Notes: generated by a model not told the origin, from the sequence alone. A stretch of 64,000 bases of DNA from Phaeosaccion multiseriatum (GCA_965112735.1 OZ218953.1:744001-808000); one strand, 5' to 3'; shown: positions 1-64,000, counted from the stretch's first letter. Numbers and translations: made by a program.

Positions 1-5
1 CTCAC

Positions 6-666
6 CTCACTTTCCTCGGGCACCGTCTCGCGGATCGCCGCCAACTGATCTGGAGTAACCCCTCAGCAGTAGAAGAAGCCCTTGGTCATGGTGCCGTGTC
101 CGTGGGAGTAGATGCTGACACCTCTTTCCCCAACCTTGCCCAATGCGACGGTACCCACTGCCTTCTCCACGCGGACCTGATGGCAGTGGATGAGATGCAT
201 GTCAGTAAATGGGATGGATGGCAGTGGATGGGGAGTATTTAGGTATTTAGAGGCGTGTGGGAGGAGCTGTGCGGGAGGCGTCTGACTGACTGACTGACTG
301 ACTGACTGAACGCCCACCCATTCACTCACCCAACCACGCACCCACCATCCACCCACCCATTGACTTACGAACCCCCGACTCACCGTTAGTATTGAGCACG
401 CTGACACTCTTCTCGGTGAGCGGGTGGTGGTCTGTGAGTGAGAGTGAGAGAGAGAGAGCAAGTCAGTGCGAGTATACAATCGTAGACTGTCCGGTGTACT
501 GAAAGAAGCCTCCTTCCTTCCTTCCTTCCTTCCTTGTATAATACAGTTTCAAACTAGAAGCCTGAAAGGAGGAGACAATCTTGCTCTGCAACCACTTCTC
601 CTCAGACTCATGCAAGTGCCCTTGAGCCACGAGCTCTCGAACATGGTCCATGGCTCCAGCAAGCAT
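6..666 (-). CDS. 5' portion of a spliced gene running off the left edge; candidate selenoprotein (in-frame TGA at 65-63)
   Basis: Exon 176-6 is 171 nt with a cag| acceptor and |GTGAG donor. It reads VRVEKAVGTVALGKVGERGVSIYSHGHGTMTKGFFYC*GVTPDQLAAIRETVPEESE with coding-like codons on both sides of the TGA. Upstream exons (~432-385, ~666-560, MLAGAMDHVRELVAQGHLHESEEKWLQ) are uncertain. Family not recognised. Confidence 0.5.
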
Positions 667-860
667 GATGCGAGTGCACTGAAACCGAGGCTACTGCAGC
701 TTCTGCCGTGGCTTGGTGGTGGTGATGGTGGTGGTGCCTGCGAATGTGAACCGGTCCCGACACACAAACGCACACACGCACACACACAGCCACACTTGGA
801 CAAACGTAGCCATGCGAAACTATACGTAACCACACGTACCTGGTGGTTACGTATAGTCGA

Positions 861-1018
861 CCCTTGACAAGGTTCTGAGGCGACCCAGGCCAGAACCTGG
901 AACCTGGATCCAGGTTCAGGGGGACCTCATCATTGCCTTATTACACGGCTTTTCCGGGGAACCTGGAACCTATTACACGCTTTCCCCCAGAACCTGGAAC
1001 TCAGAACCTTGTCAGGGG
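861..1018. mobile_element. MITE-like element, 158 bp, 19-bp terminal inverted repeats
   Basis: Left CCCTTGACAAGGTTCTGAG (861-879) and right CTCAGAACCTTGTCAGGGG (1000-1018), 1 mismatch. TCGA flanks both sides (857-860, 1019-1022). Internal GAACCTGGAAC repeats; no credible ORF. Confidence 0.7.
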
Positions 1019-1160
1019 TCGATCGAAGGGGGGGGGCGGAAAACAAGAAGCGGAAGAGCAAGTAGAGGTCAAGATGATGCCTTGCTTGCCCCCTGCCTGT
1101 ATGCATCACAACATGCATGTGCTAGCGGCGCTAGTTAGAGATCCGGCCGGGGCGGGGGGG

Positions 1161-1221
1161 TAGAAGGGCAAAACACTAACCCCACACAATAATGGTTTAG
1201 TGGGGTAGTGTTGCCCTTCTA
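1161..1221. repeat. Imperfect inverted repeat (hairpin) bounded by TA
   Basis: TAGAAGGGCAAAACACTAACCCCAC ... GTGGGGTAGTGTTGCCCTTCTA: about 22-bp stem with small bulges and a 14-nt loop. Confidence 0.65.
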
Positions 1222-1769
1222 TACTTTGGCATCAAGCGACAGGGAGGTTAAAAGTATCCCCCCCATCACGGCTGGCTGTAGAGTTGGTGGTTGCTTGGTC
1301 AAACCTCACGGCTGGCTGTGACGCGAAAGAACCACTGCGCTTCATCTCTCCACAGAGCACCCCTGTGTCCTCCTTTTGCCCCGATCTCCCCCCCCACCCC
1401 CCCCCCCTTCGTCAGCCGCCGCAGCAGCAGCGCCGGGCGAAGGCCCTTGCTTCCTCAGAGACTTTCCTCTTCTTCCTTCCCCCGCTTCAGTCTGCCAGGG
1501 TGAGGAGCCCGCATGGCCGAAAGCAAAATAAAAAGAAAGGAGATCTCAACTGACAACGACAATCCGGATGCCAACATGCCATCCCTTTTTTTTTTCCTTC
1601 TCCCCGGCTACTAAAGACTAAAGAATTAAAAGAACGAAAGAAAAGGGCGCAGGGCGCAGATAAAAGAAAGAAAGGGGAAGGTCTAACACGCCAATGCCCT
1701 CTCTCGCACCCCAATTTCTTCGGTGACTCCCAATTTTACTTCGTGGCGATGCACTGAAGGCCACATGGC

Positions 1770-4305
1770 ATGCGTATCTTGTCCGAAAGTCGGCGGGCAT
1801 ACGCAGGCGGGAGTATCCTGCTGCTACTGTGCTGGCTTTCCCAGCTGCTCCATGGTGTCGTCGACGCAATCCTCCGTCCCAAGCAGCAGCAGAAGCAGCA
1901 GGATCTCCTTCAGTCGTCATGGGGCATGGAAGAGGAAGAGGATGGGCGTTGCTTGGCCAAGGCAGTTGAATCGACGACCGCGGCAGCAGCAGACCGAGTG
2001 GAAGTACAGCTCTCGATCGACGGGGTTGTGTATGACGTGAGCTGGCCGCACCCCGGTGATGAGGGTGCTGGACAGGAGGAGGGGGGGTCGTCACCCACTG
2101 CAAGACAAGCCGCAGTGGCAGCAGCAGCGCAAGTGTGCGCGGCTGCTGACGTGGATGATGGCGTCTGCAGGACCATCGAGCTCGAGCTGATCCGACGCGC
2201 AGACGCTATAGTACCAGCAGCGGGGATGCATGTATTGCCCCAAGAGCAGCAGCAAGTGCTTGCTCACCCAGACGCCTTTTCTCTGGACGGACTCGGGGAG
2301 GAACCCTCCTGCAGGTTGGGCGACTGGCTGAGCGAGGCCGTAGTGGCGGGGAATGGCCAGTGGGGCCGCTATCGAGTCCACGCAGACGCCTACCCGCTCC
2401 GCCGGCGCTTGCAGTGGTTCAACAACGCCAGTCACTGCCTCTTCTCCCCCCCCGCCGGCCCCGTGCCCGTGTGGCGCCCTCCTGTGTGCGACTCTTTTGC
2501 CGCTGCCAATCGGAATACAAGTGCCGCCGATTGCAGCCAAGCGGGGGGGCTGGAGGCTCTCGCCCAAGTAGTGACGGCCCCATGGACGGCTCGGGGCATC
2601 CACGCAGGAGACATTAATGCTCTGCTCGACAACACGCCCGCCGGGGATGGGCTCATCATTGTGCAAGTCATCGACGGACAGGTAGGTAGGCTTGGGCAAG
2701 TCCCTCGATCTGCACCGAGTTTCGATACAGCTGCCCCTCTCTCTCTCTATCCATCTCTGGTCGTGGCCGAGCGGGGAAGGAAAGCTCTGAGCCAAGTGCC
2801 CTCCCCTTTCGTGCGCGTGCAAGCAGGTGTACGTGTCCGACGCCAAGACGGGGCAAAGTGATGCGGACAAGTGGTGGCGACAGCGGAGGCGAAACGCCTT
2901 CGTCTCTCTGCTGCTCAAAGTCCTAGAGGAGGATGGCAGTCGATGGGAGGGGGAGGGGGCAGCGGGAGCGCACCACGGACCACGGCTGCCCCTGCCCGAT
3001 CTGGAGATTGTCTTTATTCCGCACGACGGGGTGGGGTCGGAGCTGGGAGAGGTCGCAGAGGAGGGAGTCACCGATGGCGATGGAAGCTGTCGCAGGCGCT
3101 CGCTTCTTTCACCAACGTGTGCACCTGCGGCCTCCTGCCGAGGCCTCGCCGATGCCTACCCGGGCTACGGCAGCGCACACACAGGCGACCCTCTGCCCGC
3201 TGCGGGGGGCGTGGGGTGCCTGCACAGCTTCACCCTCCCCGTGCCGGTGTGGGGGGGCAGGACCTTCGTGGAGCAGGTCGATGGGGGTGTTGCAGACGAC
3301 TCGCTGGAGGGTGAGTACGGCAGGAAGCGAAGGGAAAAGGGTAGACGACCGTATGTGTTGCCTGCCTGCCTTTGGCTGCCTGCCTGCAATGTATGCTCTG
3401 CCCAATGGCACCTTCCCCCTCCCTCGTGTGCCGATGATGAATATATGCCCAGGCTGGGAGTCGCTCACGCGTCTGCTGCGTCAGAATAGAGCCCTCCACC
3501 CCTGGGACGGCCGCGTGCCCAAGGCGGTGTTCAGGGGAGAAAGCAAAAGGGGCTGCTGGGAAGGCACACCAGGTATCACCAACTGCTCAGCGGGGCTTCC
3601 ATGTGTTGTAGACGGGCTGGCCGGTCCACTCTTCCGTTGACACCAACGATCGAGCAATCTTAACCCCCTCCTCATCACCAGGGAGCGGTATCACACACCC
3701 TCGAGGCCCAGCCTGCGGCCGGCGAAGACTGCGGCACCTCGGCCTGGGGACCCCCTGGGGCCGGCGCCTGCTGGAAGTGGGCCTCTCTCCGATGCCCATG
3801 CTGGGGCAGGAGCGCTTCAAGCACGCGCTCTACGTGGAGGGCAACCTGGGCTGGGCGGACCGGGCCAAGCTCATGCTCTTCTCGGGCTCGCTGCTGCTCA
3901 TGCAAGAGACCTTCTGCAGGGAGTACTACACCCTGCTCTTGGAGGTAGCGTATCTGGGCTTAGCTCTGTGCCCCTCTCCGTCGCCCTCATCTCTCCGCCC
4001 CCCCCCCCTCCCTCCCTCTCTCCGCCCCCTCCCATCCACGCCAGCCCTGGGTGCACTACATCCCCGTCCACTACACCTTTGACAACCTCCGCGCAGTCCT
4101 GGAGTGGGCCTCCTCTCCCCCCAACTCTGCGCAGGTGCTGCAAATGGTGGCCAACATGAACGCCTTCGCGGACCACGTGCTCTCCATGCAGGGCCTCACT
4201 GCCTATCTGAGAGCGGTGATGGGCCACTACGGTCGAGCCATGGCCTATCCTGTGCACAGGAGGGAGGGAGCCGTCCCCGCCGCAGAGTATCTAAGTGCGC
4301 ACTAG
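1770..4305 (+). CDS. Glycosyltransferase family 90 (CAP10/KDELC/POGLUT-like), about 5 exons
   Basis: N-terminal hydrophobic segment (SILLLLCWLSQLLHGVV). Motifs HPWDGRVPKAVFRG and FKHALYVEGNLGWADRAKLMLFSGSLLLMQET..EYY..LLE|PWVHYIPV. GT-AG introns near 2682-2826, 3311-3452, 3573-3681 and 3945-4044 keep the frame. Confidence 0.85.
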
Positions 4306-4324
4306 CCCTAGCGTCCCAGCAGTA

Positions 4325-5962
4325 GCGGCAGTCCTATGGGCAGCGGTGGTCATGTGGGCAGCAGCAGCAGAGTCATATGGGCAGCGGTAGTCATGTGGGC
4401 AGCAGCAGCAGCAGAGTCATATGGGCATCGGTGGTCATGTGGGCAGCCGCAACAGCAGCAGAGTCAAATGGGCAGCGGCAGTCATATGGGCAGCAGCGCC
4501 AGAGTCATGTGGGCAGTAGCAGTCTTAAGGGCAGCAGCAGCAGAGTCATATGGGCAGCAGCAGCAGAGTCATGTGGGCAGCGGCAACAGCAGCAGAGTCC
4601 TATGGGCAGCGGTACTCATGTGGGCAGCGGCAACAGCAGCAGAGTCATATGGGCAGTAGCAGTCTTAAGGGCAGCTGCAGCAGAGTCATATGGGCAGCCG
4701 CCGTCCTATGGGTAGCAACAGCAGTCGCATGGGCAGCCGCCGTCCTATGGGCAGGCAGCAGCAGAGTCATGTGGGCAGTAGCAGTCTTAAGGGCAGCAGC
4801 AGCAGAGTCATATGGGCAGCGGCAGTCATATGGGCAGCCACAACAGCAGCAGAGTCATATGGGCAGCGGCAGTCATGTGGGCAGCAGCAGGGTCATATGG
4901 GCAGCCGCCGTCCTATGGGTAGCAACAGCAGTCGTATGGGCAGCGGTAATCATGTGGACAGCAGCAGCAGGCTCATATGGGCAGCCGCCGTCCTATGGGC
5001 AGCAACAGCAGAGTCGTATGGGCAGCGGTAATCATGTGGACAGCAGCAGCAGGCTCATATGGGCAGCCGCCGTCCTATGGGCAGCAACAGCAGAGTCGTA
5101 TGGGCAGCAGCAGCAGAGTCATGTGGGCTGCAGCCGTCCTATGGGTAGCAACAGCAGAGTCGTATGGGCAGCGGCAGTCATGTGGGTAGCAACAGCAGAG
5201 TCATACCGGCAGCCCCCGTCCTATGGGCAGGCAGCAGCAAGCGTATGGGCAGCAGCAGCAGAGTCATGTGGGCAGCAGCCGTCCTATGGGTAGCAACAGC
5301 AGAGTCGTATGGGCAGCGGCAGTCATGTGGGTAGCAACAGCAGAGTCATACCTGCAGCCCCCGTCCTATGGGCAGCGGTGGTCACGTAGGCAGCAGCAGC
5401 AGAGTCATGTGGGCAGCAGCCGTCCGATGGGTAGCAACAGCAGTCATATGGGCAGCGGCAGTCATGTGGGTAGCAACAGCAGTCATACGGCCAGCCGCCG
5501 TCCTATGGGCAGGCAGCAGCAATCGTAGGGGCAGCGGCAGTCCTATGGGCAGCAGCAGCAGAGTCATGTGGGCAGCAGCAGCAGAGTCATGTGGGCAGCA
5601 GCCGTCCTATGGGCAGCAACAGTAGAGTCATATGGGCAGCGGCAATCATATGGGCAGCGGCAGCCGTCCTATGGGCAGGTAGTAGCAGCAGAGTCATATG
5701 GGCAGCGGCAGCCGTCCTATGGGCAGGTAGTAGCAGCAGTCGTATGAGCAGCAGCCGTCCTATGGGCAGGCAGCGGCAGCCGTCCTATGGGCAGCAGCAG
5801 CAGAGTCATGTGGGCAGCGGCAGCCGTCCTATGGGCAGGCAGTAACAGCAGAGTCATATGGGCAGCGGCAGCCGTCCTATGGGCAGGCAGCACAGCAGAG
5901 TCATATGGGCAGCGGCAGCCGTCCTATGGGCAGGCAGCACAGCAGAGTCATATGGGCAGCAG
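4325..5962. repeat. Compound minisatellite, about 1.6 kb; core GTC(A/C/G)T(A/G)TGGG(C/T)AGC separated by variable CAG runs
   Basis: Dozens of units of about 18-30 bp. Unit lengths are often not multiples of 3 (e.g. 18 and 26 bp), so translations keep switching among SYGQ, MGSS and VIWA frames. Confidence 0.9.
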
Positions 5963-6378
5963 CGCCTCTCCGACCGCTCCAGACAGGCCTCAGGCTCAGC
6001 GTGCGGCGCCAACTCAACGCTCTCATCCGTGCCCTTCCAAATTGCGGTGGATGCACTGAAGGACGACCTCCGTGCCCTCCGATACAGGGCAGAGGAGGAG
6101 CAAGAGGAAGGGGCAGAGAAGGAGACAGGACACCGACTTGGCGGCACACTGAAGGATGGGGCGACGACTCTTTTGCCGGGCCCAGGGCAGGCCGCAGACA
6201 AGGCCAATGGCATCGGCGCACACACCCACGCACTCTCGACGAGGAAAATATATTGATTTTTTTTGTGTGTGGGGTAAACTGGCAAGGCAAATAAAAAAAA
6301 AACCCAAACTTGGTGGTGCTGCTGCTGCTCCCATGAACATACCCCCTCTTCATAGCTACACTGCTCCTCACCCCTCCC

Positions 6379-9300
6379 CTAGCTAGCAAGCGAGCCCCTG
6401 TTGCTAGTCTTTTTGGTGCCGCCCCTTGCGCCCCCCCCGGCGGCCGCCCGAGCCTCCTTTGCCTTTTTAACGGCGTCCATCTTTGTCTTCATCTCCACCA
6501 AGTTTCGAGTATGTCGCTCCAAGAAGGCTTCATCCGACGTGTCCTCATCACTCGAGTCTCCTCCTCCTTTCTCTGCTGCTCTGCCGTCTTGGCCATCGAT
6601 GCGGAAGAACATGGGCTTGATAATCTCAGGTAAGCCCGGCGCTGCCACAACCCCTCCTGCTGCTCCTCCTGCTGCTGCTGCTGCTGCTCCGTCGTCGGTT
6701 GCTTCTACCGGGCCCAAAGCCGTGTCACCACTGCTGCTGATACTCCCCTCCTCAACCACACCCTTCCCTCCGCCCAATGCAACAAGGGAAGAGGAGGGGG
6801 ACGAAGAAGAAGAAAAAGAAGAGCCCCCGTCGCCACACAGCCCGCCTCTCGTCGTGGCCTGGCTGCAGGAGAAAGACCTTGCTCGAGGCAACCCCCCCCC
6901 TGCGCCACCTCCCGTGATGGACACCAAGGAAGATGCCGAAGCTGCTGTCCTCAGCATGAGCGGAGAGCCGAGGGAAGTCGACGGCCCTTGATTCGCCACG
7001 CCGTGCAAGGACTGGGGGCTGCCGCTCCCGCCCCCCGGCGATGCAACCTTGCTGCTGCTGCTGCTGTGATGGAGGTGGTGCGAGGGCGACTCCCCCTTTG
7101 TACTCCCACTCCCACTGCTGCCCAGACCCGACCCCGTCGTCTCCCCGCCCCTGCCAATCACCACAAACTGCTTGGCAACCGTCTCCCAGGGAATGCGTTG
7201 CGACAACCCTTTTCCATCCTCCACGCCGGAGCGGCCCCAGTCATCCCAGTCCGCCGCCGCCCCTGCCCCGTTCACATGCTCCTCCGGCTTCAGCGAGGGA
7301 CAGCTCGAGCTCCCAAGGGCACCGCCACCACCTCGACTCGGAGTCCCACTCCAGTCCGCGAGCCCACGCACGCACCCCACGGAGCTGCTGCGACGGTCCC
7401 GGGGGGTCCCGACGCGAGGCGTGCTACTCCCCCCCCCGGGGGAGGCGACAGCTGCCATGGAGAGTATACTGCGGGGTGTCCTCGCCCCTCCGACGGTGCC
7501 TGTGCTCTCAACTCGCCGATGCCTGGCACTGGTTTTGGCCGTGCCCATGAGCAGGCTCATTGGAATACCTCGCTCCATTACAGGAACTGCATGCTTGGAA
7601 GGAATCACCCACTCCTTCGCAAAGGTGGAGGCCGGCAATGGAGGGGCGGGAGGTGGCTGTGGTGGCGCCAATGCAGCAGTAGCAGTTGGTGCGCTCTGCA
7701 GGCCAACCTTCGCCTCACTACCACCACCGTTACTGGTACCGCTCGCATCGCCATTGACGACAGCCGGTGGTGGTGCCGCGGAAGGCCGGCCTGGCACGCC
7801 TGGCGCCTTCTTCAGTAACGCTTGCTGCTGCTGCAAAACCTGCTTTTGCAGCTGTACCCAGCCTTTGCCCCCCTTGGCCTTTAAGACCAGCGCCTTCGCC
7901 GTTAGGCCCCGGGTAAAGCCCTTCGTCCGGCCCTGCTGCATGAGCTCCTCCTTTGCGGTGGTGGGATCGAAGCCGTCCTGTTTCGGGGGGGGGGGGGAGA
8001 CGTTCAGACATTTCTTCGGAGAGAAAGAGAAGGGACAGTGACACCACGATACAACCCCCCCCCACACACACACCACATGGGGAGTAAGAGCTGCTGGGAC
8101 ATTCATCCAGATGCGGTGTGGGACACGTATCTACCTGCCCCGACGACGAGAGAGACAAAACGGTAAAAGGGCCAACCCTATTTCTCACCTCTTCCTCCTC
8201 CTCCTTGGTCAGCCCGCTGCCTCTCGGCGAGGCTCTCCCAGCCGACCCAGTCCCTCCCCACCCACCCCTCCCGGGCGACTTTTTCGAGCCCCCTCCACCC
8301 GAAAAGTGCTGCTGCTGCGGGTACCCCATCCCCGGTCCTGGCGACAGTCTACCACCAACCGTACCACCATCTCGGTGCACCTTGAGCGTTAGAAAGCTCT
8401 CCGTTCGAGAGATGCCGGGGGGCAGAGGCACACCGCAGCGTTGGAAGAACTTGCGCAAGTTGGTCTCCTCTGCCACCGCAAGCTTCGCTGTCTCCAAGCT
8501 GAGCCGTTCCAGAGCACTGGTAGATGGGCAGGTAGGTAGGGGTGCAGTGAGGCGACAGAACACAAAGGAAAGGGAGGTCGGGCGGGCCGGCACAGGCAGG
8601 CTCGAGGGAGGCTCAACAGAGGAAAAGCAACAAGACACATTCGTTCTCACGCACCTGCCCTCTTCCCTCCAAGAGAGGAGGCGCCTGTCCTGATCCGGAT
8701 CGAGCCGAAACCTCGACACACGCGAGCGAGGAGCTGCGGCCACGTGTTGCTGTGCAGCCGTGGCCCTGGACGACGACGAGGAGAGGGGCCGGGGACGTGC
8801 CACTACTGCCGACGTTGCGGTATTCTGCGAAGCGGCGGTGCCACAGAACGAGCCCCCCGGGGAAAATAGCGGAGGTTGCTGGGCGGCATGAAGCACACTG
8901 CCTCCTCCTGCCCCTGCTGCTGCTGCTGCTGCTGCTGCTGCTACGGGTGCCGCTAATGGTGCAACCAAGTGCTGCGTGTGCTGAGTGTGAGTGTGAGCGC
9001 CGCCCACGGACGTGTCCATGCTACGAAAGGCCCCTCCTGGCAAGGCCCCAGGTGGGGGGGAGGCGAGGGGGCGTGGCTGCGTCTGGCTCGGTGCGGGCCC
9101 TGAGAGAAGCGACAGTCCACCAGGAGGGGCTTGCCACGCAGGAACAGCAGCTGGGGTAGTTGGTGATACACCAGTTGGTGATACGCCAGCTGCGGTGTTG
9201 CTCGCGGCAGCGCTGCTCGCCGCTCCTGTGGGGGCTGAAGGAAGGGCAGGCGGTGGAGCAGTTGGTGATGGAGCTGCGGTACCTGCAGGCCCTGCTGCTG

Positions 9301-10995
9301 CTTGAGCGCCAACCCCCGAAGCAAACACTCCTCCGTGTTGCTGGGATGCCATCGATACACCACCACCTGCAGGAGCGGCTCCTGCGCCTGGCATCAATGT
9401 CTGGGCTCCTGAGGGAGGGGGATGAAGATGTGAGGGGGCGCTGCTCATCACGCTGCCCTGCATCTGCTGCTGCTGTTGCTGCTGCTGCTGTGCCCGCTGG
9501 TTCTGTGCCTGCTGCTGCAACTGCTGCTGCTGCTGCGGCTGCTGCGTTTGCTGTAGTGAGTTGCCAGTGCCCTGCGCCTGCCCCCCTCCGGGTACCAACA
9601 CAAGCTGCACTTGCTGCTGCCCAGGCGTGCCTGCTGCCCCACCAAAAGGCCCTGCAGCAGTGGCACGCGTGGTGTGGGCGACAGGCGACTTCCCCAGTGG
9701 CGCGCCTGAGGAGGCGAGCTGCTGCCACTGCGGTGCCGCTGCTGGTGCTGCTGGTGCTGCTGCTGCTCCTGCTGTATCACCAACTGCTGGTGCTGGCCCT
9801 GGTGCGAAAGCTCCTCTCGGGGCCTGCCCTGGCGGTGTAGGGTACACGCTGTGGTTGCTGCTGGTCGGAGCGTAAGCCCCCCCTGCCACTCGCGCCCCCC
9901 CCGCCGTCGGAGCCTGAGCCTGTCCCCCCGGAGCCGCCGGGGCATGTGTAATCAAGGTTCTCGTGGCCGTTATAGTTCCCTGCAGGTTATTCCCTCCCCC
10001 CCCGCCTCCTCCTCCTCCTCCTCCTCCTCCTCCTGCTTGTCCGTGGCCCTGCTGCGTGAGCGCCGACATCGGAAACGAAGGCGCAGTAGCAGCGGCAGTC
10101 TTGCCAGAGTCCTTGCAAGAAGAAGAAGAAGAAGAAGAAGAAGTACGCCTCTTCTTCGACCCGCCCCCGCCCAACCCTCTTTGCTCCCCTGCCTTGGCAA
10201 AAGCACTCCCCCCCCCTGCTGCCCTCCCACAATCTCTACACGGGGCGAAGGGCTCGTCTGGTTGGAGTAGAGTCGTTGCCCTGTCCATGATGTGGGCGCA
10301 CAAACAGTTGTAGATATCGCCCTCCTGCTGCTTGGTCGAGGAGGGGACGGGGGGGTGCAGTGTCTCCGGACCTCCGCCCTGCAGGGAATCGGTGCAGTCT
10401 GTGCGGACTGCGGCAACGGAGTCGTACACGAAACACACACACACACACACAACGATACGTTAGAGCAAAGAGACGTCGACTCAGCGACAGATGGCTCTCA
10501 CTGACTTACCAAGCCCCACAGCCTGAAGCACGTCGATAACCAGCCTGAGCTCCAGCGTATTAACGGTTTCCTTGATGCGGTGCTGACTCACAAGGGGGGG
10601 CTTGCCTCGACTTCCCCCCTTCTTCCTGCCGCTGCTGCTGTCGCTGCTGCTTCTGGTGGAGTGCTTGGGTCCGTTTGGCGTTGCGAGCCGCGTGCCTCCC
10701 GCTGCTACTCCTACTATTGCTGTATCCCCAGCTGCTGAGGCTGCTGCGACCTCCGATTCAACCTTCGGATGGGCGTCTGCGTCCGTCAATCTCGTCGTTG
10801 TCCCTCCCTCTTGCTCGCTCCCCCCCCCCCCAACGTCCATTGCATCAACCCGTACCGCCGCCACAGTTGGGAATCCCCCTCCTCCTCCTCCTCCTCCTCC
10901 TGCTGCTGCTGCTGCTACCCGTGCCCCTTTAACCCCCGCCGTCGCTTGCTTTGCTTCCGCCACACCCGCAGGCACAGCAGCCTGCGGCACCCCCA

Positions 10996-11033
<38 letters not shown>

Positions 11034-12931
11034 GCGCGGTAGAGCTCGCCCATGAGATGCCTCACTCCCTGCACAGCCTCCGCCTCCGTCTTGGGCCCCG
11101 CAGACAGCACCTGTAGGAAAGACGCTGCCATGGCCAACACGTCTCCATCGAGCTCCTCTATCGTCACATCTGTAAACGTCTCTTCTACAGGCGGGGGCGG
11201 GGGGGGTGGGGGCGTTCGGGCTCTCGATGCTGCTGTCGCTGGTGCTCCCTTGGGTCCTGCTTCTCCCTTCGGAGGCTGCTGCCGCCCCCCCGCGTGGTCG
11301 GAGTCGTGCTGATGGGGCTGGGGTTTCGCCAGGATGCTCCCAGCAGCTCCCTCCTCCGTGCCCCCGCCCCCCTCGCTCTTTACTCTAACCTGCACTAGGC
11401 CTTTCCCATCCACTCCTCCTGCTCCTCCTCTTTCTTCTTGTCCCCCCTTTCCTCGCTTCCCCCGTCCCTCCGCGCCCTTCTCTCCAGCATGCTCCTCCTT
11501 GAGTACCTCCTTGCGTAGCCCCCCCCCCGGGTCCGGAGGCATCCCCGTCAGCTTGTGCTCCTGAATATGGCGATCCCCTCTTCCCACCCCCCCGTTAAAC
11601 TGCCCCACGTCTCGGGGATCTGCCCCTGCTTTTGCCCCTGCTTCTGCCCCTGCTGCTGCCACTCCGTTCTTCACGTCTTGTGCCCGCGTCCCCTCGGTGT
11701 GAAAGCCTTCACCGGTGGTCGCCCTCCGAGATGCCTCACCAACGCGAGACCGAGTTCCCGCGCGGCCGAACTCTGCATCGACAGCAGTGGCAGGGCGCAG
11801 TGAGGGGGGAGGAGCCAATGGGGCGTCGGCCCTACCCCCTCTCCTGCCGTCCCGCTCGCCCCCCCCTGCTCCTGCTGCGGCCCCTCCGCCTTCTCTTTGC
11901 GGAGTAGTTGGGAGCTTCCTTTTTCGCCCTCGCTTGCCCCCGCCCGAGGCAGAAGCTGTTTCTTCTTTGCCGTTCGTTCCCACGTGGTCATGGGCTGCCG
12001 TCGCTAACCCTAACCCCGAGATGGAACTGGCGGTGACGACAGGGGATGAGCGGATGGCAGCATCTCCGTCGCGAAGAGCGCCCACTGCAGTGGCACCTGC
12101 CGCTGAAGGCAAAGGCACCCCTCCATCTACGCCATTTGCCCCTCCTCCCCTATCGTCTCCTCCTCCTCCTCCTCCTCCTCCTCCTCCTCCTCCTCCTCCT
12201 CCTCCTCCTCCTCCTCCTCCTCTTCCTGCGCTTCTCGCCCGGCCGCTCCATGTCTCATCAATCTCTGTGGCTCCCGTCCCTCCTCCGCCTCCCTCTTGCT
12301 GTCCCCCATTCGCACAATCCTCCGCCTGCTCCCGTCCACCCGCTGTTGTCGCGAAAGCCCCCCCCTCCTCAAGTACAGCTCCTGCTCCTCCTTCCTCCCC
12401 ACCGTTGCTCGTACCAGGACTGCTCCTGCGACCGTCATCGATGCCACAAATGCCGTTATTGCTTCCTCCCTCGGTATCTCCGCCCTCAAGAAGCAGCGCC
12501 GTAGTCTCTGTTGACGCGGAAGGACTTGACATGGCAAGCGCAGCATCCAGGGTAGAGAGCTGCTTCATTAACACAGCAAGCTTGTCCCGCGCAACCCGTA
12601 GCTCCGGATCGGGATCCTCCTCGTCGTCGTCCTTTTCGGCAGCTTGTGCGTGGCCCTCACAGCCTTTCAACGCCCCCGCCTTCGTGTCCCCACTGCCCCC
12701 GCAGAGGAGACCACCCTCCCCTGCAAGCTCGGATTCCGCTTCCCCACTGCGATTACTGCTGCTTCCCCTTTCCCTCTTCTGTCCTACAACTCCGACTCTC
12801 TCGGCCGTGCCTGGTTGGGTCGGTATCTTTCCTCCGCCTCGTTTCCTCTTCTTTCCGTCCGTCTGCTCCCGGCTCTCAGCCTGCGTTCCGACCCCCTCCT
12901 CCTCCTCCTCATGAGGGAAGGACGGCGACAT
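6379..12931 (-). CDS. Large low-complexity protein with C-terminal PEHE-like domain (MSL1/KANSL1-like)
   Basis: Three long ORFs are joinable through GT-AG introns (donor 10509, acceptor ~10400; ~8655-8518; ~8184-7978). The C-terminus PEIIKPMFFRID...EDTSDEAFLERHTRNLVEMK matches the PEHE pattern. The start may lie in a short upstream exon near 13076 (MKEAHIDVVKKGKGKKPK). Confidence 0.6.
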
Positions 12932-13263
12932 GCCTCACTCGAAGTCGCCGCCGCATCAGGAGAAGGAATTTGGTGCGGAAGGGCCAAGGCCGGAGGAGGT
13001 GAGGCCCATACACCTCCAGATTTTTTGGCTTCTTTCCCTTGCCCTTTTTGACCACGTCGATGTGTGCTTCTTTCATTATATGTTGATTATTGCTACGACA
13101 GAGCACGTGTATGTCACTCGCTCCACCTGCTACGAATGCGGCAAGCATCAAGCTCCACGTATCGATGTCAACTTTTGCGCATGTCGAGGTCGACTTTGTT
13201 AGGCCGCTGGGCGGATGGGCCAGCTGGGCAGGTCCAAGCCACGCCACGACAGCAGCAAACTCT

Positions 13264-15037
13264 CTAAATCTGACCAAAGTTCTGATGTCCTGTAGACTTG
13301 GCGTGTTCTTGCGCGCCCGTTTGTCCCACCAGTCCCGTGCCACACACGAGACACTTTAAATCGAAGTTCGCAACGTCTGTGAATTGTCTTTTTTCTCGGA
13401 GTGATCGAGCCACCTGGGAGGAGGGAGGGAGGGAAGGAAGGAGGCAAAAATAAATCACTGCGGCCAGAGACAACGCCGCAGCGGAGAACAAAAAAAAGTC
13501 TCAACAAAGGGAGTGGACTGGGCCGCACGGTGAAGAGATCCCGGCAGAGCTATACGCGGTAATGGATCTCCAACCTCCTTGCCCACATATCCACCAGTAG
13601 CAGAGCAGCGCAGCGCCACGCCTCCCTCCCCCTCCTCACCCCTTCCCACCCCACCCCTGCTTGACTGCCTGACACTGACCGAGGTCGCCGCTTCTAATTT
13701 GGAGGCGTCTTTCGGATCGAAGAGTGTAACGTCCGTGCTGCTGCTCCTGTCTGTGCCTGTGCCTGTGCCCTCGTTCTCCCTCCCCGTGGCCCGTGCCGAC
13801 TCGAAGTTCTCGGCCAACGCGTCGAAGTGTATCCCGTCATATATCACGTAGAGCCTCTGCGTGTAGCCGGAGCCTTCCCCGTAAATGTAGCTCCGTAGGG
13901 TTTGGATGTCGACTGCTGCAATCTCCTTGCCCAAGTACTGACTGCGTGGGGGGGGGGGGGGTGCAGGAGAGGGGAGGCACAGGGGTTGGGGAAGAGAGGG
14001 AAAGTCGGGACTCGCGCAGGAGAGCGAAAACGACGCGTGACAAGTGGGAGGTCGGCGGACGACGCGGTCTCGGAGTACCGCGACAACCCCCCTAAACCCT
14101 CTGCGTGAGTGCACACTCAAAATTAATGCACGTCTCCAAAGGGCACACGCCACTGTCCGTTCCGACCCTGAGCCTTTGACAATGGATAAATGTCGCCAGC
14201 GTTTGGCCTCAGTGTTATTTAAAAAATTAAAATGAAGCTCCACCCCACGCTGACTCCCTCCGTGGACAAGGCCCCAAGGCGCCACAACCCCAGACTAACA
14301 AGTCAGCCAGCTACTCCTCATCTTGACGCACCTTAGAATGTTCATTTCTATCTCCCCTCCCCAATTCTGCGGCGCTTTGATCCAGGCTGCGTATGCCGAG
14401 GGGGGCTTGCCGAGGACGGCTTCGGAGTACTGCGCGGGGTGGGCCAAGACCTCGTCCGACACTATTTGTCGCAGGTAGAGCCCTCCTTTGAGGCCTTGGC
14501 CCAGGCAGTACCCCACAGAGTTAAACAGACAACTGGAAGGTGTACGTGACGTGGTGAGGAAATAATAAGTGCCACACGTATGTTGGTTGGGGCCTCATGT
14601 TTTGTTCGCACACATCCTCCAGCCAGGCACCACAGCCGCCCTCACCTGTTGTCCGCATCGATGATCCTCCGTATAAAGACTCTCCGGCCGCTGCCTGCTG
14701 CGCTGCTGGGTTGGCTTTTTTGTACTGTGGGCTTCTTCGCTGCTCCTTGGTGCGTCCCCGGCGGCGAGGCGGACTCCTCAGCCCGCCTCTTACAACTTGA
14801 CGGTGATGCTGCATCTACTCCTGCTGGTGGCGGAGCCTCTGCTGCTGCCTCCACAGTAGGAGCAGGAGGAGGGGGCGAAGTGGCATTTCCCGCATTCTCC
14901 TTGGGGATGCTCGCGAGACACTCCTGCAGGGCCGCATCGAAGTCCCCCCTCGAAATGCGAAGAGCCCGCATCACCACCTTCTGCGGGAAACCCATCCCCT
15001 CCAGCTCCTCCCTCATCGAGCCGCCTCCAAGCTCCAT
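13264..15037 (-). CDS. OTU1: OTU1/YOD1-like deubiquitinase: UBA - OTU - C2H2 zinc finger, 4 exons
   Basis: Spliced product contains RRIIDADNSCLFNSVGY (catalytic Cys), LRQIV..YSEAVLGK..Y..WI...NWGGEIE, YDGIHFDAL (catalytic His) and FTDVANFDLKCLVCGTGLVGQTGAQEHAKSTGHQNFGQI. N-terminal LEGMGFPQKVVMRALRISRGDFDAALQECL is UBA-like. Confidence 0.92.
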
Positions 15038-15271
15038 CTCTCTCCCCTTCAAGAACAAAAAAAAATGGCTTGCTTCAAAAGACGATAACGCCGGTGTCGC
15101 TCCGCTCGTCAGGTGCCATATCGTATGCCTCCAAATGCACAGACCGCGTCATCGAGAAGGAGAAGAGGGGAAAATTGCTCGGTTGCGCATTGCAAAGAGT
15201 CACGGGCCCTGACGAGGAGGAGAAGGAAAATCCAGGGCTGCAACTCAGGAGGACCTTGGAGGGCACAAACC

Positions 15272-17244
15272 ATGAAGGACTCCTGTGTGTTTGTGGCGGC
15301 CTTCTTGGCTGGCAGCTCAGGCGTCTTATGTTTTGCCCCGCCCCTCTCACCATTGGGAATATCCGGGCCGGTGGCGCGTGGCTCAGACCTGTCTGCCATG
15401 GCGGGCGGCAGGAAAGGGGGGGCGCGAGGGGGGGGGTCGCTGGAAGATTGCGGGAGGTCTTCAAGGTGTCCATGTAGCAGATGCAGTAGCGGCAGGAGCA
15501 GCGGTGGTAGTAGCAGCAGGGTAGGATCGGGGGGGACGAGGAGACGGGTGGGGCGGAGAGCACTGGGCCAGACTTTTTTGTCCTTGTCCTCTATGCGAGA
15601 CTCGCTTCAAGGGCCGCAGCCTCAATCGGGTGGTAGGGCGGGGGGGGACCGTGGCAGCAGCCAGCTGGAGATGACAGGCTTGGATTGGGCGGCGGAGGAG
15701 CAAAAGCAGGACCAGCTGCAGGCCCAGGGGCAGCAGCAGGCCCAGGGGAAAGGGTCGCTGTTTGCCTACAATCTGGCGGACGAGCAAGAGCACGAGGGGA
15801 AGGGTACGGCCCTCATGGTGGCGTCGGCGGGACTGGGTGACGAGGGCGACAGGGTGGAGGCTGCAGAGGAGGCAGGCAGCGGGGTGGGGGAAGGGGAGCT
15901 ACCGGCCAACTTTTGGCTGTACCGGGGCATGCTCGTAGCGGTGGCCCTCATCTTTGGCACCAACTTTGGCACGGTCAAGTTCATGGAGAACGCCGGCGCT
16001 GTGGGAAGCACGACCAACCTCTTGCGCTTCGGCATCTCGGCCCTTTCCCTCAGCCCCTTTCTCAAGGGCATCAAGACGGACGTTTTGCTTGGGGGTATGG
16101 AGTGTGGACTGTGGATCGCCCTTGGGTACGCCACCCAGACCATCGCGCTACTGACCACCGACTCCAACAAGAGCGCCTTCCTCTGCAGTCTGACGGTGGT
16201 CGTCGTGCCCATCATCAATTGGCTCCAGGGAAAAGGTGCGAGACGACATCACAGGACTTGGTCGTGTCGTGTCATGCTTACTGATTGCAGTGTGTCTGCC
16301 CTATGTAGTCCGTCCTACCTCCTTCCATCTCCTTCTCATGACTTGAGAATGTAAGATTCGTATTGCGACGGATATCCGTGACGTCACGCATGCCTCCCCT
16401 CCATATTTTTACCACCCACCCACCTTCCCTCCCCTCTCCCTGCCCTCCCTCCCAGGTGTCAAAAAGGAGACTCTCTACGCCGCCGCCACAGCCCTGGCAG
16501 GCACCGCTCTCCTCACGCTCGGCGAGTCCGCCACTATTAGCACAGGAGACTTGTGGGCTCTCGGCCAGGCCGTGGGCTTTGGCATCGCCTTCACAAGAGT
16601 AGAGCACTACTCCAACAAGTTTCCAGGCCAGGCCTTGGCGCTCTCTGCAGGGCAAATGGTTTCCGTAGCCGGGGTGTCCGCCCTGTGGTACATCTTTGAC
16701 AATGGCCTCACCTTACCGGACATCTCTCTGTACACGAGCAACTCCGGTCTCATTGCAGCGTTGGCGTACACTGGCCTCATCACCACCTCCTTTGCGGTGT
16801 GGTTGGAGACAGTGGCGCTGGAGCGCGTTCCTGCTTCAGAGATGAGCGTCATCTTTGCGACTGAGCCGCTCTTTGCAGCAGTCTTCTCCAGGTACGAGGA
16901 GGAAGAGGGCATGTGTATGGGCACGCATTGTGGGATTTGGGGAGGGAGGGGAGGGAGAGGATGTGGTGCCTCAAGCCTCATGGATGGGAGAGGGGAGAAG
17001 GAACAGGCGCTCAACATGCCTATAAAGGCAATGCTTTCGTTGGGCTCATATGGCTTCGTATTTCTTAACTCTCCCTTTACCATTCCGTTTCGTCCGATGC
17101 TGCAGCTTCTTGCTCGGGGAGACAATGGGCCCCCAGTCGATCGGAGGTGCTGCGCTCATTCTCGGCGCCTGCCTCATCGCCCAGGGCCCTCAGCTCAAGC
17201 AGATGGGCAGCACCCTCAAGGGGGCCCTCATGAAGAAGAAGTAG
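15272..17244 (+). CDS. EamA/DMT superfamily transporter, probably plastid-targeted, 3 exons
   Basis: Signal peptide followed by LC|FAPP (ASAFAP-like). TM motifs ALIFGTNFGTVK, LLRFGISAL, ALGYATQTIALLTTDSNKSAFLCSLTVVVVP, YTGLITTSFAVWLETVALERVPASEMSVIFATEPLFAAVFS and LLGETMGPQSIGGAALILGA. Confidence 0.88.
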
Positions 17245-18174
17245 CGGTCGTGAGGGGGGAGCAGGGTGGGAGGAAGTACCGCAGCCTGTTTGTGCTCTCG
17301 GCTCCAGCTTTGGGAGTGAGTGGGCTCTTGGCAGGAGTGGGGGCGAGCGAAAGCGTTTCGCGAAGCAGTGTCGGACGAAGGGAGCAAACGTGAGCATACG
17401 CATGTGCAGAGGCTTTCGTCTTCTGCGCACGGGCTCTCGAGGCCTGCCTGACTGCCTGCCTGCATGTCTGTCTGTCCATCTGTCTGCCCGAGAGGGGGAG
17501 AGCCGGAAGCAGAACGAGCTGAGCAGAACCGGGGCAGGAAGCGACCCAGCAGAGAGGGCGATTTTGATGCTGCTGCTGTTGCTGTTGGGAAATGGAGGAA
17601 GAGGGAAGGGGGTTTGGAAGGGCCACCGCGAGAAGCAGTAACAGTAGCGGGGTAAGCGGGCGGCGAACGCAGAGGGAGGAGGTGAGGCGGGGGAGGAAAC
17701 GGGTCTGGCGATCTCACAGAGAAGTGGCCGGGTGTGACCGGCCAGGCCACGCCAAGCCAGGCCACGCCAAGCCAGGCCACGCCAGGCTAGGCTCGGATGA
17801 GGGTGATGTACAGGTGATATACTAGACATATATTTATATAGAGGAGGGTATTTAAAATATTTATTAGACGGTGGGGAAGGGTGGGTTGGGTGGGGTGGAG
17901 GGGCTAATCACTAAAGCCTAGGCCCCTGAATGTAGGCCCGGAGGACGGACCCGCAAATAGGCACATCAGGCGACAGATTTCGGCGACGACGGGAGAGGTT
18001 GGAATAGCGAATGGAGGGAGGGAGCGAAATAGGCTCTTACACACATCATAATCGGGGGCGGTGCGTGCTCGTGTATTTGAAGCCACAATAGGCGGAGAGT
18101 GCTTTCCGCGCTCCATTCTGAACGGTAATTGAATGGATCGAAAGAGAGATGAAGTCTACTGTGGTGCTGTGGTA

Positions 18175-18236
18175 TCACCACGGCGTAAAGTCACGAAGCT
18201 CCCCAAAGCTCTTGCTCATCGACAACACAGTTATCG

Positions 18237-18268
<32 letters not shown>

Positions 18269-19674
18269 GCAGGAAGCTCCCCCCCCCCCCCTCCTCCTGC
18301 TGCTGCTGCCACTGCCGAACGTACGCGTCTCCCATGCCATCGAAAAGCAGTGTCGGGGAACAGGCGCTGCCACTCGACCACCCACCCTTCTTCCTCCGCC
18401 CGCTGCTCATCCAACCCCTCACCTGTCTCCTCTCGCTGGCCACATTCGTCATTGCCGACAGCATGGCTATGTGACTTGGTGACACAGCAGCCTGCCGTGT
18501 CCTCCCAAAGAAGGAGGACGGGCACCTCCTTCCTCTCGCTGCTTCTCTTCTCGTGTCTCGCTGCGAGAGATGCTGATGTTGCTTTTGACCGTGCTGGTGG
18601 TTGGGGTGGCGGTGAAGCATCCTCCGACCGCCTCTGCCTCTTCTCATGCTGGTTCTGACGGTGAAGCCTTGTGCAGCGAAACCCCATCTTGTAGGCCGTC
18701 TCCAGCATGTGGTGCGTCATCAGAGAGCCTCGACGGGGAACAAAGGCCATGAGCAGCTTTCCCCGCTGCCCCCCCTCTGCCTCGCGAGCTCCCCTCCTCC
18801 CACTGGTACTGCTACTACTATTGCTATTACCCGCACGGGTTCCACAGGCAATACAATCCTTCTCCTCCTCCTCCTCCTCCTCCTCCTCGGGCGACGGACG
18901 CCGCAACAGGCGACGCACTGTGAGGAAGAAGCAGGCGACAGTGTCCTTGTCCATGGTAGCTGGAGCTACTCTCTCACCCCCACCTTCAGCGGTAGGCAGC
19001 TCCGACAGCTCCGGATACAGGCAGTCGGACGCAAGGATCAGGCCGAAAGAGCGTCCCGCCTCCAGCGCCTGGGCACAACGGGCAGGCCTGTGCGAAGATG
19101 CAGACGCGTTTTGTTCTGGGCCGGGCAGGGGCAGGGGCAGGGGCAGAGGAGGTCCCACGTGCAGTGCTCCACCAGGGGTGCACGTGAAGGGGTCTTCTTC
19201 GGTCCATTCTAGATATCGCACATCGAAGACGGCAGCAGCAGTTGAAGGATACTCCACCTGCTGCAGTAGATGCGGCTGCTGCTCAAGTGATTGGACATTT
19301 GCGCGCAAAAGGTGGAGGGCGGGTTCGAAAGAGTCTGTCAGCACCGCTCCTTTCCCACAGAGTAGCCCAGCTGTGATGCCGCAAAGTCCTAAGCCGCTGC
19401 CCAGCTCGAGCACCCCGTAGAGACGTCCCAAGGCCAGCAACTCTCCGGACGCTCGTGTCGTGCTCTCTCCTTCATCGGGGGCTTCCGTCGCCGAAGCAGC
19501 GAGAAAGCGGGAGAGGATAAGGGCGCTGTTCCACAGGTAGACGCCACTGGTGTCCACGGCGGAAGTCGAGCCAGCGGTAGTGGTAGCAGGAGCCGGGTCG
19601 GACAGGAGGGAAATCTTCAGTCGGCCATTCAAAGCTATCTCTTGTCTGCTCCTCATCAGCAGCCCCATCCCCAT
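18175..19674 (-). CDS. METTL21/Methyltransf_16-family protein methyltransferase, apparently single exon
   Basis: DTSGVYLWNSALILSRFL, motif I VLELGSGLGLCGI, post-I VLTD, LEW, motif II LILASDCLY. Confidence 0.85.
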
Positions 19675-19836
19675 CCATAGGAGCCGCTGCTGCTTCTCTT
19701 TCCAAGCAAACTAGTGCTATTAACCTGGTGGTCTTCTCATTGCTCTGTCGGTGCTGCGAAGGGCGCAGATTGTTTTTTTACTTTTAGCCACATCACTCTT
19801 CCCTCTTCCCCTCCCCCTCTTTTCCTCAACACCCCA

Positions 19837-22580
19837 ATGCTGAAGCGGCAAGAGAGCAGCAGCAGCTGGAGCAGCAGGAAGGGTCAGACTTCCGCTACGA
19901 GAAGACGACGAGCGTGGAGATTGGCCCGGAGAGGAGCAGCTGCAGCGACAGGAGCAGGGTCAGAGGGAGGCTTTGTCGTGTGGCATCTTCTGCTTCTACT
20001 TGCCGTGATTGGGCAGGAGAGACCCATGGGATCCTTCTCTTGTGGTGCGCATGCCCTCCATCTGAACGTGCAGCCGTCTTCACGAGCCGAGAAGCTCTCG
20101 TTCATCAGGAGGAGCGATTGCAGTAGTGAGGGGGTTGGCAAGGGGAAGAGGCGGGCTCTGCCATTTTCTCCGTCGTCTGCATCAGCATCCACATCTCTGC
20201 ACAGCTCCCCCAGTAGCAGCACTGTAGCAGCAGGCACAACAGGCGACGAAGGAGTGAGATGGCGAGAGGAGGAGGAGGAGGAGGAGGAGGAGGAGGAGGA
20301 GGAAGACCCTACAGACTGGGATGAGCTACGTTTCGGCGGAATCAAGCGCCTGTATGGCCAAAGCAGTCCGACGCGAGCGGAGGGGGCTGCAACAGCACTC
20401 TCCCCCGAGCGTGTCACCGGTCGACTGGCGGCTGCTCACGTGTGCGTGGTCGGAGTAGGGGGCGTAGGCTCTTGGGCCGCCGAAGCACTGGCCAGGTCTG
20501 GCGTAGGATCGATCACTCTCATCGATCCCGACTCTGTCTGCGTGAGCAACACCAATCGCCAGCTCGTGGCCCTGACCTCAACCGTGGGGCAACCCAAAGT
20601 GTCTGTGCTGGAGAGGAGAATCGCCGACATAAACCCCCAGTGCAAAGTGACTGTCATCCAAGTGAGTACACGAGTGCGGGTGTGTGCGAGCGAGCGAGTG
20701 AGTGAGTGAGTGACTGAGGTTGTGCGTGTGTGTGTGCGTGCGTGCGTGCCGGTGTGGATGGTGATGGACCTCCCTCAGCTCGGCCCAGTCGCCAGCTGTG
20801 GCAAGCAATATACACAGACGTATGGCGAGGCCTTGTCCCCGGCCATACGGACTCTGTCATAACATCCACCGCCCTTGCCCTTATCGGCCACGGACAATCT
20901 GGGCAATCTGCTTCCTCTCTCTACACACCCCGCCGCAGGACTTTGTCACACAAGAATCAGTGGCGTCGCTCTTGGTGCTCCCCCCCTACAGAGAGGGAGA
21001 GGACGAGGACGAGGACGAGGTTGGGGAGGGAAGAGGGGCACAAGGTGGCGACAAAGGGGTGGGGGGTGCAGGCAGCACGGCGGGTGCCACTCCAGCTCCT
21101 TTGGCCCCTCCACTAGTGCGAGCTCGCTTCTCCTGCGTAATCGACGCCATCGACAACAGCTTTGACAAAGCGGAGATCATCCACGCCTGCAGGCTGGCCA
21201 GGCAGCCCGTCGTCGTTTGTGGCGGCGCGGGAGGGAGGTGCGTCCTGAAGCTTGGTACCCACTGAGTGCTGCTGCTGCTACTGCTGCTGCCTTTACCCTT
21301 CAAGCTTTCGAGCTTCATCTAACCTGAACCTTTGCTCAACTGGCCTGTCTTGTGTGTGCGCATGCCCAAATCAGAATGGATCCGACGCGCCTGGTGGTGG
21401 CGGATTTGACACGCACTGAGGGCTGCAACCTTCTTTTTCAAGTGCGCAAGATCCTTCGCAAGCGATACGCCTTCCCACGCACCACCAAGCGCATCAAAAG
21501 GGGCAAGAAGTGGGGGGTGGCCGCGGTGTTCAGCACGGAGCAAGTCAACGACGAGCGAGTTGGAGTTGCTGTTGCAGGAGGAGGAGGAGGAGGAGGAGGA
21601 GGAGCAGCAGCAGCAGCTGAGGAGGTGGAGGGGGAGACAGGAAATTCGGCAAGCTCAACAGAGGTAAGTCAGTCCGCCCGCTCACTCGCTCGATCGATCG
21701 AACAAGAAGCAAGCAACGAAAATGCTGTAGTTTGGGGGCGCGAAAGACAGGAAAGGAGGAGGACAGGGAAGGGGGACAAATCGCGCGACTCTTAAAAGAG
21801 ACCCCCGAACGGACAACAAAACACTGGCACCGATACTGGCTTCTTTTGATGTGCAGGCAGCAATCAGACACACACACACACACACACGCCCCCCGCTCCG
21901 CTCCTTCGGTCGTCCGTCGGTGGCTTATCTGTCTCTCAGTCAGTCTGTTTCTCTCTCTCTCCCCTCTCTCTCTCTCTCTCTCTCTCTCTCCTTCAGCAGC
22001 AGAGCCCAGAAAGGGCGTCGATGGCCTCTACGGAGACGGGTGGAGGGCTCGGAGCGTGCGACTCAGGCATGGGAACGGCGACGTTTGTCACAGGTGAGTG
22101 CGTACGTAAGTACGGGCAACACCCCACCCCCACAGAGGGCCTTTCGCACACAGCAGCAGCACATGGCTCCTCGTACTCCGAAGGACGAAGGAGTGTGCGT
22201 ATATCGCAGCCTACTATCCATCCCCGTCGGTCGGCTCCGTCCGCTGACAGAGAACACCTCCTGACGTCGACGGATACTCTTGGAAGGAGCATTCTTATCG
22301 TGTGGAGGACACAAGGACACAAACTGAGGGAAGGAAGGAAGGAAGGAAGGAAGAAAGAATGCCCCCCAGCCCCCCCACCAATCTGCGCCAATAGTCGCTT
22401 AAGCTCACCTCTGACGGAAAGTGGTGCCCTTCTCTCTCCCCCCCTCTCTCTTGACTTGTTTGGTGCTGCCTGCCCCGTCTCCCATTGTCCTTGCCCCCCC
22501 TCACCCCCGCGACCACCGCCCTGCATCAGGGAGTATGGGTTTCTTCGCTGCTGCCGTGGCTGTCCGACTACTGGTGGAGG
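19837..22580 (+). CDS. tcdA: tRNA threonylcarbamoyladenosine dehydratase (TcdA/CsdL, ThiF family) moiety; N-terminal half of an apparent fusion
   Basis: LRFGGIKRLYG, HVCVVGVGGVGSWAAEALARSGVGSITLIDPDSVCVSNTNRQ, VIDAID, GGAGG|RMDPTRLVVADL, LLFQVRKILRK, VAAVFSTE and CDSGMGTATFVTG|SMGFFAA. Colinear with E. coli TcdA as recalled. Confidence 0.9.
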
Positions 22581-23262
22581 GGGTTGGGGTGCATACCCAA
22601 GGAGACCAAGGAGATAGCACACAAGGCGAGGAGTGCTGGAGCTGGACACATCACGCGCAGAAAGACGTGCACACCCTCCCCAGTGACCTCCTGTCTCCCT
22701 TCCTCACACCCGCACCTGCAACAGGAGCAGTTGGTGATACAGCAGCAGCAGCAACAGGCCTGTGGTCGTTGGAGAAGTCAGTGTCGGTGTCGGGCAAGGA
22801 TAGGGTTGAGGAGAGCAATGGGATGAGTGGTACAAGTAGCGGGGATAGGGAAGTCGTCGCGAGCGATGGCAGGGAACCAGCAGCAGCAGTTGGTGATACA
22901 GCAGCGCCAGGCGTTGCGCTCCATGGTTCCGGTGGCGGTGACGGTGGTAGTGTCAGACGCAGGTGGAGCGGCGGCGGTAGCAGCAGCAGCAACAATAGGA
23001 GGAGGAGGAGGGGTCGCAGTTACATGGGAAGCAGTGGAGGTCCGAGGCCGGCGGCTCCATCGACCGGTCGTGCGAATCGCGCTGTGGGGTGGAGGCTGGG
23101 AATGGCAGGGGCAGGAGCAGCAGAGGTAGAAGGAGAAGGAGAGGCGGCGCCACTGCCATCCTCGTCCTCGTCCGCCTCCTCCTCCTCACCGGTCGGGGTA
23201 TCGGCAGCGGGAGGGTCGTCTGGCGTGTCGCATTCGGGCGGCAGGAGCACAGGCGGTGGTTC

Positions 23263-23294
<32 letters not shown>

Positions 23295-23454
23295 ATAGTA
23301 GTAGCAGTAGTAGCAGTGGTAGCCAGGGTTCTTCGCCGCCCGAGCCACCAGAAAAGGCCGGTATTGGCGGTAACGGGCCGCCGCCGCCGGAGCCGCCTGC
23401 TGCTGCCCAGGGGGGCGACAAGCAACAGCAACAGCAGCAACAGCAGCAGCAGCC

Positions 23455-24031
23455 CGTAGTGCTGATGGACTCGCACTGCCATCTTCAGCTGCCCGGCGAG
23501 TGGAGAGGGAGCACGGGTGAGGTGCTGCACAGAGCGAGGGAGGCGGGAGTGCGGCAAGTGTCGCTGTGCTCCACCAACACGGAGGTGCGTGGGTGCGTGC
23601 GTGGGTGGGTGGGGGCCTTGCTTTCATGGATGGATTTTAAGTGGTGGATCCCTCTCCCGTCCTGTCCACTGCCATCCATCCTCCCACTCGAGCAGGACTG
23701 GGCCACAGTGGCCGCTCTCGCGGAGGAGTTTCCGGAGATGATTGCCCCCTCTTACGGTATTCACCCCTGGTGGGTGGCAGACCACCTCGCGGCTGCAGCG
23801 GCTGGTGCAGCAGCAGTTGGTGATACAGCCACAGTTGGTGGTGCAGCAGCAGTAGCAGCAGCAGCAGAGGCAGGTACCGATCAAGGAGAGAAGGTGAGTG
23901 AATCGTCTTCGCCGTCTGTGACGCAAGGAGAGCCCGAAGAGCACCAACCCCTTTTGGCGGAGCTCGCTTCCCCCCTCACCCCCGGTCAACCACCCTCTCA
24001 CCCCCCTCAAGCACCCTTTTCTCGGCACACA

Positions 24032-24102
<71 letters not shown>

Positions 24103-25615
24103 TCACACCCCCTCTCACCCCCCCTCAAACCCCCTCTCTCGGCACGCCATGCCACACACGCCACGCACCCACGCCCTGCTCCTTCACTTCCCTGCCCTTT
24201 CCCTTTCCTTTTGCAGCCACCACCAATAGGCTACGCTCCGGAGCACGAGCATTGGCTGGGCCCACTCCGAGCGCTGCTTCAGGCCAATCCGGCTGCCGGC
24301 GTGGGCGAGTGTGGCTTGGACAAGCTGAAGAAGAAGGAGGCGCCCATGGTAAAGCAGGAGGAGGTGCTGTATCATCATTTGGTGCTGGCGCTGGAGCTGC
24401 GACGCCCTGCGATCATCCACTGCGTCAAGGTGTGTGTGTATGTGTGTGTGTGTGCGTGTGCATGCGTGTGTGCGCGCGTGTGTGTGTTTTAGAAAAGAGG
24501 AGCAGAGGGCGATTTGTTGTTGTCTCTCTCTCTCCTCTCTCTCTCTCTTCAACTATGTACGTGCCTGTCTCTCTCTCTCTGTGCGTGTGGTGTGTGCCTC
24601 TCTATGACTCACCCACGCACGTCCCGTGGTCTCTGTTTGTGGCGTCTCTCCTTTGCTGGCTGGCGTCAGGCGCACGGTCGCCTCCTCTTCCTCCTCCAGA
24701 GGCTGTACGACGAGCTACCGCTGCTCCAGCGTATGTACGGGACGAGCGGCCCCCTTCCACTGCCTCAGGCCGAGGAGGACGAGGGCCGAGGCGAGGATGG
24801 GGGTGAAGATCGCAGCAGGGAGGGTGGAGGTGGAGGAAGCTTCGCCTATACGATACCCGCCGCCACATTCAATGGCCGCTCGAAGGAAAGCACCAAGCCC
24901 GTCAGGGGCGTGCTGCCCGTGCCTGTGGTGTTGCACGCCTTCAGAGGCCCCCCTGAGCTGGTACCCAACTTTGCGGCCCTGGGGTGCTACTTTTCCGTTA
25001 ACGGACGCAATCTCAATGCTGCCCAGGTCCTTGAAGTTCTCCGACTTACCGTTACTTACCGTTGCTTAAACTTACGTGTATGATGTCCATCTAGCCCGTC
25101 TGCCTCTGCCTCTTCTCTGCCCTGCTGTGCGCTGCTCTGCTCTGCTGTACTCTTCTGGTGTTGCCTGCTGCCCCTGCCCTTCTCTGCCCCGCACACTCCC
25201 GTGCCCTACCCCCCGGCCCTGTCTTGCCCTCACCCCTCCCGTGCTCCGACCCCCCCCCCTCCTTCGTCTCTGCCTCCTCCCTCCTCTTCCTCGCTTCCAG
25301 CTGGACCTCGTATGCCGCGTTATCCCCAAGGACCGCCTCCTTCTGGAAACAGACAGCCCTGATGGACTGCCTGAAGAGAGCGTGCTCGTTCACCTCCCGG
25401 CCTCTGCTTCTGTATCACCAACCACTACAGATGGGGCTGGCGCGGCTCGAGCCAACGAGCCTTCCTTCCTCGCTGCCACCGCGCGTTTCTTGGTCTCCAC
25501 CCCCGAGGGTAAAGCGCGTTTCGGCGATTATGAGGGACTTGCCCGACTGACCACAGCCAACGCCAACGCTGCCTTGTTTCGCTTTGAGGGCATGGACAGC
25601 AAAGCCACAGGCTAG
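23455..25615 (+). CDS. tatD: TatD-family metal-dependent nuclease moiety; C-terminal half of the apparent fusion
   Basis: LMDSHCHL, SYGIHPWW, VGECGLDK, IIHCVK|AHG, VVLHAF, GCYFS, IPKDRLLLETDSPD, NEPS and LTTANANAALF across about 5 exons. Confidence 0.9.
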
Positions 25616-26284
25616 GGGTAGTAGAAGGAGCTACCGCTGCTTTTACGGATATAGAAAGGAGAAGGAGAGCAGACGAGGCACTTGTCGGGTCCCTTCGTGG
25701 TCCTGCTGCCCTGCATGTACGGGCCGTACCGCGAGAGCAGTATCCACGTGACCGTGGCCAAGGGCAAGTCCTTCACGTGCAGGGTAGTAGTGAAGGACTC
25801 TGTTCGCGTGTTTGTGTTCACTCGGACGTTTCGCTCTCTCTCAAGTGGCACCTCACTGAATAACGGACCGATTCGGCGAGGGAAATGGACTGCGGCCGGC
25901 AGGGGAGAAGGAGGGACGGGAGCAACCCCTCCCCCCCGCATACACACGCACACACACACACACACACACACAATCACACACACACACACAGGGAGAGAGA
26001 GAGAGAGAGAATGGCGCTGCATCCCTTCGTGCACCTCGACTGACTGCCTACGGCCCCTTCGTCCAGCGATTGTCATTTACGTCATTCGCGCCAAGGGCCC
26101 GAATGGACACGCAGCACGTTCGGACCAACGCAGTGCTATCTGCCTCGCAAGCGCAGTCAGGCAAGAGCATTTTTATATTTATTTGTATGCATATATATAT
26201 ATATATGTATATGTATACATATAAAATATGATCCTTTTTCCTTTTACTTCTTACTTTTTACTACTACTACTACTTGAGATGGCT

Positions 26285-27041
26285 TTACTCCACGGGCTCC
26301 CCGTACTTCTCCTCCTGCCATTGGTGGTACAAAGAGCGGGCAACAGAGAGCACATAACGGTCATATGTCAGAGTGTACGAGTACACAATTGAAATAAGAG
26401 TGCACAATTGAAATAAGAGTGCCTACTCACGCTTGCTGAATTGCGTGTGTGCGTGTGCGTGTGCGTGTGTGCGTATGTGTGTGTGTGCGTGTGTGTATGT
26501 GTGTGTGCGTGTGTGTATGTGTGTGTGTGTGCGTGTTATGTATGTGTGTGTGCGTGTGTGCATGTGCGGGTGTGTATGTGTGTGTGCGTGTGTGTATGTG
26601 TGTGTGTGCGTTTGTGTGTGTATGTGTGTGTGTGCGTGCGTGCGCGGGGGTGTGTTTGTACGTCGTCGCTTAGTTCCGCCTTTACTTACGAGCTGTCGGA
26701 ACATGTCGTCCAGGCGGTCTGCGAAGGCCACGAGGAGAGCCTCCACCTCCGTAGTCTGTGGGCAGAGGCACACGGACACACAGAGGATGGAAATGGAGGC
26801 ATATGGACAGACACCAGAGATTTAGAGGCGTGCGGACACGGCAGGACACGATGCACGACACGACAGCAGCTGGACGACTGAGGAGGCCACAACATGATCA
26901 GAGCAGAAGCACTGAGTCACCACAAACCAACGCTTGAAGAAGCTTGAAGAAGCCCAGTCACTCATTCCAGTACCGTAAACCCCGGCCGGACATGAAACGC
27001 ACACAAGAAAGGGATGTGATGCACCACACTGCCCGTCTGCC

Positions 27042-27086
<45 letters not shown>

Positions 27087-27843
27087 GCCTGTCTGCCTGT
27101 CTGCCTGTCTGCCTGTCTGCCTGTCTGCCTGTCTGCCTTTCTGCCTGTCTGCCTGTCTGCCTGTCTGCCTGTCTGCCTGTCTACCTGTCTGCCTGTCTGC
27201 CTGTCTGCCCGTCTGCCCGTCTGCCTGTCTGCCTGTCCCCCACAGAGCGAGGCTGTGACCATACGCAATGACCAACGCAGCTGGCGTACACGACTGACCT
27301 TGGAGGGGTTGTGTTGAGCATAGAAGGCGGTGAGGCGCTGCCTAGCGAGCTCCACCTCCTCCTTCTCCCCGTCAAATGTGTCAGGCTTCTCCCACACGCT
27401 GTCGCGGGTGTGGGTGCGTGCGGGGCGTGCGGGCGTGCGCGGTTTGCGTGAGTTTGCGTTTCCATTTGGAGGGAGAAAAGAGAGAGGAATGAGTACGTAA
27501 GAGATGATGTGATGTAGTGTGAGTACCCGGAGGTGAGCCCTCCCCCCCTCGCCCCCCCGGGTAGTGCAAGAAGAGAGAGAAGTCCATGTGCTGATGATGC
27601 TGCTCTCGCGCGCAACCGCCCACGTACTCACGCGCATACGTAGCCGCTTACGTACGCACGTACGTACCTGTTCCCCGTGGCCCTGTCGTAGAAGTAGACT
27701 TTGCCGGTGTCCATTTCGATCTGCTTGATCCAGCGCGTGCCGAATTGGGACACGGCCGCTGAGATTTGCTCCCAGCTGGCCTGACTTGGGCGACGGAACC
27801 TTTTGGCGAGCCCCCCCCCCCAACACACACAAGGAGAGAGAAG

Positions 27844-27880
<37 letters not shown>

Positions 27881-30800
27881 GGAGGGAGGGAGGGGGAGAG
27901 AGGAGGGAGAGGGAGGAGAAAGAGAAAAGTAAGCGGCAGGAGCGATACAGCAGCGAATGGAAGGGAAGGGAAGGGAAGGGAAGGGTGTGAGGCACTGCTG
28001 ACTGAGCAGAGAGTGGGACAGGGACCCCCTCCCTAGCGATTGGAGCAGACGAAAGGACCCTCTCTCCCTAGCGATTGCAGCAGACAAAGGACCCAGGTAG
28101 AGCGTGAGATGGATGCTCTCACTCCAGGGCAGTGCCGTGACAGCAATTGGTGGCACGCAAGGCTGTTCGAGCTCCGGTGTGACTCTATTCTCTTCGCTCT
28201 GCTTCTCTTCTCTCTTCTCGCACCTTCGGATGTACGCGGCGAGAGAATCGTTCCCTGCTTCATGCGCCAGATCCGCGGGGGTGAAGCCTGCAGCGTTCTT
28301 GACGTCGGCCGACTGAGAGAGGAGATAGGATCAGCACGTCAAGGAGCGCAATCAGCGAGAGGGAGAGGGACAAGGAGAGAGGGCGAGTGACAAGCTGTCC
28401 CAGCCGAAAGGGGGTGAGGCGGCACACTGTCAGTCGGGATGGGTGTTGTGGGACCGCACGCCTCACCACACGTACACACACGCATGCACACACACACACA
28501 CGCACGCACGCGCACATACACACACGCACACACACATACTCACACGCACACATGCACGCACACATACATACACACATATGTAACATATGCATACATACAT
28601 ACATACATACATACATACAAACATACAAACATACAAACATACAAACATACAAACATACATACACACATACATACATACATACATACATACATACATACAT
28701 ACATACATACATGCATACATACAAACATACACACCTTGAAGTAGTGCAGCAGGACGGTTACGACAGGGCTCCGTCCCCGGAGTGCTGCAGCGTGGAGAGC
28801 TGAGAGAGGCAGAAGAGAGATCGAAGAGTGAGCGGAGAGGAAGGCAGATCGACGTAGAGCGAGAGAGGCCCGGACAGAGTGAGACACAGCGAGGCACAGA
28901 GGCCCGGCGAAGAGCGGGGCAAGAGGGAGAAGACTGGGAACTTGGAGAGAGGTAGGAGCGGAAGGTCCAGAGACGAGTGAGGTAGGCAGCGGAAGGTCCA
29001 GAGAGTGAGACACGGTGAGACAGGAGAGCAAGTGAGGGAGATGGCATCATCCACACACGTCACGCGCGCTTCTTCTGTCAGAGGAATCGGACCGACGGCA
29101 ATCCCGCTATTCGCTCCTTTGTTGAGCATTTACGGGCTGGAGGGTAGGTACCTTGAAGCACCTATTGACACTCTTTCCTTTCACTTCCTTTCCCTTCCTT
29201 TCATTCCCTTTCCTTTCCTTTCCTTTTCCTTCCCTCCCCAGCCGTACACGTTCAAGCACTGCACCTGTGTCGCCATTGATGTCACTGCTGGTGATCCCCT
29301 CGGGGAAGTAGTGATGTGCAAGCTCCAGAAGGAACTCCACACAGGACAGATGCTCTCCGAGGGCGGCCGTGAAGAGGGGCCTGTGCCAGGCAAGTGTCAG
29401 TATGCACGAACAAAGGGGAGGGAGGGAGGGAGGAAGGAAGGAAGGAAGGAAGGAAGGAAGGAAGGAACGGAGGAAGGAAGGAAGGAAGGAAGGAAGGAAG
29501 AAGGACGCTTACGTGAGCCTCAGGCATGGCATGTCGAGAGTGCAGCACTGGCTCTAACTGACTCTAACTGGCTCTGTAGCCCCGTAGCTCGCCCCCCTTT
29601 CTACTGAGAATGCTCTCCCTCCCTCTCCCTGCCCCGTCCTTTCCCACACCCCCCTCCCCCCCCACCCTTTCTCCCTCTCCCTCTCCCTCTCTACCGTTCG
29701 TCTCTCTCACTCACGTCCGCAGGGTTGGTTGTGATGCTTCAAACACGTTGGCACCATTCTCGTAAAGTACGCGAAGGACGGGCCTGGTCGAGGCCAAGTG
29801 GGCGGGTGTGTAGCCTGATGGCAGTGAATGGTAGAGGGTGGTAGTGGATGGTAGTGGATGGCAGTCGATGGCAGTGGATGGCAGTGAGTGCGTGGGAAAT
29901 ACCCCGCGCGGGGGGGGGGGGGGGGTTGTTGCAGGCAGACAGCGGCAGCAACCAGAGCTTTTAGGCTCTACCTTGTCTCTCGAGGTCGATACTAATGTGT
30001 TTCACTGACTTTCTCTCTGACTGACTGACTGACTGACTGATTGAATGACCGACACCAGGTAGTGCCTGAGGCAAGCTTGACGTCTTACCTTTGTGGTTGG
30101 TGGCGTGGATGACGTCCCAGCTCCACGCTGCTTCACAGATGGCGGCTACACAGTCCGCCCGCCCCGCTTGGGCAGCTGCATGCAGGGCCTGAGCAAAGAT
30201 GAGAGAGAGAGAGAGAGAGAGAGGGAGCGGTCAAGAGAGAGAGAGCAGTGAGGGAGAAAAAGAGAGGATCCAAGGAGTGATAGAGTGAAGGTACAAAGAG
30301 AAAAAGCAGGGAGGTGAGAGGAGATGAGAGGGGCGAAGACAGACAAAGCGGGCCAGCACGAGAGGCAAGGGGAGGTGCCACATGTGCCTGTCTGTGACAT
30401 CTGGCTACTGCTGTGACACCAAGCACGGCTGCTATATCACCAACAGCCCTCCTCGCTCGGGTACCTACAGACTAAAGATAGGTACAGAACTATACTACTG
30501 ACCGTATTTCCCTCTTCGTCGGCCCATGCAATGTAATCGGCCTCCATTTCGCGAAGACTGAGTGCCACACAATCCATTCTACCCGCCTCAGCGTGGCAGT
30601 ACAGAGGCATACGGGCATGGACGTCGATGCAGTGTAGACACGTAGGCTCGGCCTCAATGAGGAGGGAGAGGACTGACGCGTCTGCGGCAATGTGTGCGGG
30701 GGTCATGCCCAGAGCGTTGGAGCGGTTCACTTCGCACTCTGCATCTAGGAGGAAGGACAGCAGCTCGGAGCTGAGGAGGAGGAGGGTGGCGGGGGCAGTG

Positions 30801-30942
30801 GAGGAGAAGGAGTTACACCCAGGGTTGGGGGGTTGACGTGACTAGAAAGCGCCCAGCTGGGTGGGTGAGAGCCTGGTCACAGCGGCGGCGATAGACGGTG
30901 ACCCCGGCTATGAAGGTCGTGTGAAAGCCGGTTAGCGGAGGT

Positions 30943-30991
<49 letters not shown>

Positions 30992-33900
30992 TGTGGGTGT
31001 GTGTGCGTGTGTATGTGTGTGCTTGTGTATGTGTGTGTATTTGTGCGTATTTGTGCGCGTGTGTGTGCGCGCGTGGCACATGTGTGTGCATATGTGTGTG
31101 CGAATCCGGGCGCGTGGAGCTCACTCACCTTCCCTTGGCGGCCGCGACGTGTGTGACTGTATCGCCATTGATGTCCCCCACCGACAACCACTCGAATCCT
31201 CCGCTGCTCACAAGGAGGGCCGTGCATGACAGCTGGAGACCGAACACACTGAGGGAGGCGCGAAGGAGGGAAGAGGGGAGGGTTTGAAGGGGCGAAGGGG
31301 GGAGGGCGAAGGGAGGAGGGAGAGGTAAAGGAAGCACGCTCCGGAAGTCACTGAATCAAAGTCTCACACGTGGCGCACCTGTAGAACAGCGGTGTGCGCA
31401 TCTTATCATCCGTAGCGAAGACGTCAAAGTGAAGACTCAAGTACTCGAGCACCTGAGAGGATGGGATGGCAGTGGATGGCAGTGGATGGCAGTGGATGGG
31501 ATGTGGATAGGTGTTTGGTGCACAGCAGTCGGACAGGACAAGGGAGGGTAGAGCAAGAAAAGAACAGATCGATGTGTCGGAGAGGCGAGGGGGGGCGGGG
31601 CGGAGCGGGAGGAGCAAATTGAGGGCTCGAACGGAATGGAGTACAGTGCGAGTAGGGTGCCATCGGGCGTAGGAGGAAGAGAGGGGTGCGTTTGTTTGTC
31701 TATGTGTGCTTGGTTGTGTGTGTGTGAGAAAGAAAGAGAGAGAACGAGGGAGGGAGTGGGGTGAAACGACACTGCAACTTCAAAAAACTGAAACTCACGA
31801 ACCGCATGCAGACGACCCACACACTGAAACTGTGAGAGAGCCACACCTACCTCGTAGTGGCCCATAACGGCCGCCGCGTGTGCCCAAGTAGCGTAGGTGG
31901 AGTTGACACACTCCGCCCATCCCGGCAGCTCGATGTCGGGGTCGAATACATCCGCAACACCTCGCATGACTGCTTCTCCCTCTCCCTCTCCCTCTCCCTC
32001 TCCCTCTCCCTCTCCCTCTCCCTCTCCCTCGCCCACATCACTGCTGTTGATATTGCTGCTTCTTGTTCCCTCGTCTCTTCGCACTGCCTTACTACCGGTA
32101 GCAAGGCACAATGCCTCCTCCCCGCAGTCCTCCTGCTTCTTCTCGCTCTTCTTCTTCTCCTCCTCCTCGTCCCCCTTCTCCTCCACCCCCTCCTTCTCCT
32201 CCCCCCCCGCTCCCTCCTCTCTCTCCCCCTCCTGACTATTCTCGAGGCCGTTGTCGTTCTCCACCTTGATGAGAGCCTGAATGACTGACATGGTGTCCAG
32301 GCTCGCAGGGTCGTCACCCACATCTTCCTCCTCCCTCTCCGCCGCTGCCGTATCACCAACTGCCACACTGCCCTCCGAGGTCCTATGCTTGCTGCTGGAC
32401 ATCCTACTCTTACTCTCTCGCCTACTCCCCAGTGCCTCCTCCACTCCTCCCCCGCTCTCCCGACGCTTTCCCCCGCCGCTGCTGCTGCTCTTCCTCCTTC
32501 TCTCTGGCGATGTTTTGCTGCTTCTCCTCCTCGCCGCGTTGGCGTCCTTGTCGTTCTCTTTGTCGCTCTCCCTCTTGCTTCTGCTTCCCCTCCGACTGTT
32601 GCTGCTGCCCCCTCCACCCTCCATGCTGTTTACACTGCTCTTTCTCCTCACGCTCTTCTTCCTCTCTACCGACACAGACCCATTTCGGCTCACCGAAGCC
32701 CCTCCCATCGAGTTCGATGCCGCCGCCGCCGCCGCCGCAGCAGCAGCAGCAGAAGCTGAGCTCTTTCTCTTCTTCAGTGGCGCCTTGCCCATCCCAGGCT
32801 CTGAGCTGCTGCCATTCGTCGGGCGCAGGGCGGTCGCACTCGCGCTTTGCTTCCGTTTGGTAACCGACCCCCGCCCAGTAAGAGGAGGAGGCCCCTCTTC
32901 TTCTTGCCGTCTCGACGCGCTTCCCACACGCCGCAACAGAGGAGGAGCCGAAGCATCGCCGCCGCTGCCTGTATGATTGCTGATGCCCTTGCTGCTCCGA
33001 CGGCGGCCCTTGGAGGGCGAAGCAGACCGAGACCCTGACCGCGACCGGGTCCCTGGCCGTGTACCTGCGGCCTTCGCATCCGTCTCAAATGGCAGAGACA
33101 GCGTACCTCCAACCCTCTGGCCGATGTCCGCACCTAGACTTGTGCTGGAGGCAGGAATGGCGGAAGACCATGGGGGGTTGGAAGGGCTCCTCGTGTCGCT
33201 TGCGACTGGGCCGTTGCTTAGGATTGGGCTTGTCGTAGTGCCGCTGCTGCGTCGCCGCAAGGAGGACGACGAGGATGAAGACAACCTCCTGGACGACTTC
33301 CTCCTTAGCTTGGAGGGGGAGGAGGTGGTGGGACCCTTTGAGGCACTACCGTTGACGTTGACGTTGTGGTTGCTCGCGCCGTCGTCGTCGTCGTCTTTGT
33401 TGTTGCTGTTGTTGTTGTTGTTGTTGTTGCTGTCTCCGCCAGCAGACGCGGATATCGCACCAGAGCCGAGGCCGTTGTGATCGTCTCTCTGAGGCTCCTT
33501 GGGGTACAGAATGTCCAGGCTTACACCCGCAGACACAGACTGCTTGCTGCCCCTCCGCGCCCCACCTTCTCGTCCATCACCACCACCACTGCCACCACTC
33601 CCTCTCCTCTTCTTGCTGCTACCAACGCTCTTCTTCCTCTTCTTCGTGGCAGCGAGGTGTGTTGAGGATGCGACCTTATCCTCCCCCCTCCCCTCCTCCT
33701 CCTCCTCCTCCTCCTCCTCCATAAGACCTTTCCCCTCACCGCCCCCGTCTTCTCTCTCTTGCAGCTGCTTCTCCCTCTTCACCACCATCCTGAGCAACCT
33801 CTCCAGTGCCTCCTTCTGCGGCAACCAGATCGCTGCCAAGGTCGCAGCGTCGCCATTTGTGCTGCTGCTGCTGCGTCTCTTGTTGGCGTGCGAGTTGGTG

Positions 33901-35493
33901 CTTCGGCTGGCACGTCTCCGAGCCGTGACGGAACTCCTCCTTCGCTTCACCAGAGCCTTTAATGGGCAAGAGGTGTGTGCAGGCACACACACACACACAC
34001 ACACACACACGTACGAAGGGGAGGAGGGAGAGGAGATTGGAGGAGAGGGGGAGGGGGAGAGAGGGCGGGTCAGTGAGGTGAGCGGGGAAGCGGACGATTG
34101 CAGCGAGACAAAGAGTGAATGAGACGAGAAAAGAGAATGGGCAAAAAGCCTTAACCAAGTTATCCCATGGCGAGAGCTCTCCACTTCACTCTCGTGGACT
34201 GAAACGCCAAATCGGCACTTAAATGGTTTTGGGTAAACGCAAAAGGTGCACGTGCTGAGTCAAGCGCCAAGTGCCCACCCTGTCTACAACTCCGTCCACT
34301 CTTATCAACTCTCTCCAACTCTGATGCTGACGCGCAGAGAGAGGCGGCTCTGCAAAGACAGATGTGCATAATATCAACGCGCTCCTCCTCCCTCCTCACC
34401 TTCTGTCCATGGAGGTCATTCCACTCGTCGATGTTGTCCTCGATCCTCCTCTTGGCCTTGGCTATCCTGCGCAGCTGCCCCGCAACCATGGACTCGGTCG
34501 GCGCATCAGAAAAGGGCTCCCCTCCCGGGGGCGCTACGGCATCCACCATTGCCTGACAGTCCTTCTCCAGGGTCTGGCCGAGCTCGGTCAGCTGCGGCGA
34601 CCAGTCCGGGAACGGTGCGTGTGTGTTGTGTGTGTTGGGGGGATGAGGTGTGTGGAGGGCAGAGAGGAAGAGCGGTCGGGGTCAAAGGAGGAGGGGACGA
34701 GGGGGAGGGGGTGAGGCGGTGGGTGAATGGTGAGGAAGGGGGCGGGTGACACAGTTTGTCCTGGGAGGGACGGAGGGCAGCACTTTGTCGTGTCGTGTGC
34801 TGGAGCAACCACCACCTCCCTCGCTTGGCGTTTCTCCCTTTTCCTCAACAGCGAGTGGTATGAAATGAATACCACCGAAAACCCGGGAGCGGGGTGGGAA
34901 GGACAGGGCCAAGATTACTATCATTCTCCCCTCCCCTCCCCTCCCCCGCCCATTTACCCTCCTTCTTGCTTAAGCCTGGGCTGTGGCTCGGTCTCACCTC
35001 GGCCCTCAGTGCCTCAAGGTCCGACTCCGCTTGAGCGACTTGGTCCATCACCTGACCACAGCACAGCAAAGGGTAGCAAAGGGCAGCAGAGCGAGAGAGA
35101 GGGTATAGAGATTGCAGACAGCGGCGGGTGGATGAAGTCCTGTATGGTCTCGTCAAAGCCTCGCGCGAAGGCAAAACTATGCCCCCCTCGATGTTCTTCC
35201 GTCTCACCCGCTGCCTCACGCACTGCCTGACAAACAGTCCTGACACCCACCTCTTGGCCTTCTGCCCCAACTGGTTGGGAAGCGTCTTGCTCCTGCTCAC
35301 GTCCTGCGAGGAACTCCGCTCTGACATGGATAGGTAGATAGGAAGGCAACCGTACCAACAGAGGGAGAGAGGCAGACAGACAGTGTGGAATCAGGCCTTG
35401 AAGTAATCAGGGCGGGCCAGGAAGGAGGCCATGTGGTGACGCAATCGCTGCTCGAGGGGCAGAAGAAAAACAAGGATGATGATGATCATGATA

Positions 35494-35572
<79 letters not shown>

Positions 35573-37244
35573 GGAGGAGGAGGAGGAGGAGGAGGAGGAG
35601 GAGGAGGAGGAGGAGGAGGAGGAGGAGGAGGAGCCATCCGCTACAGGAACTCACCGCTCAACTTCCAGCCTCCTCCCCATCCACCGTCCCACCCACACCC
35701 ACACCCACAACTACACAAATACTAACCTCTCCTCCAGCAGCGCTGCTCTAGCGTCCAAGATGTGTAACTGCCGTAACCGATCCTCTAGTCCCCCAGCTGA
35801 TGTATCACCAGCTGCTTCTGTATCACCAACTGGGGCTGTTGCAGGAGATAGGACAGCTTGAGTAGAAGCGTCAGCAGCATCATCAGCACCAGCAGTTGGT
35901 GATACATCATCAGTTGGTGATGCAGCTGCAGCTGGTGGTACAACAGCACCAGTAGCATTTTCAGCCTCTTCTTCTTTTGGGAACTGCCTCGTGGTCCCTC
36001 CATGGGGCAGGACGTGGTTTAAGCTCCTCAGGCTCGCTCGAAGCTGTCTCTTCTCCACCATTACCTCACGCAGCCTACTCTTGATGGCCTGTGTGTGTGT
36101 GTGAGAGAGAGAGGGGGAGAGGGCGCGTTTGTGTCCAGCGATTGGAACCGTTTCGGCAGATACAGAGTAGCTACAGGTGATCCATACAGGGGTCCATCCC
36201 AGGCCACGTTTCCCCAGCCCCACCCGATCAGTGATCCGACTCACTCACTCACTCACGCACTCAGTCAGTCAACCACCCACTCACTCACTCACTCACTCAC
36301 TCTCTCACACCCTCACTCACACTCACTCACTCACTCTCTCACTCACTCACTCACTCACTCACTCACTCACTCACTCACTCACTTACTCACTCACACTCAC
36401 TCACTCACTCACTCACTCACTCACTCACGCTCTCACTCTCACTTACACTCACTCACGCACTCACCCCGAGGTCATTCATGTGAGCGATTGCGCTCCTCTC
36501 CTCCGGTGAGATGCCTTCACTAGCAGCCGCAGTAGCAGAGGCCAAAGCACCCTCAGAGGAAGGATCGGCCTGGGCAGTCTTGTCGTCATCCCCTCCACCT
36601 CCACTTCCTCCTCCACCTCGTCCCAACGCATGTCCGGGTGCGGTCGCCTCCGACGCCGCTGCACAAGCCGCTGACATGTCCTTCGCATTCGCGTCCACCG
36701 CTGTTGCTTGAAGAAGCCCCGCTCCGCTCTTCTTCCTGGCTGCTGCTGCTGCCATTCTGGCCTTGCTCTCCTTGTCTTTGACTGCCATCTGCAGGCGCTT
36801 CTCTCTCTTCTGTTGTTGTAATCGTTTTCGCTGCTGCTGCTCTGCGATGAGCTTAGCCTTCTCCTCCATGCGCATCTTTGTGTTGTCAATTGGGACGGAC
36901 GGACGGAGGGAGGGAGGGAAGGAGGGAAGGAGGGAGGTTGAAAGAGGGACACAGAAATTAGCCACGTGAGACTTCGGAGCGGGGCCTCACTGACGTGCGT
37001 ACGTACTCACACGTACTCATGCGCACCCGAACGTGTCGACGTCGATAAGTTCGACATTGATCCTATACATTTAAATCGGAACTACTCCCCCGTATCCTTA
37101 CGTACGTAGGCACATACCTGCCTCTCCAGCTTGGCCTGCTCGGCCTGCGCCTTCCTCCTGCTCTCCTCCTGCAGCGCTGCCTGCCTCTCATGCTCCTGCA
37201 TCTGCTGCGCCAGCGCACGCATTTCGGCCACCTCATCTCTGTCG

Positions 37245-37294
<50 letters not shown>

Positions 37295-39735
37295 GGTGTG
37301 TGTGTGTGTAAGTGTTTGTGTATGCGTGTGTGTGTTTGTGTGTGTTTGTGTGTGTGATAGAGAGAGCGTCCCACAGGCGTCGCAGGAGGAACGGATGGTG
37401 GAAAACAATAATCAGTCAGGCAGTCAGACATGAGAGCAGCGCGCGCCACCATCACAGATGCACATTCGGTCAAAGAGACAGGGGAAGGGAAGTGAAGGAA
37501 GAGCAATTTCACCGACGGGCCAAGTAGACACGGCGGAGAGCAATAGTGGGGTGACGAGGAGCTGTTTATCCTTGTCTTTTCTGTAACGTTCTTTTGCAGG
37601 GTCGAGTGCCGTACCTTCGAGACGCGAAGTCAGCCTCGAGAGCTTCCCTCCGCTCGGCTTCTCTGTGCTCTTGCTCCTCCTGCAGGCAGGGAGGAGAGCG
37701 ATCAAGTCTGTGAGTCAAGCGATTCAGCTAGAAAAGTGGGACTCTCGCCTCAACACTCAGCTATTTTGGGGTGCGTGTGTATACGTGTGCGTGCATGTGT
37801 GTGCGTGTATTGCTTCATGTGATGACGAACCGTCGGCCCTCGTGCCCTCTCTCAAGCTTCAAAAGGGAAGTGAAGGAAGGAAGGAAAAGAGAGGTGAAGC
37901 AAAATGAAGCAATAGAAGAAGGATAAAGACCAACCAAAGCAAAAGCTGGCGTGTCAGTGAAGCCTCTGTCTGACCTGCTCTTGTTCCCAGCGAGCCCACT
38001 CCTTCTTCTTCTGCTCGATGGCCATCCGCTTTCTCTCCCAACTCTCCTCAGTCTCCATGGCTTCTCTCTCTCGCTCCGCTCGGCCCCGCTCGACCTCTTC
38101 CTGCCTCAGTTGCTCCAATAGGGCTATTTGCTGCTCCTTCTCTGCTATCTTCTTCCGCTCGGCCGCCTCCTCACGACGGCGAGCGAGAGCCTCCTGTGAA
38201 AGGGAATGGAAGCGAAGCGAAGCCGAACACAAAGCGATGCGAAGCATAGCACAGCAGCAGCAAGCAAACACAAAGCTGAGACCGTGAGCAGATGGTCGGC
38301 GAGGCCGGGGAAGGAAAGAGAACTCACAGCCACGAAGAGAGGCACGATCAGGGAGGTAAGTGCGTTGTGTTGTGTTGGCTTGGCTTGCACACAGACATCC
38401 ATCACCATCATCAGCCTAGCAAGCCCCGGACATCAACCCCCTTGCTGACTAAGGTACCCAGCCCCAGGCCGTATCTCCCTTTCTTCGGCCGCTCCTCTGT
38501 CCCCCCCTCCCACTCCCACCCGCTTGCCTGTCTGCGCTTGTCTGTGGCTTCGGCCTTGATCTTCCGCTCGGCTTCCTCCTTCTGGCGAGCCTCCTCCAGG
38601 CGAGCTTCGAGCTCTGCCCGCTTCTTGGCCGTCTCCTGCGCTGCAGCAACACTCTGGAAGGGAAGAAAGGTGTCAAGTATTCAAGTCGAAAGAGTCCGAC
38701 GAAATGAAGAGAAGGGCGGAGGGGGGGGGGGGGTGAGCGAATCGCCGTGGCAGGGGAAAGGAGTGGGATGTGGAAATTTGGAGCAAGGCGAAGCAAACGA
38801 AGGCTGCATTCATCATTGAATCGGTGGACGGACGATGGTGGACTTGGTTCGGTTCCGTCAGCTTTACACACGCAGGAACATCGTGTCACACACACACAGC
38901 ACAAACTGCTCTTCGGGGGAGGGAATGAATTCACCGGACTCTTTCGTACCTTCTCCCATTCGATTACTTGTCGGCTGCGCGAGTCCTCTCCTCGCATTCG
39001 CAGGCGATTCTCAATGGCGAGGTGGCGCCTGTGGGAGGACAGTGTAGTGTGTCATTGTTTGAGATCAGGGATCATGTGTAAGACCGACGACCACGCAGGG
39101 TCGGGGTATGTGGATGGAGTGAGTAGCTCCCCTTACACGCCAGCGAAGAGGGCCTGATCTGGACTGAGTTGTTGGGTGTGGGTTGGTGTATTGAGTGTTT
39201 CCATTTGGAAGCGCCGCGGCAAAGTGCTGAACAATAGGACGGCGACGTATAGGGAAGATCTTGTCTCTACCCACCTCAGGCCTTCCGCGGTAAAGGTATA
39301 GTCTTCAAAGCCCATGAGTTGTCTCTCCACCGCTTCTCTCCGCTTGGCCTGCACAGCCAGCCGCTGCTCTGCCCTCGTCACCGAAGATACAACGTCGTCC
39401 TGCTGCTCGTAGCGCCGTAAATGCCGCATTGCCTCCTCTCGGCTGGAACTGAGTGGAAGCTTCTTGACCAGCTTGTTGCTCTGGCCCCCTCCATCCCCTC
39501 CCATGCCGCCGTCGGTCCGCCCCGATGGCAGCGGGAGGCGGTTCATCTGCTTGATTGATGACATGGCTTTGAAGGGTGGGGGCGCCATGCCGCCCGTGGA
39601 CCTGGTGGAGGCTACCATGCGCCCTTTGTGTGGGCCAAGCCTGCGCGAATTTTGAGGGTTACAAGCACGAATGCCGTCGGATTTGAGCTGGTTGGTTGTT
39701 CGGTGATCCAACTGTGAGCCAAGCGGCGGCGGCAT
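26285..39735 (-). CDS. Large multi-exon protein: coiled coils + low-complexity region + ankyrin repeats + WW domain + small C-terminal helical domain
   Basis: E/R/K-rich coiled-coil exons at 39735-34400. Ankyrin motifs [63 protein letters not shown] and [10 protein letters not shown] motif [21 protein letters not shown]|SVWEKP. End [28 protein letters not shown]|EEKYGEPVE*. Could be two genes. Confidence 0.7.
26443..27236. repeat. Intronic (GT)n and (CTGT/CTGC)n microsatellites
   Basis: Direct reading at 26443-26645 and 27030-27236. Many more occur in other introns (e.g. 28470-28733, 30941-31100, 37247-37355). Confidence 0.9.
35474..35633. repeat. (GAT)n(GAG)n compound trinucleotide tract, probably intronic in the ankyrin gene
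   Basis: Direct reading; lies between minus-strand exons ending near 35725 and starting near 35325. Confidence 0.85.
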
Positions 39736-39878
39736 CCGGCATCGTCCACCAGCAGCTTGTTAATAGACACACATTCTCTCTCCCTCAGCCATTTATTACT
39801 CCGTCAATAGCACTCCCTGCTGCCATTTCGTTCCCTGAGGAGGAAAGGGTGATGGGCATGGGCCAGTATCTCTGACTG

Positions 39879-41888
39879 ATGCGTCGGTACGGTCGGGTGC
39901 TCTTGTCCCTGCCGCTGGTTGCTCTCTCGCTGCTCGGCATGCTCTCGTCCATGGGCAGGCTGACTATGGCCTTCAGCAGCACTATAGGACGCAGGAGCGG
40001 TCAAATGGGCATACGTAGTATCAGCATCAGTAGCAACAGGAGCAGCGGGAGCAGTGGCGCGAGCAGCATGAGGGAGGCTTATAGACCAGCAGGATGGGTG
40101 AGAGGGGCGTGGGTGACAGCTATGAGGCGAAGACTGCAGGCCGCCGAGGAAGCTGAGAGTCGCAATGAAGCGGAAGGACCCGCAGAAAACAAGGATCTCG
40201 AGACCAAGGCAGAGCAGAAGAGGAGCAAGGCTTTTCAAATGAAGCGAGAACACTACTACTTGAAAAAGATGAAGGAACGCAGGACCAACATTGCGCTTGC
40301 CCTGCAGGCCGCCGAGAAGGAAGGAAGTACGTACCAGCTAAATGAGTCCTGCCCCCGCCCTCCCTATTCCTTTCCTGCTGCCTGTGGTATAACCCCGCCA
40401 CCACCCTTCGCCCCCTACCCTGGCTCCCCATTGCTGTACGCCGTCGTTGCTCCGGTACAGTTGGGCTGAGCCACTTGCTGCTGGCCCAGGCGGCTAAGAT
40501 AGCGAGTGGGAAGGGTCAGTACCGTCTCGTAGACAAGGTGCTGCGGGAGATGGAGGCGAGGGGCTTCGAGGTGGACGAGAGGAGTAGAATCGCCGCTATT
40601 CGGCCAAAAGGCAAGGCTCAAGGATGCTGCTGCGTGCCCAGCTCCGTCGCTACTCTTGTGCCCCCCCCCCCCCCCTTGTAGTGGTGGGAGCCACAAGGAC
40701 CAAGCCACAAGCACATGCGCAACAGAATACTGTGGGCCCTGACTTAGTCGACCGACCCATGTCCTTTCCCTCTTCCTCTCTCCAGGGACCTTCGCCTTTG
40801 ACCTCCCTTTTTCGCGGCTTGTGGTGGTGGACGGCGCCAAGTCTCTGGCCCACGCAGATCGAATAGTGAAGCAGGCGGTGCTGCTCGGTCTAGACACGGA
40901 AACGCGACCTGTATTCGTCAAGGACGCTCCTCCGGAGCCCACGGCGCTGCTACAGGTACGGCCACCGCACACACGCCAGACAGAGACAACGCAGGCAGGC
41001 AGGCAGGCAGGCAGGCAAGCAGGCACACCGGAGGGAAGCCCGGGCTCGGAGTGCGGTTGCTGCTGCTGCTGTTCTTGTTGCTGTTTTTGTGGTTGTGGTT
41101 GTTGTTATTGTTATTGCTGTTGTTCCTGTTGTGGTTGTTGCTGTCTCTTCTTACGTGTGTACGGCCTTTCTCCTCTTCGACTATCGACTACCTCGTCGCA
41201 GATCGCCACGCGATGTCCGAAGGGCGAGGAGCATGTCCTCCTGTTCGACCTCCTCACCCTCCTGCCCAAGCACTGCCAAGCCCTGGACGCCGCCCTTTGC
41301 CCGGTCTTCAGCGACCCGTCTTGCATTAAAGTGGGACAGGGACTGGCCCCCGATGTGAGAGCTCTACGGCGGAGCTACCCGATGTGCGCGAGCTTCGCCC
41401 AAATCAAGTCGGTGTGTGAACTGCACGGGCTGCATGCGAAGCTGTCTCTTATGCTGTGGCAGGACGAGCAGTTGGTGTTACAGCAGCAGCAGCACCCGCA
41501 GCAGCAGGAGGGGGGGCAGGGGCAGGAGCAACTCAAGCAAAAGATTTCGCGCCTGGGCCATCAGAAAAAGGTTCACGCCTTGAGTTTGAAACTGCTAACG
41601 ATGCGGTATCTGCAAATGAAGCTCAACAAAAAAGCACAGAGATCCAACTGGGCCAGGCGACCTCTCTCGAAGCGGCAGCTCGACTACGCGGCTAGCGACG
41701 CCCTCATCTGTCTGCGCATATACGATTCGAGCCGGAGCGAGATTCTCTCGCACGAGCCCAGCTACAGCGGTGAAGGTCTCTTGACGGACTTGCTCATGAC
41801 CGGAGGCGAAGGGGAGGGGGGGATGGAGACCAAGAAGATGAGGAAGAAGGACTATGAGGAGGAGGGGGGCGGGGAGGGGGAGGCGTGA
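39879..41888 (+). CDS. DEDDy 3'-5' exonuclease (WRN-exo/EXD/mut-7-like), probable plastid presequence
   Basis: ExoI LGLDTE, TALLQ|IAT, LFDL, IKVGQGLAPDV, LSLK.L..RYL...LNK..QRSNWARRPLSKRQLDYAASDA. Signal peptide followed by TMA|FSS and an S/R-rich transit-like region. Confidence 0.85.
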
Positions 41889-43337
41889 GGCCGGCTCTGC
41901 GGGGTAGATGGGCAGCGTGGCGAGGCCAGGAGGCAAGCCTGCAAAGCAAAGGTCGCCCCTCGTCCGCCTTGGCGAGGCAGTACACCACGCCCCAAAGGGC
42001 CCCCAGAGGTATGCCCCAGAGGGTACCCAGAGTACCCAGAGGTATCATTTCGTCACCCCTTTGACCTGGTGACAGAGAGGGTAGTAGTGTCCACCAGCGA
42101 ACCACAGGGTAACCCCTGCTGTGACCTGCACGGCCTGGAGGGGCGCCGAGGAGAGCCCACACCCTGTGGAGGTGTGAAGCGCCCGCCCGCCCTCCCTCCC
42201 TTGAGCTTGAGCTGCTGCGGTGCTGCATTTGGTGGTGCCCGCGCACGATTGAAAGTTGGGCTCTCTCTCTCTCTCTCTCTCTCCGGCCGATGGAGCTGCT
42301 GTACTGGTCAATGCTCCAGTGGGATAAAGACTGGGACTAATCTGGCGGGGTAGGCGTGCCAAGCGGCCCAACTTTCTTTTCTCCGAAGGCCTCCGAAGGC
42401 CTTCGACTGGTCCCCGCCTTGCCCAAGGGCGGTACATGATACACGCTGCAGAGGGCCCGCCTTTGCAGTGTCATTGCCTGCCCACAAAGGGCAAGAGTAG
42501 CGGCGGGGCAGTGTATAAATGTATAAATACATCTCTGAAACTGATCCTGCAATGTAGACTCTGCCGATCGCTACGCTGCCATGCCGCTCTCGCTCTCGGT
42601 TGGCACCTCGCTGGGTATTCTTGATGAATCAGTAAGCTCATGTAAGTAGGACCTGTAACCGGCTCGAAGCCAGGGCTGCGTTCTCCAGAGCCAGCGGTGC
42701 CGTCCGGTGCCATCCATTGCCCATTGCATGGGTCAGGGCCAGTTTGAGGTTTCAGCTCAGAAGGCCTTCCCGCCTCCTCGACACTACAAGAATCGCTGCA
42801 TTGCACACCCCACTGCGGGCCTCATGCCTTTTCCCACGGTAATTCGTATGTCTATTTTTTTCTTTTTGAAACATTTGAAGTAGGATTTATTACCATATTT
42901 ACATCTGCGTACAATTCGAATATGCACACCAACGAACGCAGTCGCCTCGTCTCCTGGCCACGGGGGCGCGAGGACTGCGGTGGACCGTACAGCTCTCCTC
43001 CCACGGTCGAGTGTGTCCCTTTGCTTCGCTCCTCTTCACTTCTGTAACAGCAGTGCCCCCCTGGCCCCCTGCTGGGCCTCACCTCATTGCTTCTCTCCCT
43101 CAATGAGGGGACGAGCGAAGACAGGAAGGGAAGGAAGGGCTCTTGAACGATATCTCTATCGACCAAGCTTACTAGTCCGTCTGTCCGTCCGTTGTTTCAT
43201 CATTCTCGCACCCCTACTTGGGGTACAAGGTCTGTGCACGACTGTCTCCACGTCGGCATTCATTCATGCCCGCGGAGCACGCACCTTCTTATCGTGCTGA
43301 CCACAAAGCGTAAGCAGCGCGTTCACCAAGAGAGAGA

Positions 43338-43385
<48 letters not shown>

Positions 43386-43394
43386 GCGAGAGAG

Positions 43395-43432
<38 letters not shown>

Positions 43433-43706
43433 GCTCGACGTTACACGCACAAGCGCCAGCCCCACCACTGGTCCATCGAGAAGAAAGACTCGGCTCAGCT
43501 TGGCTTGGCTTGGCTTGGCTTGCCTTGGCCCGCTCCCCTCGCCTCACGTCGTCGTCGGCCCTTGGCCCGACTCTTGGGGCTGACTCGACTTCCCGGCTTG
43601 AGGCCCGACTTGACGAATCGATCTCCACCTGCCCTCGCGTCTCAACATGTACATCGAGATCATCCATCCATTCTCGATATCAAGAAAAGTATGAGATCAA
43701 CTCATT

Positions 43707-46700
43707 TCAGTAGACCAGGAACATGGCCAGAGCAGCCCAGAAGGTGATGGTGACACACGCGACCAGGTACTGGATGATGTAGATCTGAGACAGTTGACCC
43801 GCCACTGTCGTCAGGCGCAGCTGACTGAGCGTGACGATGAGCAGCTGGGCAGAGGGCATGGCATACTCCAGCAGTACCACAAGACTCATGAGCTTACTAC
43901 CAGAGGGGGAGGAGGAGGAGGCTCTTCCTGCTGTGGTGAACATGTTGGTGTAGCGGTCGGCAAGGAGGAAGAGGGAGAAGCCGATAGCAGGCATGAAGAT
44001 CAGCCTTCCCACCAGAGCCACCAGCACCTGAGCGACAGGTAAGGAGGGTGGGTGGGTGATTGGTAGGGAAGGAGGGAGGGGGGCGAAGGAGAGAGGGAGG
44101 GAGGAGAGGGAGGAGAGGGAGGGATGGGGGTGAGGGAGAGAGGGAGGGAGGAGAGGGAGGGATAGGGGTGAGGGAGAGAGGGAGGGAGGGAGACAGCGAG
44201 AGACAGCAAGAGAGGGCGAGGGAGAGATACAGACAGAACAGAAAGAAAGATAAGAGAGAGTGAGAGAGAGAGGGGGGGGGAGGAGGGGAGTCTTTACTCT
44301 CTGGCATACCTGCGAGGCCACCGCTTTCCTCCTCGTAGAATCCGTCACCGCTCGAGCTACAGATGTCGTCATCGAAGCTGCTGTATCACCAACTGCTACT
44401 GCTGCTGATGGTGCTTGTTTCAACGGGGGTTGTGACGGCGCCTTGCTGTCAGCTGCCTCCTCCTGCCTCCGTTGTACCACCAACTGCTGCTCTTCCTCAT
44501 GCTGCTGCTGCTGCTGCTGCTGTTGGGCCCTGTTGTGCCTGTAATTCAACGCCAGCCCGCCTGCCACCACGAGGGTTTGCAGCGTGACGAGGGGCCGCCC
44601 CAGGGCTTCGATCGCCAGACCAAAGGGCCGCAGGGGGGAGTCTGCCTGACGAAACAAGTGCTTCTGGAGGGGAGCGATCAACCCCAGACCTAAGGTGGTG
44701 AGAGCGGGGAATGGGTAGGAGAGGTGTGTAGCAAGGGCTGCACGTTAGGACCAGGGGAAGGAGCGAGCATGCACGCACACACGCACGCACACACGGGCCC
44801 ATGGCCATGAAGTGGGCGGTGCAACCCCTCGTTGGTACACGAGTAAGAAGAAAAGAAAAGAGAGGGAAGCTGTGTATCTACTCAGCACTACTTCCTGAGT
44901 ACACGTGAGGCGACTTCCCCTCTCAGCGTGTCGCCTCTCCCGCTCCCTTCCTCCCTTCCTCCCTTCCTTCCTCCCTTCCTTCCTCCCTTCTCCCTCCCTC
45001 TCTCCCTCCCCCCCTTCCTTCCTTCTCCCTCCCTCCCTTACTCGCTTCCTTCCTTCCTTCCTTCCTTCCTTCCTTCCTTTTCCCTCCCTCTCTCCCTCCT
45101 TCGCCCCTCCTTTATCTCTCTCCAATCCTTTCCTCTGAAGCCCCTCCCTCCGGCTGAACTCACCGAGGCTCAGGATCACGGCGCAGAGGGAAGGCTGCGA
45201 CAGCGTTCTCCTCGCCACAAGCTTGCCAAACGACCCACCGCGCCGAGCAAGGCCGCGCAGAGACTCAAGGACCCGTCCTTCCTTCTCTTCTTCCTCGGCC
45301 TGTCCGGCACGAGGACCTTCAGTAGCAGCACGAGTAGCAGCAGTGGTAGTAGCAGCAGCTGCTGCTGCCGCTCCCGGTGTCACTGCTTCGAGGGCGTGGT
45401 GCCTGCTCTCCCGTTGAGCGCTGCTGCTGCTGCTGCTGCTGCTGCTTCTACGGTTGTTGCTGCAGTCTCTGTCCATGGCCTCGATGTCCAGGGTGTGTGC
45501 GGAGTACGCCAGAAACCGAGGTCGACTACTGCCACTACTGCTACGGCTACTACCACTATTGTGACCCCCAAAACACGACGACTCCAGTCCGGTCCGAGCT
45601 CCCTTCCCCTTTCCGAGAGAAGACGACGTTATCCATCCCCTGCGCAACGTGTCTGTAACCGCCGCCCCCGTGCTCTCCGGAGGCGGGCCCTGCTCGTCGC
45701 TACCATCTGTAGCAGTCTCAGTAGGAGCTGCTGCGGGGCTCATCAGCGAGGGTACCCCCTGCTGCCCCTGCTGTTCCTGCTCCGCCTCCACTCGACCTCC
45801 TACCGTCTCCTCAACCTTCCCCCCCTCCTCCTCCTCCTTCACCAGCTCTTCTTCCTCCACGTCCTCCACAAAAAAGTCCCTAATGTGGTAGTAGCCCCAG
45901 CTGTAGAAGAGCCCTGTCCACAGCACCAGGTAGAGGAACATGATGGTGGTGGCCTCGCTCATGCACTCGTCGGCATCGTCGCCGAACTCTGCATTGACGA
46001 GGGGCTGTTCGCAGAGCGACTGTGCGTGTGTGCACGCGTGTGTTTGTGTGTGTGTGTGTGTGTGTTTGTGGGTATGGGTGAGAGAGAGAGAGAGCTGAGG
46101 AGACGAAATGCATGCACTCAATCACATGGTGCGATCGATCCTTCGTACTACTACCACGTACAGTACAGACAGATGCACACAGACCCACACACACACACGG
46201 GCGTTTCCTCCACCACAACCACGGGAAGACCGACACACCTACCTCCACGACGAGCAAGGGCAGACCGACACAATTGGAGAAAATGAGGGCCATTTTGGAG
46301 CTCTCCAACAGGCGCGGCTCCACGGGTAGCACCGCCCCGAAGGCAGCGGCCATGAGGAAGGCAATGAGGAGGTTCGAGAAAGCCGCTAAGAAGATGGGGC
46401 CGTACTGGTGGGGAAAAGAGAGGAAGAGAAGGAAGAAGAAGAGGAGGAGGGAAAAGACGGGGAGGAGGAAGGTCAGGGCCAGGGTCAGGGTCAAGGTTAG
46501 GGCCCGTGAGAGGGAGCAACGAACCAGTGTCAGTCACCCGCGGGGGTGAGGACATCAAACCCACCCCCGTCCCTCTCCGCCTTCCCATCGCACTGTCTCG
46601 ACGCTTGAGCTTGCTCACCCGGGAGAGGGCGTCGAGGGAGATGGTACTGGCCGTAGAGAAGAACACCTGCCAACCAACGAGGCGCATGCACCAAGCCGCA

Positions 46701-47229
46701 AGTGAGAGGAAGGAAGATGCAAAAAGGAGGACTTCCAATGAACGAGAGCCACTCTTCCCAAGCACCGCAACTGTGTGGGAGGGACATGTCCCTCTGTCTC
46801 CTCTCCCCCCCCCCCGCCACTTTCTCTCTGGCCCTTTCTCCTTCTCTCTCTCTCTCCTCCCCCCCCCCCTCTCTCTCTCGCTATATATCTCACTCACCAA
46901 GGCGGGCAAGAGCAGGAGATTGCACATACGGGACAGGACGCGGAGCACCTCTCTCGAGAGCAGAGGCTCGCTCTTCGGGTAGCTGGACGCCACCACACCC
47001 ACCGAGACAAGCAGGGCCACCTTACATTACGACAGAGGGAAGGAAGAGCGAGTGGTTTGAGATGGAGAAAGATGAGCATTAAGAGGTGGGTCCATGAGAA
47101 ATATAGTCTACCCAGGATTGGGGGAATAGGAAAGGAGGGCGTGGAGAGAGACGGCGGAAGCCCTTGGCTGCGTACCTTGGCCATCGAAAGAACTGAGGCC
47201 ACAAGCACCCCTTCGACGGTGCCCCCCAT
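43707..47229 (-). CDS. PIN-LIKES/auxin efflux carrier (AEC, Mem_trans) family transporter, about 7 exons
   Basis: LSRMCNLLLLPAL|VFFS, FSNCVGLPLLVVE|SLC, LFYSWGY, long cytosolic loop, PSLCAVILSL|GLGLIAPLQ, LGRPLVTLQTLVVAGGL, GRLIFMPAIG, VVLLEYAMPSA and IIQY. Confidence 0.85.
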
Positions 47230-47583
47230 GGTATCCCCTGCTACTGTGGATTGCGCCAAGTCATTTTGCACCGCACCACTGGGAACTCTCTTTGTTCAGA
47301 GGAGGAGAAGAGCACCAACGTGTTCAGCAGTTTCTTCCTGTATGAATGGACTTACTAAGGCAGATGGTGTGATCGTCCGGAAGGGCATCATCATTGTTAA
47401 TAGCGGTAGTGCAAAGTCCAAAGACGAGCATCGTATGTCTGCCCACTACCGCAGGCCGGGCAGCAGAATAATCTGGTACCGACATGCTTTGGATCTCTTG
47501 CTCTACTAGCAAAGAGGCAGAGGAGCCCCCGTGGTCTGCCACCTGCTACTTGCTACCGCCGACGCCAGCCTACGTGCTACCTG

Positions 47584-49931
47584 CTATGCCTCCATGTGTT
47601 GGCTGGCCTTGGCGCAAGCATTAATGGTGGCGTTGTAGCTGACTACATCCGGCTTGATGCCCTCCGCCTTCATCCCCCTCAGTAAGCCCAATGCCTCCAC
47701 GTGTTGACCGGCCTTGGCGCAAGCATCAATGGTGGCGCAGTAGCTGACTACATCGGCTTGATGCCCTCCGCCTTCATCTCCCTCAGTAAGCCCAATGCCT
47801 CCACGTGTTGACCGGCCTTGGCGCAAGCATCAATGGTGGCGCAGTAGCTGACTACATCGGCTTGATGCCCTCCGCCTTCATCTCCCTCAGTAAGCCCAAT
47901 GCCTCCACGTGTTGGTTGGCCTTGGCGCATGCATCAATGGTGGCGCTATACTGCATCCGGCTTGATGCCCTCCGCCTTCATCTCCCCCAGTAAGTCCAAT
48001 GCCTCCGCGTGTTGGCCGGCCTTGGCGCAAGCATCAATGGTGGCGTTGTAGCTGACTGCGTCCGGCTTGATGCCCTCCGCCTTCATCTCCCTCAGTAAGC
48101 CCAATGCCTCCATGTGTTGGCCGGCCTTGGCGCAAGCATCAATGGTGGTGTTGTAGCTGATTACAGTCGGCTCGATGCCTTCCGCCTTCATCTCCCTCAG
48201 TAAGCCCACTGCCTCCACGTGTTGGCTGGCCTTGGCGAAAGCATTAATGGTGGCGTTGTAGCTAACTACATCCGGCTTGATGCCGTCCGCCTTCATCTCC
48301 CTCAGCAAGCCCAATGCCTCCACGTGTTGGTTGGCCTTGGTACAAGCATTAATGGTGGCGTTGTAGCTGACTGCATTCGGCTTGATGCCCTCCGCCTTCA
48401 TCTCCCTCAGAAAGCCCAATGCCTCCATGTGTTGGCCGGCCTTGGCGCAAGCATCAATGGTGGCGGTGTAGCTGACTGCATCCGGCTTGATGCCCTCCGC
48501 CTTCATCTCCGTCAGTAAGCCCAATGCCTCCACGTGTTGGCTGGCCTTGGCGAAAGCATCAATGGTGGCGTTGTAGCTGACTTCATCCGGCTTGATGCCC
48601 TCCGCCTTCATCTTCCTCAGTAAGCCCAATGCCTCCACGTGTTGGTTGGCCTTGGCGCAAGCATCAATGGTGGCGTTGTAGCTGACTACATTCGGCTTGA
48701 TACCCTCCGCCTTCATCCCCATCAGCAAGCCCAATGCCTCCAAGTGTTGGCTGGCCTTGGCGCAAGCATCAATGGTGGCAGTGTAGCTGACAACATTCGG
48801 CTTGATACCCTCCGCCTTCATCTCCCTCAGCAAACCCAATGCCTCCAAGTGTTGGCTGGCCTTGGCGCAGGCATTAATGGTGGCGTTGTAGCTGACTTCA
48901 TTCGGCTTGATGCCCTCCGCCTTCATCTCCCTCAGCAAACCCAATGCCTCCAAGTGTTGGCTGGCCTTGGCGCAAGCATCAATGGTGGCAGTGTAGCTGA
49001 CAACATTCGGCTTGATACCCTCCGCCTTCATCTCCCTCAGCAAACCCAATGCCTCCACGTGTTGACTGGCCTTGGCGCAAGCATCAATGGTGGCGCTGTA
49101 GCTGACTGCATCCGGCTTGATGCCCTCCGCCTTCATCTCCCTCAGTAAGCCCACTGCCTCCACATGTTGACTGGCCTTGGCGCAAGCATTAATGGTGGCG
49201 TTGTAGCTGACTATATCCGGCTTGATGCCCTCAGCCTTCATCTCCCTCAGCAAACCCAATGCCTCCACGTGTTGACTGGCCTTGGCGCAAGCATCAATGG
49301 TGGCGCTGTAGCTGACTGCATCCGGCTTGATGCCCTCCGCCTTCATCTCCCTCAGTAAGCCCACTGCCTCCACATGTTGACTGGCCTTGGCGCAAGCATT
49401 AATGGTGGCGTTGTAGCTGACTACATTCGGCTTGATGCCCTCCGCCTTCATCTCCCTCAGCAAACCCAATGCCTCCACGTGTTGCCTACCCCTGGCGCAT
49501 GCGTTTATGGTGGTGTTGTAGCTGATTACATCCGGCTTGATGCCCTCCGCTTTCATCTCCACTAGAAGAGCCAAAGCGCCCTTCCACCGCCGGCACTTCC
49601 CAATCGCGGAAATTGCAGCATTAAAACAGTACCGGTCGGGATTGAGGCCATCTCGCCGTGCGCGCTCCAAAGTAGGTGCCACCCTCTTCCAATCCTTGCT
49701 CTTCCCAAGAGCTTGAAGCTCTCTGAAAAGCCGGAGGTGTCTCCCTCGTTCCTTAGCCCCCCCAGTAGAGAAACAGAACAATTGCTGATCCAGCTGCTTG
49801 TGCTGATGGAGCGTAGGGCCCGTTCGCCGTTCTTCTACTGCCGCGGGTCCTCTTCTATTCGTGCCAATGCGGGAGAAGCAGCAGCGTCTGACCACCTTCC
49901 TCAGCGACATCACTCGCATCATCATCATCAT
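47584..49931 (-). pseudogene. PPR gene copy A: 661-aa ORF with 16 PPR motifs, then frameshifted repeats; Smr domain absent
   Basis: 105-bp tandem repeats encode VVSYNATIDACAKASQHVEALGLLREMKAEGIKPD. A short deletion creates a stop at 47946, two following units are 104 bp, and the C-terminus present in copy B is missing. It may still express a binding-only protein. Confidence 0.8.
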
Positions 49932-50151
49932 CTTTGCTACCAGGTGTTGGTGCTGCTTCTTGCCAAATACAAATATAGCTACACGCCGTACGTGTGGCCA
50001 ACAATCGTATCCCTACCCACGCAGCCACAAGAAGGATGATCCAAGAAGCAAAGGAGGAGAAAAGAAAGAAGAAAGAAAAAAGAAAAAGAAAAAAGAGTTG
50101 GAGAACCAACATGGAAGGCGGCGGGCATCCAACCCCTTCATAGCAGCAGCG

Positions 50152-51052
50152 ATGCCGATAATTCCTCGCTTCACCGTGACTCAGGATGTCAAGAGTGTAA
50201 TGGTGGCGATCAAAGTGCCATACATTCGAGTAGCGGCGGCCGAGACGTTCGTGGAGGGTCGGAGTTTTTCCTTCTATTGCAAGGTGCGAGCCGCTTTATT
50301 CGCTGGCTGCCCCGTAGCCGCAGCCTCGCGGAACACGCCCTCAATATGATTGGTCCTGCTTCTGCTTTCGCTGCTTCCTTCTCTCCTCCCCTCTCTTCTC
50401 CCCTCTCTTTCCTCGTCCCCTGTCCCTTGCCCTGGGGTGGCAGCCGTATCTGCTGAAGCTGACACTACCCGGCGCAGTACTGGACGATGACGCTTGCAGG
50501 GCGCAGTACAATCCAGACGACGACAACGGGACCATCACAGTTCGTCTGCCGAAGGTGCTGTACCCACCTCAAGAGGGACTCTACCTCACTCTCTCTCTTG
50601 ATCTGATGATACAACGACCGTACCCACAGGCCCAGGAAGGCGAGCACTTTCCCGACCTAGACCTCACGACTCAGCTCCTGCAACGCCAATGGAACCCCAA
50701 TGCTCGAGAGGATACAGAGGGACACCTCCCTGCCAATATCGAAGTGTTGGCGTCGTCATCGTCGCTCGCGCAAGAGGGAGGGTGTGGGGCAGGCGGAGAC
50801 TCTGGCATGGGGGTCAAGGGCGAAGACGACGATGATGAAGAGGCGGAGGAGGAGGAGCGGCTGGAAGAGGAAATGGCGCTAGGAGACCTCCTGATACAAA
50901 AGCCTCGATACGGTTTCAACGACCGGGTGCGTTCGATGTGCTAACGCGAGGCAAGCTCGATCTTGGGTCTGCTACGCGTGTCCGGTGGTCTCTCTGTGTC
51001 TCTGGCTCATTCTCTCTCTCTCTTCACTCTCTCTCTCTCTCCTGCTGCCTAT

Positions 51053-51093
<41 letters not shown>

Positions 51094-51802
51094 GCTCTCT
51101 GTCTTCTGTCACCTCCACTTCACTATCAACGACCAACCCCATCCCTTCCCCGCCTCACCCTAGTCCCTGCCGGTCCCCCCCCCCCCTTCCCTGCCCATAC
51201 AGCACTGCGGCTTCTTTACCCACTTGCGTGAAGAGCTGGCTGAGATGCTGGAGCTCGCCTCCCCCGACCACACTCCGGCACACAAGAGGAGGGTCCTGAG
51301 GATTGAGAAAGAGCGCACCACCTTCGACAGAGAGAGGTAAGTGCTGCATCAATCAGTCAACCACCCAAACAATACAAGCAAACCAACCCATTCATCAACC
51401 AAACAACCAACCAGCCACCCGCGTCTTCCGCAGGGGCATGTTCCATCCTCCTCCCTTGCCTCTATGCTTCCATTCCCTGCCCTGCCCTCGATGTGGTGTG
51501 ACTTTGCTTTGCGCGGCGCAAGTGCAACGGGCGTGTATCTCGTGTCGGTGAACACGCACCAACTCTCGTGTGGTGTATATATTATATATATATATATATA
51601 AATATATATTGACTGATGGGAATCAACCTAAGAATTTGTGTGTGTGTTACTCTTGTGTGGTGCGGCTGCATTCGCAGGTATATGGGGGATTTTATTGAGG
51701 CGGAGGACGACCCCATCTATCAAGAGGCTCAGGGATTCGTCCCCTCATGGGCGGCACCAAATCGACCAAAAGAAGCAGCACCAACACCAGCATCAGCATC
51801 AG

Positions 51803-51838
<36 letters not shown>

Positions 51839-54800
51839 ATGGCCCAAGAGGAGAAGACAGTGGCAGCAGTGACGGTAGCAAAAGCAATGTGGCCTTCTTT
51901 ACCGCCGAGGAGCAGGAGCAGCTCCAGAGCCTGCCCAGCCGCGAATACCTGGTGCCGCCGGAGAGCGTTACAGAAAAGCGCCTCCTTGTGGGTTTGGCCG
52001 ACGTGCTCTTCGGTCTGGCCTATGACACACGCACCACGGGGGGGGAGAGCACCGTGGAGTCGGCCTGGACCATCGCCATCCTTAGGTGCGTACGTACGTA
52101 CGTAGGTAGGTAGGTAGGTAGGTAGGTAGGTAGGTAGGTAGGTAGGTAGGTAGGCAGGTAGGCAGGTAGGTAGTAGGCATATGTGTATGTAAGTATGTAT
52201 GTATGTATCCCTCCCCGAACCCCCCCCCCTGCATACCTCCAACCAACCCAAATGCATGGCATTACTTTGCTGTGCGTCTACCTCCCCCTCCTGGCCGTCC
52301 GCAGCACGTCAATGAGCTGGCTGGAGCCGCAGCCGTCGTCGGAGAGAGAAGCCATCATCGCCTCTCTTCGGAGATCTCTCATCTACCCCTATCTGAGAGT
52401 GTGGGACTTTTCCATGCGGTAAGCGGGCTGGTGGACGGGGAGAGGGGAGGGGAGGGGAGGGGAGGGAGGCGAAGGGAATGGGAATGGGAATGGGAATGGG
52501 AATGAAGAGAAGGAGAAGAGAGGGGAGAAACAGAAAGTGCAACCCACTTGGGCCGCGTGTGAGAAGCAACGTCAGAATTGGCTCTCCCCCGTACCCCTCC
52601 CCCCCTCCTCACCTCACCTTGGTCAGTCAGTCAGCCAGCCATGTGGGGCCTATTGACCCACCCGTCCCCTCCTCCCCTCCTACCCCACGCGGTACTCCCC
52701 CCGGACCCCCCTCCCCATCTGCCTAACCGTATGCCTCCATCTGCTTGTCGCAGATGTGCCCGCGATGTGGGAGAGGTGTTGATGAAGGGCAAGCGCGAGG
52801 TGCTCCGCTGCTTGTTAAAGGTGAGGAGGGAAGGAAGGAGGGAGGGAGGGAGGGAGGGAGGGAGGGAGGGAGGGAGGGAGGGAGGGAGGGATGCCGCCAA
52901 TCAAGCTGGAGGGGAAGAGGTACGCGCTTTTGAGACGTGTGTGTGTTTGTGTGTGTTTGCATGATTGGCACAGGGAGAAGTAGTCATCTTCCCTTGCAGT
53001 GCAGCGGGGCCAAATGCACCATACAGGGCCAAGCGTCAGAACAGAAAAACACAAGCGTTAGGCGTCGTCGGACAGTAACCCCCTCGCCCCCCCCTCTTCG
53101 CCCCCTCTTCCAAATCGAACCCTCTTCCTCTGTCCCTCGCGCTCTCTCTGTGGACCTTCCTCTCTCTACCTCTCTTCTCTCCTTTCCGCTTCCTCTCTCT
53201 CTCCATCTCTTCGCTTCTCCCTCTCTCTCTAACCCTTACCCCTTTCTCTCTCTCTCCCTCGGTGCTCTGTGGGGACAGATCCATCGAGTTTTACAGAGGG
53301 CGGAAATACACTACCTCCACAACAAGTGAGTGAGTTGGTTGTCCACCAGTAGTAACAAGGCAAGGCGCAGTCGCCATCTGGCGATGGGTCTCGATTGAAT
53401 GATGTGATTGGGATCCACGGTGGGCAAGGCACAGCACCTCCTCCGCTCGTTGACGTGATGCTCTCTACCCCCTTGCAAGTGTTCTGCGGCTCGCTGCCGA
53501 ATGCTCACTCTCTCTCTTCTTTGTGACAGAATTGCGTATAAATGGGAGAGTGAGAAAGCTGTCAGATCCATCACTCTCTGGTCTCTGACTTTCTCTCCCT
53601 CCCCTCTCCTTCTATTACTCTTTGAGTCTCTCTCCCTCTCCGTCTCCGTCTCTGTGTCCCTTTCCTCCCTCCCTCTTAACCCCCCCCCCCTCTCTCCTCT
53701 GTCTCTCCCCCCCTCTCTTAGACTCTTCATCGATGACTTCTGTGTGTGGGTCCAACATGTTCGTGACGACGCGTTAACGGCGTTGGGAGAGCGCTACCTG
53801 ACTGCGTTGAGCATTATTGAGAAGCCCCATGTAGGGCTCGGGCTGGTGGAGCTTGAAGCAGAGGCTTTGAGCATCTTGGCGGGTCAGGAGGATGAAGACG
53901 GGGAGGAGGAGGAGGAGGAGGAGGAGGAGGAGGAGGAGGAGGAGGAGGAGGAGGAGGAGGAGGAGGATGACGAGGAGAGCGAGGAGAGCGAGGAGAGCGA
54001 GGAGGAGGGTGAGGAGGAGGGTGAGGAGGAGGAGGAGGAGGAGGAGGAGGAGGAGGAGGGTGAGGAGGAGGAGGGGGGGCAAAAGCGCCGCCCCCTCATT
54101 CCTTCTGAACAACCTTGCGTAGTGCTCCAATCGATTAAGTCTGTCGACTCAGAGACCGAGCAGGCCGTTGAGAAGATGTTGGGCCTTGACGAGCTGCGAG
54201 AGGACGCGGAAGAGCGGCAGCGTCTTGTGCAGCAGCAGCAGCAGCAGCAGCGGGGGAGGGGAAGGGGAGGGGGGACGCAGAGGCCAGTCGCCCTATCGAG
54301 AGAGGAGGCCACAAGAGTTCTCACTGTGTCTGCTGCGGTAGCCAGGCCCAACGGGGCGGCAGGAAAGACAGATACAGGCCCAGCAGCAGCAGCAGTTGGT
54401 GAGGCAGCAGTTGGTGATACAACCCGCGTGGAGCTGGAGGATTCACCTCCTCCTCCTCCTCCTCCTCCTCCCTCGTCGACATCCGCAGCGGGTTCGGAGA
54501 GCTCGGGGGTGGCGAACGACAGCAGCGGAGGCGGCGACAAGAGTCTCCTGCAGCAGCCGGAGAAGGATCAGGAGGAAGGAGGCCTTCTCTCTCTTGGCAA
54601 GCAGCGAGCCGTGTGTAGCCTGCTGGGGCTGGAGCTGCCTACTGCTGCTGCAGCTGGAGGGGGAGGGGGGGGGGCAGCGCTGGAGGAGGTGCGGGGGCTG
54701 TTTGGGGAGTTGCGCCTACCGGGTGGAGAGGGCGGAGGAGGAGGAGACGGAGGGGGGGGTGGAGGGGGGAGTAAGGCCGAGGGAAAGGCGGTTCTCATTA

Positions 54801-54862
54801 GCGAGATCGTGGATGATAATGCCAGTAGCAGCAGCAGCAGCAACATCGGTGGCGGTACTTAA
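50152..54862 (+). CDS. SHQ1: SHQ1, H/ACA snoRNP assembly factor, about 9 exons
   Basis: MPIIPRFTVTQD..IKVPYIR..FSFYCK|PYLLKLTLPG (CS domain), EHFPDLDLTTQLL, YGFN, DVLFGLAYDTRTTGGESTVESAWTI, RRSLIYPYLR, VLRCLL and LFIDDFCVWVQ; acidic tail. Confidence 0.92.
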
Positions 54863-55767
54863 AAAAGAAGATAGCGAGGAGTGGATTCTTCATTATCAAG
54901 ATTAAGTACTTCAGTAATACTTTAATACTTCAGTAGTAGTACATACATGAGAGAGAGAGCGAGCAGCACACGAGGGATGAACCGATATTTCTTCAAGAAA
55001 ATAGATTTTAAGTATATAAGTATATAAAAAGAAGGCGTGGCTCTTCCTCCTTCCCTCCTTGCTTGCTTGCTTGTCCTCTTGGGTGGAAGCTCCTGTATCG
55101 TTCCTGGACAGTTCCCGGACAGTTCCCGGGCATTTCTCTGGTCGAGGGTTCGCAACAAATCAGCCACAAGTGCTGCCGTAAGCCACAGACAGCAATGGCA
55201 CTCTGCTCCAGTGGGAAGGCTTACAAGCCCCTTCAAGTGGATCGGCGTACGGACGGGGATACACCATACACCATTCACCCCTTATTCCTTGTTGTTGTGT
55301 CAGCCTACAAATCAATGATAAGCGCAGGCCTTCATCGTCCCTACTTGGGTTCAGCTGACTGGGCCCGGAAACCGTCTGCCCACTGGAGGAGCACGTTTGC
55401 CCTGCTGCACAGCTCTCGACTCTTGGCGGCCATGAATTGCTACACGCATACGTACGCACCACGTATAAGACATTCAGAATACCACAGCACAGCAAAGCAC
55501 ATATCAGTGGGTGAAGGCAGATAGTCTGTCCGGAAAGGGCATCATCATTGTTGTTCAATGCGGTACTACAAAGTCCAAAGACGAGCATCATGTGTCTGGC
55601 CAATACCGCAAGCCGGGCAGTAGATCAACTGGCAGTGACATCCTTTGGATCTCTTGCTCTACAAGCAAAGAGGCGGAGGAGCCCAGATGATGCCAAAGGC
55701 CAATCCCGAGCTGTGACTCGCGCGTGACCCCTCCGGCCGCCGCAGTCGACACTCATCAATGGTATTG

Positions 55768-58320
55768 TCAACCCCCACCGGGGACTCGCATCACCACCCT
55801 CCCCGGGTTGTGTTCATCTTCCCATACTTCGACGCCCGGCCTCTCCTGCAAATAGGCCAGCACCGCGGGCTTGAGAACGCTGACGCCGTGCTCGCTGCCT
55901 CGGCCTCGGCCTATGATAACTTTGACCTCAGCCCCCACCTTCGCATCTGAGAGCACGTGACGAAGCGCTGCCTTGCTCGTTCCCCTGGTGAAATCGTGCA
56001 AGTCCACCAACCTCCCAGGCTTCAGCCAGTGTGTGAAGACTCCTTGCGACAAGGCCTTTGCGTACAGCTCATCAGCAGCCTCCTCCTCACCACCCTCCTG
56101 CACAGCATCAATAATGGCGCTGTAGGTCGTTCGGTCAGGAGCGAGTCCTTCTCCAGTCATCTCCCTCAGCAAACCCAATGCCTCCACGTGTTGACCGGCC
56201 TTGGCGCAAGCATTTATGGTAGCGTTATAGCTGACTTCATTCGGCTTGATGCCCTCCGCCTTCATCCCCCTCAGCAAGCCCAATGCCTCCACGTGTTGAC
56301 CGGCCTTGGCGCAAGCATCAATGGTGGCGTTGTAGCTGACTGCGTCCGGCTTGATGCCCTCCGCCTTCATCTCCCTCAGTAAGCCCAATGCCTCCAAGTG
56401 TTGGCTGGCCTTGGCGCAAGCATCAATGGTGGTAGTGTAGCTGACTACATTCGGCTTGATACCCTCCGCCTTCATCTCCCTCAGCAAACCCAATGCCTCC
56501 AAGGGTTGGCTGGCCTTGGCGCAGGCATTAATGGTGGCGTTGTAGCTGACTTCATTCGGCTTGATGCCCTCCGCCTTCATCTCCCTCAGCAAACCCAATG
56601 CCTCCACGTGTTGACTGGCCTTGGCGCAAGCATCAATGGTGGCGTTGTAGCTGACTACTTCCGGCTTGATGCCCTCCGCCTTCATCTCCCTCAGTAAGCA
56701 CAATGCCTCCACGTGTTGGCTGGCCTTGGCGCAAGCATTAATGGTGGCGGTGTAGCTAACTACATCCGGCTTGACACCCTCCGCCTCCATCTCCCTCAGT
56801 AAGCCCAATGCCTCCACGTGTTGACCGGCCTTGGCGCAAGCATCAATGGTGGCGCTGTAGCTGACTACATCCGGCTTGATGCCCTCCGCCTTCATCTCCC
56901 TCAGTAAGCCCAATGCCTCCGCGTGCTGGCCGGTTTTGGCGCAAGCATCGATGGTGGCGTTGTAGCTGACTGCATCCGGCTTGATGCCCTCCGCCTTCAT
57001 CTCCCTCAGTAAGCCCACTGCCTCCACATGTTGACTGGCCTTGGCGCAAGCATCGATGGTGGCGCTGTAGCTAACTACATCCGGCTTGATACCCTCCGCC
57101 TCCATCTCCCTCAGTAAGCCCAATGCCTCCACGTGTTGACCGGCCTTGGCGAAAGCATCAATGGTGGCGTTGTAGCTGACTTCATCCGGCTTGATGCCCT
57201 CCGCCTTCATCTTCCTCAGTAAGCCCAATGCCTCCACGTGTTGGTTGGCCTTGGCGCAAGCATCAATGGTGGCGTTGTAGCTGACTACATTCGGCTTGAT
57301 ACCCTCCGCCTTCATCCCCATCAGTAAGCCCAATGCCTCCAAGTGTTGGCTGGCCTTGGCGCAAGCATCAATGGTGGCAGTGTAGCTGACTACATTCGGC
57401 TTGATACCCTCCGCCTTCATCTCCCTCAGCAAACCCAATGCCTCCAAGTGTTGGCTGGCCTTGGCGCAGGCATTAATGGTGGCGTTGTAGCTGACTTCAT
57501 TCGGCTTGATGCCCTCCGCCTTCATCTCCCTCAGCAAACCCAATGCCTCCACGTGTTGACTGGCCTTGGCGCAAGCATCAATGGTGGCGGTGTAGCTGAC
57601 TGCATCCGGCTTGATGCCCTCCACCTTCATCTCCCTCAGTAAGCCCAATGCCTCCACGTGTTGACTGGCCTTGGCGCAAGCATCAATGGTGGCGGTGTAG
57701 CTGACTGCATCCGGCTTGATGCCCTCCACCTTCATCTCCCTCAGTAAGCCCAATGCCTCCACGTGTTGGTTGGCCTTGGCGCATGCATCGATGGTGGTGT
57801 TGTAGCTAACTATATCCGGCTTGATGCCCTCCGCCTTCATCTCCCTCAGCAAACCCACTGCCTCCACGTGTTGCCTACCCCTGGCGCATGCGTTTATGGT
57901 GGTGTTGTAGCTGATTACATCCGGCTTGATGCCCTCCGCTTTCATCTCCACTAGAAGAGCCAAAGCGCCCTTCCACCGCCGGCACTTCCCAATCGCGGAA
58001 ATTGCAGCATTAAAACAGTACCGGTCGGGATTGAGGCCATCTCGCCGTGCGCGCTCCAAAGTAGGTGCCACCCTCTTCCAATCCTTGCTCTTCCCCAGAG
58101 CTTGAAGCTCTCTGAAAAGCCGGAGTTGTCTCCCTCGTTCCTTAGCCCCCCCAGTAGAGAAACAGAACAACTGCTGATGCAGCTGCTTGTGCTGATGGAG
58201 CGTAGGGCCCGTTCGCCGTTCTTCTACTGCCGCGGGTCCTCTTCTATTCATGCCAATGCGGGAGAAGCAGCAGCGTCTGACCACCTTTCTCAGCGACATC
58301 ACTCGCATCATCATCATCAT
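55768..58320 (-). CDS. PPR-Smr protein copy B: 850 aa, intronless, 18 full PPR motifs + one degenerate motif + Smr domain
   Basis: Arg-rich N-terminus lacking acidic residues in the first ~30 aa (mitochondrial presequence-like). PPR array. Smr motifs VDLHDFT, IIGRGRGS, LKPAV and NPGRV. Confidence 0.93.
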   Translation of the reverse strand: MMMMMRVMSLRKVVRRCCFSRIGMNRRGPAAVEERRTGPTLHQHKQLHQQLFCFSTGGAKERGRQLRLFRELQALGKSKDWKRVAPTLERARRDGLNPDRYCFNAAISAIGKCRRWKGALALLVEMKAEGIKPDVISYNTTINACARGRQHVEAVGLLREMKAEGIKPDIVSYNTTIDACAKANQHVEALGLLREMKVEGIKPDAVSYTATIDACAKASQHVEALGLLREMKVEGIKPDAVSYTATIDACAKASQHVEALGLLREMKAEGIKPNEVSYNATINACAKASQHLEALGLLREMKAEGIKPNVVSYTATIDACAKASQHLEALGLLMGMKAEGIKPNVVSYNATIDACAKANQHVEALGLLRKMKAEGIKPDEVSYNATIDAFAKAGQHVEALGLLREMEAEGIKPDVVSYSATIDACAKASQHVEAVGLLREMKAEGIKPDAVSYNATIDACAKTGQHAEALGLLREMKAEGIKPDVVSYSATIDACAKAGQHVEALGLLREMEAEGVKPDVVSYTATINACAKASQHVEALCLLREMKAEGIKPEVVSYNATIDACAKASQHVEALGLLREMKAEGIKPNEVSYNATINACAKASQPLEALGLLREMKAEGIKPNVVSYTTTIDACAKASQHLEALGLLREMKAEGIKPDAVSYNATIDACAKAGQHVEALGLLRGMKAEGIKPNEVSYNATINACAKAGQHVEALGLLREMTGEGLAPDRTTYSAIIDAVQEGGEEEAADELYAKALSQGVFTHWLKPGRLVDLHDFTRGTSKAALRHVLSDAKVGAEVKVIIGRGRGSEHGVSVLKPAVLAYLQERPGVEVWEDEHNPGRVVMRVPGGG

Positions 58321-58591
58321 CTTTGCTACCAGGTGTTGGTGCTGCTTCTTGCCAAATACAAATATAGCTACACGCCGTGCGTGTGGCCAACAATCGTATC
58401 CCTACCCACGCAGCCACAAGAAGGATGATCCAAGAAGCAAGGAGGAGCCAAGAAGAACCAAGAAGAAGAAAAAAAAAGAGTTGGAGAACCAACATGGAAG
58501 GCGGCGGACGGGCATCCAACACTTTCACACTTTCAGTTTCTTAGGTGATTCCTATGAAGTCAATAAAGTGTACCCCTTCATAGCAGCAGCG

Positions 58592-59144
58592 ATGCCGATA
58601 ATTCCTCGATTCACCGTGACTCAGGATGTCAAGAGTGTAGTAGTGGCGATCAAAGTGCCATACATTCGAGTAGCGGCGGGCGAGACGTTTGTGGAGGGTC
58701 GGAGTTTTTCCTTCCATTGCAAGGTGCGCGCCGCTTTATTCGCTGGCTGCCCCGTAGCCGCAGCCGCGCGCGCAGTACTGGACGATGACGCTTGCAGGGC
58801 GCAGTACAATCCAGACGAAGACAACGGGACCATCACAATTCGTCTGCCGAAGGTGCTGTACCATCTCAAGAGGGAGCACACAACCTGTCTACCTCACTCT
58901 CTCCCTTGATCAGGTGATACAACGACCGTACCCACAGGCCCAGGAAGGCGAGCACTTTCCCGACCTAGACCTCACGACTCAGCTCCTGCAACGCCAATGG
59001 AACCCCAATGCTCGAGAGGATACAGAGGGACACCTCCCTGCCAATATCGAAGTGCTAGCGTCGTTATCGACGCTCGCGCAAGAGGGAGGGTGTGGGATTG
59101 TTGGTGGAGACTCTGCCATGGGGGTCAAGGGCGAAGACGACGAT
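58592..59144 (+). pseudogene. SHQ1: 5' fragment of SHQ1 (duplicate)
   Basis: Near-identical to 50152-50833 but lacks about 145 bp including the first intron's acceptor and PYLLKLTLP. Homology stops abruptly at 59144. Confidence 0.9.
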
Positions 59145-59217
59145 CCTCCTCCTCCTCCTCCTCCTCCTCCTCCTCCTCCTCCTCCTCCTCATCCTCCTCC
59201 TCCTCCTCCTCCTCCTC

Positions 59218-59268
<51 letters not shown>

Positions 59269-62200
59269 GTCCTCCTCCTCCTCCTCCTCCAGTATGCGGC
59301 CACCAACGTCGGCCAAGTGCCTCATGGTGGGTCTCCCATGTGGGCAGTTCCAAGGCTGGTCCATGTCTCCCATATGGTGCACCACCTTGCGCATTTGACT
59401 CACAGATAGCGCAGTGCCGATCATAAAGGAGGAGCGACACGAACGGGACGCAAACATGGCCCGCACCTGCACAGGGGGGAAGGGAGGGAGGGAGGGAGGG
59501 AAGGAGAGCAAGAGAGAGGGTCGTAAGGCACTAGGGGAAGGAGGTCAATTCTGTACAGCATGCGAAAGCGTATGAAGCCCCGAGAGCACAGTATACACTC
59601 CTCTCTCATCGCATGCCCCGCTACATACATTGGCATTGGCGCGGTTTCTCCTCCCTCATTCCGACAAATCAAGTCTTCTCCTTCGCCCCTCCCCTCGCCC
59701 TCTCTCTCTCTCTCTGATTGTTTTCGCTCTCTTCTCTCTCTCCTTCTCTCCCATGCTCTCCCTCTGCTCCCCACTCGCTCCTCCCTCTCTCCTCTCCACC
59801 CCACTCCGCCCCACCTCACCTTGGGCAGCCTTGCGGTGTCAACGCTGGAGGGGTCTTCTTGAATAATGGAGGCGAGTTCGTGCACATCTGCCACTCCGAA
59901 TTGCGTCCCCTTGCTATATGGCACCGCGGAAACCTTGAGCTTGCGGGTGGTGGGGGCATTGTCATCCACCTTGGGGGTAAACAAGAGGACGGGGGGCGAG
60001 CAGAGGAGAGGGAGAGGGGGGGGGCGGGAGGAGAAAGAGGGACAGAGGAGAAACAGATCTCGTCAGGTAAGCAGTAACAGAGTAACAAGTCTGGAAGTAG
60101 CCTAGGAAAAGATAATTCAGTACCGCACCTGGAATTTGAAACCGTTTCTCTCGAAGACGGGCATGTACTCTATGATTGTCATCTCCTCCGACGCGCTCGT
60201 CTGCAGAGGGGGTAAGTGTGTGTGTGTGTGTGGGTTGTGTGAGAGCGTGGGTGGGTGCGTGCGTGTGTGTATGTGTGTGTGTGTGCGTGGAAGTATGTGT
60301 GACGGCATCAGAGTCGGATCAAAAGAATGGAGTACACTCGGTGGAAGGGACGGGCGGCAATTCATTCCGTCATGCATAGCGCATTTGGAGAGAGCTTTGA
60401 GACGTGAGATGATATACAAGGATGACAAGAAGTGGGGAGAGGAAGATGTCCCAAACACCTTCACATCCACTTCACCCACCCATTGACTAGTTTGCTCTTC
60501 ACTGACCTCTAGCGGCATGGGCACCACGAGGGGCTGCTGATGAATGGTTGTGGTCCTCTGAAGCCGTTCGAAGTTGAACTTCTCGTCAGAGGCGTGCTGA
60601 TCGAGGATGAAGAGATCGGCGCCGAGCTGAGTGACGATAAAACCCAGGTTGAACTGTCTCCATCGATGGAAGCCGGGGGAGCAGAGGGACCGAGAGGGAG
60701 GAAGAGAGAGAGAGAGGGGGGGGGGGGGGATAGGAGGGGTGAGGAGAGAAGGCAGGCAGGCCACAAGTCACCTCATGCGACAATACGGCGCGTGGGCATG
60801 AATCCCACCTGCCCCATCCCAGCGTTCTCTCCCCCCCCCCCCATACGCCTCTAACTTCTGTGCTCTCCCTCCTCCCCTACCTGTCCGATGATGTGCATCC
60901 TCTTAAAGTGTTCCTTCTTCAGCACCCTCGAGAACGCTCTCCTTGCCGCCTCGTCGTCCTTCGCCTCTGCCCCGGCCGCGCTAAACAGTGCCGCCGCCGC
61001 CGCCTCTCCTCCTTCCCCCCCTCCTCCTTCTTCTCCTCCCCCTCCCCCTCCCCCTCCCCCTCCCCCTCCCTCCCCACCTTCGCCTCCCCCTCCCCCTTGG
61101 CCTTCACTCTGCTCCAAGGCGAGCGTCAAGGACTGCTCAACGGCCTCTCTCCTCTGCCGCTTACGCGCGTGAGTCTCTTTGGCCCTTTGCAGCATCTCCT
61201 GAGGGTCGAAGTCGAGCACACGGCTCTTGCCCTTGCCCTTGTCGGATGTGCCAAGCGTCTCTCCCTCCTCCTCCTCCTCCTCCTCCTCCTTCCCCTCCTT
61301 GTCGTCGTTGCCGTCCTCCTCCTCTTCCTTGTCCGGCTCCATCACCACTACCACGTCTTCGTCCGAGTCAGGGGAGGAGTCCCTCGCCGCCGGGTCGTCC
61401 ACATTGAACACTTCCGGACTGGGGCTCAGCCCAGCCTCATCATCAGCGTCCAGGTCATCACTATTTCCCAGCTCTCCTCTACGACGTTTCGCCCTTCTCT
61501 CTCCTCTCAGCGGGTTCTCTGCTTCCTCCTGCTCCTCATCGCTTTTCCGCCCGACATCCTCCGACGCGACTGCTTCCTCAGAGCCTGCTATCTCCTCCTC
61601 TCCCTCCTCTTCATCATCGGCGTTGGTCTTTGCGTTCAGCCACCAAGAGAGCCCTCCGTCCTCCTTCCCTGACGCACCGCCTCTTCCTTCCTTCCCTGCC
61701 CTCCCACTCGTCTGTCGAGAGATCGTCGTCGACTTGCGGGCGCTCGCTTTACCCCCTCGTCGTCCTCCCTCTCCTCCTCCTCCTCCTCCTGCTGCTGCTG
61801 CTGCTGCTGCTGCTGTCGATGACCCTACTTGGCCGCTTCTTTGTCGCTTTCTCGAAGTACCACCGCTCCCAGCCATTGCCAGCTCGCTCTTGCTCGACTG
61901 CCCCCTTCCCCCTGCACCTCCTCTGCTCACGGCAGCTCTTCGAAGATGATCAGCCCTGCTGCTGGTCTCCTCCTCCTCCTCCTCCTCCTCCTCCTCCTCC
62001 TCCTCCTCCTCCTCCTCCTCCTCCTCCTCCTCCTCCTCCTCCTCTTCCTCCTCCTCCTCCTCCTCCTCCTTCTCCCATTCTCGCTCCTGCTCCTCCTCTA
62101 CCTCCTCCTCCTGCTCATTTGCACCCGCTGCTTCTGACGGGAGAACGACGCGCATGACCTCTCCTCCTTCGTCTCCGTCTTCTTGCTCCTCATCACCCCC

Positions 62201-64000
62201 ACCACCATTCCCCTCCCCTCCCCGCGACTTGTTGGTTGCTGCTATTACTACTACTGCTGCTGGAGGCGTGTGGTGGTCCGATTTAGTACTGGCGACGCTG
62301 CTGGCTGGGCTGCTGATGCTGCCAGTGCTGGCGCTACTAACGGGGGAGGCACAGGGAGCCTTCGAAGAAGCAGCGGCTCTCGCTTTGGCTTTGGAGGGAA
62401 GAGGGCTGTTCATGCTGCTGCTGCTGTGCTCTTGGGAGAGGAAGCCTTGGATTGGAGCCTGCTTTTGCAGTGCGGCGTTGAGATGGAAGGTCTGGCGGCT
62501 TGCCTTCCACACCTCGTGGAGAGCATCCTTCAGTGCCTGGTGTCAGGAGGGCACGGTGGGTGGGGTGAGGGGGGAGGAGGCGGAAGTGAGTGAGTGAGTG
62601 AGTGAGTGAGTGAGTGAGTGAGAGTGAGTGAGTGAGTGAGTGAGTGAGTGAGTAAGTGAGTGAGTGAGTGAGTGAGTGAGAGTGAGTGAGTCAGTGAGGG
62701 AGTGAGTGAGTGAGAGAGTGAGTGAGTGAGTGAGAGAGTGAGTGAGTGAGTGAGTGAGTGACAGTGAGTGAGGGAGTGAGGGTGAGTGAGTGAGTGAGTG
62801 AGTGAGAGTGAGTGAGTGAGTGACAGTGAGTGAGGGAGTGAGGGTGAGTGAGTGAGTGAGAGAGTGAGTGAGTGAGTGTGAGTGAGGGTGTGAGAGTGAG
62901 AGAGTGAGTGAGTGAGTGAGTGAGTGAGTGAGTGAGTGAGTGAGTGAGTGAGTGAGTGAGTGAGTGAGTAAGTGAGTAAGTGAGTAAGTGAGTGAGTGAG
63001 TTGGTGAGTGAGTGAGTTAGTGAGAGTGAGTGAGTCAGTGAGTGAGTCAGTGAGTGAGTGAGTGAGTGAGTGAGTGACAGTGAGTGAGGGAGTGAGGGTG
63101 AGTGAGTGAGTGAGAGAGTGAGTGAGTGTGAGTGAGGGTGTGAGAGTGAGAGAGTGAGAGAGTGAGTGAGTGAGTGAGTGAATGTGCACGTGCCTCCTGG
63201 TGTCTTCTGAGCACTGACCTGAAGTATTTTGGCCTCATCTATGATGAAGATCTCTCGCTTGTCGGGCGTCACGTTCACGTCAAACGTGCCCTGTGTATCC
63301 ATTGGGACCAGAGCAGAGCAGCAGCAGCAGCAAGTCAGCACTTGGTAATACAGCAGTTGGTGATACAGCACCAGCAAAGGTAGCAAGTGCAAACCCCCTG
63401 ATACAATGGTATGCCAGCCCCACGACACACGCGACTCACTCACTCACTCACTCACTCACCGCCGGCAGCTGTAGATCCAACACGCAAGCAGGCTTCTGCT
63501 TCATCTCGTACTGCCGCCAGACCTCGTTCAGAGCCTAGTCACAGAAGTATCACCAACAGGGGAAGGGGGAAACCGAGAGAGAACCTCAGACTTGGCACCT
63601 ACCTACCGCAAGGAAGGCAGTGAACGGATGGCAGTCAACGGATGCAGCGCGAGTGCCCTCTCGAGACGTTCGCTCCGCTCCATCCCGAACAACCAACACA
63701 GTGCCTTCCCGCTCTTCATCCCTGCCTGCCCGGACTCCCTACCCTCCCCCCATCCCTCCCTCCCTCTCCCCCCCTATCCCCTCCCTCCCCACCTTGGTGA
63801 CCCTCGGCAGGTCCACAGGTCTCCCGTTGAGGAAGATGAATTGCCTGTCGTTGTCGCTTCGACCCACGCCCTCTCCCGCCTTGGACACCAGTCCTACTAT
63901 GCGGACAGGAGGGCAAGGGGTGGCATCCTCCTGCTCCTTCCCGCCCTCCTCCCCCTTCTCCTCCTTGCCCTCCCCCTCCTCTTCTTCCCTCTCCTCTTCT
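59125..64000 (-). CDS. PMS2: PMS2/PMS1-type MutL-alpha endonuclease subunit; 3' portion, 5' end outside the window
   Basis: [45 protein letters not shown]|[28 protein letters not shown] and [14 protein letters not shown]. Confidence 0.93.
62585..63180. repeat. (GAGT)n-type microsatellite, about 600 bp, inside a PMS2 intron
   Basis: Direct reading. Similar tracts at 36238-36462 and 63435-63459. Confidence 0.95.

Follow-up and report, generated by a model that had tools for sequence, protein, structure and literature searches.

The window, a 64,000-nt stretch of the Phaeosaccion multiseriatum genome (GCA_965112735.1 OZ218953.1:744001-808000), carries at 19837-25615 (+) a gene that very probably encodes a single long TcdA-TatD fusion protein. 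In the gene model TcdA occupies five exons, four within 19837-22093 and a junction exon from 22530 that is also the first of five TatD exons; the other four TatD exons follow, with the stop at 25615 (Table 1). The exon phases all agree and total 3645 nt, or 1215 codons from the ATG at 19837 to the TAG at 25613-25615, with splice sites read from the sequence; both domains are intact and in one open frame. The protein is predicted to begin with an organelle-type leader, followed by a complete TcdA domain of the bacterial type, a long low-complexity linker that would be disordered and, at the C-terminus, a TatD-type TIM-barrel metal hydrolase that is likewise complete. The end of TcdA and the start of TatD had been placed in one uninterrupted ORF by an earlier note on this DNA; the coordinates agree, as SGSMGFFAAAVAVRLL (from 22530) is followed without a stop by VVLMDSHCHLQL (23462) in the 602 aa ORF 22421-24229. 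This ORF reads through the 111-nt in-frame intron 23585-23695 upstream of TatD exon 2, and also runs past the donor at 23894. For TatD exon 4, the splice junction adopted is the one that recovers NAAQ followed by LDLVCRVIPKDRLL, the pattern seen in the family. Four public sequencing runs containing the locus are genomic DNA contigs, and the gene is the sole strong TcdA-type locus in the genome; in genome annotation, the TcdA and TatD domains here should be treated as one gene.

Table 1. Predicted exons of the TcdA-TatD gene and a candidate alternative intron; splice sites are read from the sequence and positions are those of the window.
Feature	Start	End	Strand	Content
Exon 1	19837	20661	+	160-aa leader and N-terminal half of TcdA Rossmann domain; phase 0 end, donor GTGAGT
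Exon 2	20939	21237	+	Acidic/Gly low-complexity insert, then TcdA VIDAID..DK and GGAGG; phase 2 end, donor GTGCGT
Exon 3	21375	21663	+	TcdA RMDPT...VRKILRKRY...KKWGVAAVFSTEQ, then Gly/Ala insert; donor GTAAGT
Exon 4	21997	22093	+	TcdA C-terminal motif GLGACDSGMGTATFVTG; phase 1 end, donor GTGAGT
Junction exon	22530	23584	+	Last TcdA helix SMGFFAAAVAVRLL, linker, first TatD strand with HxH (LMDSHCHLQL); donor GTGCGT
Candidate alternative intron	22589	22724	+	Donor GTGCAT, pyrimidine-rich acceptor ...CAACAG; 136 nt, frame-shifting
TatD exon 2	23696	23893	+	DW..., IHPWW, then Ala-rich insert
TatD exon 3	24217	24429	+	AGVGECGLDK (bridging Glu), IIHCV (His ligand)
TatD exon 4	24670	25026	+	Acidic/Gly insert, VVLHAF (His ligand), CYFSVNG; weak donor GTCCTT
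TatD exon 5	25301	25615	+	IPKDRLLLETDSPD (Asp ligand), NEP; TAG stop 25613-25615

TcdA is a tRNA threonylcarbamoyladenosine dehydratase that converts t6A37 to ct6A with ATP. Exon 1 contains the TcdA motifs RFGG..RLYG, GVGGVGSW (the GxGGxG ATP loop), D..D, NTNRQ and K, and matches Pfam ThiF at 94 bits. Its best NCBIfam match is the TcdA equivalog NF011696 at 126 bits, a score for exon 1 on its own against a 304-bit cut-off set for the whole protein; the next model, ThiF, scores 77 bits. All 38 columns that are invariant in an alignment of 18 bacterial TcdAs are kept in exons 1-4 (D, A, D, K and G in exon 2; R, L and S in exon 3), and these include the D-R-K motif, which is required for ct6A synthesis (PMC10484737). 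If it works like E. coli TcdA and TsaN, the TcdA half would dimerise and bind ANN-decoding tRNAs, adenylate the t6A37 carboxylate (ATP to AMP and PPi) and close the hydantoin ring, acting probably on plastid tRNAs; ct6A is its probable product.

TatD proteins are nearly universal, with physiological substrates that are still disputed; E. coli TatD is a 3'-5' ssDNA/RNA exonuclease. Pfam TatD_DNase (PF01026, gathering cut-off 27 bits) matches four downstream ORFs, the junction ORF at 35.3 bits, TatD exon 3 at 47.9 bits, and TatD exons 4 and 5 at 17-23 bits each as fragments; TatD exon 3 also has PDB matches to TatD and YcfH. All of the TatD metal ligands (HxH, E, H, H, D) are present in DSHCH, GECGLD, IIHCV, VVLHA and ETDSPD, spread over TatD exons 1 (the junction exon), 3, 4 and 5, and these columns are invariant or nearly so across the fused homologues. 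The TatD half is predicted to be an active divalent-metal hydrolase, which the tether would keep on the same tRNA pool as TcdA; the best guess at its activity is a 3'-5' exo/endonuclease that would trim or remove faulty tRNAs as quality control. Action of this half on tRNA is given even chances.

The exon 1 leader of 160 aa has an R/S-rich start, a hydrophobic segment at aa 46-59, an S-rich stretch and poly-Glu, and GS then F follows the hydrophobic segment. Many fused homologues begin with a signal peptide then Phe (e.g. P0220, P0283, P0287, P0296, P0300 and P0211), which would indicate a plastid location. Organelle targeting of the window protein, as previously suggested, is plausible from these presequences; the window's own leader is however atypical in that 45 residues precede its hydrophobic segment; a normal signal peptide differs in this, as do the leaders of the homologues.

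The earlier note had proposed looking for ThiF plus TatD_DNase architectures in InterPro and algal transcriptomes. Comparison with other species gives the decisive evidence for the fusion: in eukaryotes, ThiF/TcdA is followed by TatD within one ORF in at least 31 distinct proteins. Six were among the long matches of an unrestricted HMMER search and 28 were found in another search, with overlap possible. Fused members occur in the chrysophytes Epipyxis, Chlorochromonas and Dinobryon, in the xanthophyte Heterococcus and on many marine metagenome contigs; the EukProt entries cover four named ochrophytes, namely EP01038 Epipyxis P009120, EP01039/EP00981 Chlorochromonas danica (two data sets), EP01036 Dinobryon divergens and Heterococcus. 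Two ESM Atlas clusters, mostly of Chlorophyta, share the architecture. One ESM Atlas cluster carries the name 'TatD related DNase/ThiF family domain-containing protein', and JGI names a fused protein 'tRNA A37 threonylcarbamoyladenosine dehydratase/Tat protein secretion system quality control protein'. Some fused homologues are single uninterrupted ORFs on genomic contigs beside eukaryotic genes; matches listed as 'TatD-only' are second exons covering the TcdA C-terminus, linker and TatD, and in P0211, the nearest relative, a single exon runs from the leader through TcdA and the linker to the start of TatD. The in-frame fusion claimed earlier is supported by these orthologues, which carry TcdA and TatD in one ORF, and the join is conserved in dozens of algae.

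Both window halves match this family best, exon by exon (tblastn and exon-wise blastp), at 43-64% identity. Exon 1 is 64% identical to Heterococcus P0328, exon 2 is closest to the fused P0286 and P0293, exon 3 to the fused P0211 (60% over 58 aa) and exon 4 to the fused P0322 and P0328; the junction exon has fused proteins as best matches without exception, and TatD exon 2 is 59% identical to Heterococcus P0328. The TatD exons of the window gene match this fused family only, and within the genome the TatD halves of the fused proteins find the window TatD but no other TatD locus. Constraining exon 1 to the algal clade gave a tree whose log-likelihood exceeded that of the free quick tree by 15.7 units, and this placement was not rejected by the AU test. 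A literature search returned no paper describing an algal TcdA-TatD fusion, and the family is already visible in databases; the predicted protein is a new member of this undescribed family.

The account favoured for the gene as a whole, at a little better than even confidence, is a bifunctional ochrophyte protein of ~1215 residues in which the TcdA half would make ct6A and the TatD half would act as a nuclease on the same tRNAs. The writer of ct6A, TcdA, is known, and we know of no partner beyond CsdA/CsdE and of no eraser. Retention of the join in both ochrophytes and green algae is a classic Rosetta-stone clue that these TatD proteins may work on the same tRNAs; a literature search found no relevant paper joining ct6A or threonylcarbamoyladenosine with TatD.

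It is also conceivable, if unlikely, that in a real fusion the two activities have nothing to do with each other, TatD acting as a DNA/RNA nuclease of general function in the plastid and the join serving only to share a targeting signal and promoter. Consistent with this, the linkers are long, variable and low in complexity, a sister clade made up of algal TcdAs does without the fusion, and the TatD half could not be assigned to the orthogroup of any one of the E. coli paralogues TatD, YcfH and YjjV. Bacterial gene order points the same way: the earlier note gave tcdA and tatD as neighbours in some bacteria and proposed a check of tcdA neighbourhoods, however the two are neighbours at only 3 of 80 loci (80 proteobacterial genomes), without enrichment, and such a neighbourhood is not a general feature. 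Against it, algae as deeply separated as ochrophytes and Chlorophyta share the domain order and the join, which is unusual for something purely accidental, and the TatD half carries motifs specific to the fused proteins (HPWW, HCV, LHS.NS and DSPDQL).

A non-nuclease TatD in a real fusion is considered quite unlikely; the domain would then be an amidohydrolase that opens the ct6A hydantoin ring to return t6A, making the mark reversible, or that clears epimerised or amine-adducted ct6A. TatD belongs to the amidohydrolase superfamily alongside hydantoinases, however every characterised member of the TatD family is, to our knowledge, a nuclease, and the sequence matches of the window TatD are limited to TatD, YcfH and QatD. 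An independent bacterial fusion of ThiF-like and TatD-like domains belongs to a RiPP-like gene cluster, a setting that makes a nuclease role unlikely, and ct6A, itself a hydantoin, undergoes hydrolysis at C13 and epimerisation at mildly alkaline pH (PMC5389693). The specific form of this proposal, an 'eraser or repair' enzyme opening the hydantoin of ct6A or of epimerised or adducted forms that would arise at the alkaline pH of the illuminated plastid stroma, is very unlikely; if true, ct6A would be a reversible or proof-read mark and the TatD family would gain its first non-nuclease, RNA-modification role.

The linker (22532-23461) has no in-frame stops over ~294 codons of G/S/A/Q-rich low-complexity sequence; in the fused algal homologues the linker at the same place is 24-141 aa, and that of the window is twice any of these. 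The remaining forward frames have 3 and 23 stops over the linker span and each reverse frame has 2-3, and a stop-free linker is about a 1-in-12 event given the local CAG/GCA-rich composition; with no more than 2-3 stops in four of the five other frames, openness by itself argues only weakly for fusion. The GC-AG intron at 22626-22724 put forward in the earlier note, which would also keep the frame, is a candidate that the sequence neither favours nor disfavours. That these are instead two neighbouring genes, the TcdA mRNA being spliced 22588/22725 with a frame shift to end at the TGA 22824-22826 and TatD being transcribed from within the linker to start at the ATG at 23465, is highly improbable: a candidate donor and a good pyrimidine-rich acceptor exist, frames easily remain open by chance in CAG-rich DNA, the linker far exceeds those of the homologues and the ATG coincides exactly with MDSHCHL, a typical TatD N-terminus, however all relatives with adjacent TcdA and TatD domains keep both in one ORF, a split gene would be expected to gather 2-3 stops in the linker frame as the other frames did, and the Met need not be an initiator because the residue preceding D-x-H-C-H is merely hydrophobic in the family (F/Y/V/M/T).

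The predicted TcdA-TatD fusion protein is closest to the uncharacterised algal fusion proteins, which have the same domain order, two orthologous halves and the shared motifs HPWW, AGVGECGLDK, HCV, VVLH and DSPD; unlike them, the window gene has extra low-complexity inserts in both domains. With the TatD-family nucleases (E. coli TatD, YcfH and YjjV; PDB 3RCM, 1YIX, 2GZX and 6L25) it shares the TatD_DNase fold signature and metal ligands; it differs from TatD, YcfH and YjjV in matching only the broad TIGR00010 model, below its cut-off, and in having its own conserved motifs and a tether to TcdA. A bacterial ThiF-TatD fusion exists in Murdochiella massiliensis (WP_075967947.1) and eight near relatives, with the same two superfamilies in the same order; unlike the algal family, it forms a narrow clade of its own on a long branch, its ThiF half is only marginally TcdA-like (126 vs 111 bits), its TatD half is closest to QatD, and its neighbours in the RiPP-like cluster are ABC exporter, radical SAM and TldD/PmbA genes. 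This fusion probably belongs to a different system and does not count as evidence for a tRNA role.

E. coli TcdA (CsdL/YgdL; PDB 4D79, 4D7A, 4YED and 4RDH) is ~60% identical to exon 1 over the ATP-binding half (E 9e-30), and the window gene keeps all of its invariant residues, including the C-terminal C..G.G...FVTG motif. The window protein departs from E. coli TcdA in its 160-aa leader, its three low-complexity inserts and the TatD domain at its C-terminus, and its gene is eukaryotic nuclear with four introns in the TcdA part. Yeast Tcd1/Tcd2 catalyse the same t6A to ct6A reaction with the same E1-like fold, however Tcd1 (PDB 9HMP) is much more distant (E 2.5e-10); a yeast-type identity was rejected, and the bacterial type proposed in the earlier note agrees both with these values and with the TcdA equivalog as best NCBIfam model. 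TsaN, the modular TsaD-TsaC-SUA5-TcdA enzyme of Pandoravirus (PMC10484737), is also a natural fusion of a TcdA domain with functionally linked partners and has the same D-R-K motif; the partners in TsaN are t6A synthesis enzymes acting upstream of TcdA, whereas the partner in the window gene is a predicted hydrolase.

Judged from sequence, the window gene is very probably a true TcdA-TatD fusion, and both of its domains are intact, joined, and conserved. The TcdA half is of bacterial type, as the earlier note had held: exon 1 aligns with the TcdA structures from E. coli at an E-value of 9e-30 and with yeast Tcd1 at 2.5e-10, and of the NCBIfam models the TcdA equivalog scores highest (126 bits; ThiF, 77 bits). 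With the exons added singly, 38/38 of the residues invariant in an alignment of 18 bacterial TcdA sequences are kept; these include the D-R-K motif, which is required for ct6A synthesis in TsaN (PMC10484737). The TatD exons score above the Pfam gathering score, and their structure matches are exclusively of the TatD/YcfH type; the metal ligands are complete (DSHCH, GECGLD, IIHCV, VVLHA, and ETDSPD). PADLOC matches (QatD, E1-E2) are at superfamily level only, and comparison with the E. coli paralogues TatD, YcfH, and YjjV does not assign the fused half to any of the three.

The host genome is a eukaryotic assembly of 67 Mb in 22 contigs; the exon model was derived from the ORF listing, Pfam matches, and splice sites read directly, and all searches with the window gene were made exon by exon, never with the joined spliced protein. 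The model has ten exons, given as nine ranges with the junction exon serving both halves. Its donors are GTGAGT, GTGCGT, GTAAGT, GTGAGT, GTGCGT, GTGAGT, and GTGTGT, with a single weak GTCCTT; the acceptors are all CAG and pyrimidine-rich. Every junction is in matching phase, and the exons total 3645 nt, or 1215 codons.

Exon model of the window gene (window positions)
Feature	Range	Strand	Content
E1	19837-20661	+	TcdA exon
E2	20939-21237	+	TcdA exon
E3	21375-21663	+	TcdA exon
E4	21997-22093	+	TcdA exon
Junction exon	22530-23584	+	TcdA end, linker, TatD start
D2	23696-23893	+	TatD exon
D3	24217-24429	+	TatD exon
D4	24670-25026	+	TatD exon
D5	25301-25615	+	TatD exon

The TcdA and TatD motifs lie where the earlier note had placed them, and the ORF at 22421-24229 is stop-free from the last TcdA helix to the TatD HxH; the linker, first put at ~290 codons, is found by ORF listing and direct reading to have ~294, rich in G/S/A/Q and without a stop. 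There are no stops in the linker frame, three in one other forward frame, and two to three in each reverse frame; since these other frames carry so few, an open linker frame is here a roughly 1-in-12 event and is weak evidence alone. In this genome neither GC3 nor codon periodicity tells coding and non-coding sequence apart. The only public runs with the locus, four from one sample, give genomic contigs that are unbroken across the introns and have no splice joints; apparent joints in the reads at 22748-22905 are rejected as cross-matches of a dispersed CAG-flanked repeat. Intron 4 has two variable positions, 22166 and 22178 (G/T and C/A), with the variant at close to half the contig depth in each of the four runs, which would suit either a diploid with two alleles or a mixed culture. 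Upstream, a divergent ORF on the minus strand (18175-19674, 499 codons) contains poly-Met, poly-Glu, and poly-Ser runs; its start is just 162 nt away from that of TcdA, so close that a very short bidirectional promoter region probably serves both genes.

The TcdA and TatD parts could instead give two separate products: a candidate frame-shifting intron, with a GTGCAT donor at 22589 and a good acceptor at 22724, would end TcdA at 22826, and the start of TatD coincides exactly with an ATG (23465). Three points speak against separate products: the position preceding D-x-H-C-H is merely hydrophobic in the family (F/Y/V/M/T), a split gene should have accumulated stops in the linker frame as the other frames did, and relatives with adjacent TcdA and TatD domains have them in one ORF in every case. 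The evidence considered decisive for the probable fusion is comparative. When the ThiF part of exon 1 was run by HMMER, without restriction, against 1.84 billion representatives, several long proteins stood among the best 150 matches, and six of these (592-742 aa) have an N-terminal ThiF and a C-terminal full TatD_DNase domain. A word search seeded with one of the six (P0255) gives 28 proteins of eukaryote type in which both Pfam domains occur; identity is 34-45% across >90% of the length. By custom HMMs, 62 retrieved proteins have both domains, with an interdomain gap of 24-141 residues. Named carriers are the chrysophytes Epipyxis sp., Chlorochromonas (Ochromonas) danica (in two independent data sets), and Dinobryon divergens, whose EukProt entries are presumably transcriptome-derived, and the xanthophyte Heterococcus. 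Metagenomic contigs carry the fused protein as a single unbroken ORF with clearly eukaryotic neighbours, among them Sld5, ankyrin, WD40/LisH, Arf, and HTTM. In P0211, the nearest relative by exon 3 (60%), the leader, TcdA, linker, and TatD start occupy one 476-codon exon. Matches that seemed to be TatD only were rejected as such, being second exons that begin within TcdA (VRKKLRQ..., KKW..., FRKCD..FGN.CF.TGTVGF) and continue through the linker into TatD, with a ThiF ORF 100 nt upstream.

Two named ESM Atlas clusters, of 58 and 62 members, share this architecture; they are eukaryotic, and members of known phylum are mostly Chlorophyta. A word-indexed search for long proteins, seeded from where TatD begins in the junction ORF, gave no match, as the query region is too short and intron-broken. 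The literature search found no relevant paper joining ct6A with TatD or ThiF with TatD, and texts mentioning threonylcarbamoyladenosine and TatD together are unrelated to the fusion; the architecture is visible only via automatic names (JGI, ESM Atlas).

The window locus is the sole strong TcdA-type match in the host genome; by tblastn, the TatD halves of fused proteins match its TatD exons and give no match at the other TatD paralogue loci. The best matches of E2, E3, E4, and D1-D5 (D1 being the TatD start in the junction exon) are fused proteins, two of the D3 matches being truncated fused models, and Heterococcus P0328 shares 64% identity with exon 1; the nearest relatives are a xanthophyte and chrysophytes, in line with an ochrophyte source. 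A quick ML tree, to which exon 1 contributes 103 columns, recovers an algal TcdA clade (SH-aLRT 98) enclosing a fused clade (99) and smaller fused groups, with unfused algal TcdAs as a sister clade within it. The free tree placed exon 1 with gamma-proteobacteria; this is rejected as a search artefact, since the algal-constrained tree is 15.7 log-likelihood units better (p-AU 0.705). The unfused sister clade is well supported and comprises P0001, P0129, and 26 more algal bacterial-type TcdAs; stop codons occur 20-45 residues past the FVTG motif, and no TatD lies downstream on contig L099.

The linker is unusually long, and in-frame low-complexity inserts likewise interrupt the TcdA and TatD domains; its length fits this habit of the host genome. 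A 17-mer with CAG runs on either side, GCAGTTGGTGATACAGC, has 20 copies in the 64 kb (≤2 mismatches, 0 expected, both strands). Three lie within the window gene (22727-22743, 22886-22902, and 23813-23829), in frame and reading AVGDTA, two of them in the linker; the 17 others include those at 9771, 44380, and 63353. Copies have ~20 nt in common and no more. Read depth over 22685-23082 is hundreds of times that of neighbouring bins, from which the 17-mer is taken to be highly abundant genome-wide.

At the N-terminus of many fused homologues stands a hydrophobic signal peptide with Phe after the cleavage region (...SSLRA|F, ...VWS|F, ...VKA|F, ...IMS|F, and ...SHA|F), the plastid import pattern of algae with red-derived plastids; in unfused P0001, too, Phe comes after a signal peptide. 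The fused family is likely plastid-targeted. The organelle targeting proposed in the earlier note is plausible from homologue presequences and possible for the window protein, whose leader is atypical in having 45 residues before its hydrophobic segment (aa 46-59), which is followed by GS|F and an S/R-rich stretch.

By analogy with E. coli TcdA and TsaN, the TcdA half would adenylate t6A37 and then close the hydantoin ring, and the TatD half would be an active metal hydrolase retained on the tRNA pool of TcdA. The main reading is that the TatD half would act as a tRNA-directed nuclease in trimming or quality control. TatD is a member of the amidohydrolase superfamily, and on this ground a more novel reading would have the domain open or repair the ct6A ring. 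Its second ground is the lability of ct6A, a hydantoin that is hydrolysed and epimerised at mildly alkaline pH (PMC5389693). Complex prediction with the two halves of the homologue P0220 scored 0.00, which is no answer and counts neither for nor against. All told, the window gene looks like an ordinary but genuine member of an undescribed algal fusion family that is widespread; its use is as a clue to function, short of a discovery of one.

The bacterial tcdA-tatD neighbourhood mentioned in the earlier note is not a general feature: a TatD ORF lies within ±6 kb at 3/80 gamma- and beta-proteobacterial tcdA loci, an unconvincing enrichment given ~0.6 expected and two non-independent cases among the three (two Microbulbifer, opposite strand; one Thiohalobacter MAG, directly adjacent). 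In these Microbulbifer and Thiohalobacter genomes the TatD paralogue near tcdA is the most similar to the fused TatD; the closest paralogue is YjjV-like in Microbulbifer and TatD proper in Serratia, and no consistent orthology is seen across these genomes. In Treponema and metagenomes, a TcdA-type ThiF is fused to QueH (epoxyqueuosine reductase, PF02677; P0339, P0340, and P0351), a second TcdA fusion to a tRNA-modification enzyme; further TcdA-like fusions among those matches carry patatin, GATase/CTP-synthase, or DUF domains. A bacterial ThiF-TatD fusion occurs in Murdochiella massiliensis (WP_075967947.1; contig L013, 8001-9902) and eight close relatives (P0342-P0350), beside an ABC exporter, a short-chain dehydrogenase, a radical SAM protein, and two TldD/PmbA genes. 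The locus is probably a peptide-natural-product system, and this RiPP-like context led to its rejection as support for a tRNA link; the Murdochiella fusion differs from the algal family in forming a narrow clade on a long branch, with a TatD half nearest to QatD.
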